A stretch of 63,979 nucleotides of DNA, filler included, from Lenisia limosa (taxonomy: Eukaryota > Protista > Breviatea): the NCBI GenBank assembly GCA_001655205.1. It is 5 parts of 5 records of this genome, joined end to end, with 100 filler letters (N's around TTAATTAATTAA, not from the genome) between each part and the next. Parts side by side here need not be neighbours in the genome. Positions count along the whole stretch, not along the records: positions 55,346 to 63,979 come from LPNZ01011566.1; 4 more parts are not named here. The stretch is one strand, 5' to 3'. Positions 1 through 63,979 of this stretch are shown here, piece by piece (position 1 is the stretch's first letter; each line of letters opens with the position of its first letter). Made by a program: the position numbers and the translations under genes. The notes under the pieces were generated by a model. That model made no database searches. It worked only from the letters and a program-made list of their open reading frames with translations, and was not told the origin of the DNA.

Positions 1-202
1 ATGCTGCAGGTCGCGGGACAGTCTTCAAGTTCCGACGGGTGTTGCTGGCGGCGGCTCTACTGTTTCGCTGGCTCTCACTAGCCAGGTCGGCGTGGTGTCA
101 GATATGGTTGAAATCATGTACAAATGTGTTCAGATGTATCACCCAGAATAGACTATTCTATTTGCCACTGTATGGATGTGTTTCACCATGACAAATTTAC
201 CT

Positions 203-1500
203 TTCAGGGGTCAGCTATATGGAGCCAGAGATCTGCGACAACTGCAACGGTGGGTTTATTCTCTCCTACCATTCCAATATTCCTGAAATAAGGATCGTGG
301 AGGTCTTTGGAATTCAACGCTGACATTACAGACACGCGGCATGCCTGGCAACACCGCTACCATGGGAGACATGGCGAGTGCACAGGACATTTCAGCCATG
401 TCCGTGTCAATGGTGTTCCACAACGACCCCGATCCTACGGACAATGGAGGGTATGTTGGTAGAAATTGACGGAATATGCCACAATTGGAGTAACCCCCCC
501 CCCTTTTTTTTTCCTATTCAAAAGCAAACCGAATTTCGGAGTACGATTTCATGATGATTGCATACCCCCCCTTCACCCAACAGGGGTTCCCATTTGGACG
601 TGGACCGGTTCCTCCGCGTTCGACGGCAGAGGAGCTCTTTCCTTGNNNNNNNNNNNNNNNNNNNNNNNNNNNNNNNNNNNNNNNNNNNNNNNNNNNNNNN
701 NNNNNNNNNNNNNNNNNNNNNNNNNNNNNNNNNNNNNNNNNNNNNNNNNNNNNNNNNNNNTATCAGTAAATTTGGGCAACACCTCGGTTCGAAAAAAGAC
801 TGACTTTCTCGATAAATCCTCGAAAACTATCGATTTTACTGGGTTTTTTTCGAACCGAAGTGAATCCCTAGTAACTATGTTCAGTCAAACCCCGATTCCG
901 GCACGCGATCGGTGTCCTCCATTGGGGCTGACCGATACCCTCTCAGAGTGGTAGGCTGAATACATATCCAAGCTTTTTGCTATATTATCAAGGGGGGGGG
1001 GGGGNNNNNNNNNNNNNNNNNNNNNNNNNNNNNNNNNNNNNNNNNNNNNNNNNNNNNNNNNNNNNNNNNNNNNNNNNNNNNNNNNNNNNNNNNNNNNNNN
1101 NNNNNNNNNNNNNNNNNNNNNNNNNNNNNNNNNNNNNNTCCATCTTCGTTCCCGCCTTGCAGGTGCAAATGGGACTGTGCTCTTGTTAGAGTACTTTGTT
1201 CGGATAGTCTTTTTTTTTATTTTAAACTCCCATTACCAAAAAGGTGAACCGAAGAAATTCAGCTTCTGGCGAGCCTTCTCCACCACGTACCTCAAGGTAA
1301 GCTAGTTACACACTACTCTTCTTTGATCTCCTTAAAGATTCCCCTTTTCCATGACATTCACATTGCAGCTCACGACGGAACAATAAAGTTGGCCCTGCCC
1401 CAATACCCAGTTTAGTCTCCGAGCCAGCGGGTTCATCCAAGTCTCTCAAACCAGCTATTGTGGAGGTCAGTACATAAGAAGTCTTGTAGATTCGTAGCTT
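203..1500 (-). CDS. Unidentified multi-exon gene (boundaries approximate, interrupted by N gaps)
   Basis: Open blocks bounded by AG/GT, e.g. GKLRIYKTSYVLTSTIAGLRDLDEPAG..., SYLEVRGGEGSPEAEFLRFTFL, GSGSLWNTIDTDMAEMSCALAMSPMVAVLPGMPRVCNVSVEFQRPP. No family recognised. Confidence 0.35.
772..870. mobile_element. ~100-bp MITE family A, copy 1
   Basis: Imperfect TIR GGGCTTCACTTCGGTTCGAAAAA...TTTTTCGAACCGAAGTGAA(T/G)CCCTA. Confidence 0.8.
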
Positions 1501-1712
1501 TCCTCTCACATTCCAGGCTCCTCCCCCAAAGAACTCTTGCTGTACAATTTTGTAGATTATTTATCAGGTTTTTTTTTTCTTCATTTTTTCATTTTTGTTA
1601 TTCCACTGTATGGTGTAGGTTTTGTACAAATAAACTTTTTTTATCGAACAACGGGCACATTAAATAACAAAATCTTGGCGAAGAACATCGCAACATGTTG
1701 GCCACACGCCTT

Positions 1713-4700
1713 TCATGACTCTCCCCGCGCAATTCGCGTTCGCTTTTCGTTTCGCCTCTGTTTTTCTAGCTCCTTTCGGTAGGCTTGTAGCTCCTCCCTA
1801 AATCATGAGCTCAATACTAAAACCTGAAAGAAGCAGGATGGAAGTAATATACTTCTTATTATTGAGTGGGGGGGGGGGGGCGGAAGCGACAAAANNNNNN
1901 NNNNNNNNNNNNNNNNNNNNNNNNNNNNNNNNNNNNNNNNTACAACTGGACTCGTTTTGATTGAGAGGAACGCGCCTACATTTTAGACCCCCTTGCTATG
2001 TCAATGGAGGGCTCAAGGAATTCGGCACTTTCCGACACGGAGCTTTCTAGCTCATCTTCAATCGCAGGATCTACGCCATTACAAGAGGGCGAAATTAATC
2101 ATCATAGTATTTACATCATTTCAAGTTATGCAGCGTTCCTCAATCTTGCCAAACAACCTTTGCAAAAGTACAAATTGATATTTCGTCATCTCAGCCACCA
2201 ACCTCCGGATTCTGGTACTCTGAACAACTGAGACACTGCCGCCTCCCACTGCGCAAATTGTGAATCCTGACCCGGCATGCTACTCAGTGAATAGTGGCAA
2301 CTGGGATGCGTTCAAAGACCCCTCATGAGTGCAATGGGTGAAAAACGCAAAGCCAAAAACAATCAGTAACTAACAGCTCTTACCCATAGATTGGGTCCTT
2401 TGCCCCCATGTTTTTCGTTTTGAGCGACCCGATACTTGAATATGAGTCGTTGCCTACAGCATCAGGGAATGTGAGGCAAAATGGGGAAAATAGTGATGAT
2501 ATTCGTGTGAGCTAATTATGAAGTATTAAAATTGCCCTCCGGGATTATTAAGAACTGTGAGGTGAAATACGCTGCAGAATGAGAATAACATTGAAGATGG
2601 TCCTCTACAATACACCAAGAACCAACCAGCGTGAATGATAATGGGGTAGGCGTGGTCGGTGTTTTCAGTTCGAGGCAGCGGAGTTTTGAATACCATCGAT
2701 TGTAGTGTTTGAAGGGCCTGCAAGGGATGAGCTTCTCAGACTATGATAGAAGGTATCTTGACTGAGATCGTATTCACCAAACCAGGTACTAGAAACGAGA
2801 AATAAAAGAGGCAGTTTAAACAGCAAAATATTCGATTTTATAGAGGTTGTTAAGGTGAGATTCTTCCAACTCAGCACACCCCACTATACCACAGGAAGAG
2901 AAGGGGTTCCAGTAACTGCTTCGGAAGTGGAAAAGCAGAGTCCGGCACCGGAGGTGTGTGCGATATACCGCAAGGCCCGAGATAGCATCTTTCGCCTCTC
3001 TCTACGCAATGAAACTCCATCAAGATACCAATCTGTTGACAAAAACCTTCAAATCAAGCCAATAGAAATCTCAGACGATCTAAGAACTTGTATTTTTGGG
3101 CTAGGAATTTGACCCCCCCCCCCNNNNNNNNNNNNNNNNNNNNNNNNNNNNNNNNNNNNNNNNNNNNNNNNNNNNNNNNNNNNNNNNNNNNNNNNNNNNN
3201 NNNNNNNNNNNNNNNNNNNGTGACACACAGCCAGCTCACGAATCAAACTGAACAAATGCATCGTACTTGGTACCCAAAATGAGGATTGGTAGCCCTACAA
3301 CAGGCAAGTTCCTACAAATTAGATGGACAGTGCATGAACGCCTTACTTATCAGGGCAATTGGCACGGTCGTATTTTGCTCGTTCTCTGTTCTCCAATTTG
3401 GCCTGAAGGCTCTGAACTTTCGATCTGAAACATGAGTGGAGAGAAAGAGCTGAAATGGGAAGTTTCAGTTACACCATACAACCCGATCACTCTTTTGCCA
3501 GGGCAGTGACGTGGCCTCTGAGCGCATCCACCGCTTTTCGAACGTCGCTACAAACTGCCCAGGGCTATATTGTTTAGTGTGGGGATGATAAGGCAAAATT
3601 GTTTTGATGATAGAGCTATATTGTTTAGTGTGAGGATGAGGAATAGGGCTGTATTGTTTAGTGTGAGGATGAGGAATAGGGATGTATTATTTAGTGTGAG
3701 GATGAGGAATAGGGCTGTATTGTTTAGTATTGGGTATTATATCACCATATTGTGTGGAAAGAAGAGTTGAAGAGTTTAAACCTGACCAAAGCAGCTCAAA
3801 TTAAAGTAATACAGGATATGATATTTAATTTATAAGAATAACTAGTAAAAAACATTAGTTCACCATTTATTTACCGAACAACTCCATACATACTTCTACC
3901 TGCATCCCCAGTCCGGGGTTTTGTCAACATAGTGCCCCCTTGTAACCCACCCTTGAAAGGTCAGCAGTGATCACCACGACAGTGTTTCGCACTGTTTCCG
4001 CTGTGATACAGGACTCAAGTAACGAAATCAGTTGCAAGCCTCCACCTGAAGGGAGGGAGTTAAAACCGTGTACATTGACAATATTTGTCAATGACCATTG
4101 AATAATGATGTGGATGTATTAATTTCTCCACATTGCTGCATGTTCTGTTTATTTAATTCCTAGATGTGCTGTATTTGATACCTCTTCTCACCTATTTCCC
4201 AGATATGGGACACATCCTTCCCAAAACGAGTCTTCGCCACCTGTTCAATTAGAAACCAAACCTTCAAGAGGCTAAGGATTAATTCAAATACCCAGTTATG
4301 TCCTAAAATGAACAAAGATTATCTTATTTTTGAACGTCAAATTTCTTAACAAGCAGTCATTTATTTCTTGGTTTTTGAGCACGTTAAATAGAGGCCCACC
4401 TGTCTGCCGTATGCATAGTCAAGAGCTGGGGTGGGCTTGGGGGTATCTAAAGCAAATGAACCTTGGAGGCTTCCTTGATATCAGGGTTATATTATACTAG
4501 AATGAGAATGGCGACCAAGAAAAGACCCAAATACCGTTCTTTCTGAGAAACTTATTCACGAAAGTCGACTTTCCAGCACCTTTCGACCCAATGAACACCG
4601 CTGAAGACTCTTTGGTCTCATATTTGGCAGCTAAAGAGTGATTGGCAGGCAACCTAGGCCATACATTCCGATCCAGACTTGGCCTCAACCACTGCTCTTG

Positions 4701-4737
4701 CAAGCAAGTCTTTTGGATGGGCTGCTGGCGATGCCAT
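1713..4737 (-). CDS. DYNC2LI1: Cytoplasmic dynein-2 light intermediate chain (IFT dynein subunit)
   Basis: Spliced exons give MASPAAHPKDLLARAVVEAK...ESSAVFIGSKGAGKSTFVNKFLRKNDTPKPTPALDYAYGRQ...KDVSHIWEIGGG...VVITADLS...LPILILGTKYDAF...RRKMLSRALRYIAHTSGAGL...GNDSYSSIG...EELQAYRKE. The motifs are collinear with dynein-2 LIC. ATG at 4737, TGA at 1713-1715. Confidence 0.93.
3615..3728. repeat. 33-bp tandem minisatellite (about 3.5 copies) in a DYNC2LI1 intron
   Basis: Unit gct(a/g)tattgtttagtgtgaggatgaggaatagg, with a partial copy near 3564. Confidence 0.9.
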
Positions 4738-5109
4738 CTGTCGTGTCGTATTGTTAATATCTGGTTATCTGGTTCTTATGTATGCCTGCTACTGCAAAAA
4801 AGCCAATAAAAAAAAATCAAAAATCTGCAGAATCCGTTTTTTGAAAATAATATTTTTGTCACAGTCACCCAGTTCCTTAAAAGATCATCTTGGACTTGGA
4901 GGTCAGCGATTCTAAACTTCCAGTAAACTTCTTACATTTCCAACTCATTTCAACCTACATCTCTTAGAAATCCCCAGTTTTGGACAATAATACCTCTATT
5001 GAAAGAAGGAGAAACATTGATACAAAACATGAAACCAGACTCAAAAAATAAAACAACAAAACTGCAATAATCGGATTAATAGAACTCTAAGGGTACAAAC
5101 CCCCGTTAT

Positions 5110-5470
5110 CGTTTCATGACGGGCACTGCCCGCGATATAGACGCTCCTGGAGGCGGGCTGGGGGGTTAGCCAAATATGGTAAGCACAACTATTCGTATCC
5201 TTACAGTTAAAATGCTCACTATCACGATGTCTTGTGATTCAAAGGTAATAAATAATCACTAAACAGGCCAGTGGGGGCATACCGAGACGTTGTTGACGTT
5301 GTAGCGCCAGGCTTCGGCCTGGTACTCGAGGTCGTTGTTCGGGCACTGTGGGGTGAGGGGGGGGGGGGCAAAGCTTCAATGCTTCTTACAATGTTTATCA
5401 ACCTGATAAATGGGGCAGTAGTACTACTCTGAAACAAGAACCTTGCAAGGAAACATACCCAGGGATTCAT
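5110..5470 (-). CDS. Possible very small spliced gene (about 60 aa)
   Basis: GC-rich exon-like block CPNNDLEYQAEAWRYNVNNVS (about 5283-5345) flanked by a poly-C...cag acceptor and a gtatg donor. The flanking exons are uncertain. Confidence 0.25.
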
Positions 5471-5587
5471 TATGGAAGCAAACAGGGAAATATAGTATTC
5501 TTAAGAATATTTTGAAACACCTGGTATTCTTATTAATATTGAGACACCCAGTGTTGTCCCAACGCAATATATTCAGTACGGCGGCGC

Positions 5588-8500
5588 TCACCGTCCACTC
5601 GGTGAGGCGCTGGAGGCCCGCGAAGACGGTATTGGCCTACTGGCTGTTCGTGTGGGCGGCGGCGTGGATTTCGTAGTCTGTTTAAGGGTCAAGGGGGCTC
5701 CAGTTTTTGCTCAATTTCATTATGGAGTAAATAAATATCCTTTCCCATTATCATAGTGAACAATATCAGATCAACACAAAAACATATCAATATGGAAGGC
5801 CCCCCACTCCCGACCTTAGAGTTAATGGAGGGAAGGCGGCCAGTGGATGACGAAGAGGTCATGCCAGAAGTACCCCGTTTGGCAGTGGTCGTGGATGCTA
5901 TGCGTGAACCTGAACAGTTTCAACAAAGATAAATGCCTTGTAAGATACCATCAGCAAAGACAAATGCTTATGTAAGATGCTATCAACAATAATCATTACA
6001 AAGCATGACGTAGACTTTGACAAGACCATACCTGGGGGTCTTGAAGTAGGTGCCGAAGCGGATGGCCGTGAGGGTTGCGAGGCTGTTCCTCCTCGAGATA
6101 CGGCTGGACCATGAGGGGGCAAAATATAACCAATGCGAAACTCTCTGGGTGATGTATGATTTCAATAAAAGTCTCAAAAAGATCTGTGATATTATCATTT
6201 GTTGATAACTAAACCTTAAAATCACAACAGCACTGGTTCAGAGAGAGCAGACTCCTCACCTTTACCACCCCGCATGGAAGCAGCACTTCGGGTCTGGCCA
6301 GGCCGGGCTTTGGCTCCTGCAGCTTTACCCCGACTGTTGCTTGCTGACTCCGTGTCATCCTTCAACATTTGTTCCTGGACAATGACATAGTAGCCAATAT
6401 CTTGCTCGCGAAAACCTGCACCCGACAAAGATCGATCAATAAATGCTAAAAAAAAACCGATATTGCCCCTCTCTTTGGGCCAGATTTACTCACCTCTTCA
6501 TGCTGCTTCTTCAGGTCAATGGCGTCATCTTCGAACACGGCGCCGCGGGAGCTGTCCGTCACTGGCTCAATGGACCGTAGGACCGGGATAATTCTGATGA
6601 CTGTGGCTTCAACATCTCGGTCGTCATCCTAAGGCCTATGAGGGCACTATCTCATATGCACTTCAATGAGTCAAGCCTCAAAATTCGATGCGACACAATA
6701 ACCGCAAACCGCTTGAAGAATTAGGGCAACCTCATTAATGCGTTGCAGAAGGAACAGGTCAGCCGGGAGGGTTACAACCTGAAATGGTGAGTACATGGGT
6801 AAATTATAACTTTGACTTTCTCTACCCCCCTCTGACCTGTTTAGCCCAGGGCAGGGCAGAGACTGCCTGTCGTCGGATATTGGCGACGGGGTCCTAATAA
6901 AGGTCAAAATAGCATGAGGTGATTTTGGATCTTGTTGCAAATATTACATCAAAGTGATTTGAAGCAGCCCCTCTCACTCTGGAAAGCGAAAGGAGGGTGT
7001 CAACAAAGGCGGTCTTGAACCATCGGCGACTGTGAAATGATAACTGTCCGTGTTCGGCAAAAGAGTAATGCAATCTGTTGCAAACTATGCAGCAGAATTT
7101 CGCACCAAACCTGAAAGGAGCAAGGAAAGACTGTGCGGCTGGGAAAAAGAGGGATCGGCGTGAGGANNNNNNNNNNNNNNNNNNNNNNNNNNNNNNNNNN
7201 NNNNNNNNNNNNNNNNNNNNNNNNNNNNNNNNNNNNNNNNNNNNNNNNNNNNNNNNNNNNNNNNNNNNNNNNNNNNNNNNNNNNNNNNNCACTGATAGAT
7301 TGCAAGTTGGGGTACCATCTATCTACCAAAGCAAAAGACGCCCCTCCAACAAGAGCGAATTCTGAAAGCAGCTTGTTCGTGGCCTCGTCCCTATGTGACT
7401 GCTTGCGCAACCTTCGCACAACTGGGCCATACACCGCCGCTGTGGCAAGTTGCACCACTCGCACGGGCTAAAAACTTAATCCTCTCGGGTACCGGGTAGC
7501 CCGGAGGCTCTAACTCAAAGGCTGGAGTTTTTCATAAATTTACATATAATTACTAATATATTTCCCCAATCCATTTGAACACAAAAAAAACCTTGGTTAT
7601 TTTGAGAAATCAGATACACAAATGCCCAACAATAAAGGTATACCAATAACAGTTGCCTACATTATTCAGCCCCTTCAGGGCAGTTTGGTAGAGCATGTTG
7701 TAGGCAGAGTCAGTAGGAAGAACCACTGGGAGAAAAGAGAACGTTTTGATTACCTGAGAAATGATGAATAAGAGTGCCAGCAACAGATTGTGACGATTTG
7801 AGACAAGTGATGCTATTGGGCAAGAAAAAACACAGACAACGTACCTGCTCCTCAACTCGCCAAGAGTGGTTGGAGTTGTAAGCCTGAGCTAATGCACTCA
7901 CAAGATCCTCCTAGAAAGTAAACAAGGAATGAAAGTGCGAGCACTGACCTTCATGGAGGTGGTGACGGAAGCATAGGGCTTGAAAAGGACGTCAGGATGA
8001 GAGAGGACTTTGGAGAGAACGAGAGGGGATGGGTCGTGGAGGAGTGACTGGGGAGTGAGGTTCTTGCAGTGGTTGGTTGCATTCACCGTCCGAAACACTT
8101 ACGGCTTCACTTCGGTTCGAAAAATACTAGTAAAATATCGATACTTTCCGGAGTTATCGAGAAATTCCGTCTTTTTTCGAACCGAAGTGAAGCCCTAGAT
8201 ATACTAATATCCACTTGAAAAGGGAATCATATACATTATTCACATTGATGATTTCAAGGTCATAGGTTGCCTACCATTGTAACGGGATGAAGGCTTGTTG
8301 TTGATTTTGCATCGCCCCCAACTAAGCGGCTGACCTGAACGATAACTGGCTCCAAAAACCATCATGAACTGTTTCCCCCATCGTGTTTCAACTTTAAAAA
8401 TATATCTATCATATCCACAAAACAATAACAACCAACCTCATGCAGGCCGGCGGCTATCGATACTCTGATCTCCTCTACAGCGTCACCTGCAAGATGGATG

Positions 8501-11270
8501 AGCTGGGGGAGCAGGCGCGTGTTGAATGCGGCGGTTTGGGCCTCAACCATGGCCTAAAACGTCAAAAGGCTGGGATATGCAGCTGCTTTTAGAGCACTGA
8601 TAATATCGATACTGCACATGAACAAATGAGAGAAGACTTCATGGATTTAAGGAGGTTCAGTCCTTTTGATTTTGCCAAAAAATAAAAAATATATATAGAT
8701 ATATAAAAAGTATATTTTATAATTAAGTAATTAAGTAATTAAAATGACCCTTTGGGATATTTCCAGGGTAGTATTTCATATAAAACAGCTCAGACAAGAA
8801 TTTTTTTAAAAAAAACAAGGGGGGGTAAAAATGGCCTGGAATGTGACTATCCGAGGCTATGTGAGACCAAATTGAAACATATAGACAATATGGCAGTGTC
8901 GATTGTGCGTTATATACATTCCTCAAATAGTATGTTTAACCCAAAACCTCCAAAATCGGGAAATGGGCTGTTTAAAAAAAATAATACGAATTTGTTTCCA
9001 ATGGAAAACTACCCTGCGAAATTATCCCGAAGGGTCATGTAGATTACTTACGCAATTATTTCTTTTTTTGCAAAATTAAAAAAAGGACTGAATCTCCTTA
9101 GTTATCTGTTTACACCAACCCACGGGAAAGTTGAAGGCGGCCGCTTTTCTGAAGTCGGCGTTGGAGGATCGGGCGTGGGAAGTGTACAGGGTGGTAAAAA
9201 GGGATAGACTGTCGGCTGAAAGCGGGGTATCTCCTGGAAGGTCAGAAGAGAACTAAGTGTGAACACAAAAATATAATTCCCTCCACCACCACCCCTCCTA
9301 CGGGAGAAATGATGAAGAAGTTTGCCTAGGAGGTGGGCAATGGTGAGTTCCAACTCAGGCGGCGCGTTGGTGACCATCTGGAGGGCAATCGGCAACATTG
9401 ACGAAGTGCGGGCGGACGGCGGCACCAGAGGCACGAGGTCGGCAAAGGACTCTAGGGCCTGCGACCGGACCAACTGGTGGAATTGGAATAAGGTTGGAGG
9501 AAACAAAGTGCGAATCTTGTCGAAGCCATGCATAGCACTATGTTTAGAAAGAATATTCCTGGTAGTATTCATAATAATGACACACACTGTAAAACAGCTG
9601 TGTACACATATTTAGTGTAATTACTTTCTTCCCAAAAAAACTCACTCCTCACAAAAACTTCAAACTACAATAATGCGTCCTTCTTTCTCGGATCATATAG
9701 TAGGATTTATCAATGTGTACATTATAGCCGATATTAGACAAAATCAGGAGCATGACCTCATACCATTTCCTCGTCGTTCAGAAGCTCGAGAAGTTCAGGC
9801 ATGATATGGCCGGCCGCCTTGATAGGTCCCAGCCCCTGGCCTAGTTTCGGTAAAACTCCCGCCATGCACGCTCGGACTTCGAGTGCAACGTCCTAAGGAG
9901 TTAGTATAACTGTGGCTGTGCCATGTTTTGCATTCAAGATAATGTGATATAAAATATGTATCTAAACTGGTTAAATACTTTGCTCAAATAATAGCAAACC
10001 TGGCAAAGACTGAGAGCGGGTGGAAGGAATGCAGTGTCCGGAGATACGCGCTGCGATAATGCTGCCATGAGTCTATAGTGTCAACTCGAGAGCAAAGCAC
10101 TTTCGCTGTGCAAGCAATACTAGCGTTTGTTCTTTTATTTGAAGAAACTATTATGCGTATGTATCAATAAGTTATATAAGCTAGGCTATTCGGGGAATTA
10201 TAAAAGGAAATAACTATCAACCTCGGTATCAATTGAGCTGACAGCCTACCTCCCCGAAGTGACCCTCATTGCCATTGAACGCGACGCCACACTGCCGTCC
10301 GATACAAAAGGCACAACTTTGGACAGAAGAGTCTGAGTGGATCAAAAGAGCACCCGGGGGTGTAGGACTTAAACATAGCTTCAGACAAAAATGAATGCCA
10401 AGATCATCGTCTCACCTGTTTAGGGATGAAGCCAATCAGTGCTGTGCACGCCTCAAGCCACGATGACGCAACCTATTTGGTCAAGCATTTATCGTCTGTC
10501 ATGTGGCTGCAAGCCACACTATTCTGCTCTCATTTTCAAACCGATGGAAAAAAACTTCTGTACATATTGATAAACCAACCTGTAGTCCCTCATCCTCCGA
10601 AGGGGCCAAGAGAGCTGGAGGGAGAAGAAGACGGTCTAATACAGGAGGTAATAAGTATGTTGCCGCCTCCACGGGGCTCACTGCTTTGTTCTCTGTCACC
10701 TAAACTTATCACCAACTACCCATCGTGCCCACATTTAGGAATAAAATACAAAAAACGCCTTCTGTTCACATGCCCAACATACCTTTTGCACCGCATTTGC
10801 CATTGCAATTTCGATCTCAGATTCGCGCGGTTGGGGCGACTAATGGTTAGAGCAATCCGGACAAGAATACCAATCCAATCAACAGCAAGTTAACAGGTCC
10901 CTACAAAAGCAACGGGGGCGAGATGTTGCAACGCTGCTGAGGGATAGTCCGTGAAAATGCGGGTTAACTGAGTGGCGGCAGCCAGCTGTTGGACTTGTAG
11001 CGAGCTTTTAAAGAGGATAATAGCTCTAGAAACTTCATCTAGACCTTCATCAATAGTCAACTCCGCCAGTTCTTCTTCTGACTAGACGTGTAAGTCACGG
11101 ATATCCTAAAAACACCCACTAAATCACCTCATTTTATATCATAAGCCCTAGATTAGATTACCACTTACCTTGAGTTGCGATGACACTGCGTCAAGATCTT
11201 CCTTATCCTCTTCCTCATCCAAAGGTCCCAGCCCCCAGTCAAGGGCAAGTGATCTCGTAGATGACTTCAT
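5588..11270 (-). CDS. PPP4R4: Serine/threonine-protein phosphatase 4 regulatory subunit 4-like HEAT-repeat protein
   Basis: Exons KSEEELAELTIDEGLDEVSRAIILF, VASSWLEACTALIGFIPKQ, DVALEVRACMAGVLPKL...IMPELLELLNDEE, EEIRVSIAAGLHE, LRKQSHRDEATNKLLSEF, LPADLFLLQRINE and DDDRDVEATVIRII...DAIDLKKQHEE follow the PPP4R4 motif order. The tail is Ser/Thr/Pro-rich. ATG at 11270, TGA at 5588-5590. Confidence 0.88.
8100..8197. mobile_element. MITE family A, copy 2 (PPP4R4 intron)
   Basis: tacggcttcacttcggttcgaaaaa...tttttcgaaccgaagtgaagcccta, with TA at both ends. Confidence 0.88.
8648..9100. mobile_element. ~450-bp non-autonomous TIR element in a PPP4R4 intron
   Basis: Left end taaggaggttcagtccttttgattttgccaaaa; right end ttttgcaaaattaaaaaaaggactgaatctcctta is its near reverse complement. 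AT-rich interior. Confidence 0.75.
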
Positions 11271-11839
11271 AATTTAACTTAAGAAGTGAAAGGGTCCTTT
11301 CCCCTCTGAAATATAGATTCACCAAATTTCTCACTTCAATCTATCATTTGTTACTCCCTATAACATCGGTATATATAATATTAAAGGCAATTCAATGGCA
11401 GTTTATAACTGGGGAGGGCTACTAGACTGAATAATTAGTAACTGGCCCACAAAAGAAGAGATATTATTATGCTATAGATAGAAGGTATCCTCTGAGCTCG
11501 TATTTTCTCCTCAATTAGGGGAAGAAAGGGTGAAAGTGAAATGCAAAAAAGTTGTTAGATAAGTGCATTTTTTTCCTGGGGGTTTGTCTCATTTTGCCCC
11601 TATAAATGAAAGCAAGGACGTGTTGGCGTATTTGCCATTTATATTTATTTGTTGTGGCGTGTATGTGTCATGTTAGTTGACATTTAGAAAGGGCCAACTG
11701 GAAGTGAAAGCAGATTTTTTCGCATATCCGTATATTCACGATTGTACATTAATAGCTGAGCATTCCCCTTAGAATAGTATTAGAAATAGTTGAAATAGTA
11801 GAATGCTTTGGTAAAAGACCGGATCCATAGCTTCACAAC

Positions 11840-14800
11840 ATGTTTGTCAGACCAGCAGTGGTGCTCTTTGCACTTCTGGGCCTTCTCTTGCAGCCAGTCC
11901 TATCAAGTGGGGGGGGGGGGGGNNNNNNNNNNGGACAGGTTTTTCTCTTCTCGGAGGAGGTGACTGACGGCTCATTAGTTGTGTCTCCGTTCCCTTTCCC
12001 TGAGTCTTCGTTCACTGTTGAGTTCGTGACGAGAACATGGCGTATGTTTACGAGCTTGGCGGATATCATGTGTAAAAATGGCTATCAATTTGGTGACACC
12101 CCCTTCCCTGACTCCATCATCTGAGATTTGTAGTGTTTTCCAAACACTCTGGTGATGCTTTGTGAATAGTGGGTTTAGTCCAAAACTTGAATATTGTGAA
12201 CATTNNNNNNNNNNNNNNNNNNNNNNNNNNNNNNNNNNNNNNNNNNNNNNNNNNNNNNNNNNNNNNNNNNNNNNNNNNNNNAGTTTCGATTTCGAAGGTT
12301 AGTTCAAACATCTCATATTACTTACTGTCATTATTTGGCATGCCTCCTGATTTACTCCCCAGGAGAGGGAGAACTAGCACCGGAGGACTTTACACTGGTC
12401 AAAACAACCAATTTGACCCATGCCCTTGTAAGCTCAATTTATTGCAATACAATGCACTAGGCACACACGATTAGACATAGTGTTGACTAAATATGATATG
12501 ATTCTTTTTTTGTCCAATTTCCCACTGTTTAGTACGAGTTCACAATCCACCGCATGGGTGTGCTCTACGCCGACTTGCGTGTCGGCCCAGTTCCGCTCCA
12601 AAACGGGCCTTGGCGCGTGGACGTGGCGCCATGTTGCCCTGCAGGCTCGTATCTCCGGTCTCTGTCAGGGCCTTGTGAAGCTTGCCTTCCAGGGACGATC
12701 TCAACTGTTCCCATGGTGCTCGGGTGTGAATCGTGCCAAAATGGTGGGCTAGATACAACTTAGGATTTAAAATATAATATTGAATATGGGCTGCTTTTGA
12801 TTCTAACCTCCTGGAATGTTTACGCCCCAGGTTACTACCAAAAATACAGCGGGAAAACTTCCTGTTCTCCCTGCCCCAAAGGCCGCACATCAGTCGTTGG
12901 CGCAACTGTGGGGCTTCTGAAGGCAAATACTGCTTTTCTTGATATAGTGTTGTTTTCCATATTGCTATTTCATTGCAAACTCCGTGTGACAACTTAGAGC
13001 TGCTACAAATGCCATTGGAAGTACTACTGGGACCCTGACCGGCTGTGCCATCGTTGTCCTGGAGGTTCGGAAGAAAAAAATCGACAATTATGTTACATAT
13101 AAGAGTTATGCTTTCTTTTTGTTTCATAATCCCTCGCCCTGTGGCCCTTGAGTACAGAGGACATAGCATATGATATATTATATTATTAATACTAAAGCCA
13201 GACATTGGGCTGTTGTGAAGCCATAATTGTTCACTCTTTAGACACAAGAGCGCCTGCTAAAGCGTGGTCCTACATTACGTCATGGTAGGGTGTTTGGCCT
13301 GTGTTTGATATCTTCAGCTTTTGCAGCACAGGGTATTGGGGCGAGCCTTACACGCCAATTTGCACCCTATGTCCGGACAACGCAGATTGCAAAATACGCT
13401 ACAACCACATCCCTTCTTGTCATGCCGGTGGGCGGACTTGGTAATAAGTTTCACTTCAGACAATAAAGACCGATAAAATATCGAATTGTATGAGTTCTGT
13501 TAAGTTGTTTTGGAAAACTCTAAATCAACCATGAATATAGCCAGTTGAGTGCTGTATTGGGTGTAGCCAGTTGAGTGCTGTGTTGGGTGGAGCCAGTTGA
13601 GTGCTGTATTGGGTGTATTTTAATATCTCTTCAGGTTACGAGTTTGATGGGACATTATGTGTCATCCCGCCGATGCTGTCCTTGGAGTACTCAGGGATAT
13701 CGAACTCCACTGTCGGCGCTCTGAACATGGTACATTCAGGGGTCGAAATAGTATCAACAGACTATAACCCAAGCCTGAGGGGAAGTCCATTGGATAAACC
13801 CAGTTCCTTCAGGCCCATGTAACTTGTTACATACAGGGAAGAAGCTGGTTCTACCAGAAAAAGTGACGATTGTAGGTGACCATCACGCCGCACTCACGCG
13901 AAGGTCCACATCCGGAAGGGGGGCTTGATTTCAACTGTAATATCGAACGAATGGACGGCAGTGTTATCCACAAATTGGCCGTTAATGACAGTGGGGGTTT
14001 CTGTTGACTCGGTGTGCACAATATCTTTGCGTGATTGTATCTAAAAGAATCCCACTATCTGAAGAATTTTTGAACTAACTGAGCAGCCGGTACTGGCCTG
14101 TACACCTTCGAATACGAGCTACTGGAACCCGGAGCAATGGTGCTCAACTGCAGCCTCAATATGACGAACCCTCCCATACATGCACCCAACACAACGTCTA
14201 GCGTGGGGGTGGGGGGCACGTTCCACAATTATTGTAACATACCATCATTTCTACTTTTGAGCACAATCTAAGTTAATTCGCAATAAGCAAACTTATATAA
14301 TACATGTATTTGGATTGCTTGCTGGTTGTAACATCTTAAACATGATGGCCTCAGCAGATTCTTCTTTTTTTGTAGATTTTTATTACATTTTTAGTCTGAG
14401 CATTACATGTTCAACAATTCGCTTTCCTTTTTCAGTGTTGTTGTTGGAAGCCCCTCCATTGCGAGTACCGCTGACGGGATCACAAATGTAAGAATCGCAA
14501 ATGTCTATTGGACTTGTTTACCACTGAAATTCTCGATAATTACTCTAAATATCAATATTCCCAAGGGCTTTTCCGAAAAGAAAGTCCCCATTGAACCCTA
14601 AGACTGATGATATTCAGGGCATCCTAGGTGAGGCTAAAACATTCACTGTGAGAACGCGCGACGAGTTTGGAAACATCTTCCCTTTCTACACGCCAGGCTT
14701 TAGAGGTCTGGCTTGTGGCCTGTGGTCATCTGTTTATAGCGATGGAGTTGATCGCTTCGTCCAGCATTCGCTGTACTGTCTTCTCTTACCACACAGTGGA

Positions 14801-17800
14801 GTTCAACAACGCCAACACACCCTCGGTGAATGTCAATGCAACGGATCTCATGTATAGGTATGGAAGTGTGCTTCTTCACATTTTAGCTTGAATTACATGT
14901 CAAACGGCCAGTTTATTGCGACCTATACGCCCTCAGTTGCCGGATTCTTCAACATCAGAGTGTACCTGAACGACACTGAAGTTCAGGATTCGCCTTATAA
15001 CGGTTTGCTACAGAGAGGTGTTTGATACTGCCTTTCAAAAGTTAGATTGGTTGCAAACCTGTTCCTGAATTCCCTCTTGATTACGTAGTGATGTGGGCAC
15101 CACCATGCTCAGTCGGTAGCGAACTGCTCACGTCCACCGGCCCGTGTCAGCCTTGCCAAGACGGTGTGCTTGGAGCTCTTACTGACCCATTTGGGTCTCT
15201 TAAGCCTGAAGTGCAGGATTTATGGTGTTGAATTATATTCTCTTGTGGATGAAATCAGCTAGTTCTCAAACTTCAGGATTCGTCTCGAACGAGGTCAATG
15301 CGATTCTGTCGTGTACGCAGTGTCCTGACGGTACCGCCCCCGCTACTAATCAAACACTCTGCTTACCTTGCAAGGAAGGATACTATGCAAGCAATGGTAT
15401 GACGGGCGTTTCGGCATCGAAGAGCAGTTCATTAGTTCAAAAAGCTACGATAATAGTAGCCCAGTGACCCACAATGTAGGGACATCAAGCTGCAACCCTT
15501 GCGAATTAGGCCAGTTTGCCATTGAAGTATCCAGTGATGAATGTGAGCACTGCCCCTCGGGAACAACCACCAGTAATATTGCGCCTCTTCATTGCAGCAA
15601 TGGTTAGTTTCTAATTTTCGGTATAATATTTTTACAGTCACAATATGCAATTTTCCTATTTTACAAGTTTGCTTTTGCTTCTGGTTTTCTTTCGATATTT
15701 CCTTCAATCAGCTACTTTTACACCTAGTTTCTGCCTCTCTGGGACCTTTGGCTCGTTCAACACCACTTGCACGGCATGTCCCCTCAACGCAGACTGCCCT
15801 TACGCCAGCATCCTGCCAACCTGCTATTATGGTTACGAACTGACTAACAACACGTTGTGCTCTCTAATCCCTTCTTCTGCTGAGCATACAGAGCTACCAG
15901 AGGTATTGGGGCTTCACATATTGTGGGCTTCCATGCGGATCATCAAGACCAATTAACATTAGATTATGTATCAGGTCATCATGAAGGCCGTTGGGCGAAG
16001 TCCCTATCTATGATACTAAGATAATGATATGATGGGAGCTCAGTATGAGAAGCTGCCAACATTTGGATATTGCCAGAAGGTCGTTTTCATCATGCACAGC
16101 AGACCCCACCTGAGACCTTATTTCCTCAGCATATTTTAACAAACCAGATTTCTGATGTTGTTGCTGAAGACTTGATTACTTTCGAAATTGACGTTATGAA
16201 CAGAAATGGCAAAAAGCAGGTTTGCACCCTGTGTTTTTTGATATAATAACATAGTGTTGCTCTTCCATCACACCGTTCCTCTACAATTTTTGCCCAATCT
16301 GTTCTTTCCTGACGCTATAGATCATTGGAGGCGATAATGTCGTAGTTATGCTCACCAATGACAAGTACCCTGACCAAGTCATTGCTGGTGGCTCCTTGAG
16401 TATCTGCTTGAAATAGTTGCTCGATCTGTAAAAAAAGCTTAGTTTTCTTTCCCTTTCTCACTTCGCAGTCGTTACTTCTCGAAGACCAATACACCGGGGT
16501 CTACAAACTGGCGTTTACTCCAACCGTTGCTGCGTAGGCCTTGGATAGAACACATTCTCCACACAAGCAGTATTGGTCCCGTTTTTATTGTTTCAGGAAT
16601 TGGAAAGCACGTGCAAGCCTGAAGACTCCATCTTCTGAGACCAAATTCATCATGGTTAGCCCCCGATTGCTTCTTTTGTTTGTTTCCCAGATCTTTTGAT
16701 CTAAATCCAAAATATTCTGTCTTTTGCTCTGTAGTCCCATGCTCATACCGTAGAACTCACCCAGATTCTTCACTGTATTACCCGGACTCCCATACTCTGA
16801 CACAAGCCTGTCTCAGGTAAAATGTGACAAGATTCATCGATTTACCCCTGGATATACCTTAGAGATCGATATTCCGACTTAAGCATAATGCTGCCCAATG
16901 ATCGCGTTTATTAACTCAACCAGGACCTGTTACAAACTGCGACTCAGGCCCACTCAAAGTACAACATCACTGTGTCCGCAATGGACCACTTCAGTAACCC
17001 CTACGTCGACACCAACTATCGCTTCCATGTCTTTGTATGCTGGTCATCTGATATGTACGTGTTACTCCCATTTCCCCGTTTCTCTTTCCCCCTTCAGTAG
17101 TTTACCCCCTCCTCCAGGTATCCAGCCCCAATACTGTGGTCACGTTCCTGGGAAACTGCAGCCATCTTGGCGAAACAGATCATTCCGTAACAAACGCAAC
17201 CGAAAGTACCTTAGACGTTCTTCTGGAATATTCCGTAATTGGCCACATGCATTTGGTTTGCAATGGGTCTCAGGATTTCAATACAATAGTCCGGGATTGT
17301 TATCAGGTAAAAGAAGGCTATCCTATTATTCCAAGACCATTACTTCTTAGATATCGTTAACTGTTGCTACGCCAGCAGTGACTCTTGTCAGTATCAAAAC
17401 ATCGGGCAATTCATCCGAGCCTTTGGCCGACTTTCCTTTCACCCTCACATGGGCACCTGAGTGTGGTGAAGGCAACTTCCTCTTAAGGTACGTCTGTTGC
17501 TATCCTTCTGCTTCAGTTTCTTGCTTTTTGAGATATCTTGGTATAGGTACCCTCAAGACATAGCATATCATAATATGTATTATATTATCTATAGTATTAT
17601 GTATATTATATCATACACTGTGTATATGTTTGTCTCTGCATATTAGCCCTCACCGTTCAGTCCCATTGGGCCGTGTCAGCCATGCCCGATAGCGCAGTAT
17701 CAGCCCACAAGCCAAAGTGATGCCTGTCTCGAGTGTGCTGCCAATCGCACAACCGCCTCTGTCGCCTCCGTTGTCATTGACCAATGGTTGGCGGTAATAA

Positions 17801-20800
17801 CAGCCTAGATTAATTGGTGTTTGGAAGTAATAACACACTAGATTAAATGACCAACAGTAGGAATAAGTTTATTACTACTGGGGAGTTTCAGCGAAAATGC
17901 CCATGATACAAATAACATGATGCTCTACTAAATTACCGAAACCACACCAATGGGTTGATTTACACCCCCCTTCATCTCGCGGTATTTCTCTTCTTTTTTG
18001 TGTATACTGCCTCTACTTCAACACTCTCCTCCAACCTGACCTTTTAGCGGGTGCGAAGAGGGCACCTACGGACCCGCCGACCTCATCGAAGGGCGTTGTC
18101 TCGCGTGTCCCCTGTTTGCCAACTGCACAGTGGGATCGCGGCAACCGAGATGCCAAATGGGGTATCGGCTCATCGGCTCGGACCACGAGAGCTACCAATG
18201 CGTTCCGAAGGATACCGACCCGATGTTGTAAGTGGCGTCTTTTCCCAGTAAGTCTATTCAAATTGTCCCAAATATGGAAGGTGTGAACTTTATTCTATGC
18301 AATTGGTTATATGATATGTGGTACTTTGTGATAGTTTACACCTGTACATTGTGTTGCTGTTTGCCGTCACCATGTAGGACGAAATTGACATCTGACACTG
18401 AGCGCCAAGCCGGAGACGTCATCGCTGTTACACTTCAGGTACTCGTAATCAAACACAATATGTACCGTTACATATCACCCATTCCATATAATATAACTAT
18501 ACAGCCGTACAGTAGCGACGGTGACCGTCGAGTCACCGGGAGTGAGCAGTGGCGGGTGCGTTTGGTGGCCCCCCACCATGACCTTCCAAATGTGGAAATC
18601 TATGTGAGCCTTCGGAGGAAATCAAAGACTGTGGAAATAAATTTCCTTTGGTTGTTTTGATAATCATAATATCATATATTATTAAAGCTATATCTGCTAA
18701 CAGTTTGTTACAGTTTTATACCCTTTCCCTCCAATGTCATCAAAAAACATTTCCCTAGGAATCAGTTGCTCCGAGCAGCACTACTTACTGGGAGGTTGGC
18801 ACCGGTCCTGACTTAACCACCCTGGTCATGGGGGGTACGAACGTGTCTGTTTCCTACGTCGAATTCAAAGACAATGGTTGGTCATGAAGCGGGGGAAATA
18901 TATACATGTAGTATATTATCCTTGCTTCACTTATTCCTTGATAACTAGTGAAATATTTTCCCGCGCTTCCCACTTCTCCATGACATGTACAATCAAAAGC
19001 ATTCACACTATGCAGCCGATGGGGAATACAGTATCTCCTTTGTACCCCAAAGAGTCGGGCAATATAGAGTGTTCGCAGACTTCTTCCCTGCAGCCTCGCG
19101 GTCTTTGGAGTTTGTCGCTACGCCGGTGGCGGTTTTGATATCCGTTACGGCCGGCCCGACCTCAGCATCGTCCACCGCGGTGTGGGGCCCTGGACTCCTG
19201 GACAGCCAGGCTTTCGTGACTACCACAGTCTTCGTGCGCCCTACTGACAAGTTCGGTAATGTCAATCTTGGAGGGTGGGTCGATGAGACCAGTCCAACAT
19301 GCTTATCAAGGAGCTATTGAGTGATTCTGACTTTTATCATACCATAATATCACTCTTGGATCATTAGATGGAGGAATCTCTCCACTGTTCTTCGTTTAAA
19401 CATTACAGGCCTGTTCGCTCTCAACATTGAGGCCCTTGCGCTGCCTTGCATGGTCCCCACGACCTACTACACGCTGTACCTCCTCAAAATGATGATCCCG
19501 ATCCTGGTCCTTCTTGTCATTGTTGTTGGAAACGGCATCATGATGGGTGCGTGGGGATATATACGCTTTTTTTGACTGTTCTATTACCATAAATATTGCT
19601 CTTCATCAACATGATAGTAGACGGGTAATCCCCAACTGTTGAAGATCAAATGCAATATTCTCTCATAATCGTGATGGTGTGGACGGCTTCAGCCAGATAC
19701 AACCTTGTTTCTTTATTTCTCATTGCTATATAATATTTAACGAATCAGTGATCTCTATGGCCAGTAACTTCCGGGCACACCACTCGGTGCGGGACGTTAC
19801 CGGTGTGTCCGTAGCCAGCAAACACAGGGTCTTCTTCGTTGTCTCCATCAATATGTTCATCTTCTTTCTGACAGTCTTGTATCCCATCATGGCGGTTACA
19901 AGTAAGCATGAATCATAATAGTATTACCACATCAACAGTTTAGACTGCTAGGATGATAACTTCAGTTTCAACATTTTTTCGCCTCTCATGACTGTAGCAA
20001 TGCTGTTCTTCAAGTGCACACAACAGGCCGATGGTGTCTATACCCTGGACGAGGGGCCTTCAAGTTTGCTCTCCTTGCTCTTTGTGCCATCTTTTATCTT
20101 CAAAACGATAAGAGAAGAAACCACATCACTGACTCTTCAGACATCTGCTACGACAGTGAATGGTGGTCATGGTTCCCACTGGTCGTCCTCAGTGGTGTGG
20201 TCTATGGCCTCGGCATCCCTTTCTTGGTGTTCGGAATCCTCTATTCTTCAAGGAACAAGCTGGATTCCCCGAAGGTCTGTTCATAACACGAGACAAAACA
20301 CGATATTTTGTTTTTCGTTTAACTTGACCCAATATTTAGATTCGGGCCATGTTTGGAGCGCTGTACCTCCGTTACCTTCGGCGATTCTACCTCTACGAAC
20401 TCACCGTAATCATCCGAAAAATGCTTATTGTCGCGTCCTTCTTGTTCTTCTCCAACGTCATCTTCCGAATTACGTTCTCACTGGTCACGATATTCGCCTT
20501 CTACTCCCTGCACCTTGTGTACCGCCCATATGAGAGGAACGTAAGCACCTACCTGTTTTTGAAATATTATACATGTTCTGATGGCAATGACTAACAACTC
20601 AGGTGCTGATTCGCCTTGACTTTGTATCACTCTTCACATGCTACTCCATCCTCTTCGCAGGCCTTCTGTTCTACAATGGCCTACCCAATGACGTATGCGG
20701 GCATGCACCTTTTTTTGCTCTATTGAAACTAGGACCATAGAGATTCAGCGGTTTACTACACAAAAGAACATCCACAAAAAACGACAGAAACAGGAGGACT

Positions 20801-23800
20801 TCACGAACACACTTAGATAAATCGGTTGTTTTGAGAATAAGACAACTTACAATAAATAGGCAACATGAACAAGAAAATTTATATATATACTACATGTATA
20901 TATATATAATATGCATTGATTCGAGATGGGGGAAACAAATACACATTAGGACCGTATGATTTAAGGCTTAAAGGGTCTTAGTCTTCATCTCGGGGATGAC
21001 ACAGGGATTGCAGTTTCAAAGTGTGGAGCGCTATAGTCCTCTTCATTGGCGACACCTCTATGAACACTTATCTGTGTCATTTCGCGAAAATGGGTCATTT
21101 TTGTTGATTTTTTCGGCTATTATATTGTAAATGGGTCCTCTCTACACAATGAGGGGTTGTACCAGGGATATATTTGTTATTTTCCCGACTTTTTTTTGAA
21201 GACTTTTTTGAAAAACTTGCATCTGGAATGAAATAGGGGGTTTCCTTTCGGCTACGGTCATACTCTGGGGGTCATCGCGCATCCCGTTCGCTCTGCGAGC
21301 GAACGCAAGCCCCAGCAGGCCTTGGTAGTACTGACGTCGGAGACGAGTCGGGAAGGCAGGGTACTGTAGTTTTTTTTTCTTTTTTTGTTTCTTTTCTTTT
21401 TTTCTTACTAAAACAGTACGCCTTCAACACCATCCTCTACGGCTGCATCATCCTGCTGTTCCTGTCCCTGGCCTACTTTGTCAAGCAGATTTGGGTCGAA
21501 ATCACCAGCTTCAGATTGAGGCACATCCAAGCCAAACAGAAGGCTAACGAGGTCGGATGTATTCTCTTTTGGCCCTTAGACCTCCTTCTGATATTTGAAA
21601 CTTCATGTTGATAGTANNNNNNNNNNCTAATTTTCTCGTTTCTTCGCATTTCACTTTCTTAGGATCTGCTAAATAAGGAAGCTGACGGGCCTTTTGCTGT
21701 GCTGGAGAACAAGTTCAAGCCTTTCCTCTATTTCTCGAGTATGTTGGCAAATAAGAAGCGGGGTGAATGCTTCATTTCCCTTCCCATACAAGATACGTAT
21801 TGATGAAAATAGTGATGAAAATATGATTCCCCCACCCTTCGTTTTGTCATTTGTTGCCACCAAAAAATGTTTTCTCAGTAACAGGTAGGACTTCACTTCG
21901 GTTCGAAAAATACCGGTACAATGAAGATTTATCGAGAAATTCAGTCCCGAGGTGAAACTCAAGTAATACTCCCCCCCCCCCCAAACACACTCCTGTTTTG
22001 NNNNNNNNNNNNNNNNNNNNNNNNNNNNNNNNNNNNNNNNNNNNNNNNNNNNNNNCTGCCGTCGCATTCATTGCAAACTTCCGACCCGGGGCTCTTCAAG
22101 GTATGTGGCTAAAGAGGGCGCGTCAAGGTACGGGGATAAAGACCGCTTCAAAGACTACAGCTCTCATTCGAACATTCTACTATTTCTTCTGAACACTCCG
22201 CCCCTCTCCCTAACTCTTGGACTTCTAACCCCCAAGGGTGATGTTTGCTTCTAACCCCCAAGGGTGACGTTTGCTTTGCGGTTCTGTCCATACCCAGCTA
22301 CCCATACCTTATGAAGGAGCCAGCGTCTGGCAAAGTGTCACGTGACCTTGCCTTCGAACTGTGTCGCCTGACCACTCCCTACTTCGAAGGGGTCCAGGTG
22401 GGGTCTTTACTCATACCCAAACAGAATATCTCGTCTATTTTGCAAGTTTTAATTGATTGAAAGCCCATGTAGTAACAGGCTCTTTTCAAGACAGATGGAT
22501 GATTGATTTGATAGGTGGACTACTTGGCTGACCGCTTGTCAGTCGGCTTCGACAATGTTCTTGACACCCTGCAGTGGGCCATCAAGTTTCAGGTTTGCTC
22601 ATTCTCACATTGCCATTTGTTGTTTTCTAGTACGCAGAGGGTTTCTGTCACACCTGGAGAAAAACAGCCCTATCTTGAGCTTGGCTGTGACGTTTCAGGT
22701 TGCTTTGTGTCATGTGCGTTGGCCGAAAAAACTGCTGGAAAGGAGTCCGGTGGGTCCATTTCTTTTAATTGATAACAAGCTCACTCCATCAGAAGTTCAA
22801 ACACCTCAATGACTCGAGGACGGCGAGGTTTGCGCTGCGCCCTGACGCTCAACTTCGGCCAAGCAAGTCGCATCGGACAGCCCCTCTTCGACAAGCTTGA
22901 ACACAAGACTAAAACGTGGGCCATGCTTACTGTTGCTCTCATTTTGGTATTATTAGAGATAGCATATAGTTGCATTCCATCCGCAATAATTCTGATCTTC
23001 AGGCTTGCCACGGTGGCGCAAGGCGGGCAGATTCTGCTGACTGAGTCGTTTTGGGAGCGTCTCATGGTTCTTGGTGACAGCCCCCAGAAGCGGAAACTGT
23101 TCAGAGAAATCACGGTGCAACAATTGGACCGAATGATTTTGGAGGAAGAAGGCAAGGCTGAACAGGTGTACCAGGTTTGTTGTAGAAGCTAAGGAGGATG
23201 CCCTTTTTGAGCTCAGTTTCAAAAGGAACGACAAATATAGGCGCTCACCAGTATTTCATCAATATCCTCACACAAAAGTAAGTAAGACCACCCATGGATT
23301 TACTTCCACACAGGTCCTGCCCCTCCTTCTGCAATGCCGGACATTTGCCCCATTGGTGGACGACACGACTCGAAGTCTCGCCAGAGCAAAACGACTGTCA
23401 GTACTCGGCCTTCTTGTCAATCGCCTCCTGTTCCCCCTTGTTTTATTTCTCATCTCTATATGATACTAGTATATCATATAGTAAACTATATAATATATGA
23501 TATGTACAGTACATGTATAGTATATGATATAATATATAATATACTATATCTCCATCTTTCTTTTTCTTTTTCATCTGGAGCAGCGACAGAGGTGAGGATA
23601 CCGAATCCACGTTTGCCGTTAACATCAGCAGCGGAATGCTCAGAGTGGGCGAGTCTGTTAGTTACTTTGTGAACCCGTTAATGGATATAGGGAGAGAGTC
23701 ACGTAGACTCAGTTCGATTATATTTCGTTTATACCACTATTTTGACCACATCATATTTTTCATACTGAGGCATACATAACATTGCAGCCCTCGTCGCCAC

Positions 23801-24114
23801 CTGGCCACAGCCCGGGTAGAAGCTCCCGGTTATCTGCAGAGCTTTCCTCCCTCCTGGAACGTGATGTGTATGTTCAATTGCTGACTATCCTTTTTATCAT
23901 TGTTCGATCCTCTTAACCTATCTTAGTCCGCCTTCCCTCCCACCCCTAGTAGCCAACAAAAAGAAGAAACAGCCCTTGCCGCCCTTCCCAAACAAGACCG
24001 TTTTCGACAGAGTATCCAAAAGGTACGCATCGGTATAGCCTATATAATCCAAACAGGATCCTAACCCCCCAGGTCGCCGCGACTAGTTCCGCAAACTCTG
24101 GAGCACCCGGGTAG
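11840..24114 (+). CDS. Large multi-pass membrane receptor: signal peptide, Cys-rich (GCC2/GCC3, ephrin-receptor-like) repeats, filamin-type Ig repeats, multi-TM block, degenerate class III nucleotidyl-cyclase domain
   Basis: Signal peptide MFVRPAVVLFALLGLLLQPVLS. Repeats CPAGSY...CEACLPGT, CSPCPKGRTS, CTLCPDNADC, CTACPLNADC, CLACPLFANC. Filamin-like FTVRTRDEFGN, ATYTPSVAGFFNIRVYLN, DGEYSISFVPQRVGQY, VFVRPTDKFGN. TM exons such as LPCMVPTTYYTLYLLKMMIPILV and FGALYLRY...YELTVIIRKMLIV...RPY. Cyclase-like GLRCALTL...VAQGGQILLTE...EQVYQVLP...RTFAPL. The 3' end is approximate. Confidence 0.82.
13539..13616. repeat. 26-bp tandem repeat x3 in an intron
   Basis: Unit agccagttgagtgctgt(a/g)ttgggtg(t/g). 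Confidence 0.9.
20947..21262. mobile_element. Possible short-TIR insertion in a receptor-gene intron
   Basis: taggaccgta ... tacggtcata, about 10-bp imperfect TIR around a non-coding expansion of the intron. Confidence 0.35.
21886..21963. mobile_element. MITE family A, copy 3 (degenerate, receptor-gene intron)
   Basis: Left TIR taggacttcacttcggttcgaaaaa; right end eroded. Confidence 0.7.
22222..22273 (+). repeat. 26-bp tandem duplication spanning a 3' splice site
   Basis: cttctaacccccaagggtga(t/c)gtttg x2. Confidence 0.9.
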
Positions 24115-24632
24115 TTACAACATCGGAGATCACGCCCCGGGCGGCACAACAGAATTCACTACCACCGTCTCGGAGTTTCCCGTTTGGGGGTGGGACCAAA
24201 GGCCTTGCTGAACAAATTTTATACTTCGTCCCGTCGTGGTTTTATGTTACTTTGTAGGAGAGTTACGAGTCCGAATACCAGGCTGACACTGTTTATAGCT
24301 GTGGGGGGGGGGCAAGTTCATTACTTCGGGATGGGGTTTCCTCTACTGACTTTTCAGCTGATGAGGATGAGCTAATTAGTCGAATAGATTAGTTGTTTTG
24401 TAGTTTTGACACCAGTTTCTTTCCTTATTGTTTGGATGGCGATATGAGATATATCATTTTCTTTGTTTGTTATGAGTACATCAGTGGAGGGGGTGGAGGG
24501 GGCAGGTGGTGGCTTTTCTCTCTGATAATCAACCAATTGAACGAAAAGAACATTTAATATAACCAAAAAATAACACCGAGAGACCTAAGAAATTGACAAA
24601 AAATACAAGAAAGACAAGAAACATTTACAAAA

Positions 24633-27600
24633 CTAGAGATTTGAATCTAGGGTGTTTTCACTGAGTTCAGACATTTCTTCACCTGGTTGGTTAAAATGAA
24701 ACAATACCACCAAAGCCTCCATAATATCATGTCAAACAATCAGATACAAATGCAAAGAGGCATACCCTCTTCCAAGTTCTCAAGGGGAACGGCGGGCTGT
24801 TTTTCTCCACTAACACTCCACTGCGACAATGAAACGTGTAGAGGCGACTAGACAGTGAGTTTATGACTAATCCAGCAGAGATAAGAGTGAACAATCCACA
24901 CACCTCTGAAGGTTCCATGTCATTGTTCCAGTCGTAAACGGCATGGCACTCCAAGGAGGTGCCAGAGCTGGCGGCGTTGGCAACCTGTTGGTCAGTTTTC
25001 GCCTTCTTAGGCCGTCTCAATTCCCACTGCTGTCCATATAAAAGGTTCTGAACTCCTCTCACTGACCCCACCCCCACTTTGAACCGAGCTTTGACGTTGG
25101 TGTGGGCCACGAGTTCGGACTGCAGCAGTACCTCGCCGTTCGGACACATTTCCTCAAGACGAGCGGAGTTGACGGGACCCTCCCCAAGCAGAATGTAGCC
25201 CGGGTTGGAGAGACCAGCAGCCAAGCCGAGACCAGGCCCGGCGGCAACTCCGATCCGAAGGTCCATATACGGGAATGACAACGGCAGCTTGATGCGAGAG
25301 AAGGCCTCTGGAGGGGGGGGGGGGTAAAATTGGAAAATTTATGAATTCTCAAAGAAGGTAACGTTTACTCAAATGTTCTCTTCTCGTATGACCCCATACC
25401 TTCCAGTGTTGTGACCTCACAGTCATCCACAAGGTCGGCAATGTCGTGGTAATCATTGCGCGGCTTGTAGCTTGACAGGGATATATGTTTCGTACTAAAA
25501 AGAACAATCAAAAAGGAAACTTGGAATTAACCAAGAAAATCTCAGTCTAATAATCATTTGGTAGTGGATGAAACACTAAGAGAGAAATAGAAAATGAAGC
25601 CGGATCCCACGTGTGAGAGGATACGAGCGTAGCGTCCGACTGTTTTCCGAGTCCAGCAGTAATGGACATTCGGCGGTGATTGTTGTTGGGTTGCGGTTGG
25701 GACGAGGGAGGCCTACAGTGTAAGCTGGCATTCCGGAACAAAAATTAAAATCCACATATTTTGGTCTGTGAACAAAGGCCGAGGGAAGATTAAGGGGTAG
25801 AAGATGTGATATGAGTACGGCCCCACTTCGGTTCAAAAAAGACCGTTTAAATATCGGTATTTACGAGGATTTATCGAGGAGTTATCGAGAAATTCAGGTT
25901 TCGAACTGATATGAATCCTTAGTTGTGAGAGATGTGTTATGAGAGAAATGATGGAAATCAAGATTGCACCCACCCTCTCCGCCGTGACATTGGGTGTGGC
26001 CCTAGTTTCTTATTGGGCATTGCCTGGAGCCCACGACCAGTATCGCCTTCTGGGGTGGACAGCGATGGAAGGTCAATTCCAAGGGCGCTGAGATTGGGGG
26101 ATGAGCTCTCATCAATCTTGACACTCTTGGAACCAGTCAGGGATAGTGCAGCAATTGATGCGCGTCTCCATCTACTGGTTAATATAAAAAACGAAAACAT
26201 ATTCTAATATCAAAGACACATTGTCATGATGACACACACTGGGAGTGTAAAAGGACACAAATTTGGGGTGAACATCCAATTGTAATCAACGTGCATTGTA
26301 ATAATGGATTTGTCAATTTTTCAAACAACAGGACAAAACCATTAGGTTTCTTATTAACGGTGCATTGAAAATAAATAAGGAAAACGGTTAAATACCGAAC
26401 AACTTTTTGTTTGGGACTATTTGGACCCGGTAGAATCCTTATTGTTGTGGATTATTAATTCCGAGGAAGCACACGCCCTGCCCACTTTTGAGTCGCAGTA
26501 GAGGACTTCCTTTGAATTTCCTTTCCATCGAAATAGACATCCTCAATGACACTGCCCTGCGATAGAGCCGGGTCTTCAACGGGAGGCAGGTTGGGTGGCA
26601 TCTAGAGCGGTCAGCTGACAAAAGGTCCTACTCTTCCGACGTGATTGAGGTGCATGAAGGCTTGGAGAAGAAGGGCTAAATCTAAAGCAGAGAAAACTCC
26701 GTCATCAACATCGCTACTGTCTACAGGGTAAGAAAAGACTAAAAGCGTCCAATTCACCTTGGTTGGTCAGACAGAAGATGTCACCTAAAGCGTGATGAGG
26801 GGATTTCCAATATTCTATCCTACCCGCCTTCTCAGCGATGTCGAGTCCCACGTGTGACGCCAGGATAAGGACCAGGGAGGTGAGCTGGTTGAGGCACTGC
26901 GCTACGTCTTTGGGGCTCATTGCTGCAGTGGTGCGGCTGAAGGACGAAATATTTACCTGGGGGGGGGGGGGGAGTAAGGAATTTGATTTGTAGAGCTTTA
27001 CGTTAATTGAGACTTGAAATAACAACATAAACCTTGGTGCATAAAAGTTCGTTGGAATTAAAGCAGATAAATCTAAGGCTGTTTAAGTTGTGCTAATAGA
27101 GGCACTGTCAGCTTACTCTGCAAACAACAACGTTTCGTCGAATGTCAGTGAACCGTGCGTTGTTGTAGACAACAGCCACACCGGAGCTTGGCAAGATGTT
27201 GGTTAAGAGACTCAAGGCTCTGCCACGATAGGAAGACTTTGTCTGCAAGGAGTAAGATGGGATGGAAGCAATACTATGAATATCAAATTGCCGCAGCCGA
27301 CTTTGAAGAGAAGCACGCGCTGAGAGAACACTGTGGTGAGAACACTGTGTCCGACAAACGTGGATAGAGCAGCAGTGATCAGAAGACCAAAACGAAGGAC
27401 TGCATCTGAGGTGGAAATGTCGGCGGTCACGCTTGACAGCCCAATAAAGAGCAGGTTAAGGGGTAGAGTAACGTGCGAGGGAAGAGGCAAAATCAGGCCG
27501 GCGACAAGGATACTGATCAGCGAGAGATTCTCCTGTGCTGTGGTGTACCTAAAATGTTGGAAGGGGTCACCACACAAGATAAGTAGTTCCAAACTCGCAC

Positions 27601-28390
27601 AACGTATACTCTGAATGGATGTCCAGGAGCAAGGCCGAAAAGAATGCCAAAACGGACACGAAGACGGCAACCTCCAGCAATACCGCGTTGGTCGAAACCC
27701 TGAAGGTCAGAAGAGGCATTTCGGGCAAACCTTGTTTTGGCGTTGAGAATGCTAATGCGGTTGGGGATGAGGCTGCGGAAAGAGAGAAGTGCAGTCGTCA
27801 CCGCCAAGAGGAGGGAAATTACATAGGAGAGGAAGACGTTGGTGCTTTCCGAGCTAGAAAATGAGACATTAGGCGAGTGACCCACTCCTTGTGAATGGAT
27901 TGCCAGAGGGACAGGACTGCGAATATGAGCATAGGCAACCGGCCGCGTGAGAGCGACACCAATCGATGCATGTCCAACTAGGCTGTTAGATACGGGTTGT
28001 CTTGGGGCCGAATCAATGAAAAGCCTGTTATATCATAGCTATAGATATAATACATATGCATAATATATGAAATATATATAGTATACAAGTATATCATAAT
28101 ATGATATGCTGTATATACTAAGTCCTGATCCGGATACTGAACTTTCTCTTTCTAGTCAATCGTGTCAGAACTTATCACTATCAGTGTATATGGTACGAAT
28201 GTCTCTCTTCCACCCCGTACTTCTCCCGCCCATGCCGGGTTGAACTTGGCCGAGGACGTTGGAGGGTCGAAAGTGGTCACCTCAGAGGACGTGCCGGTGT
28301 GCAGCAGGGCAAACTCACACGCTTCACTCAGGATCTCGGCTGGCGGCTTTCGGAACTGAACCCTTCGGCTGACCTTCTTCTTTCCAGTCT
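24633..28390 (-). CDS. Multi-TM protein with a degenerate, insertion-split class III (adenylyl/guanylyl) cyclase domain; 5' end not resolved
   Basis: About five hydrophobic segments, then LLTNILP...VVVCRVNISSFSRTTAAMSPKDVAQCLNQL...EKAGDIFC...ALDLALLLQAF. After a long low-complexity insert comes MDLRIGVAAGP...GYILLGEGPVNSARLEEMCPNGEVLL. TAG at 24633-24635. Confidence 0.78.
25816..25921. mobile_element. MITE family A, copy 4 (cyclase-like gene intron)
   Basis: tacggccccacttcggttcaaaaaa...ttcgaactgatatgaatcctta. Confidence 0.75.
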
Positions 28391-29109
28391 GGGGGGGGGG
28401 GGGGNNNNNNNNNNNNNNNNNNNNNNNNNNNNNNNNNNNNNNNNNNNNNNNNNNNNNNNNNNNNNNNNNNNNNNNNNNNNNNNNNNNNNNNNNNNNNNNN
28501 GAACTGAATAATCTGAAATGAAAAATTGGAAAAGTGATGAAACAGAAAAAAGCCCAAAATCAACTCTGTTGGCTGACAACACACGAGAGTTGATAACAAC
28601 AATACAAACAAGGCCCAGGCTTGTCGCTCCTCTGGGGGAGAGGGTGAAACTATTAGCTAACATTGTTACAAGGGTTATTTTTTTTTTATAAATATACAAC
28701 ATGATACTTATCACCCCCATTTCAGCCACAGTCCACAGAGCACACACTAATAATAACTATACGAAGAAGGCGGTGCATGAAGTAAGGAGAGCGGTCTCAC
28801 CTTGTTTAGTTGGGGGGAGGAAGCCATGTTTGCGAGGGACATCGTCATTTCTCCCTCAATAACACCCGACAGATTAGTGGTGGCTGTAGCATTAAAAGGG
28901 CGGGTGCTATTATGCCCTATAATTAGCAATATTATATCAAACAGTGAATCCATCAGTAATTAAAAAGGTCAAGAATTGATCCAAAAGCCCCCTACCAGTA
29001 CACCAGTAAGTGTGGAGAACTCCCATGCCAGGAACCACCACGGACCCTCTGGACTGCAGAGCCGCCCCAGCCGGACCTAAACTGGCACGTGCCATGGTGG
29101 ACACATGCA

Positions 29110-29209
29110 NNNNNNNNNNNNNNNNNNNNNNNNNNNNNNNNNNNNNNNNNNNNTTAATTAATTAANNNNNNNNNNNNNNNNNNNNNNNNNNNNNNNNNNN
29201 NNNNNNNNN
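29110..29209. other. Artificial scaffold linker N-TTAATTAATTAA-N (also at 43505-43604, 52843-52942, 55246-55325)
   Basis: The identical 12-mer, which has stops in all six frames, sits within N runs four times. Confidence 0.95.
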
Positions 29210-31157
29210 ATAATTGACCCATCACCAGCAACCGAGCTCACAAACTAGAAGAGTTAAATAATCGGGTCTTTTCATTTCTAAATTGACTGTCCACTAATTT
29301 TAATTCACCCAATCATTTGACTTACAACTCTGTGCACACAGCTTTCTGCGTGCCTCCCCTGCAAACCTACAAGGATTAGATTCATAAATAAGGACAATAG
29401 CCCCTGCACAATAACCCAGGTAGACCCTCCTAATCCGTCTTGTGCCACGGATTCAGGAGTTGCCAGAGAGTTAGAATTGCAAACATCATAGGCTTAATAA
29501 AAAATAATATTATCGTAAATATTGATAACGTCCTTAAAGGATAACAGATTATAAGTGGCTCAATAGTAGGACTCTCAGGTAGAGAGATCCCCTAGTCTAT
29601 GAGGCCAGTGAGATTGCTTAGGAGAAGCGCCCTCAGTTTTGTTCGATGGGGTGTTATAAAAACAAACTTATACGTGAAAATGAACGATATTATTAACTTC
29701 TTGAGGAAGCAAAATAATATATCTAGTAGTATTGAGGGTCCGGATGAGACGAGCAGCGTTGTAGGCGAATTGTCTCGGTTGAGAACACAATCAACCGTAA
29801 CGCGTGAGTGGCCCGTTCAAGACACCTTTACAATATGTTCCGGAAGAGTCTAATGGATATGTGATTGATTGGCTTTAAAACAGAAATCCCTGAGTTTATC
29901 GTATCATATAGAAGTTTGATTGCAAAATAGAAAAATGAAGAAAAAAAAAAGTATGATAAATATTTTTGTGAACTACGAGTGTGAATTTGAAAGTTATGAC
30001 TTTTCAACGTAAGTTTTGTTGATTGAGGTGGAGGGTAGAAATGCTAGAGAGTTCGGTCCATGGGAGCAGCTATCAATTCAAGATTGGTACTAACCTGGCT
30101 GTCATCAGACCAAGATAGACTGTAGACATCAACCTGATGGCCAATCTTGGCTTGGCGTGCTAGCAAGTCCATCTTATCCCCGTTGGGGCTCACCTATGAG
30201 GTAAAATGCTAGAATTAGAAGGCCATCTATCCACAATACCATCAATTTCCTAAAGAATGTGAATGCCTCCCCCCACGCTCAGAACAACAACAGTTCCATC
30301 AGAAGTTGCTGCAGCCAGTCGCATTCCACAGGGCGAAAAACAAAGGACTTTCTACATGGTTCAATTTGTTCATGTTGCGCTGTTGTCTTAATAATTTGAA
30401 AAATTAAAATAAGAACATACCACATATTTCGCATCATTCGCATCATCCATGATCTGAACACTGTCCAAAAAAATAATTTTCTCGTGCATGGCTGCTTCAT
30501 CATCCATACGCTTCTCCGCTTTCGACTTCTGAATGAATTAGAAAACTACTATCATGCTGCCAAAGGGACAACAACCAACCTTTTCATCTTTGTCTTTCTT
30601 GCGGTATCGCAGACCTTCTTTGAGAACACTCACCGGTGAACTGTTCTGCTGTCTCACCAGCGCCATTAAACTAACAGTTCCGCCTGTTGCCACTGCAAAA
30701 CATTTCTGGGTGATTAAGAAAAACAAGAATAAATCACAGATCAAAGTGAAATATATGACCATTTTGCAAAGCTCTCTCCTTCAAACAATGCCCACCAAAT
30801 GATCAGATTCCAAACAAACCATTGTGGGGTGGCCAGTCATTGCTCTGACAGAAAACTCGAACTCGCTCAGGGCGGCAGTCACCTCCAAAGGAATGTAGGC
30901 TACAATGTTGTCAGGACGGGTCATTCAAATGCATATACACTCCCCCACCCACAGTCAAAAAGATCAACAGCTTCTACCATGTTATAAACGCCTGTTTTTG
31001 ACGTTCCTCCTCCACCACCAACAAGAAGACGTCTGGAGTTGCTCAATGAGGCAACTGAATACAGAGGGATGTTAGAGCGGTGGAAGCACCCATTTCCTCC
31101 AAGAGGTGACTGTGACGAAACAGATGAGCCAAACCAAAGAGGCTCTTCGTTTGACAT
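29210..31157 (-). CDS. SEC12: SEC12/PREB-like WD40 Sar1 guanine-nucleotide exchange factor; 3' part runs into an assembly linker
   Basis: IPLYSVA...LLVGGGGGTSKTGVYN matches the Sec12 K-loop GGGGxxKTG. Followed by AMTGHPTMKCFAVATGG, KVLCFSPCGMRLAAATSDGTVVV and GHQVDVYSLSWSDD. Sequence at 28760-29109 may be further SEC12 exons or 5' exons of the next gene. Confidence 0.8.
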
Positions 31158-31481
31158 TTTGTTGCTGACTGATATCAGTGAATTGGCAGGAATCAACGAT
31201 GTTATATTCACCTATAATTACACAAGGTGGGGGAGAAAAGGGAGAGTGAAAAGTGCTCACTTAGAGTTGGGGACGCGGGCTGCTCCTGCTCCGCTGGTTT
31301 GATTTAAAAGAACCTGAGTCGGAACATGGGAAACAGGCCAAACGTCAAACAAATCCTTATAAACACCAGCTGTTATACCCTTTAAAAAAAGGCGGGGATA
31401 AGATTTTGTCCTCCTTTGTGATTCTAGTTTGAGCGTATCTGTTTCCTAACTTCTCTTCAGACTTGAGAGAAGAATACAAAA

Positions 31482-33799
31482 ATGACTTCTTCAGGTTGGT
31501 ACTTCCTCTACATTTTAATAAATCTTTTACCTATTCAGGCATAAGCATTCCAAACATTACGAGCCACGTGATTCGTAACCCCTCTCCTGCTTATCTCTAC
31601 GAAATTGCCCTCAAAGTGGAGAAAGACTCCCATATCACGTCATCAGGTTTTCGGGGACACCGTTTCATATCGTCGGATATTTGTTTTTGGTATCTTTTAA
31701 CCATTTAAGGAGCTCTCACTTGCCGCTCTGGATCCAAATGTGGAAGATCACCCAAGGACAAACGTATTGTGGAAGAACCTTCAACTTCAGAGTTCGCTTT
31801 TGGATCTGTTTTGAAAATATTTTTTTCTTTTGGCCGCCAATGTCTCATTCCGCAGGAATGTTTGGTGGGGTCCGATCAACATGCCCAATCCTCCTGAGAC
31901 CTTTCAATTCAACCGTGAACGCGCTCTTGCTTACTTAAACTCTGTTCAACATGTCTTTGGTTGGTTTGCGTTTCAAACTTGACAGATTTGATCCTTTTTT
32001 TTGACTGATTCCTCTAGTTATTGATGCCTATGCTGGATGGGACAAGAATTATCGCATGAAAGTCCGAGTAATATGCTCTCGTGCCTACCACGCTTTGTTT
32101 ATGCGCAATATGTTGGTTCGTCCCACCGATGACGAGCTCAAAGACTTCGGAGAACCCGATTTCACTATCTACAATGCTGGTAAGCGAGAAAATCGCAATT
32201 CTGGGTCATTTTTATTTTGAAACGTCAGATTCCTTTTATGTTCTCATTATTCTAAGGCGAGTTTCCTGCCTCCTCCATGGTCAAGGGTGTTGACTCCAAG
32301 ACTTCAGTCTCCCTCAACTTCGCCGCTCGCGAAATGGTCGTTCTCGGCACTCAATACGCGGGTGAAATGAAGAAGGGTGTTTTCACTATCATGGTTGGTG
32401 GGGTGCTTTCTTTTAATTTATCGCTTTAGATGTCGTTCTCGGTTGCATTTTTTTTTTTTTAACTTAGTCAGAATTATTACATGCCTCTGCGTGGACAGCT
32501 CTCCCTCCATTCATCTTGCAACCATGCCATCGATGACCCCTCTGATGTCGCTGTCTTCTTTGGACTTTCGGGAACTGGAAAGACCACTCTCTCTGCCGAC
32601 CCTCGTCGCAACCTTATTGGAGGTGAGCAATGCGGGGTCAACTTCACTTCGTATTTTTCACTCACATTTCTGTCAAAATGACTGTGTATGTTATTATTGG
32701 TTATCGTTCATCTTGCTTACCTTACAGATGACGAGCACGTCTGGACCCAGGCTGGTATGTTCAACATTGAAGGCGGTTGCTACGCCAAGTGCATTGGGCT
32801 CAAGCAGGAGAATGAGCCCGAAATCTTCAACGCAATCAAATTCGGTATGTCTCAGAGAGCTGTCATTTATTGTTCATTACTCCAGGCTCCATTCTTGAAA
32901 ATGTTGTTTATGACGAGGACAAACGCATTGTAGACTTCAATGACACTTCCATCACTGAGAACACTCGTTGCGCCTATCCTATTGAGGTAGACAGGGAGCC
33001 AGGTTTATTTGTTAAGAGCAAAACTTAATTGTGCAATTGTGTTCACTGCTGACCTTTTTTAGTACATTCCCAACGCTACCATTCCCTGCATTGCTTCCCA
33101 CCCAAAGAACATCATCCTCCTGACGTGTGACGCTTTTGGTGTCCTCCCCCCTGTCTCCAAGCTCTCCCCCGAGCAGGTTCAGTACCACTTCATCAACGGG
33201 TAAGTGGATGCCTCGCCTTTTTCTTGGATGGCTCTTCTTTCTCTTTGCCGTTCACATTCTTCTTCTCTTTGACTGACCTTTGTAGCTATACCGCCAAAGT
33301 GGCTGGAACTGAGGAAGGCGTCAAGGAGCCCCAGGCCACGTTCTCGTCTTGTTTTGGTGCCCCCTTCCTCGTTTGGCATCCCACCAAGTACGCAGACATA
33401 CTCGCTGAGAAGATGAAAGAGCACAAGGCCCAGGCCTGGCTGATTAACACTGGGTGGACGGGCGGAGCTTATGGCGTCGGTAACCGCATGAGCCTCAAGT
33501 ACACTCGCGCCATTGTTGACGCTATTCACTCTGGTGAACTCGCCAAGGTTTGTGGATCTGAAGAAAAGTGGTATTCTCACCCCCAGGTTGGCACGACCAC
33601 GATGGATGTTTTCGGCCTCCAGATCCCCAACGCCTGCCCCAACGTTCCGTCTGAAGTCCTGAACCCTCGTGACACGTGGGCCGACAAGCCTGCCTTCGAC
33701 GCAACCCTCGGCAAGCTCGCTTCCCTCTTCGCCAACAACTTCGATGAGTACAAGGGTCACGCCGAGCCTGCCATTGTGAACGCTGGTCCCCACAACTAA
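31482..33799 (+). CDS. PCK1: Phosphoenolpyruvate carboxykinase (ATP), 12 exons
   Basis: Fully reconstructable: [82 protein letters not shown]. Eleven GT-AG introns. ATG at 31482, TAA at 33797-33799. Confidence 0.97.
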
Positions 33800-34145
33800 C
33801 TCCGCCCAATGTCATGTTAATTTATAAGCCTGTTTCCTTTTTTTGTTGTTTCTCTGACTTTTATGTATCTGTTTCATCGCATTGCAAGGTGTCTCATTTT
33901 TTATTTTTTTTAGTGACATTTATTTCATATTCCATCTCTACTTTTTAAGAGAAAGGATACCTACTCCATGATGACTGTGAAGGAATACTCAGCCTGCTAC
34001 ATTTTTAGATGTTGAGGATTCGTATTCATTGCTTGGAAAAGCAACAATCAGGGGAAATCGATGGAAGCAAATCGATTCTAGTATACAAGAGTAATACATA
34101 GTAAGAAAGTGAAATAATTAAAGAAAACCATACCCATCTAAATAG

Positions 34146-35736
34146 TTACTCCTCCTCATCCTCCTCCAGCGCGGCCAGCTGCCCCAGAATCAGCTCTCGT
34201 TTGAGATCATATCTAAATAGTCACGCCTTCCAAGATCAGGATTTAAATAATAAAAAAACTACCGTCTAAATACCCCCCCCCCGCGCGCTCTCCAATATTA
34301 TTCAATGACATGGTGGAAATGAAGACCATTATTATGAAGCAGACCTACTTCCCATTTACAGACGTTTTATCTACTCTTACCTGTCTTTAATGGCCATGAG
34401 GTCTCGTGATCGCTGAGCCTCCAAATCTCGCAGCATTTCTTCAAGCTCTGCTAAGGGTTTTGACGCAAACTAAATCGTAAACATTGGCATTACCAAAATT
34501 GGGAATCAGGGAAGAAATGCGATAGGGAATTAGAGTCGTGAGTCCTATCATATGTAGATTGATATCTATATCTAGGCTGCAGCCTACTATAGTGTATAGG
34601 AGAGGGGATATTAATGACAGTATTGTCCTATTCATTTGCCTTCTCACACATCCTTCTGTGCGGCTCTCCCCAGCATACTTCATTTGCAGATTGCTTGTCC
34701 ATGAATACCATAAAAGCAGGTCGACTATCATCTGGAACAGATTATATAAAACTGGCTAAAAAAGAGAAAATTTTCGAGAAAAAAAAAGTACTATATAAGT
34801 ACAACTGAACCACATAGAGCCCCTTTACCCAATTTCTTCGTTTTACTCCCCACCCCCCTTACTGGCCTGAACTCGAACAGCAGTATCCTCTTGCTCATCA
34901 TCGGAACTGTTGTAACAGATCACAGATCCGCATTCTGAGCCATCTTCATCATCCATATTCTGTTCCACCTCCGCATCCTCATCAGGATTTTTCAAAGACA
35001 ATGGTGCTGGCGTGAGAGGCAGCGATCGATATGCCTTGCGTTGGGCCACAAGCTGGAGTGTCAATCTCTGGAAGTCCGCCAAAGACAAAAACACAGAGTA
35101 TACATCTCAAACTTTCAGTAATGTGTTNNNNNNNNNNNNNNNNNNNNNNNNNNNNNNNNNNNNNNNNNNNNNNNNNNNNNNNNNNNNNNNNNNNNNNNNN
35201 NNNNNNNNNNNNNNNNNNNNNNNNNNNNNNNNNNNNNNNNNNNNNNNNNNNNNNNNNNNNNNNNNNNNNNNCACCTTACGCACCTTTTTTCTCACTTGAG
35301 GTTTGCCGACAGGGGACACATCTTCGACCATATCGAGGGGAATCACCCCGGCTGGCCTCTCGTCCTATGTTGTAAATCAAGATAGCATCATAAACTTTGG
35401 CACCCTCCAATACCAAAAACTCAGATATATAGAAAATTAATCTCAATATCCCCTGGAAGGGAATCAATTATTGAAACAAGTAAGTAAGAACGAAATGCCT
35501 CATCAAAGGTGGAATGTTAAGAATGAATCAATCAAAAGTGTGAAGCCTCTTCATTGCACCCAAAAAACCTTTGGGTTTTTGTAATAACATAACATTGTTG
35601 ATGTTGCCTTAAAGAAGCGATACTTCCATGACTTTATTCTGCCTCCTTGTTTGGTGAGATATCCGCATCGGACTATATCTTCGTCTTTAACAGCGATCGC
35701 TTTTGATGGATCATCCTTCTTTTTATCTTCACCCAT
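34146..35736 (-). CDS. PH-domain protein with acidic linker and C-terminal SARAH-like coiled coil
   Basis: PH domain GYLTKQGGRIKSWKYRFF...LCYYKNPK|DERPAGVIPL. The last exons splice to FASKPLAELEEMLRDLEAQRSRDLMAIKDRYDLKRELILGQLAALEEDEEE*. TAA at 34146-34148. Confidence 0.78.
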
Positions 35737-36107
35737 CTTTTGCCTGTTAACAAAGGCACCAGAAGGTCGGAGAAGAAGCTTAAAAGACTAAAACATTTTT
35801 CAGGAAGGAAATCTCGGTAAAAAATACAGTTGATTTCAATTAAACAAATAGATTTATTCGGATATAGAAGAGATGAAGAGATATGATGTTTGAAAGTTAC
35901 GAAAGTGGTGTCCGCAGCCGGAATTTTACCAACTCTCTTTTGCTCTCTCTGTTGGCTCTCTGCTCTCCTCTCTCTCTCTCATTCTTTCTGTAGTGTTATA
36001 TATCGAATATTTGTATATTTGGTGTATATTCGTGGTGTCGTGTTATCAGTGTCACTGGCGCTACATATTATTGCTTCTCTTGACATCAGCTATCTTAAAC
36101 TTTCACT

Positions 36108-37905
36108 ATGGTGCGACATTCCAAGGGAAACAGGACACGGCCATTCTTCACCTATGAAGGTTTGCCATGCTGAGCTGCTCTGACATCTTCAGAAAAGCGA
36201 GACCTTGGCTATGGAACGAAGAAGATGAGAGTCATTGGGGGTGGTGTGAAGGATGTTGACGCATGTGGGCTCTGCCTTCTCCCTGCAAGAACGCCCCTTG
36301 TCTGGTTGCTGGGCATGGAAGGGATGCGAAATGCTGAATATGGTTCCTTCAGTTATGACGTTGTAGCCCTGACGGGCACCTTTACTGCAAGGAGTGCATA
36401 TACGACTGTTTGCTGCAGCAGAAGCAGGAGACCAAGAGACAGAACATTATTGTCGAGAGGCAGGAGGCAAGGCTCAAGGTTGGCTTGTGTCCTGTTGGCA
36501 ACATTCTTTGATGAACCCAAATCACCAATCTCACCCCCCAAGGCAGAAGAAGAGGCAATGGAGGTGGCTACGGATAAAACAAAAAAAGACAGGTTTGAAA
36601 ATGGTTATCTTTCTTCCTGTCCCAAAAATAGTTTTAAGTCTTAGGCACCACCCTTCTCAAATTTGTGAGCAATTTTGAACATTTCAGGTTCCATGCCCGT
36701 GAGACCACGATCATGGTACACGACGTGCCTGATACCCTGCTGACAAGAGAAGAGAGTAAGACCTTCATCTATCTTGTTGTACTCTAATGTAATATGAAGT
36801 ATGATATGATTTTTTTTTTTCCTTTCCATTGTTTACAGGCTTACATCTTTAGGGGAAAAGCGTAGATCACTGAAAAGAGCCTTGGAAAAGGATGTAAGTG
36901 GCTTGTTGAAAGCTAAAGTTTCCAGCCATTTCATCCCTATTTGGCTTACCCTCGCAGATTGAAGATAAGACTATTCATAATGACTGGATTGTTGAACACA
37001 CACCCCAGGTGAGAGCATTATTTCATAGTATTATTTATGAGACTCTTCAATTAGAATTACCAAAATAATAACATTAATAATCTTGGGAAACAAATTAATA
37101 TATACTCTAAGAATACCATAAAAACATTCACAAGTGTTTGAACAACTATTCGGCTTTCTTTCCACAAAAACTAACCCCAAAGGCCAAAGAAACTGTTTTG
37201 AAGAAGAAGAAAGATGTCACAATGTGCCCCGAAGGCAGCCATCCTCTCAAGTACGTTTGAGAGATAAATTGATGCGATGTACGGATTCCTGACCACATCA
37301 GGCTAAAGCACCTCACGCCAGTCTCATTCACAGCAGCCCCCGGCATGGATGACATTGACCCCAATGCGGTTCACACGGGAAGGTTCGGTCAAGGCTTCTG
37401 TGTTATGGCCCCTGACCTTTCAGGTTTATGTGTGCTTCTTGCAGCAAGCAATTGAGTAACGGGCCTAAGGTGCGTGACACAAATTTAACAACCTTATCAT
37501 TTCCACACATGCTATTTGTCGTTTTTCTTCCAGGCAAGGATTGTTTTTATCTACTTTCCGTGTTGCATTTCTGGACATGACAACGTTTTAGGCTGTTGTT
37601 TTGAAACGCTGTGGAGACGTCATATGCGGAGAATGTCACACCAGGTGGAGAGGGCAAATGTCTATTGAGCTTTACACATCCTTTGTCTGAGTTAACCACA
37701 ACAGATTTGTAATGAAGGATATGATTTGCCCGAAATGCGAAATCCGTGCAGGCTCTGAAGACATTATCCACTTACAAGCTGGAGGTAGGCTGGGGGAGGG
37801 GGTCCAGACAGTGCGCAGCAGCTGACTCATGTTTCAGGTACCTCATTCGCAGCCCACAATAGGGTGGAGTCTGAGAGTAAGGTCACCCCTGCGTTTGTTT
37901 GTTAG
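36108..37905 (+). CDS. NOSIP: Nitric oxide synthase-interacting protein homolog (RING/U-box spliceosomal E3 ligase)
   Basis: MVRHSKGNRTRPFFTYEEKRDLGYGT...VKDVDACGLCLLPARTP...PDGHLYCKECIYDCLLQQK...WIVEHTPQ...CPEGSHPLKLKHLTPVSF...DIIHLQAGGTSFA...TPAFVC*. Confidence 0.93.
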
Positions 37906-38221
37906 AGACGGGTAGATACATTGCAGCATAGTTTTTGGAAGGAAGGAGTGGGAGAGACCAGGCCAAAATGAGGAAGATCAAAGATAACAACTGAAGCCCT
38001 ACATCAACGGGTCTGTCTCTCATTGTCATGGGACTCTTGCTCACATGGGTTTCCTGTGCTTATTCTCTATCAAGACAGGAGAATGTAGGATATGATAGAA
38101 TACGCCAAAACGGTGACACCAGTATAATTACCAGTATATTGCATATATCCAAATGCCTAAATCAAACAACTAAAAAGAAGCCTCGCCTCTTCAAAAACGG
38201 AAACAGAGAAACAGAATATAA

Positions 38222-41200
38222 CTAAAGGTCCCAGTGGGCAATTTCGTAGTCCAACTTGAGGTCGAAAGGGAACTCGGCTGGATGGGTTACTGCAATCCCC
38301 AGGAAGAAAAGTCCTTTGGTGAAGGAGGATGATGGTGTTGGGATTGGCCTACTGAGGGGGAGGAGGGCGTCGACAACCATTCGCCGAGCTTCGTCGATGC
38401 AGGTGTAGGACAGAGGCTCAAACCATTTCAGCACTGAAATGTTAACAAGGTCACTGCATCAAAGGGAAGGTGTTTCAGGACAGTCTCAAATTGACCAACC
38501 CATATCTTCCCGCATGGACATGCAGTTGAACCACGCGTGTAGCATTGAGGAGTTGAGACCGAAACAAACCTAGAGTATTAGCGTATTTGAGGTTTACTTA
38601 TTTCCAATCTCAGCGTTCCTTGGAGAGAGCCGGAACCTACCCAGGCCCTGAACTTGACATCAGGCTTCTTTCGCATCTCCTCAATCGATTCAATGGCAGT
38701 CACAGCTAAAGCGTCAGAATAAAACAATACCAAATATACCGTGAGCAAAGGACTGTTCCGTTTTGGTGTCTCGCACTGTCAGTGTATTCTACAAAGTCAG
38801 CCACAAGTAACAGGGTTAATGACATGAGTACTATGAGGGAGTTGGAGAGCAGAATCTTACAAATACTATGAAGGGATGCTAGTACAAATACTATGAAGGG
38901 ATGAGTGCATTGAAACTCACCGCGAATTGGAGCAAAAAGTCCCATATATGGTGGCGGCCGAAGAGCTTGAAGGACTTGTAGCCGCTTAAAAGAATCTGGG
39001 CAATAATGGGTTTTGTGATGAATGTGGAGATAGCCAATGGATTATACAATTACAATAAACAATTCTCCCGATTCAAAAACACTTCGGATACCGCCCCCTG
39101 GCAACCTGGGCAACCGCAGTGCTAAGGTCACGACGTACAAGCGCAACAATCGTCTAATATATCAGGGACAGGTTCATGCAACACCATGACAATAGTAATT
39201 TAGGGATGCATACCTTATTGGTTTGGTCACTTCCGAGAGCACACTTTGAGGCTTCATCGTCGCCAGCACTGAAATGAATTGATACCTGTTTTCGTTATTA
39301 CCACTTTGTGGTGGGGACAACTTCGAAAAAAGAGACATCACTGAACAGTCTTGTATTAATTGATTCGCAATGCAAACCTTTTGAATGATCTGGGTGAGAT
39401 GCTCGAGAGCTGCTCCGCCGTTGGGCAGTCGCACCCGAACCGGTCTCACTTCTGTGGGGTGAGGACTTTTAGATGATGAAAGAACAGCATCGAAAGTGAA
39501 ACGAATAATATCGAGATCGACGGCGAATATGGCGGAAAGGTGAAATGAATGAGGTTAGGCTAACTGACCGTTCTTGACTGGGGGAGCAAGAGATGCTAAC
39601 AGCGACATTGCGTTGACGGATGATTCCGGTGACGCACGCGGTGGCGGGGCTATGTGCGTTAGCCAGGACGGATAAAGCACCAGTAAACATCGACAACATC
39701 ATCAACGGCCTACGTGGAGCAGCACGCAGTTTGAGGGAGGCAGGGGAGGGAGGGGGTGCGGTGTCACGGGTCTGTGTGGGTCTTCTGGGGGGTACCTGGA
39801 GAGTTAAAAGAGATCTGAACTTGAGAGACAGAGCAACGTCGGAGAACATACGCGTACCTTGTGTTTGTCATGCGGCCGCGGCACAATAGTTCCACCCACT
39901 CCCGTCACAATGCGCATCTTCGCCGATTCTGCTGGAATGTGCGTTTGCATCTTGACAACTTGGGCCTAAAATCAGTAAACGCGTCTTCTCGCTATTGCTA
40001 CGCTGGTGACGGCCTTACCTGGAGGCTTGCTACCTTCGTTTCGAGCTCCATTCGGTGCTTCGCCTTGGGGGTCAGCCAATTAATCGGAGAAAAGAGGAAC
40101 CCAAATTCTGGGGTTGAAAAGGAAATGAGAAGAACAGACCTCGGATTCTGCACGGCTGTGCTCGCGGCGGTTCTCCAGCTCCAATGTCCGGATGCGCGCT
40201 GAACATTAATACCACCGACATCCTTTTGGAAAGTGCATCTATCTTGAAGGCCCAAGCGTACCGTCGTTCTGCTCCTGGAGAGCCTCCAAAGCATCAACTC
40301 GGTCGAGGAGGGTGGAGAGGTTGGCATCCATGCGTGTCACCAGGTTGATCAGGTTGATGTTAACCGAAGTTTGTGTCACGCTGGGGTAAAGGTTTGAAGT
40401 TGATTAGAAAGCATTTCATTTCAACGAACACCAAGGCAGAGGGTAAACTGTACATGATTTGCCCACTTTTCTCCTGCGGGTGCGGGGCTGGCTGGCCTCT
40501 GAGCTTCTGTCACCTGGGCACTTGGTGAAGATGCGGCACGCATTTGGGCCAATTCAAGCTCCTTACGTTCATTTTCAAGCTGGAATCCGTAAATTAATCT
40601 TTAACATAGTAGGTAGGTATAACAGTTGTGAGATTGCAGCTTGTTGCACCAGTACCATACCTGTAATGCCTTCTGTTTCAGTTTCTCAGTTTCCGCCTTC
40701 TTCATGGCTTCTCTGTCCCTTCTCAACTGCTCACGTTGCCGCTCCTAATAATGTCACTCAAAAATCCGCAGAAATGTCACATAATATTCAACATTACAAG
40801 GGAAAATGAGAAAAAACAAAAGAGATATCTCAGAATTCAAGCGAAAGTGCCCCATTAGGATTAATAAAGAAGGCGAGCCATGGCCCGCCCACTCTCTCGG
40901 CCTTCTGTTCCTCAGCAAGACGGATTCTCTCTTCCCTCTTCTCAATCAGGATGGGACCGTACTTCTTCAAAGCCAGGAAGCGACGGCCACATGCCTAATA
41001 TGGTAAGTATATGTGATGTGTATAATAATTCTCAAAAACACACATTCAAGATATGAGATACTCCAACAAAATTAAGGGTTGTGATAATTGAAAATTTCCA
41101 ATTCGTTTGACCTTTGACCAACCTGTGTGGTAATCACGTTCTCGTAATCAGCCTGGTAGCTCTTGCGTTGTGCGTACATGCGCCAAACTGACTGAATGCG

Positions 41201-43390
41201 CCGGGCTAATTTCGTAACAAACAGTAAGCTTTAGATCCTATAACTTCTAATACCTAAAATTGCAATAGAAAACCAAGCAACAATAGAACATAATATATTC
41301 AGTATTTAATACATGAGGAACCAACCTGCAAACATCCTCCTGATTCTTCGAGCCATTTTGACCCACGTTGCACTGATGAGGAAGACTTGAACCGCAAACG
41401 AATGAAAACGTTTTAGCGCCTGTTAAGTGAAAATGCACCAAGCAACAACAATGTCATCCTCCCCCCCCCCCTCCCCCAACCTGGATCTGCCTGATCTTCC
41501 TGGCGAATCTCAGGTTGCATCTGACAGTCCAAATAGCCCGCTTGAAGCGTTTCCGTGCCAGCCACTTCTTGACCTGTAGAGCGTAATGAGAGAGAATGGG
41601 AACATTTGTGAACAAAAAAAAAACAGGCCCAAATCAACTCTATTGGCTGAAAACACACGAGGGCTGAGAACAACANNNNNNNNNNNNNNNNNNNNNNNNN
41701 NNNNNNNNNNNNNNNNNNNNTGAAAACAAACACGTACAGTCATGTAGTGAATAATATAAGAAAAAAAAAGAGGCCTCAAAGAACCAGGTGCAGAAGTATG
41801 ATGATCAACCCATAAACCTTGACGATGATATCAGGCGCACGGCTCTTGTACTCCGAACCAGTCAGATTGTCGAGAAAGGCTAGACGCCCGGCCCTGAAGT
41901 ATCACGTGCAAGGTTCGCTTAGGGTGAGCGTGGGCAGGCTTCATAGATTCACAATTGATTTAGAGACTTAGAGTTATTTTCAGTAAACAGAGGGTTAACA
42001 CCAAAAATCTCCCCCTCAAACCTGAAGAAGATTCGAGTGATACCAAGTTGGAAGTCAGACTTGGGAACATCTAGTATTCAGATAAATCGCATGAAATAAA
42101 TCCCACAAAAAAAACACATTATGTAGTAGCGTGTGTATCATAACATCTCTCTCATTTGTTACTTTCATCCTATTTGCCTTCATACCTAGAGCCATAAGAA
42201 GGGCCTCGCTGAACGAAACAGAGTCCAAATTGGCCACATAGTCTGGCATGAGGGAGCGGTACCGGTCGCATAAGTCGTCGTAGGGGCAGCGTGTGGGGTA
42301 TCCTGTGAGGTCAATGGTTCAGGGGAAGCTGGTCCTTATATCACCTATCAAATATGAAATTGAAGACTCAAAAACTCCCCAGCTACCTATTCAGTAAAGA
42401 TCCCCCCCCCCCCNNNNNNNNNNNNNNNNNNNNNNNNNNNNNNNNNNNNNNNNNNNNNNNNNNNNNNNNNNNNNNNNNNNNNNNNNNNNNNNNNNNNNNN
42501 NNNNNNNNCAGAACAGTGACCCCTGAAAAGAGTTAGATGGTCAGTTCATTCGGCGGCATCAGCGAACCGTCAACAAATTGCGAGCTCTGCGATGGGTTGG
42601 GGTTGATGCACCGGATAAAGTGGCTCTGTGTTTCCGACAACCGTGTCATCAGGGTCTTGAGTTGCGCTGAGAACTTGGCCGATACCGAAGAAAACTTTCC
42701 TTTCATGTTAAATCAAACAAGTTGATTTTTGACTCTTGAGACCCAGGCCAACCCCCCCCCCCCNNNNNNNNNNNNNNNNNNNNNNNNNNNNNNNNNNNNN
42801 NNNNNNNNNNNNNNNNNNNNNNNNNNNNNNNNNNNNNNNNNNNNGGTATCCTCCTCTTTGGGAAAGAATGATGCCAGCATTTCATTGTTGCTTTGCGTTA
42901 CAATATCCAAAAGGTCTAAGAAGTTATTATTTCCGTCTCATGTACTATTATCATATCAAAAATAAAGGCATCGTAGGACCCCCACCAGGAAGAAGTGAGT
43001 CGTTGTTCTTCTCAATAATACCTGTTGAAGCATCGTACCTGTCACAGTAAAACAGAAGGTTTGAACGTGCTGAAATACAGTTATTGGTTTCTAACCCCAC
43101 CCACACAACATCGCCAGCGAAATGGCGCACCACAAAGCCCTCGTCATCTTGGAGGCGACGCTGCTTAAGACCCCTTTGCTTCTACAGTGGGTAAGTTTTG
43201 AAAGAGGATTTTCATTATATCTGTTGCACCTGAAATCCAATTTAAATATCCTATCTTTGAAAAAAAATGGGTCAAAGAGGAAACACAAGGCAATGTAATA
43301 TATGACGTAGGAGGGCAACCATGCCCACTTTAAGTCTTCTAGGCGCCATGAGACGCTCGTGTCTTCCATGTGAGGCAAATATCTGTAAAT
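38222..43390 (-). CDS. Myosin heavy chain (myosin-VI-like motor end, IQ, coiled coil, Pro-rich segment, C-terminal RUN domain); 5'-truncated at linker
   Basis: FVVRHFAGDV, IEKNNDSL, SVSAKFSAQLKTLM...HFIRCINPN, GYPTRCPYDDL...FQLGITRIFFRAGRLAFLD, IQ motif IQSVWRMYAQRK. RUN-like LVRRDLSTAVAQILLSGYKSFKLFGRHHIWDF...KFRAWVCFGLNSSMLHAW...LDYEIAHWDL*. Confidence 0.9.
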
Positions 43391-43605
43391 CAGAAACGTG
43401 CCTTATGTGTCATGTCATACAGTAGTAGGGAATACGATATGATATTTTATGTATTATTTTAAAAAATGTATACTATATCATATCATATGATATCATATAT
43501 TATANNNNNNNNNNNNNNNNNNNNNNNNNNNNNNNNNNNNNNNNNNNNTTAATTAATTAANNNNNNNNNNNNNNNNNNNNNNNNNNNNNNNNNNNNNNNN
43601 NNNNT

Positions 43606-46600
43606 TTAGATTCGCGTTGAAGCGTTTATTGGAGGTCTGCATATCGATGATGACCGTGTGCGAGCAAAAAGATGCCACATTGTTGTGGCTACCCCAGGCC
43701 GGCTCAAGGATCTGATCAAGAGGCACTTCCTGTCAATGGAGAATGTCGGGCTGCTTGTTATCGATGAGGCGGATAAGACACTCGAGGAGTCATTTCTTCC
43801 TGACATCAAGTACGCCAGCTTCAAAACAGCTTTATTTCACATTGTAAAGGCCAATCAGCCACTCATCCATTTTGGAGCTATTCTTGCCTCCTTTACCAGG
43901 CCTGAGACTTTTTCAACTGTCACATTTATAACACTTTTAAGAGCTATTGTGGAACCACTCCTTGAATATGTACAGCTTGTTGCTACAAGTGCCACGTTTT
44001 CTGATCCGATTTTGGAGGTATTCACTTGATTTCTATTTCAATAATATTGCACTTCTCTCTTTTATCATTATTTGGATGAGATGGAGTCTTGATTTGATAC
44101 TTTTCTAATTCTCTTATCTTCAGACCATATTATGGATAGTTGTAAAGGATCGAGGGAGATAGGCTTATTTGACAAATGATTTTGAGGATGCCATTTACGC
44201 GTGTTCCCTTAAAATGTATTTTACAGTTTTAGATTTTGAAGAATTGGATGAGAGAGGATATGAAAGAGGTGTTCCTTGATTTTGAACGCCCAACTCTCTT
44301 CGGTTTGAAATGATATTTTTTATTACTCAATGAATAATATAATCCTTTTTTTTTCACCCAATTACACATTCAAAAGGTTACACTATGATTTTTTTTTTTG
44401 ATTGTTGGCTCATAGATATTTTTCACAGATTATTTGTTTGAAAGTGATGAAAATAGAGAACATATCTAAAGTGTATTGAATATGAGAAATGTAATGATTA
44501 TGTCGATGTATCGTGTAAAGCCATTACAACCATTTTATTTATATTACAATGATCCTAGGTGTGAAGCAGTACTCGCATAGAATTGAAGGGGCAAAAGCAG
44601 TTGATGTTTGGAAGAACAAAGAAAATGCCATTCTGAAGATTCTGGGAGGAACCCCCTTCAACCAATGCATTATTTTCTGTAACCAGCGCAATAAGGGGGA
44701 GGTATGCGATTGTCGTTTTGAAATTGAAACCGAAGCTTCTGTCCTTGTTATGATTTCCTTCTTGTCCAAAAAGCCTAAAGGTTCATTTAGATAATCTTTA
44801 TATTGTTGTTTCAATTGAAACTTGAATCATAACTGCTATAGAACCTTGCAACAATGCTTGATGACCAGGGTTATGCTTCAGCCTACATCTCAGGAACGCA
44901 AAGACAGGTCTGAGTGGGGCTAAATACGAAAGATGGAGACCCAATATTTGGGATATTAAAAGGCCTAATAAAATATCTCCAGTTTTCGAGTACTGAAGTG
45001 AATCCCTCAGCTTTTCACGACACAGGCCACACGCTCGCAACATGTGGAAGATATGCGGTCTTTTGAACTACGCGTCCTCATCAGTACCGACTTGGTATAC
45101 AAAATAGTGTTGCACTCTATTCTTTTCCAATCATTGTAGCTACTCTAACATGACATTGCCCAAGGGTCCTTCTAACTTGGGCTTCTTCCAATATTGCCTC
45201 TTTCTTTTGAAATACTTTACAATACGCTCCAAATTGTATACTTTTTCGAGCTGAGGAGCACCCTCCTGCATCTAAGTCATTGTCACTTTTGTAGACATCA
45301 AGAGGCTTGGATATTGAGCGAATTAATTTGGGTAGGAGGCTTTTTATGATAACTTTTTGGAGATTCTCTTGAAATATTCTTTTTAATAAACTTATGATCT
45401 GATAATATTTCGCCTTATTTTTACAAACCTAAGAGACATTTTAACTCTAGTCATCAACACCGACATTCCTCCTGATGGTGAAACGTATTTGCATCGTGTT
45501 GGAAGAACAGGCAGATTTGGTGGGTGGTGACTGAGACCGCCAAAGCATTTATACATTCAGTTTTTCTATTTTGAAGATTCACTCTACCCATGACTTTCAT
45601 CAGCATTACGATCTAATTTGATTTTAACTTTGCACCCAGGTACCCATGGAGCTGCTGTCACTTTAGTTGCCCAGTCCGACTTGGATACCTTCAACAAGTT
45701 CACTTCTAAATATGACATCGATGTAAGGAATATTATTCTTGGCTAATCGACTAGATTGAAGATTTGCCTGCTGATTTGAGAATTCCAGCCCATATACTTG
45801 ACTCTTTAGTTTGTTCAAAGAAAGATCAAGAAGGTTTGTGTTGTTGTCAAAACTCAACATGTTCTGGAAATATCAATATTTAGCTGGAGATTGATGGAAT
45901 AAAAACCATGAGCATGTATCATTCTTCAACGTTTTGCCAATCTACCAGGAACCTTAAATGAGAACTACTATTCCTCAATACATCGATATCACTGACTTTT
46001 TTGGGCAATACATTTAGTGATTTATTATCAATTTATTTTTTTGCTAACATTTGTTACTCCACCATCATGACTGTTTAGCGCTGGACCTTCACAGGCGAGT
46101 AAGAACCGAGGCAGTTGAGGATATTCGCCAGGCTAGGGAGGAGCTGATACCCGATACGTTCGAGATCGAAGACCATACCGTGAGCCCTGGTCCTGTTTCA
46201 AACCTCTGACACCTCTTTCCATCCATGTTTAACCTGCAGTCTACAAAATGGACCGTAGGAATATGATGATGATTTATGCTTCTTTGTATCTGTGTAATGA
46301 ATGATATCAGAGACCGGGATAAGTCTTGACCTAATTTCCTTGGGAAATCACAGCAAAACGGTCAAGAGTCACTCTATACTGAGAAGAGTTACAGAAGCAA
46401 GTATTTACTCCTTATTATGTTCAATCCTTCATTCATTTGAGTAGAACACACAAGGGCAATATGCCGCCGCGGTGGCTACACCATGGGCCTCCATATCCCA
46501 TGAGGAAGCGGAGAAAGTCTTCGCCCCGGCAGCCGATATTCGATTTCAGAACCCCCTTGCTGATGTGGGTTTGTAAATACATATGCAAGTTACCTTTTTT

Positions 46601-47567
46601 GGAGATTATTCTGAGTGTTGCTGGTTTCTTTTATTATTAATTTTTACCTCCCAGTCCAACCAAGGCACAATTGAGGTTGAGGAAGACTTCCCTGATGGTG
46701 ATGATCTTCTATTAGAAGAACCACAAGAGACCCCTCCCAGCCTCCCCAGCATCTCCACTCCACAAGGCCAAAGAGAGGCAAGAGCATCGTTGAAGAGAAG
46801 CGCCATTTCGCCTTCAGAACCCTTGTCCCATCAGCGCCCTGCGGAATACCCGGGGATGTACTCCCCATGCTTGTCCTCTCAGGCTGAGCTCCATGTTAGT
46901 GGTTCTGGATATTGATTTTTGAAGAGATCACAAAGATCCGGTGATATGATTTTTACACTCTGAATGGATCAAAACTAAGCTTTGTGTTGCTGTCATTGTG
47001 GTATTATGATTATTTTATCCTTTTTATTGTGTAGCATGGGCATTCTCCCGTCTACCCGCCTGTGTATCACTATCCGTACCACCCCCACTCCTACTGCCCG
47101 CCGTCCCCCTATGCCGCACCCCATCTTTCCCACATCCCTCCCCCTNNNNNNNNNNNNNNNNNNNNNNNNNNNNNNNNNNNNNNNNNNNNNNNNNNNNNNN
47201 NNAGAAAAGGCCTCGTCCGCAAAACCTGTAGGAGGGCGTATGAAATATTAATAGGTTTTCACTTTGGTTCGAGAAAAAATTGAATTTCCGGATATATCAT
47301 CGAAAACTATCGATACTTTCCCAGACTTTTTCGTACCGAAGTGAAGCCCTATAATTAAACCAGCAAAAACTCAATAAACAGGTGGATGCTGCAGAGTTTG
47401 TCGATATTTTTACCTGTTCAACAGCACCCCTGAAAACACCCAATTATTCTGAGTTTTATTGTTATTGTTTTTTTTTATTATTATTATTTAGTGGGGATGT
47501 CATCAGCAGAGACTTCCAACTAGGCTTCCTCCATGGCTGGGCTGAGGCCAGTAAATATGGTCAGTAG
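43606..47567 (+). CDS. DDX20: DEAD-box RNA helicase DDX20/Gemin3; 5'-truncated at linker, 3' end approximate
   Basis: FIGG, [85 protein letters not shown]. The tail is Pro/Tyr/His-rich. Confidence 0.88.
47252..47351. mobile_element. MITE family A, copy 5
   Basis: taggttttcactttggttcgagaaaa...ttttcgtaccgaagtgaagcccta. Confidence 0.82.
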
Positions 47568-47639
47568 GTTTTTGTTTGCTTTCTTATATGGTATTGATGA
47601 TATTGTTTTTTTTGAAAAGGTTGTACCTTTTGCTTAGAT

Positions 47640-50600
47640 GTTGTGTTTCTATTCATTTCTTTAGAGGTGATATTGACATGTTAGATACACTCATCCATCA
47701 TGATATTTCATTCATATGCTTCAGAAGAAGCGCAAAATATGATACTATTTTTTATTTAACTATTCGACTCGCTGACTCAGGCAGGAAAAGTGAAAAGGAA
47801 CGAGAGGATTTGGTAGTAATGAGATATGTACAGATATTACATATCATATGATATATTATAGTATAACCAATAGTTTGGGTGAAACAATTGTTTTGTTTTT
47901 TAGACCAGTTTTAGACAAGTTTGAGACAAGCTGTAGCAAAGCTGTGTCAAACAGGGAAACATGAAAACATTAGTTGAAAACAAGTGGAATAGTTGAGAGC
48001 AGGAAGATGCGTTGTGAGGTTATCCAAGAAATCTCGGGATAATTCCTCTCCGAGCCCGACTCAACTTTTTGATATTTTGTTCCCAGCAGTTTACGAACTT
48101 GTAATCTATATGTGTTGATGATAGGCCTCCATGCCTCCATTGCCTACTCACTTTGACAAATTGATGTGTATTGTTTTGTTCAATTTGACAAGAATAATAT
48201 GACACATAAATGCAACTACAACATTTCTACAAAAAGACGGCGTGAGTTTCTGGCTCAATTGTTGCTTTTCGTTCTTCAATAGTGAGGGGTTCACCGATGT
48301 GGACTGCTGCTTTGGCCTTATGCTTCCCCTTCCCCTGGGTTGTCAACAAAATATTTTTGACGTTGAATATCTTAAAAACCAACATACCATGTACTTATAG
48401 TGATGGAATTTTAACGTGACCATATCACTAGACTAAACAGTGAAATACCATACTTGCAAAACTGAAGTCTTATTATTGTGCATTATTAATAAGTCAACCA
48501 TGCAATTTTGTCAAAATAAAATTGTGGGAATTACTTGTCAAAGTTGATGACATTAATTTTTGGGATTCCTTTGTCCAACGGAATTTGAATCAAAGCCTTC
48601 CTGTATTGAATAAGAAATAATCTTTAATCAGAAGTCTCATCCTATAATAAACAGCCCATCCATTGTATTTCATCAAATTACGGGATCAAGAAACAAAACC
48701 ATCATTGGGCTTTACTTTTAGCGACTGCAAAGAAAAAGACACTCATATTTTCAATGTGTTTTTTATTTCATAGTAATCCTAAATACACATTGCCATAAAC
48801 CATATTAAGACGCAATTATAAGTACATGTGACATCTTAAACCTTTTATTATTTCAAAGATAGCTGCAATAAATAGAAGGAATTAAAACCCCAAATTTCAT
48901 TTGAGAGCAGTTCTCACGATTGGATACACCATTCATTGTATTCATTGTGCAGGAATGGAAAACCTCGGTCGTAGGGACATAACGTTCACTAAATGTTTTA
49001 ATTCATGATGTAACATGGCAAGCTACCATTTCCAGATGCATTTGGTTGATACTGTTTGCCAAATATTAAATGCTGTGCATGATGGTAATGACATATTTTT
49101 TGGCCTGAAGGGTATCCACAATTATGTAAGAGTTGTCGAAGTACATGTTTATGATTTTACATGCAATTAGTCTTATAATCATCATTTTTATGGCTGTTGT
49201 GGATATCACAAAAAGAACATATATTGTTCTAACGCTTTGCCGAGAAACAAATCCTCCATGGTGGCTCTGAGCAATTTTTCCCCCCCAAAATTGATATTGG
49301 ATAGAATGCATTTTTCACAGTACTTTGCACAGATTTTCAGATGTGTGGAATATTACAGATAGGTTCTTAATTTACAATGTGGTTTTGGCTGAAAAGGGAT
49401 GAATGGGTCAAATTGATATTAAACCCGCCATTTCCTTTACAGTGTTGTGTTAATAATCTCAAACAACATATCATATGATATACATACTATGTACCAGCCT
49501 ACAAGATATCCCATCCGCCTCTCTTGACAGTTCTTTTTGTGAAAGGATACACATTTGTAAGCGGCTGAAAAGTGAAAAAGACACAAAAACTAGTCAAACA
49601 ACTTTTGACTCGAAATTAGTGATTTATTTGTGAATTACTGTATATTTTTTAACTATTAGTAGCACGGTTTTGTGGACGGGGATATTTAGACGATAAATAT
49701 ATATCAATGATAAATTAACCTCTGATGTAACAAGATACATTATCTGTCTTACCCTTTTTAAGAGTTGGCAATCATAAAACAAGCGAATATTTGCCTTTAT
49801 AATTGTGATTTTTACAAAAAATAACACAAATTCTCTTCTTATTGTCCAATACACTTAACTAGCTGTGTATTATTTCATATGGAGAGAAGCATCAAACTGC
49901 CTCAAACAAACATCTTTGCTTGGCCTTGATTTACTTGGTCCAAAATTCCAGTCATAAAATGCCTTGGCACTTTAGTCTAAACCATTGACACATTTATACA
50001 TCGACTCGAAGGAAATATTAGAAACATAATTAACCAAGTGAAACCATAGACTGCTCCTATCTAAAAGGGTGAAAGGACAGTATTATACATATTTAATATT
50101 ACATATTATCATATACTATGTGGGTCCTCAAAGCTCCGAGCAGCATTCAAAATTCACCGGACACATCAAAACTCCTGGACAGCTTGAAGTTGATCCCTTG
50201 TATGGGTCAACGGTAGTGTTTAATACAAAGCTGGTTCGACAGATATATAAAGAAAATGACCTCTTAATGTTCCCCAATTTTTTTTTTTTCAATTTTGAGC
50301 AAGTGTCAAAAATCCGTGAATTTGGTCTCCCGGGGGTCCCCCTTTTGCCTTTTCACGGGATTTTTTTCTAAATCTATCCCTCTTTTAGTGCAAAGAAACA
50401 AAAATTTGTACCCCTCGGAGTAATTGATTATGGATTCCCCTTGCTTTGGCTATGTAATGGTGAATTGTGAGAGAAAAATGTTCAAAATAGTGCTTACTAC
50501 AAGGTCAAACGTTCCCGGATAGTTGCCATTTATTCCTTGAATGTGGCCGATTTGAACGGTTTTGGTTGTTTGTGGCAGCTTAAGGACCTCAATGGGTAGC

Positions 50601-52290
50601 CAAGTGACTTAAGTTGGGTTTGAGTCAAGAATATGTAAAAATCGCATTCTATCCTGTGATTATGACTGAAATTACTTTCGAAAATAACATGGAAGTTTAT
50701 AGTACTTTTATAGGGAAAATTCAAGCTGTCGGGGAGTATAGATGTGTCCGGAGATTTTGAATGATGTCCGGAGCTTTGACTATATACTATGTATATCATA
50801 TGTTTGTATGTAGTATAATATATCATCTGATAGAAAGAGAGTAGCATTATGATAAGAGGAAACTTCCCATAAATCCCCGGCAACCTTACAGCAACAAAAA
50901 ATGGTTGCGTTCCAGTGATCCACCCTGGATGATTAATACAAAGAAAAGCGAAAAATGGGTCTTTATGACTATCCCTTAAAAATAGCAAACCGTGAACACA
51001 ACCGAATTTCAGGTTAATTATATGTATGACATACGCAACATGTGTTGGTATCGTGGCTTTGGTCAGACAGCACTCACGACAATACAATAAACCCAGTATA
51101 CTAATTGAATCAAAGGATATTGTAAAAGGCATTCGCCTCAATCAAGTTTGTCTGCAAATGATGTAATTCTTTCTAATAAAACTTCTCCAATGTTTAGAAA
51201 ACAAGCTTATCTAACACAATCATATTCCAACATACCAGAGGTTGGAGCTGAGCCGATATTGTTAGTGGAGTAGACTGAAGAAGAAGAAGATAATCTAAGG
51301 AGGGTGATGGAAAATTAGTGAATCAAAAAAATAAAAATAACAACGCTGTTGGCTCACCATNNNNNNNNNNNNNNNNNNNNNNNNNNNNNNNNNNNNNNNN
51401 NNNNNNNNNNNNNNNNNNNNNNNNNNNNNNNNNNNNNNNNNNNNNNNNNNNNNNNNNNNNNNNNNNNNNNNNNNNNNNNCTTACCGTAGGGAAGCCCTAA
51501 TTATTTCTGCTCCCCTTTTCATGATTCCCACAAACGCATTGTAAGAGAATGAACCGGAGGGACTGACATTTCCAACTAAGCACGTTCTAAATAGGGTATT
51601 AGAGGCTGAAACCACAGTTGCCAACCAAATTATATACAGGGGCAAATATTTAGGCATGAGACTAGGCTTCACTTCGGTTCGAAAAAAGAATAAATTTCTC
51701 GATAAATCTTCGAAAACTATCGATATTTTAACGGTCTTTTTCGAACCGAAGTGAGGCCCTACATAAGACACAAATTAATACCAATATCTTCTAAAAAGGC
51801 TAAGCAATATGATACTACAGCGTTTTTTCAACCGTACATATTACAACAACTCTTACCTGTAAACCGAATTACGGTACATACAGAACAAGGTGGCTGAACC
51901 ACTCACACTTCCACAGTTAGACTGCTTTGCCATATCCACAGCTAGGTAACACATTAATTCCAATTGAGGGGTGAGTGAAAAAATCTCCAGGGAAAACAGA
52001 AATGGAATCATTAATCAAATCAGATTTAGAAACACAATACACTCAAGAGGTACTTAGATTATTTACTACATAACTGAAAGACATGTTGCAGTTAAAATAA
52101 AGGAGTAAAGGTCAAAACTACAAATAATTGGTATTTCATGAAAAAGCAGATAAACAGAAAAGACGTTGAACACTCTTCATTACCAGTATATCCGTTACGC
52201 TCAGTGATGAGGGACTTGTCGAAGTTGAAGTACTTGTAACCGTACTGTTTGCGAGTGCTATGGGTGGCTGCGGGTGATACAAAGGCCTAT
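47640..52290 (-). CDS. One or more unidentified multi-exon genes interrupted by transposon insertions
   Basis: Scattered AG/GT-bounded open blocks, e.g. PLYHPQPPIALANSTVTST..., KALIQIPLDKGIPKINVINFD, GKGKHKAKAAVHIGEPLTIEERK. I could not assemble a full structure. Confidence 0.3.
50118..50783. mobile_element. ~700-bp TIR element family B, copy 1
   Basis: About 65-bp imperfect TIR tcaaagctccg...cattcaaaatt...ccggacacatcaaaactcc.ggacagcttga. The interior matches 63113-63820. Confidence 0.82.
51663..51761. mobile_element. MITE family A, copy 6
   Basis: taggcttcacttcggttcgaaaaaa...ttttcgaaccgaagtgaggcccta. Confidence 0.88.
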
Positions 52291-52683
52291 TAATATCAAA
52301 AGAACATCAACCATCAAACTAATGTTTGTAGATTTCTGACACTAATGCAAATAGATAAACGAAGAAATTAGACAACATATAATGGGAAAATATGAATCAC
52401 ATAAAAACACACATACTGTATGTGACGTGATATTCTACAGTGTGTATTTATACATTTTTTTCCGCGAAGAAAGTAAACAAACCTTTAATCAAGGTTGGGA
52501 TGATAGTATTCTCATAAATGTGATGTTAAAAACTCTGACCACATGGTATGTAAATAACATGATACTACACATAATTATACTACCGATATATTAAATTATT
52601 TTGGCATTCACATTGTTTTATATGAACCGGTCAGGGTGATTTATTATGTACTATATAATATAAGTAATAAATACTAATATGTA

Positions 52684-52842
52684 TAGTCAAAGCTCCGGAC
52701 ATCATTCAAAATTCCCGGACACATCAAAACTCCCGGACAGCTTGAGTTTTTCCCTACAAAATCACCATAAACCACCCAAAACCCCTATTTCCCTTTTGTT
52801 TTCGAAAGTAATCTCAATCTTAATTAAAGCATGAAACCCCAA
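52684..52842. mobile_element. Family B end (inverted, cut by linker)
   Basis: tagtcaaagctccggacatcattcaaaattcccggacacatcaaaactcccggacagcttgag is the reverse complement of the family B right end. Confidence 0.8.
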
Positions 52843-52942
52843 NNNNNNNNNNNNNNNNNNNNNNNNNNNNNNNNNNNNNNNNNNNNTTAATTAATTAANN
52901 NNNNNNNNNNNNNNNNNNNNNNNNNNNNNNNNNNNNNNNNNN

Positions 52943-53584
52943 ATGATGCTTCTCGAGACAGAGTTTGCCTCTGAGTTGCCTCCTCTAATTGTTGAGCCTC
53001 TGAGCGAACCCATTCCTTCACCACGTATTGCCACCCCACAGTCCGAGCCTTATACTGAGTCTGAAGCCTCTCCAGCATCAACCGTTCTTACCCCAAGCCC
53101 GCTTCCTTCTCCCCAGGTTTGCTGTCTCAAAACCCTACAAAATAGGGAAAATGGGATGTTTTTTTTATTCGAGTGATACTTTTTTTTATAATTTTTTTTG
53201 TTACTTTGAATCTCATTGCGACAGACTGTTGAGCATCAAGAAACAAAGCCCCATATTGAAAAAGTTTTATTTGTCGAAGCAGCTGAGCCTGAGCTTGAGT
53301 CCAAACCCGTCAAAATGGAGGCTGATTATAACCCTTTTACTTCGGTGAGACTCTCTTTTTGAGCATTGTGTTTGTATCGTGGTTCTAACCAAATCCAGTC
53401 ATCAGATGTGCCAAGTCATAAAAACGTTTCACGAAAGGCAGCCAGACGACCCATGCCCATGCCACCCCCAAAGAAATCCTCTCCGGTAAGTATTGCTAGT
53501 AGTAAGTGAATATTTCAGGCACGTGGCCGGGCTGTAGTATCGAACAAGGATGACGACCTCGCTTCCTTCCTCGAGGGACTGTAA
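52943..53584 (+). CDS. 3' exons of an unidentified Pro/Glu/Ser-rich protein
   Basis: ELPPLIVEPLSEPIPSP...|TVEHQETKPHIEKV...|...RRPMPMPPPKKSSP|...DDDLASFLEGL* with canonical splice sites. The 5' part is lost at the linker. Confidence 0.55.
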
Positions 53585-53649
53585 TTTTGATACCCTTTCT
53601 TGTTTAAAGTGTTTTATTAATGCATTTTGTAACGGTTAAACTTTAGGTT

Positions 53650-55100
53650 TTTGGTACTTTCGAATCATCATGCCAGCGTTTGTTGACACAGATTGGAGGT
53701 AACATGCGCGGTTCTTTTCAGCCAAAAAGCATCCTATAGAGTCAGTGTGGAAGAAGGCAAACTGAGTTCTGCTTTGATGCACCTGCGACGATGGGCTCTC
53801 TCTTGGTTATCTCTCTATAAAGTGGGATCGGGTCTTTCTGCCCCAACAAACATGCATTATAGCCAAAGCAATGCGTCTTTGAGTCTCATGAGTTAATCTT
53901 AAGGACTCAGCTGAAAGAATGCACTAAACTGTAAATATGAGTGGGAACACCAAACCTGGTGCCTGATATTGGCATTAGCCTCCTTTTCAAGTTGTTCGGA
54001 ACGGGATGGAGGGTGAAGCTTTTCTGCATAAAGATGTGATAACATCAATGCGGGTGATCTCGTGCAGTCATTGAAAAGAATGGTCCAAGAACGTCCACTT
54101 TTTCCTGAACGCTGAATGGTCAAATGACAAATGGGACAATTGAGAATCTCAAATCACTGGATTGTACTCTGGTTACTTCAATTGTAAGAGTGCACAATCA
54201 GACAAAACCAATGAATGTTGGGTGCATTAATGATAGAAATATGATAAATATTTGAGGAGGTAAAACGATCATTTTGGTATTTTAGTTAAGGCGGAATTTA
54301 GATCAGGATTAACCAACTTCGTTTACGATTTCAGGAAGTTTGCCAATTGAGCTGTCAATTGACTCTGTCAAGGAGGCGTTCTACAATCGTGAGTATACCG
54401 TATGCTTCAAGAAACATGATGAAGTGAGTTCATTTAATGCTGAATAATGCGGTTCGGTTCTACCATGATCCCACCTCCCAACCTTATTTAGCCTTCTACT
54501 GCCAACAGCACCAACATGGACCTGGGTGTGTTGCTGAAATGTTAGTGCAAGGTCATTGGACAAAGTGGTATTGAGTATGTTATATCTACTCCTCCTGGAT
54601 TGGACTTGGCCGCCCTGGGACTTGGACTTACCATTTTCGATTGATTTTGTTGACGAATGGTTATTTGTATGGGAGAGGGGGGGTAATTTCACTATAAGTA
54701 GCAGATATTCACAAATACTATTTTATCAAAACTATTACTATTACTGGTTTTTTTGCGAGTTTCTGATCGAATCGATGAAAGAGATTAGACTTGCCATATA
54801 AGGCAAGCCATAATTAGATTCCTCCGGGGCCCCCGGGAACAAAGGAAGGATATGTGAGTTTATGGGGCGGTAAGTTTGATAAATAATCAAACGGAGGAAC
54901 TTATTTTACCACATCACAAAAGTTCGTGGAATATATACGCCTCTACGCCTCTTGGCACCTTCTTGGAGACTCCTTGGAGATATTTCATATTTCCCTTGCA
55001 ATCACTGAACTTGCAATTGGCAAGTAAACAGTTAAACTGTGCTAAAAGTCATCCTCCTCGTTCCGGTTACATCCGAGACGAACTACTTTGACATCACAGT
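53650..55100 (-). CDS. Unidentified multi-exon gene
   Basis: Exon-like blocks NASLTESIDSSIGKLPEIVNE, RSGKSGRSWTILFNDCTRSPALML..., KDPIPLYREITKREPIVA|GCFLAEKNRAC with GT-AG boundaries. Confidence 0.4.
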
Positions 55101-55628
55101 ACGAACTTATTTTCTATTTTTCTCGCTCAGACTGGTGTAGAGAGAGATACAAACTCATACCCAACTCTGACCCAAAAACTGCCTCATGCTTTAGCTGCAT
55201 CCGGATGTGATCATATGGGATCAGGAGCTTACATAGTATGATATANNNNNNNNNNNNNNNNNNNNNNNNNNNNNNNNNNNNNNNNNNNNTTAATTAATTA
55301 ANNNNNNNNNNNNNNNNNNNNNNNNNNNNNNNNNNNNNNNNNNNNTGAGCCACTTATTTGAGATAGTTTCCTTATCTACTAGTTCATATTATCAACAAAC
55401 GATGCCTTTGATTTCCACTCGTTATGTGACATTTCAGTCGAAACTTGAACCATTGCACTCTCGTACACTCCTTGCATCCCTTCACCCATCAACTACACTT
55501 GACCTTGACCCTCCCCAACCTCCACCAACTGTCGACCAACCACCATCCAAGCACCCTAAGAAATGTAATTATATGATTTTATTCATCAATATTATTCGTG
55601 ATGATACAATACAATATATTATATAATA

Positions 55629-57510
55629 TTATATATTTTTATTGTAAATAGGGTTCTCCACAGACATGGCACGAGGTGGCTTGTCATCGAATGTGGATGG
55701 GCTGATGGTGGGCATGTCCTTGATCCCGATGTCAACACAGTCGATCGCCAGGGTCTCGACCTCGTCATCATCTGAGGGGATAGTTATATCCTCAACACAC
55801 AAATGGAGGAACAGATGGTGGCAATCCTGAAGGGTCAAAGCTATTAATAAAATTGTCAACCAACACTGAGGTCCTGGGCTGTGGGCCTTCGGTCTGGGCG
55901 CATGTTTTTGAGAGCGGCTGTCAAAGGAAGTAAGCCGTGACAAGCCTCTGCAAAGGCGGGTAAAGGCTTTTGATGGCCTGACTCTCAAGATACCATGGCT
56001 TTTGCCAGACAAAAACTTCCACATTCCGCATGAGGAACACACTTGATTCAAAGCTAAAGCGGTTATTTCAGGAGGAGAAAAAAAGTAACGAACTCCTAAC
56101 TAACTTTGAACGCACAATGTTAAACCCAAACACGTCAACATATTCTTCTTGAATGTGGCCATACTACAAAATAACCATCAAAAAATGAACAAAATATGAC
56201 GTACCTCCGCCCCACAATGATAACACTCTTTGGCATGTGGGTGGTCTAAGAATAGTTCTACAGGAATAACACAATATTTCCTAACTAACCAGCATCAGAA
56301 CATTCCTCCCAGAGAGCAACAGCGACCTCATCCTCGGCAGTGGGATCAATGGACCACTTTTCCATTGGCATTCCTGAAACATGAGGGAGTTAAAAGGCAG
56401 AGAATCAGCCATCATCACAAACCGGTTCTGAAATGACAAGGGGATTTAAAATACCCCTCAGGCTGCTCATCTTCGTCGCTCTCGTCGCCTCCGCCTCCGT
56501 CATACATCTCCATTGGTTCCCATCTCTCCATGGCCTTCAGTCCAAATCGGTGCTCACACCCCCAAGTCGGCAAGTGCACCTTGTGGAGCCTTTGGACCTA
56601 TAGAATTACTCAAAGAGAAAAATCATGCAAAAACTGTCTCCCAATTCCATTATTGTTGCGTCATTTCAACATACACTACATGTAATATACTCTCATTTTA
56701 AAACGCNNNNNNNNNNNNNNNNNNNNNNNNNNNNNNNNNNNNNNNNNNNNNNNNNNNNNNNNNNNNNNNNNNNNNNNNNNNNNNNNNNNNNNNNNNNNNN
56801 NNNNNNNNNNNNNNNNNNNNNNNNNNNNNNNNNNNNNNNNNNNNNNNNNNNNNNNNNNNNNNNNNNNNNNNNNNNNNNNNNNNNNNNNNNNNNNNNNNNN
56901 NNNNNNNNNNNNNNNNNNNNNNNNNNNNNNNNNNNNNNNNNNNNNNNNNNNNNNNNNNNNGTAGCAAACGAGCCTACACATCAGAGATAGACGTACAGAA
57001 TCTCGGTTGTCCGAAAGTGAAAGACAACTGACTCTCATTACCGTTGACAGCCATCTTCAGGTGGATGTTGAAACTAAGATGTTATCTACCAATTTTGAAA
57101 CTTTTGAAGAAGCCATATTCCTGGCGCAATTTTGATATGTCAAGAGATAAATACGTGCGCTTATCAAGCTCGGCATGGTGAACCGGTTCAATGAACTCCT
57201 TAGAAATTTGAATGTGATGGCATGGTTTGAGGTCGGAAGCTACAAGTGTCTTTAAAATCAGCCAACTTACAAGCAATATCAAGAGGTCATCTCACCAGAC
57301 AGTCCTAGGCAAGGCTGTGGTGGCAAGTGGTACACATTGAGAGCTCATGCCTCACCCCATCCAAGTCGTTCAAAAAGGAAAGGTATACTATAGTGGCTTC
57401 GTTCTAGAAAGTATACAATCAGTTCAATCAAGAACAGTACTCTACTAACCTGTTTGGTCTGCAGGCCAGCAGGGGTGGTAGCTTGCCACAGATAGACTCG
57501 AACCCCCTGG
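55629..57510 (-). CDS. Unidentified multi-exon gene with ordinary GT-AG introns
   Basis: Exons ASDLKPCHHIQISKEFIEP...FFKSFKI, VQRLHKVHLPTWGCEHRFG...DESDEDEQPE, GMPMEKWSIDPTAEDEVAVALWEEC, ELFLDHPHAKECYHCGR. Confidence 0.45.
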
Positions 57511-58195
57511 GGCCAAAAGTCCTTCCTTTCCTCTTTAACCTTTATATATTAGTTTTCCTAAACGCGAGGTGCAAAGACGTCTTCAATAAAGTGTAGATGA
57601 ATCGACGATTAGTTTTGTCGGAAGTCGGAAGCTGGAAAGTAATCATCCCTAACTTTTTATTTTTAAAATAAAGCACTCAAATTATGAGAATCTTGGATTT
57701 ATGCATTAGTTATTTGGGTTTTACAGAAGTTCTATAAACGTAATAAGTCCAAATTTTGGGACTGGGGGATATACATTGTCCGTGAACAAGGAACAAGGTC
57801 AGATTAGCCTTCACTAAATAAATTGAAGCACTAAGTTACTTGGTGCCTCAAAATAGTTCAAAAAGAAAACAAAATAATTTTTTTAATGTGGCACTGCTAT
57901 AACTTCTTGCATCTTTAGAGATGTGAAAGGGGTTGGGGAAACCAAAACTATCTTTAAACTCTAAAGGGCAAAAACCGATTCTTAAGGATTTTTTAAAATA
58001 ATTGTTTTTACTTAAATGGTGTATAATGTCCTCCACAGGTCGTCACATTGCACTTCCTGCCCCACAGCGCCTCTACAGGCATGACTAAAACCGATCCAGA
58101 CCCAAAAATGTTTCCCCAGGCTTAGAATATTACTCCCCGTGGCCTTTTTTTTCCTTCTCAGCGGTATTTTCCAAATCAAATACCCCATGAAAGAA

Positions 58196-59348
58196 CTAAA
58201 CATAAATTGGTGCCCATTTGAGGTCTAAAAGAGAACAACTTGGTTGCTTGACAGACCGTTGTAATTCAAATTGATTGTTAAGAACAGAGACAATGTCGGA
58301 AGGATGGATTGATGATAAACGACTGATACTCGAGAATGACAACCGAGAGTTCGTCAAAAACAAGTGAAGAATATTCATCTGCCAAAATTTCTGAAAACCA
58401 ATTCGGCCAAGGTCACTTAATGGTTTTTCAGGAGATCCCACCAGTTTTTCAATTTTGCTTAAACTGTAAGCAAAATGAAGAGAGAAAAAAAACAAAGAGC
58501 AATCATTTCTTGTCCCAAGCCTTGCCGTTGATAAGGAGGAAGAGTTACTATACATGCTAAATTGTATTGATCTGGAGAAAACTTTTCCATTGTTGAAACA
58601 TAACAAAGAACTTTGGAAAAGTAGCCCAAAAAAGATGCTCCTTGAGAAAGAGATTTCACCATCACATAAAATAAAAACGGTTCAACATCAAAATATCAAG
58701 TTACAACTGTAAAAACAAACAAAGTTTTATGATCTAAAAAGAGCTTTGAGATCAGGCAAAGATTTTGACAGTAGGCTTTTTGCAGAAAACCATCTACTTC
58801 AAAAATAGAAAACTTCTCAGTGCGAACAACTTCTCTGCCTGGAGGTGTTCTTAATGAACACTTTAACAAATAATAAATAAAAAGGAACTTTATGCTTAAT
58901 AAAATATTTTGAATTTCGAAAGTATTTCAGACAAAAGGAACATAAAAAAAGAAAAGGGCAGGAAGAGATCTGTGGGAATGGACTGTAATACCAAGTTTCA
59001 ATTTTAAAACCATTTAAAAATATATCATATCAATATAAAAAAAAAACATGAAATATTTTTCACCATATTTTGACCATTCAACCGTTTCTCTGATAAACAG
59101 ATAAAAATACCTTCAGGTACCCTTTACTAGAACAAAGTTGTTTAACATTACGTTTTGAGACCCATTCATCTAGTCTATGATTAACTAATCAATAAAGAGA
59201 AGTAACATCCATAATAGTGGACATACACCTGATCACTTACAATGTCCAGTACTGTTCCCTTTCCAGTGTAAGAATCAAACAAAAAACGTTTTGCTCCAAC
59301 ATCTTTCAGAGTAACTAGCACTTCAGCACCTACCTCAACAGTTTTCAT
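58196..59348 (-). CDS. Compact MYST-family histone acetyltransferase (Esa1/KAT5/KAT8 type: Tudor-knot, C2HC zinc finger, MYST core) with eight 22-28 nt introns
   Basis: Spliced product: MKTVEVG...[16 protein letters not shown]...[23 protein letters not shown]...LCSFCLKYF...[13 protein letters not shown]...IFEVDG...[29 protein letters not shown]...GYFSKEK...[18 protein letters not shown]...SYSLSKIE...[11 protein letters not shown]...[10 protein letters not shown]. The catalytic Cys and Glu are intact. Confidence 0.92.
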
Positions 59349-59380
59349 TTTTCAAAACTGTTTCAAAGAAACAACCCAAA

Positions 59381-59725
59381 CAGGGCAGCCATGACGGTCA
59401 GTATATAAACACCACAGGTTTGGGTATAACAGCCGTTTTTTGACCTCTTATTTCATCGATTTTTAGTCTTACTGATTTGAAGGTAGCCCCGGTTTTNNNN
59501 NNNNNNTAATTTTTCTGATTTCCACCTGATTTCTGATTTCCGCCTGATTTATGACCGGTGGGATATAAATATATCATATTAGTAGATGAAACAAATTATT
59601 GAAGGACATATTTGAAACCGTGATGTCTTCGATGATGATAAAGGTAGTAAAAAGAGAAAATAAGACCATAACAATGTTCATTATACGCCACCTGGGGGGT
59701 TTATATAATGACCGTCATCCCCTTG
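59381..59725. mobile_element. TIR element family C, short two-ended copy
   Basis: Left end cagggcagccatgacggtcagtatataaacaccacagg; right end cctggggggtttatataatgaccgtcatccccttg. Confidence 0.78.
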
Positions 59726-59755
59726 CCTCTTGACTCCAAGCCACCTCAATCCAGC

Positions 59756-60623
59756 CAGGGCCATGACGGTCAGTATATAAACACCACAGGTTTGGGTATA
59801 ACAGCCGTTTTTGACATCTTATTTCATCGATTTTTAGTCTTACTAATATGAAGGTAGCCCCGGTTTTTGATATATAGTATGTTACAACTACGTTAAACTG
59901 CGCTCTGACTGGAAGAAAAAATATTTCATGACACATGACTGGGAAATCTGTCATTCTTAAAAATTGGAAAGAATGTTGCAAAACCGCGAAGGTAGGCATT
60001 ATTTGTTTCAATAATGTATATTTACATCTGTTTTCAGAGTGAAAAGGGAAGAAAAAGACAGTTTGTTGTCCAAGAACCTTATTTCCAACAATGCGCGTCT
60101 CGAGGTGTGTCTTCTACCATGCTATTATGTTTAAATTATCCATAAACCTTCATATTATACTCTTGATAACACAATGCTTTCGGGTGCGCCATCTTTCCTC
60201 CGATTCTGATCTCAAAGAAGATCATCTGTTTCGATAGGTACACAGTGTCGTCACTATGTCTCTCTGTGATATTCTTCTTACCTCTGTATTGGTTTTATGT
60301 TGTGGGGGCAAATTTCTTCTTATCCATGGTCTGTGCTTGCCTGTTGCGACCTCTGCTCATCCCAAACAATAAGATGTTTATGTTTACTTCTCCACCTCTG
60401 TTATTATGATGTTAGGTTAGGATATCTATGTGTGAATACGTCACTGTCAAGCTGATTTGTACTCACTGAATGCTGCCAGGGCAGGCTTGTTCACTTGCTC
60501 GACCAACTCCAACAAACCCCCCCCCCCATCCCGGTAGAGTGTTTTTGTCACCATTATTATCCATTGAGTTGAGTTTCCTCTTTTAATACATCAGAAACAT
60601 GCACTAATCTGTTGGACCCATAT
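59756..60623. mobile_element. Family C long copy
   Basis: Starts CAGGGCCATGACGGTCAGTATATAAAC. It is highly similar to 62466-63097 apart from an extra segment of about 200 bp. Confidence 0.78.
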
Positions 60624-60789
60624 NNNNNNNNNNAAAATAAAATAAAACAAAACGTAGTTCAATCAACAACATATTTGGTTATATCAAATACACCAAAATA
60701 GACTGAATTAAGAGAAATTCATATCATATGTCATTATAGTAGTATCATTAAAACTATTAATTTGATAGATACATATAAAATGAATGTGA

Positions 60790-61230
60790 TCAATAAACCA
60801 GTCATACAGGCTCAAAAAAGGCGACTGCGTTGACACGGTTGGGGATGACTATAACAGTCTTTGTGGATGCAATCAAGTCGAACATTAGCGCTCGAATACT
60901 GGCATCAGGATGCTAAAAAATCATGATTATTCTTCTCAATGCTTGATAATAACATATAACAAATTCAAAAAACTTAGACAACTCTTTATTTAGTTCAATT
61001 TTAACAACACCGCCTACGTTGATATATTTTATAATCACTGTTTCAGCGGAAGATGCCATGTCAATCCGTTCCGCGTGTGATAATCCTTGCTCATCGTGAC
61101 TTTGCACAAGGGAGGCGTCGAGGGGTAAATGTACGTATACCGTTTGCTGTGAGGTAACAAAGTGCCAATCAGGATTATCCGAAATTCTGAAGTGGTAGAT
61201 TCTCAGGAGCTTCAGCATGTTGTCCACAAA
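60790..61230 (-). CDS. Possible gene fragment
   Basis: A 104-aa ORF continues in frame after one TAG (HPDASIRALMFDLIA...), consistent with an intron ending ttttag. No family recognised. Confidence 0.25.
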
Positions 61231-61279
61231 CCAAAATCAGAAATAGGCGACAAATACAGACCTAACCAAAGCAAATGAG

Positions 61280-62470
61280 AAATAAATGTCAAACACCACT
61301 CTGCTTGGAATCAACTCACCATGACCCACCAATCCAAGTTCGAAGCCACGACATATAGTCTGAAGGCTGCCAAGTCCTCCCTGAAAAAGTCAGTAAAAAC
61401 CTGGTCGAAGCTCAAGGAGTCAGTCCAAGACAAAGTCATGGAAGTGGGTGTGGACCAAATGAAGATGGAAAGTAAACCTATGCGGTGCAATATATCAAAA
61501 AGGCAGGAGCAAGACTTCAGCCCCCCAAATCCGCTCCAGTATCCGCAGTCCTTGAACCAGTGAATCCCAAAGAACCCAACCCAGATAAACAGAAATGGCA
61601 CATACACATTTATCTCGTCTAGAAGTAGAAAAGCCCTCACACAGTACTACGAGGCACTCCCATCGCTCTTGTCCTCCTAAAAGGATAGACCTCTGGAACA
61701 GTTATGGTGCAACGAAACAACACAGGCTGCACGAGATCAGGATAGGGAGATATTTCCACTTACCCCACTCACTCTATGGCTCCCAAAGACAGCAAGTGGA
61801 GTACACAGGGAACAAGGAGAGTTGGAAGAATCTAATAAAAGAGATCACCCTTGAAGAGGTTAGTGAATCCTTCAGGAAAGCAAGTAACACTACTCCTGGC
61901 CAAGATGGTATAACTAACAATATGCTTAAGTTTGATTCCCCAAAATGTACACTCTGCAATCTCAGCAATATACAATGCCTCCATCCAAGAAGGCCTGTCT
62001 CCCTCTATCCACCACGCAAGCACCATAACCCCTATTCCCAAGAAAGAAGGAGTATGACCCTTTCCCTGAAGGATCACAGGCCTATCTCGCTACACCCCTG
62101 CACCAATCTCACCTCAATCATGGCATCCCGGCTCCTCCAAATTATATCATACACTCTTCACAGCAAGGGTTTATCAGCGAAGACAATACAACCAACCAAA
62201 TAAACTCAGTCATCAGAATGCTAGATTCAACCTTGAATGAAGAAAAATTCGGCAACTCAGCTATTAAACCGATTAATCTAGCAACTTTGGACTGGTTTAA
62301 AGCATTTGATTGTCCTTCTATGGAGTAAATAGACCTACCTCTACAAAGGCTTCATATCGCTAAAGTATTCATCAATCTAGTAAAGAGTATGAAGAAAAAG
62401 GCTACTGGGCAAATTAAAACTGATTATGGAATTTCAAAAAATTTCCCATTAAAAAAGGGCTCCCACAGGG
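61280..62470 (+). pseudogene. Decayed non-LTR (LINE) retrotransposon reverse transcriptase
   Basis: ITLEEVSESFRKASNTTPGQDGITNNMLK, DHRPISL, LATLDWFKAFD and GLPQG are the RT domain 0-4 motifs. There are frameshifts and stops, and it is truncated at PQG by a TIR-family insertion. Confidence 0.85.
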
Positions 62471-63097
62471 CCATGACGGTCAATATATAAACACCCCAGG
62501 TTTGGGTATAACAGCCGTTTTTGACCTCTTATTTCAGCGATTTTTAGTCTTACTAATTTGAAGGTAGCCCCGGTTTTTGATATATGTTATAAAATATGAT
62601 ACAACTGCGTTAAACTGCGCTCTGACTGGAAGAAACAATATTTCAATTATACTCTTGATTACACAATGCTTTCGGGTGCGTCATCTTTTCTCCGATTCTG
62701 ATTTCAAAGAAGATCATCTGTTTCGATAGTTATACAGTGTCGTCACTATGTCTATCTCTGTGATATTCTTCTTACCTCTGTATTGGTTTTGTGTTGTGAG
62801 GGCAAATCTCTTCTTATCCATGTTCTGTGCTTGCCTGTTGCGACCTCTGCTCATCCCAAACAATGTTTACTTCTCCACCTCTGTTCTTATGATGTTAGGT
62901 TAGAATATCTATGTGTAAATACGTTGTCAAGCTGATTTGTACTCACTGAATGCTGCCAGGACAGGCTTGTTCACCTGTTCGACCAACTCCAACAACCCCC
63001 CCCCCCGGTAGAGTGTTTTTGTCACCATTATTTTCCGTTGAGTTGAGTTTCCTCTTTTAATACATCAGAAACATGCACTATTTTGTTGGACCCATAT
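62466..63097. mobile_element. Family C long copy inserted at the LINE RT PQG motif
   Basis: Direct repeat of 59756-60623; both copies end gttggacccatat. Confidence 0.78.
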
Positions 63098-63112
63098 GAT
63101 GCCATAATCATA

Positions 63113-63820
63113 TATGTGGGTCATCAAAGCTCCGAACATCATTCATGATTCCCGGACACATCAAAACTCCCGGACAGCTTGAAGTTGACACCTTGTATAA
63201 GCCAGTGTTNNNNNNNNNNNNNNNNNNNNNNNNNNNNNNNNNNNNNNNNNNNNNNNNNNNNNNNNNNNNNNNNNNNNNNNNNNNNNNNNNNNNNNNNNNN
63301 NNNNNNNNNNNNNNNNNNNNNNNNNNNNNNNNNNNNNNNNNNNNNNNNNNNNNNNNNNNNNNNNNNNNNNNNNNNNNNNNNNNNNNNNNNNNNNNNNNNN
63401 NNNNNNNNNNNNNNNNNNNNNNNNNNNNNNNNNNNNNNNNNNNNNNNNNNNNNNNNNNTTTTGCTTTGGCTATGTACTGGTGAATTTTGAGGGGAAAATG
63501 CTAAAAATAGCACTGTCTACAGGGGTAAACTTTCCCGGATAGTTGCCATTTATTCCTTGAATGTGGCCTTTTATAACGGTTTTTGCTTGTTTTTGACCGT
63601 TTTTGGACCGTAAATAGAGAGCTTAGGGACTTAATTTGGTTTTGACCCGATAATATGTTAAATTGGGGTTTCATTATTTGATTAAGATTGAGATTACTTT
63701 CAAAAACAGAAGGGAAATTGGGTTTCTGGGTGGTTTACGGTAATTTTGTATGGAAAACTCAAGCTGTCCGGGAGTTTTGATGTATCCGGGAATTTTGAAT
63801 GATGTCCGGAGCTTTGACTA
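63113..63820. mobile_element. Family B, copy 3
   Basis: Same TIRs and shared interior (cccggatagttgccatttattccttgaatgtggcc). Confidence 0.82.
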
Positions 63821-63979
63821 TACATATACAGTACATCTGAATTTTCCTTGCAATGGAAACGAAAACACTTTCATAATATGATAAAATACACACATTACAT
63901 TACAGTTTGCAAGAAATGGCTCTGAAGAAGAAGTTTATACATAGTTAAGAACATTGTGCAAGATGGAAGCAGGTGACGA

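What the first reader, a model, noticed from the sequence alone, without database searches (positions are those of the whole stretch)
58196..59348. MYST acetyltransferase gene that needs five non-canonical GT...TG micro-introns
Seen on the minus strand: the MYST protein is restored only by removing eight tiny T-rich segments. These are 59264-59287 (24 nt, GT-TG), 59185-59206 (22, GT-AG), 59088-59110 (23, GT-AG), 59026-59047 (22, GT-TG), 58861-58888 (28, GT-AG), 58697-58720 (24, GT-TG), 58588-58611 (24, GT-TG) and 58471-58493 (23, GT-TG). Three of the GT-TG segments are obligatory: two shift the frame and one carries an in-frame TGA, and no usable AG lies nearby. Removing them gives [28 protein letters not shown] and MIALSYSLSK. 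A fourth splits the conserved YFSK/EK motif; the first is in frame and ambiguous. Established: MYST motifs including the catalytic Cys (NLACI) and Glu (GSPEKP) are intact, and GT-TG introns are very rare in studied eukaryotes. Inference: this is a class of ultrashort introns whose 3' end is set by length or branch-point distance rather than by AG. An adenine-containing motif lies just before each end (tgat-atg, taac-ttg, caac-aatg, tcat-tttg, ttac-actg). Five independent AG>TG mutations in a dead gene with intact exons seem unlikely.
Basis: partly seen in the sequence, partly recalled or inferred. Interest (0 to 1): 0.93.

Follow-up and report, generated by a model that had tools for sequence, protein, structure and literature searches.

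The report
MYST gene with GT...TG micro-introns
A small, apparently intact histone acetyltransferase gene can only be read if eight 22-24-base T-rich introns are removed, and six of them end in TG instead of the near-universal AG, which would loosen a basic splicing rule if RNA reads confirm it.

Summary
All eight segments are at the stated coordinates on the minus strand, and removing them gives one open frame for a 320-322 aa KAT8/MOF-like MYST protein. Pfam profile positions run on without gaps across the junctions. A boundary scan scored with a profile of 33 full-length homologues recovers removed lengths of 24, 22, 22, 22, 24, 24 and 23 nt; intron 3 lies in a poorly conserved linker. In each case a boundary starting with GT lies among the best-scoring options.

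It scores 6 bits higher and restores the zinc-finger H-x3-C spacing. That makes six TG and two AG ends, all 22-24 nt.

All eight start with GT, end with G, are 63% T, and carry an A at position 17-19. Introns 7 and 8 sit where other eukaryotes have GT-AG introns in the same phase.

RNA support is indirect. A polyA RNA run holds 0.63 of the gene's sampled 31-mers, against 0.62 expected if all eight are removed. No junction was seen directly, and only this one gene could be tested.

Most likely these are real U2-type ultrashort introns with a relaxed 3' dinucleotide. Ultrashort introns are known in dicyemids and myxobolids, but only with AG ends.

The parts
58196..59348 (-). Whole coding region of a KAT8/MOF-like MYST acetyltransferase gene: ATG at 59348-59346, stop TAG at 58198-58196, nine exons, 322 aa in the revised model.
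   Evidence: Scores 367 bits against a profile of 33 full-length homologues and is 37-44% identical to them.
59264..59287 (-). Intron 1, 24 nt, GT..CTG, phase 1. Ambiguous: it is in frame and stop-free if retained.
   Evidence: Removal is favoured by only 3.2 bits. No Pfam help.
59185..59206 (-). Intron 2, 22 nt, GT..TAG, phase 1. Splits the chromo-barrel motif YYG|FNHRLDEW.
   Evidence: Unique best boundary in the scan. Retention puts a stop at residue 48.
59088..59110 (-). Intron 3, 23 nt, GT..GAG, phase 0, in a poorly conserved linker. A CAG 2 nt upstream is skipped.
   Evidence: Removal is needed to keep the frame. Homology does not fix the boundaries.
59026..59047 (-). Intron 4, 22 nt, GT..ATG, phase 1. 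Obligatory; the nearest AG is 43 nt downstream.
58867..58888 (-). Intron 5, revised to 22 nt, GT..TTG, phase 0.
   Evidence: The 22-nt version scores 6.0 bits higher and restores the C2HC spacing H-x3-C (HKLKC).
58697..58720 (-). Intron 6, 24 nt, GT..TTG, phase 2. Obligatory: retention gives an in-frame TGA. The internal CAG at position 14 is followed by stops in all three frames.
   Evidence: Pfam MOZ_SAS positions 1-41 and 43-70 flank it..
58588..58611 (-). Intron 7, 24 nt, GT..ATG, phase 0, between YFSK and EK. The position is conserved.
Evidence: MOZ_SAS positions 70/71 are contiguous. L005 has a GT-AG intron at the same place and phase.
58471..58493 (-). Intron 8, 23 nt, GT..TTG, phase 1 in the Ser codon before YSLSK. 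Obligatory; the position is conserved.
   Evidence: Unique best boundary in the scan. L003, L005 and L008 have GT-AG introns at the same position and phase.
58889..59025 (-). Exon 5, encoding most of the C2HC MYST zinc finger.
   Evidence: Pfam zf-MYST positions 9-52, E=1.5e-13.
58196..58470 (-). Exon 9, encoding [20 protein letters not shown] with the catalytic Glu, and the C-terminal part of the protein.
   Evidence: Pfam MOZ_SAS positions 103-171. Matches KAT8 structures at E=3e-11, starting at the Y of SYELSK.

Best explanation
This is a functional, expressed KAT8/MOF-like MYST histone acetyltransferase gene from a genome with ultrashort introns. It is interrupted by eight U2-type spliceosomal introns of 22-24 nt. 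Each begins with GT (seven GTT, one GTA), is T-rich and G-poor, has an A 4-6 nt before its end (position 17-19, a likely branch point), and ends with G. The base before that final G is T in six introns and A in two, roughly what the intron's own composition would give. So the 3' splice site here seems to need only the terminal G at a fixed short distance from the branch point or the 5' site, not the AG dinucleotide. Shown: the exon-intron anatomy, its exact fit to homologues, the conservation of two intron positions, and that polyA RNA carries the gene's sequence. Inferred: that the spliceosome cuts at the TG sites, the identity of the branch adenosine, and the distance rule.
For: The exon pieces match consecutive Pfam MOZ_SAS positions: 1-41, 43-70, 71-100 and 103-171. 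zf-MYST matches at 9-52. A profile of 33 full-length homologues scores the spliced product at 367 bits. An unconstrained boundary scan returns the same removed lengths, with GT..TG in the top tier each time, and as the unique best boundary for intron 8. The alignment has no indels at junctions 4-8, and the motifs are intact: C-x2-C-x12-H-x3-C, LDHKTL, NLACI, QRQGLG and SPEKP. Introns 7 and 8 lie at the position and phase of GT-AG introns in three unrelated MYST loci. The introns are 63% T and 7% G, against 35% T in the exons. An A sits at position 17-19 in 8 of 8, and a terminal G in 8 of 8. PolyA RNA run X1 holds 70 of 111 sampled 31-mers of the gene and none in the flanks. The expected share is 0.622 if all eight are removed and 0.855-0.907 if only the AG-ended ones are; P(70 or fewer at 0.855) = 4e-9. 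A DNA contig confirms the TG bases. Introns of 22-27 nt are documented in dicyemids and myxobolids (PMC2222250, PMC6543705, PMC13644364).
Against: No exon-exon junction was seen. Read laying placed no contig of the RNA run, although the tool warns this can be a false negative. The organism's own spliced protein is absent from both protein collections. The 0.63 share could also arise from an unspliced transcript about 1.5% diverged from the assembly. Only one gene could be examined, because the rest of the piece holds no recognisable gene. Published splice logos for ultrashort animal introns show GTa and AG, not GTT and TG (PMC13644364). In humans, TG is never the sole 3' site (PMC2374985). A loose form of the motif also occurs inside the exons, so the signal that defines these introns is not fully captured.
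Confidence: 0.75

Rival explanations
1. Splicing uses nearby canonical AG sites, and the TG sites are at most minor alternative sites, as in human TG-AG tandems. The productive MYST mRNA would then be rare or absent.
For: Introns 1, 5, 7 and 8 have an AG 5-7 nt downstream, and intron 6 has one 10 nt upstream. This is within the 28-nt TG-AG tandem limit described for humans (PMC2374985). The 28-nt version of intron 5 and the 30-nt version of intron 7 both stay in frame.
Against: Using the AG after intron 8 or intron 1 shifts the frame. The internal AG of intron 6 is followed by stops in all three frames. Intron 4 has no AG within 43 nt. The AG versions of introns 5 and 7 score 6 and 20.8 bits lower than the best model and remove conserved residues. 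An intact 969-nt frame with every catalytic motif would have no reason to persist.
Confidence: 0.1
2. The locus is a transcribed pseudogene, or the segments are retained, and its introns lost their AG by mutation.
For: There is no direct junction evidence. The gene is flanked on both sides by repeats. The 0.63 word share could reflect divergence rather than splicing.
Against: Six independent A-to-T changes exactly at position -2, with no stop or frameshift in 969 nt of exons and every functional motif intact, is very unlikely. RNA words are confined to the gene and match the spliced expectation.
Confidence: 0.08
3. The segments are removed at the DNA level, like ciliate internal eliminated sequences, or are skipped during translation, rather than spliced.
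For: Their size range overlaps the shortest Paramecium eliminated sequences (my own knowledge). Their removal restores the gene.
Against: None of the segments is bounded by TA repeats. Five of eight allow no sliding of the boundaries at all. All start with GT, and two sit at conserved spliceosomal intron positions. The DNA run holds the segments at full depth, while the RNA run's share fits their absence.
Confidence: 0.03
4. Assembly or sequencing errors turned AG into TG.
For: The window is a gapped draft scaffold.
Against: A 1316-nt contig of DNA run X2, at depth 39.5, matches 58102-59417 with no differences. Six identical errors at equivalent positions are not credible.
Confidence: 0.01

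Closest known systems
Ultrashort spliceosomal introns of dicyemids and myxobolid myxozoans (PMC2222250, PMC6543705, PMC6736024, PMC13644364)
   Same: A narrow length range in the twenties, median 22-27 bp. Splice-site motifs are much reduced, with weakly conserved A residues shortly before the 3' end. Intron positions are conserved. The genomes are compact, repeat-rich parasite genomes; the window's roughly 37% GC, N gaps and repeats fit the published Dicyema japonicum figures, but the organism's identity was not shown.
   Different: The published logos are GTa at the 5' end and AG at the 3' end, and come from annotations. Here seven of eight introns start with GTT and six of eight end in TG. 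No paper in the searched library reports non-AG ends for these introns.
Human TG alternative 3' splice sites in TG-AG tandems (Szafranski et al. 2007, PMC2374985)
   Same: U2-type introns with a GT 5' end and a TG 3' end. Four of the six TG ends here also have an AG 5-7 nt downstream.
   Different: In humans, TG is only ever an alternative site and never the sole one, and about 0.01% of candidate TGs are used. Here TG gives the only productive product for at least introns 4, 6 and 8. Intron 4 has no AG within 43 nt.
Lineage-wide non-canonical introns of the tunicate Fritillaria borealis (PMC13326754)
   Same: A precedent that a whole animal lineage can abandon the GT/AG rule while keeping the core spliceosome, through divergent U2AF paralogues.
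   Different: There both intron ends are non-canonical, in 95% of introns. Here the 5' GT and the 3' terminal G are kept, and only position -2 is relaxed.
Tiny introns of ciliates and nucleomorphs (Paramecium about 25 nt, Stentor 15-16 nt, Bigelowiella nucleomorph 18-21 nt; cited in PMC2222250 and PMC13644364)
   Same: Extreme and uniform shortness, with the branch A only a few bases from the 3' end.
   Different: As far as I know these keep AG at the 3' end. The window's gene uses the standard genetic code and has animal-like intron positions.
KAT8/MOF, Esa1 and Tip60 MYST acetyltransferases (PDB 2y0m, 4dnc, 1mj9 and others)
   Same: The chromo-barrel, C2HC zinc finger and MOZ_SAS catalytic core are present, with the Cys, Glu, autoacetylated Lys and acetyl-CoA loop.
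   Different: The protein is shortened to 322 aa. Its linker is very short and it has two C-terminal deletions. Identity to homologues is 37-44%.

Membership tests
MYST histone acetyltransferase (KAT8/MOF-like) | MOZ_SAS catalytic domain (PF01853) | tested here: met
   Four exon pieces match profile positions 1-41, 43-70, 71-100 and 103-171, with E values from 1.7e-7 to 1.7e-15. PDB KAT8 chains match at E=3e-11.
MYST histone acetyltransferase (KAT8/MOF-like) | C2HC zinc finger (PF17772) with C-x2-C-x12-H-x3-C spacing | tested here: met
   zf-MYST positions 9-52, E=1.5e-13. The spacing is complete only with the 22-nt version of intron 5.
MYST histone acetyltransferase (KAT8/MOF-like) | Catalytic Glu and Cys, autoacetylated Lys, and Q/R-x-x-G-x-G acetyl-CoA loop | tested here: met
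   SPEKP, NLACI, LDHKTL and QRQGLG align with the homologues. Their functional roles come from established knowledge of Esa1 and MOF, not from a test here.
MYST histone acetyltransferase (KAT8/MOF-like) | N-terminal chromo-barrel (Tudor-knot) | tested here: inconclusive
   A 24-aa piece matches Tudor-knot positions 41-54 at E=0.008, below the curated cutoff. [15 protein letters not shown] aligns with homologues.
U2-type spliceosomal intron | 5' GT | tested here: met
   8 of 8. A GT-starting boundary is in the top tier of the homology scan at every well-conserved junction.
U2-type spliceosomal intron | 3' AG | tested here: not met
   Only introns 2 and 3 end in AG. Six end in TG.
U2-type spliceosomal intron | Branch-point A and pyrimidine-rich tract | tested here: inconclusive
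   The interiors are 63% T, and an A lies at position 17-19 in 8 of 8, often within T-N-A-Y. Branch use cannot be tested from sequence alone.
U2-type spliceosomal intron | Absent from mature mRNA | tested here: inconclusive
   The RNA run holds a 0.63 share of the gene's words, against 0.622 predicted for full removal. No junction contig could be laid.
U2-type spliceosomal intron | Position and phase shared with introns of orthologues | tested here: met
   Intron 7 matches an intron in L005. Intron 8 matches introns in L003, L005 and L008.
Ultrashort animal introns as published (dicyemid or myxobolid type) | Length of about 20-30 nt in a narrow distribution | tested here: met
   22-24 nt in all eight.
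Ultrashort animal introns as published (dicyemid or myxobolid type) | GTa at the 5' end and AG at the 3' end | tested here: not met
   GTT in 7 of 8 and TG in 6 of 8, against the logos described in PMC13644364.
Human-type TG-AG tandem acceptor | The TG site lies within 28 nt of an AG site that is also used | tested here: inconclusive
   An AG lies within 5-10 nt for five of the six TG introns, but not for intron 4, where it is 43 nt away. Whether those AGs are used is unknown, and using them would break the frame at introns 1 and 8.
Ciliate internal eliminated sequence | TA dinucleotide at both boundaries, with removal from somatic DNA | tested here: not met
   There are no TA boundaries, and five of eight segments allow no boundary sliding. 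The segments are present in the DNA run at full depth.

The most novel reading that the evidence does not exclude
In this organism the AG rule at the 3' splice site has been relaxed genome-wide for ultrashort introns. The spliceosome would cut at the first G a fixed few bases past the branch adenosine, so most introns end in TG simply because they are T-rich. Annotations that allow only GT-AG, as used for dicyemid and myxozoan genomes, would then miss or break a large share of genes. This could contribute to their low gene counts and BUSCO scores.
Probability: 0.45. Interest if true: 0.88.

Novelty: new variant of a known kind. Interest (0 to 1): 0.78.

Why it matters
The 3' AG is among the most invariant signals in eukaryotic gene expression. 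It is read by U2AF35 early in splicing, and by pairing with the 5' G and the branch A in the second catalytic step (established knowledge, not tested here). Constitutive introns that keep the terminal G but replace the A with T would give a natural system for asking which of these contacts are dispensable. They would also show how a site can be chosen by distance alone when an intron is only 22-24 nt long.

There is a practical side too. Gene finders that accept only GT-AG would split or lose genes like this one. Gene catalogues and loss inferences for highly reduced parasites may therefore be biased.

Tried and rejected
1. Read laying on 56961-59496 with the RNA and DNA runs.

2. Searching for the organism's own spliced protein. 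I used a representative-library search and a word-indexed search, both with exon 9. No hit was identical, so no transcript-derived protein was available.

3. Exact look-ups of the exon-9 ORF with two alternative starts. Neither is on record.

4. Looking for more genes from the same genome, to test whether TG ends are general.
   - The only other contig recovered, ENA ERZ3820729 NODE_2757, carries no recognisable gene.
   - The 202-aa ORF has no relatives in the collection.
   - Ten further ORFs in the piece have no Pfam match.
   - There are no Rfam matches.

5. Canonical alternatives for every intron: GT-AG, GC-AG and AT-AC within 45 nt. I rejected them for introns 4, 6 and 8 because they delete or scramble conserved residues. 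I rejected the alternative for intron 7 on score.

6. Pfam on exon 1 + intron 1 + exon 2 read through. There was no match, so intron 1 stays ambiguous.

7. A loose sequence motif for these introns. It is not specific: it also hits inside the exons and on the T-rich minus strand elsewhere.

9. Literature searches for TG-ended introns in dicyemids or myxozoans found none.

Full report
**What is there**

The minus strand of 58196-59348 carries the only recognisable gene in this 8.6-kb piece. The piece is about 37% GC, is interrupted by four N runs and is rich in repeats. Coordinates, lengths and terminal bases are as stated. Removing all eight yields a 963-nt open frame from the ATG at 59348 to the TAG at 58196.

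**Is the exon-intron model right?**

I tested it in three ways that do not assume any splice signal.

- **Pfam profile positions.** The exon pieces, translated separately, match consecutive positions. Exon 5 matches zf-MYST 9-52. Exons 6, 7, 8 and 9 match MOZ_SAS 1-41, 43-70, 71-100 and 103-171. The missing positions are the split codons. Exon 9 starts exactly at the Y of SYELSK in KAT8 structures.
- **Scoring alternative models.** I built a profile from 33 full-length MYST homologues returned by the representative search and scored alternative gene models.
  - Intron 5 as 22 nt (58867-58888, GT..TTG) scores 367.1 bits and restores the zinc-finger spacing H-x3-C (HKLKC).
  - Replacing intron 7 by the only in-frame GT-AG option (30 nt) drops the score to 346.3.
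  - Keeping intron 1, or using a 36-nt GT-AG version of it, costs 3-4 bits.
- **Unconstrained boundary scan.** I scanned every frame-preserving, stop-free boundary pair within 15 nt of each end, whatever its dinucleotides (1894 variants). The best removed lengths are 24, 22, 22, 22, 24, 24 and 23 nt. Intron 3 lies in an unconserved linker and is not resolved. Every well-conserved junction has a GT-starting boundary in its top tier. For intron 8, GT..TG is the unique optimum.

Retention of introns 2, 3, 4, 5, 6 or 8 truncates the protein. Retention of 1 or 7 keeps the frame but lowers the score by 3.2 and 16.5 bits. Canonical alternatives for introns 4, 6 and 8 exist only as deletions of 5-26 residues or as rearrangements of conserved motifs.

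**Revised anatomy**

There are eight introns of 24, 22, 23, 22, 22, 24, 24 and 23 nt.

| Feature | Finding |
|---|---|
| 5' ends | GTT in seven, GTA in one |
| 3' ends | CTG, TAG, GAG, ATG, TTG, TTG, ATG, TTG (six TG, two AG) |
| Terminal G | 8 of 8, against 7% G inside the introns |
| T content | 63% in intron interiors, 35% in exons |
| A at position 17-19 (4-6 nt before the 3' end) | 8 of 8, often within T-N-A-Y |

Earlier G's, and even AGs, inside the introns are skipped: position 14 in intron 6 and position 21 in intron 3. The site used is a G at position 22-24.

**Are they spliceosomal introns?**

Two of the TG-ended introns sit at old intron positions. Spliced translations of three unrelated MYST loci fetched from public assemblies show this.

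- A GT-AG intron in phase 0 lies between YFSK and EK in L005. This is the position of intron 7.
- GT-AG introns in phase 1 lie in the Ser codon before Y-E-L/I-S-K in L003, L005 and L008. This is the position of intron 8.

Many ORF fragments in the representative search also start just before YELSK. The segments are not TA-bounded, and five of the eight cannot be slid at all. This argues against DNA elimination of the ciliate type.

**RNA evidence**

The RNA evidence is indirect.

- A polyA RNA run from the same study as the DNA holds 0.63 of the sampled 31-mers of the gene, about 70 of 111.
- It holds 0.28 of those in 57000-59496, also about 70 of 251. So all the RNA-held words lie within the coding region.
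- The expected share is 0.622 if all eight introns are absent, 0.855-0.907 if only the AG-ended ones are, and 1.0 if none is. P(70 or fewer at 0.855) = 4e-9.

Two caveats apply. An unspliced transcript about 1.5% diverged from the assembly would give the same share. Also, read laying placed no RNA contig, which the tool itself says can be a false negative. The DNA run's 1316-nt contig matches 58102-59417 without a difference, so the TG bases are in the DNA. That run may be the sample the assembly was made from. The organism's own protein is in neither protein collection, so no transcript-derived sequence could be read.

**The protein**

The protein is 322 aa and 37-44% identical to full-length MYST proteins. 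Its nearest solved structures are KAT8/MOF. It keeps the chromo-barrel motif, the C2HC finger, the Lys of LDHKTL, the Cys of NLACI, the QRQGLG loop and the Glu of SPEKP. It has a very short linker and two C-terminal deletions, as expected for a reduced genome.

**Comparison with what is known**

- **Ultrashort introns.** Introns of 22-27 nt are documented in dicyemids (PMC2222250, PMC6543705, PMC6736024) and in myxobolid myxozoans (PMC13644364). They are described with reduced GTa and AG signals and a few A's before the 3' end. The window's GC content, gaps and repeat load resemble the published Dicyema japonicum figures, but I could not establish which organism it is.
- **No prior report of TG ends in these groups.** None of the searched papers reports TG ends for such introns. 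The dicyemid genome papers predicted genes with AUGUSTUS and the myxozoan paper with BRAKER3. To my knowledge these predictors do not model TG acceptors by default, so such introns could have been missed.
- **Human TG 3' sites.** These are only ever alternative sites, never the sole site, and lie within 28 nt of an AG (PMC2374985). Here four TG ends have an AG 5-7 nt downstream and one has an AG 10 nt upstream. Intron 4 has none within 43 nt, and using the AGs at introns 1 and 8 would break the frame.
- **Fritillaria.** This tunicate shows that a lineage can abandon GT/AG through divergent U2AF paralogues (PMC13326754).

**Verdict**

The most likely explanation is real U2-type micro-introns in which only the terminal G of the 3' site is required (confidence 0.75). 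The main rivals are:

- splicing at the neighbouring AGs, with TG as a minor alternative (0.10);
- a transcribed pseudogene (0.08);
- removal at the DNA level or skipping during translation (0.03);
- sequence error (0.01).

What is missing is a junction read and a second gene. Both are simple to obtain from the raw data.

Noticed in passing
window 59756-60623 and 62466-63097; partial copy at 59437-59496: Direct repeats of about 870 nt (90-97% identical) bracket a 1.8-kb segment. That segment holds a 202-aa ORF (61595-62203, plus strand) with an RPISL-like motif but no Pfam match. This may be a decayed retroelement. A partial repeat copy abuts the 5' flank of the MYST gene.
   Followed up: partly
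window 60624-60633 (10-N gap); L002, full length: ENA contig ERZ3820729 NODE_2757 (6572 nt) matches window 60634-63204 at 100%. Where the window has the 10-N gap, the contig continues for about 4 kb with unrelated sequence. The scaffold join may hide sequence or link different repeat copies.
   Followed up: partly
window 57507-58104: One contig of DNA run X2 joins 57507 to 58104, skipping 596 nt and inserting 13 other letters. Depth rises 3-9 fold in 56961-57130, 57386-57470, 58066-58150 and 59341-59496. So the gene is a unique island of about 1.2 kb between repeats.
   Followed up: no
window 58791-58813, 58663-58707 and other minus-strand sites: A loose version of the intron pattern is GT start, 22-24 nt, T-rich, A near position 18, and a WG end. 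It also occurs five times inside the MYST exons and about ten times elsewhere on the minus strand, against three times on the plus strand. So this pattern alone does not explain how the real introns are recognised.
   Followed up: partly
window 59088-59110: Intron 3 ends CAGAG. The CAG at position 21 must be skipped in favour of the GAG at position 23 to keep the frame. This may be a tandem acceptor that yields a non-productive isoform.
   Followed up: no
L003 1132-1166; L005 322-378, 473-513, 758-799: MYST genes on low-coverage metagenome contigs from other eukaryotes have short GT-AG introns of 35-57 nt at the same positions as introns 7 and 8 here.
   Followed up: yes
window 63113-63182 and 63759-63828: A 70-nt inverted repeat, 87% complementary, with 576 nt between its arms, lies near the end of the piece.
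   Followed up: no
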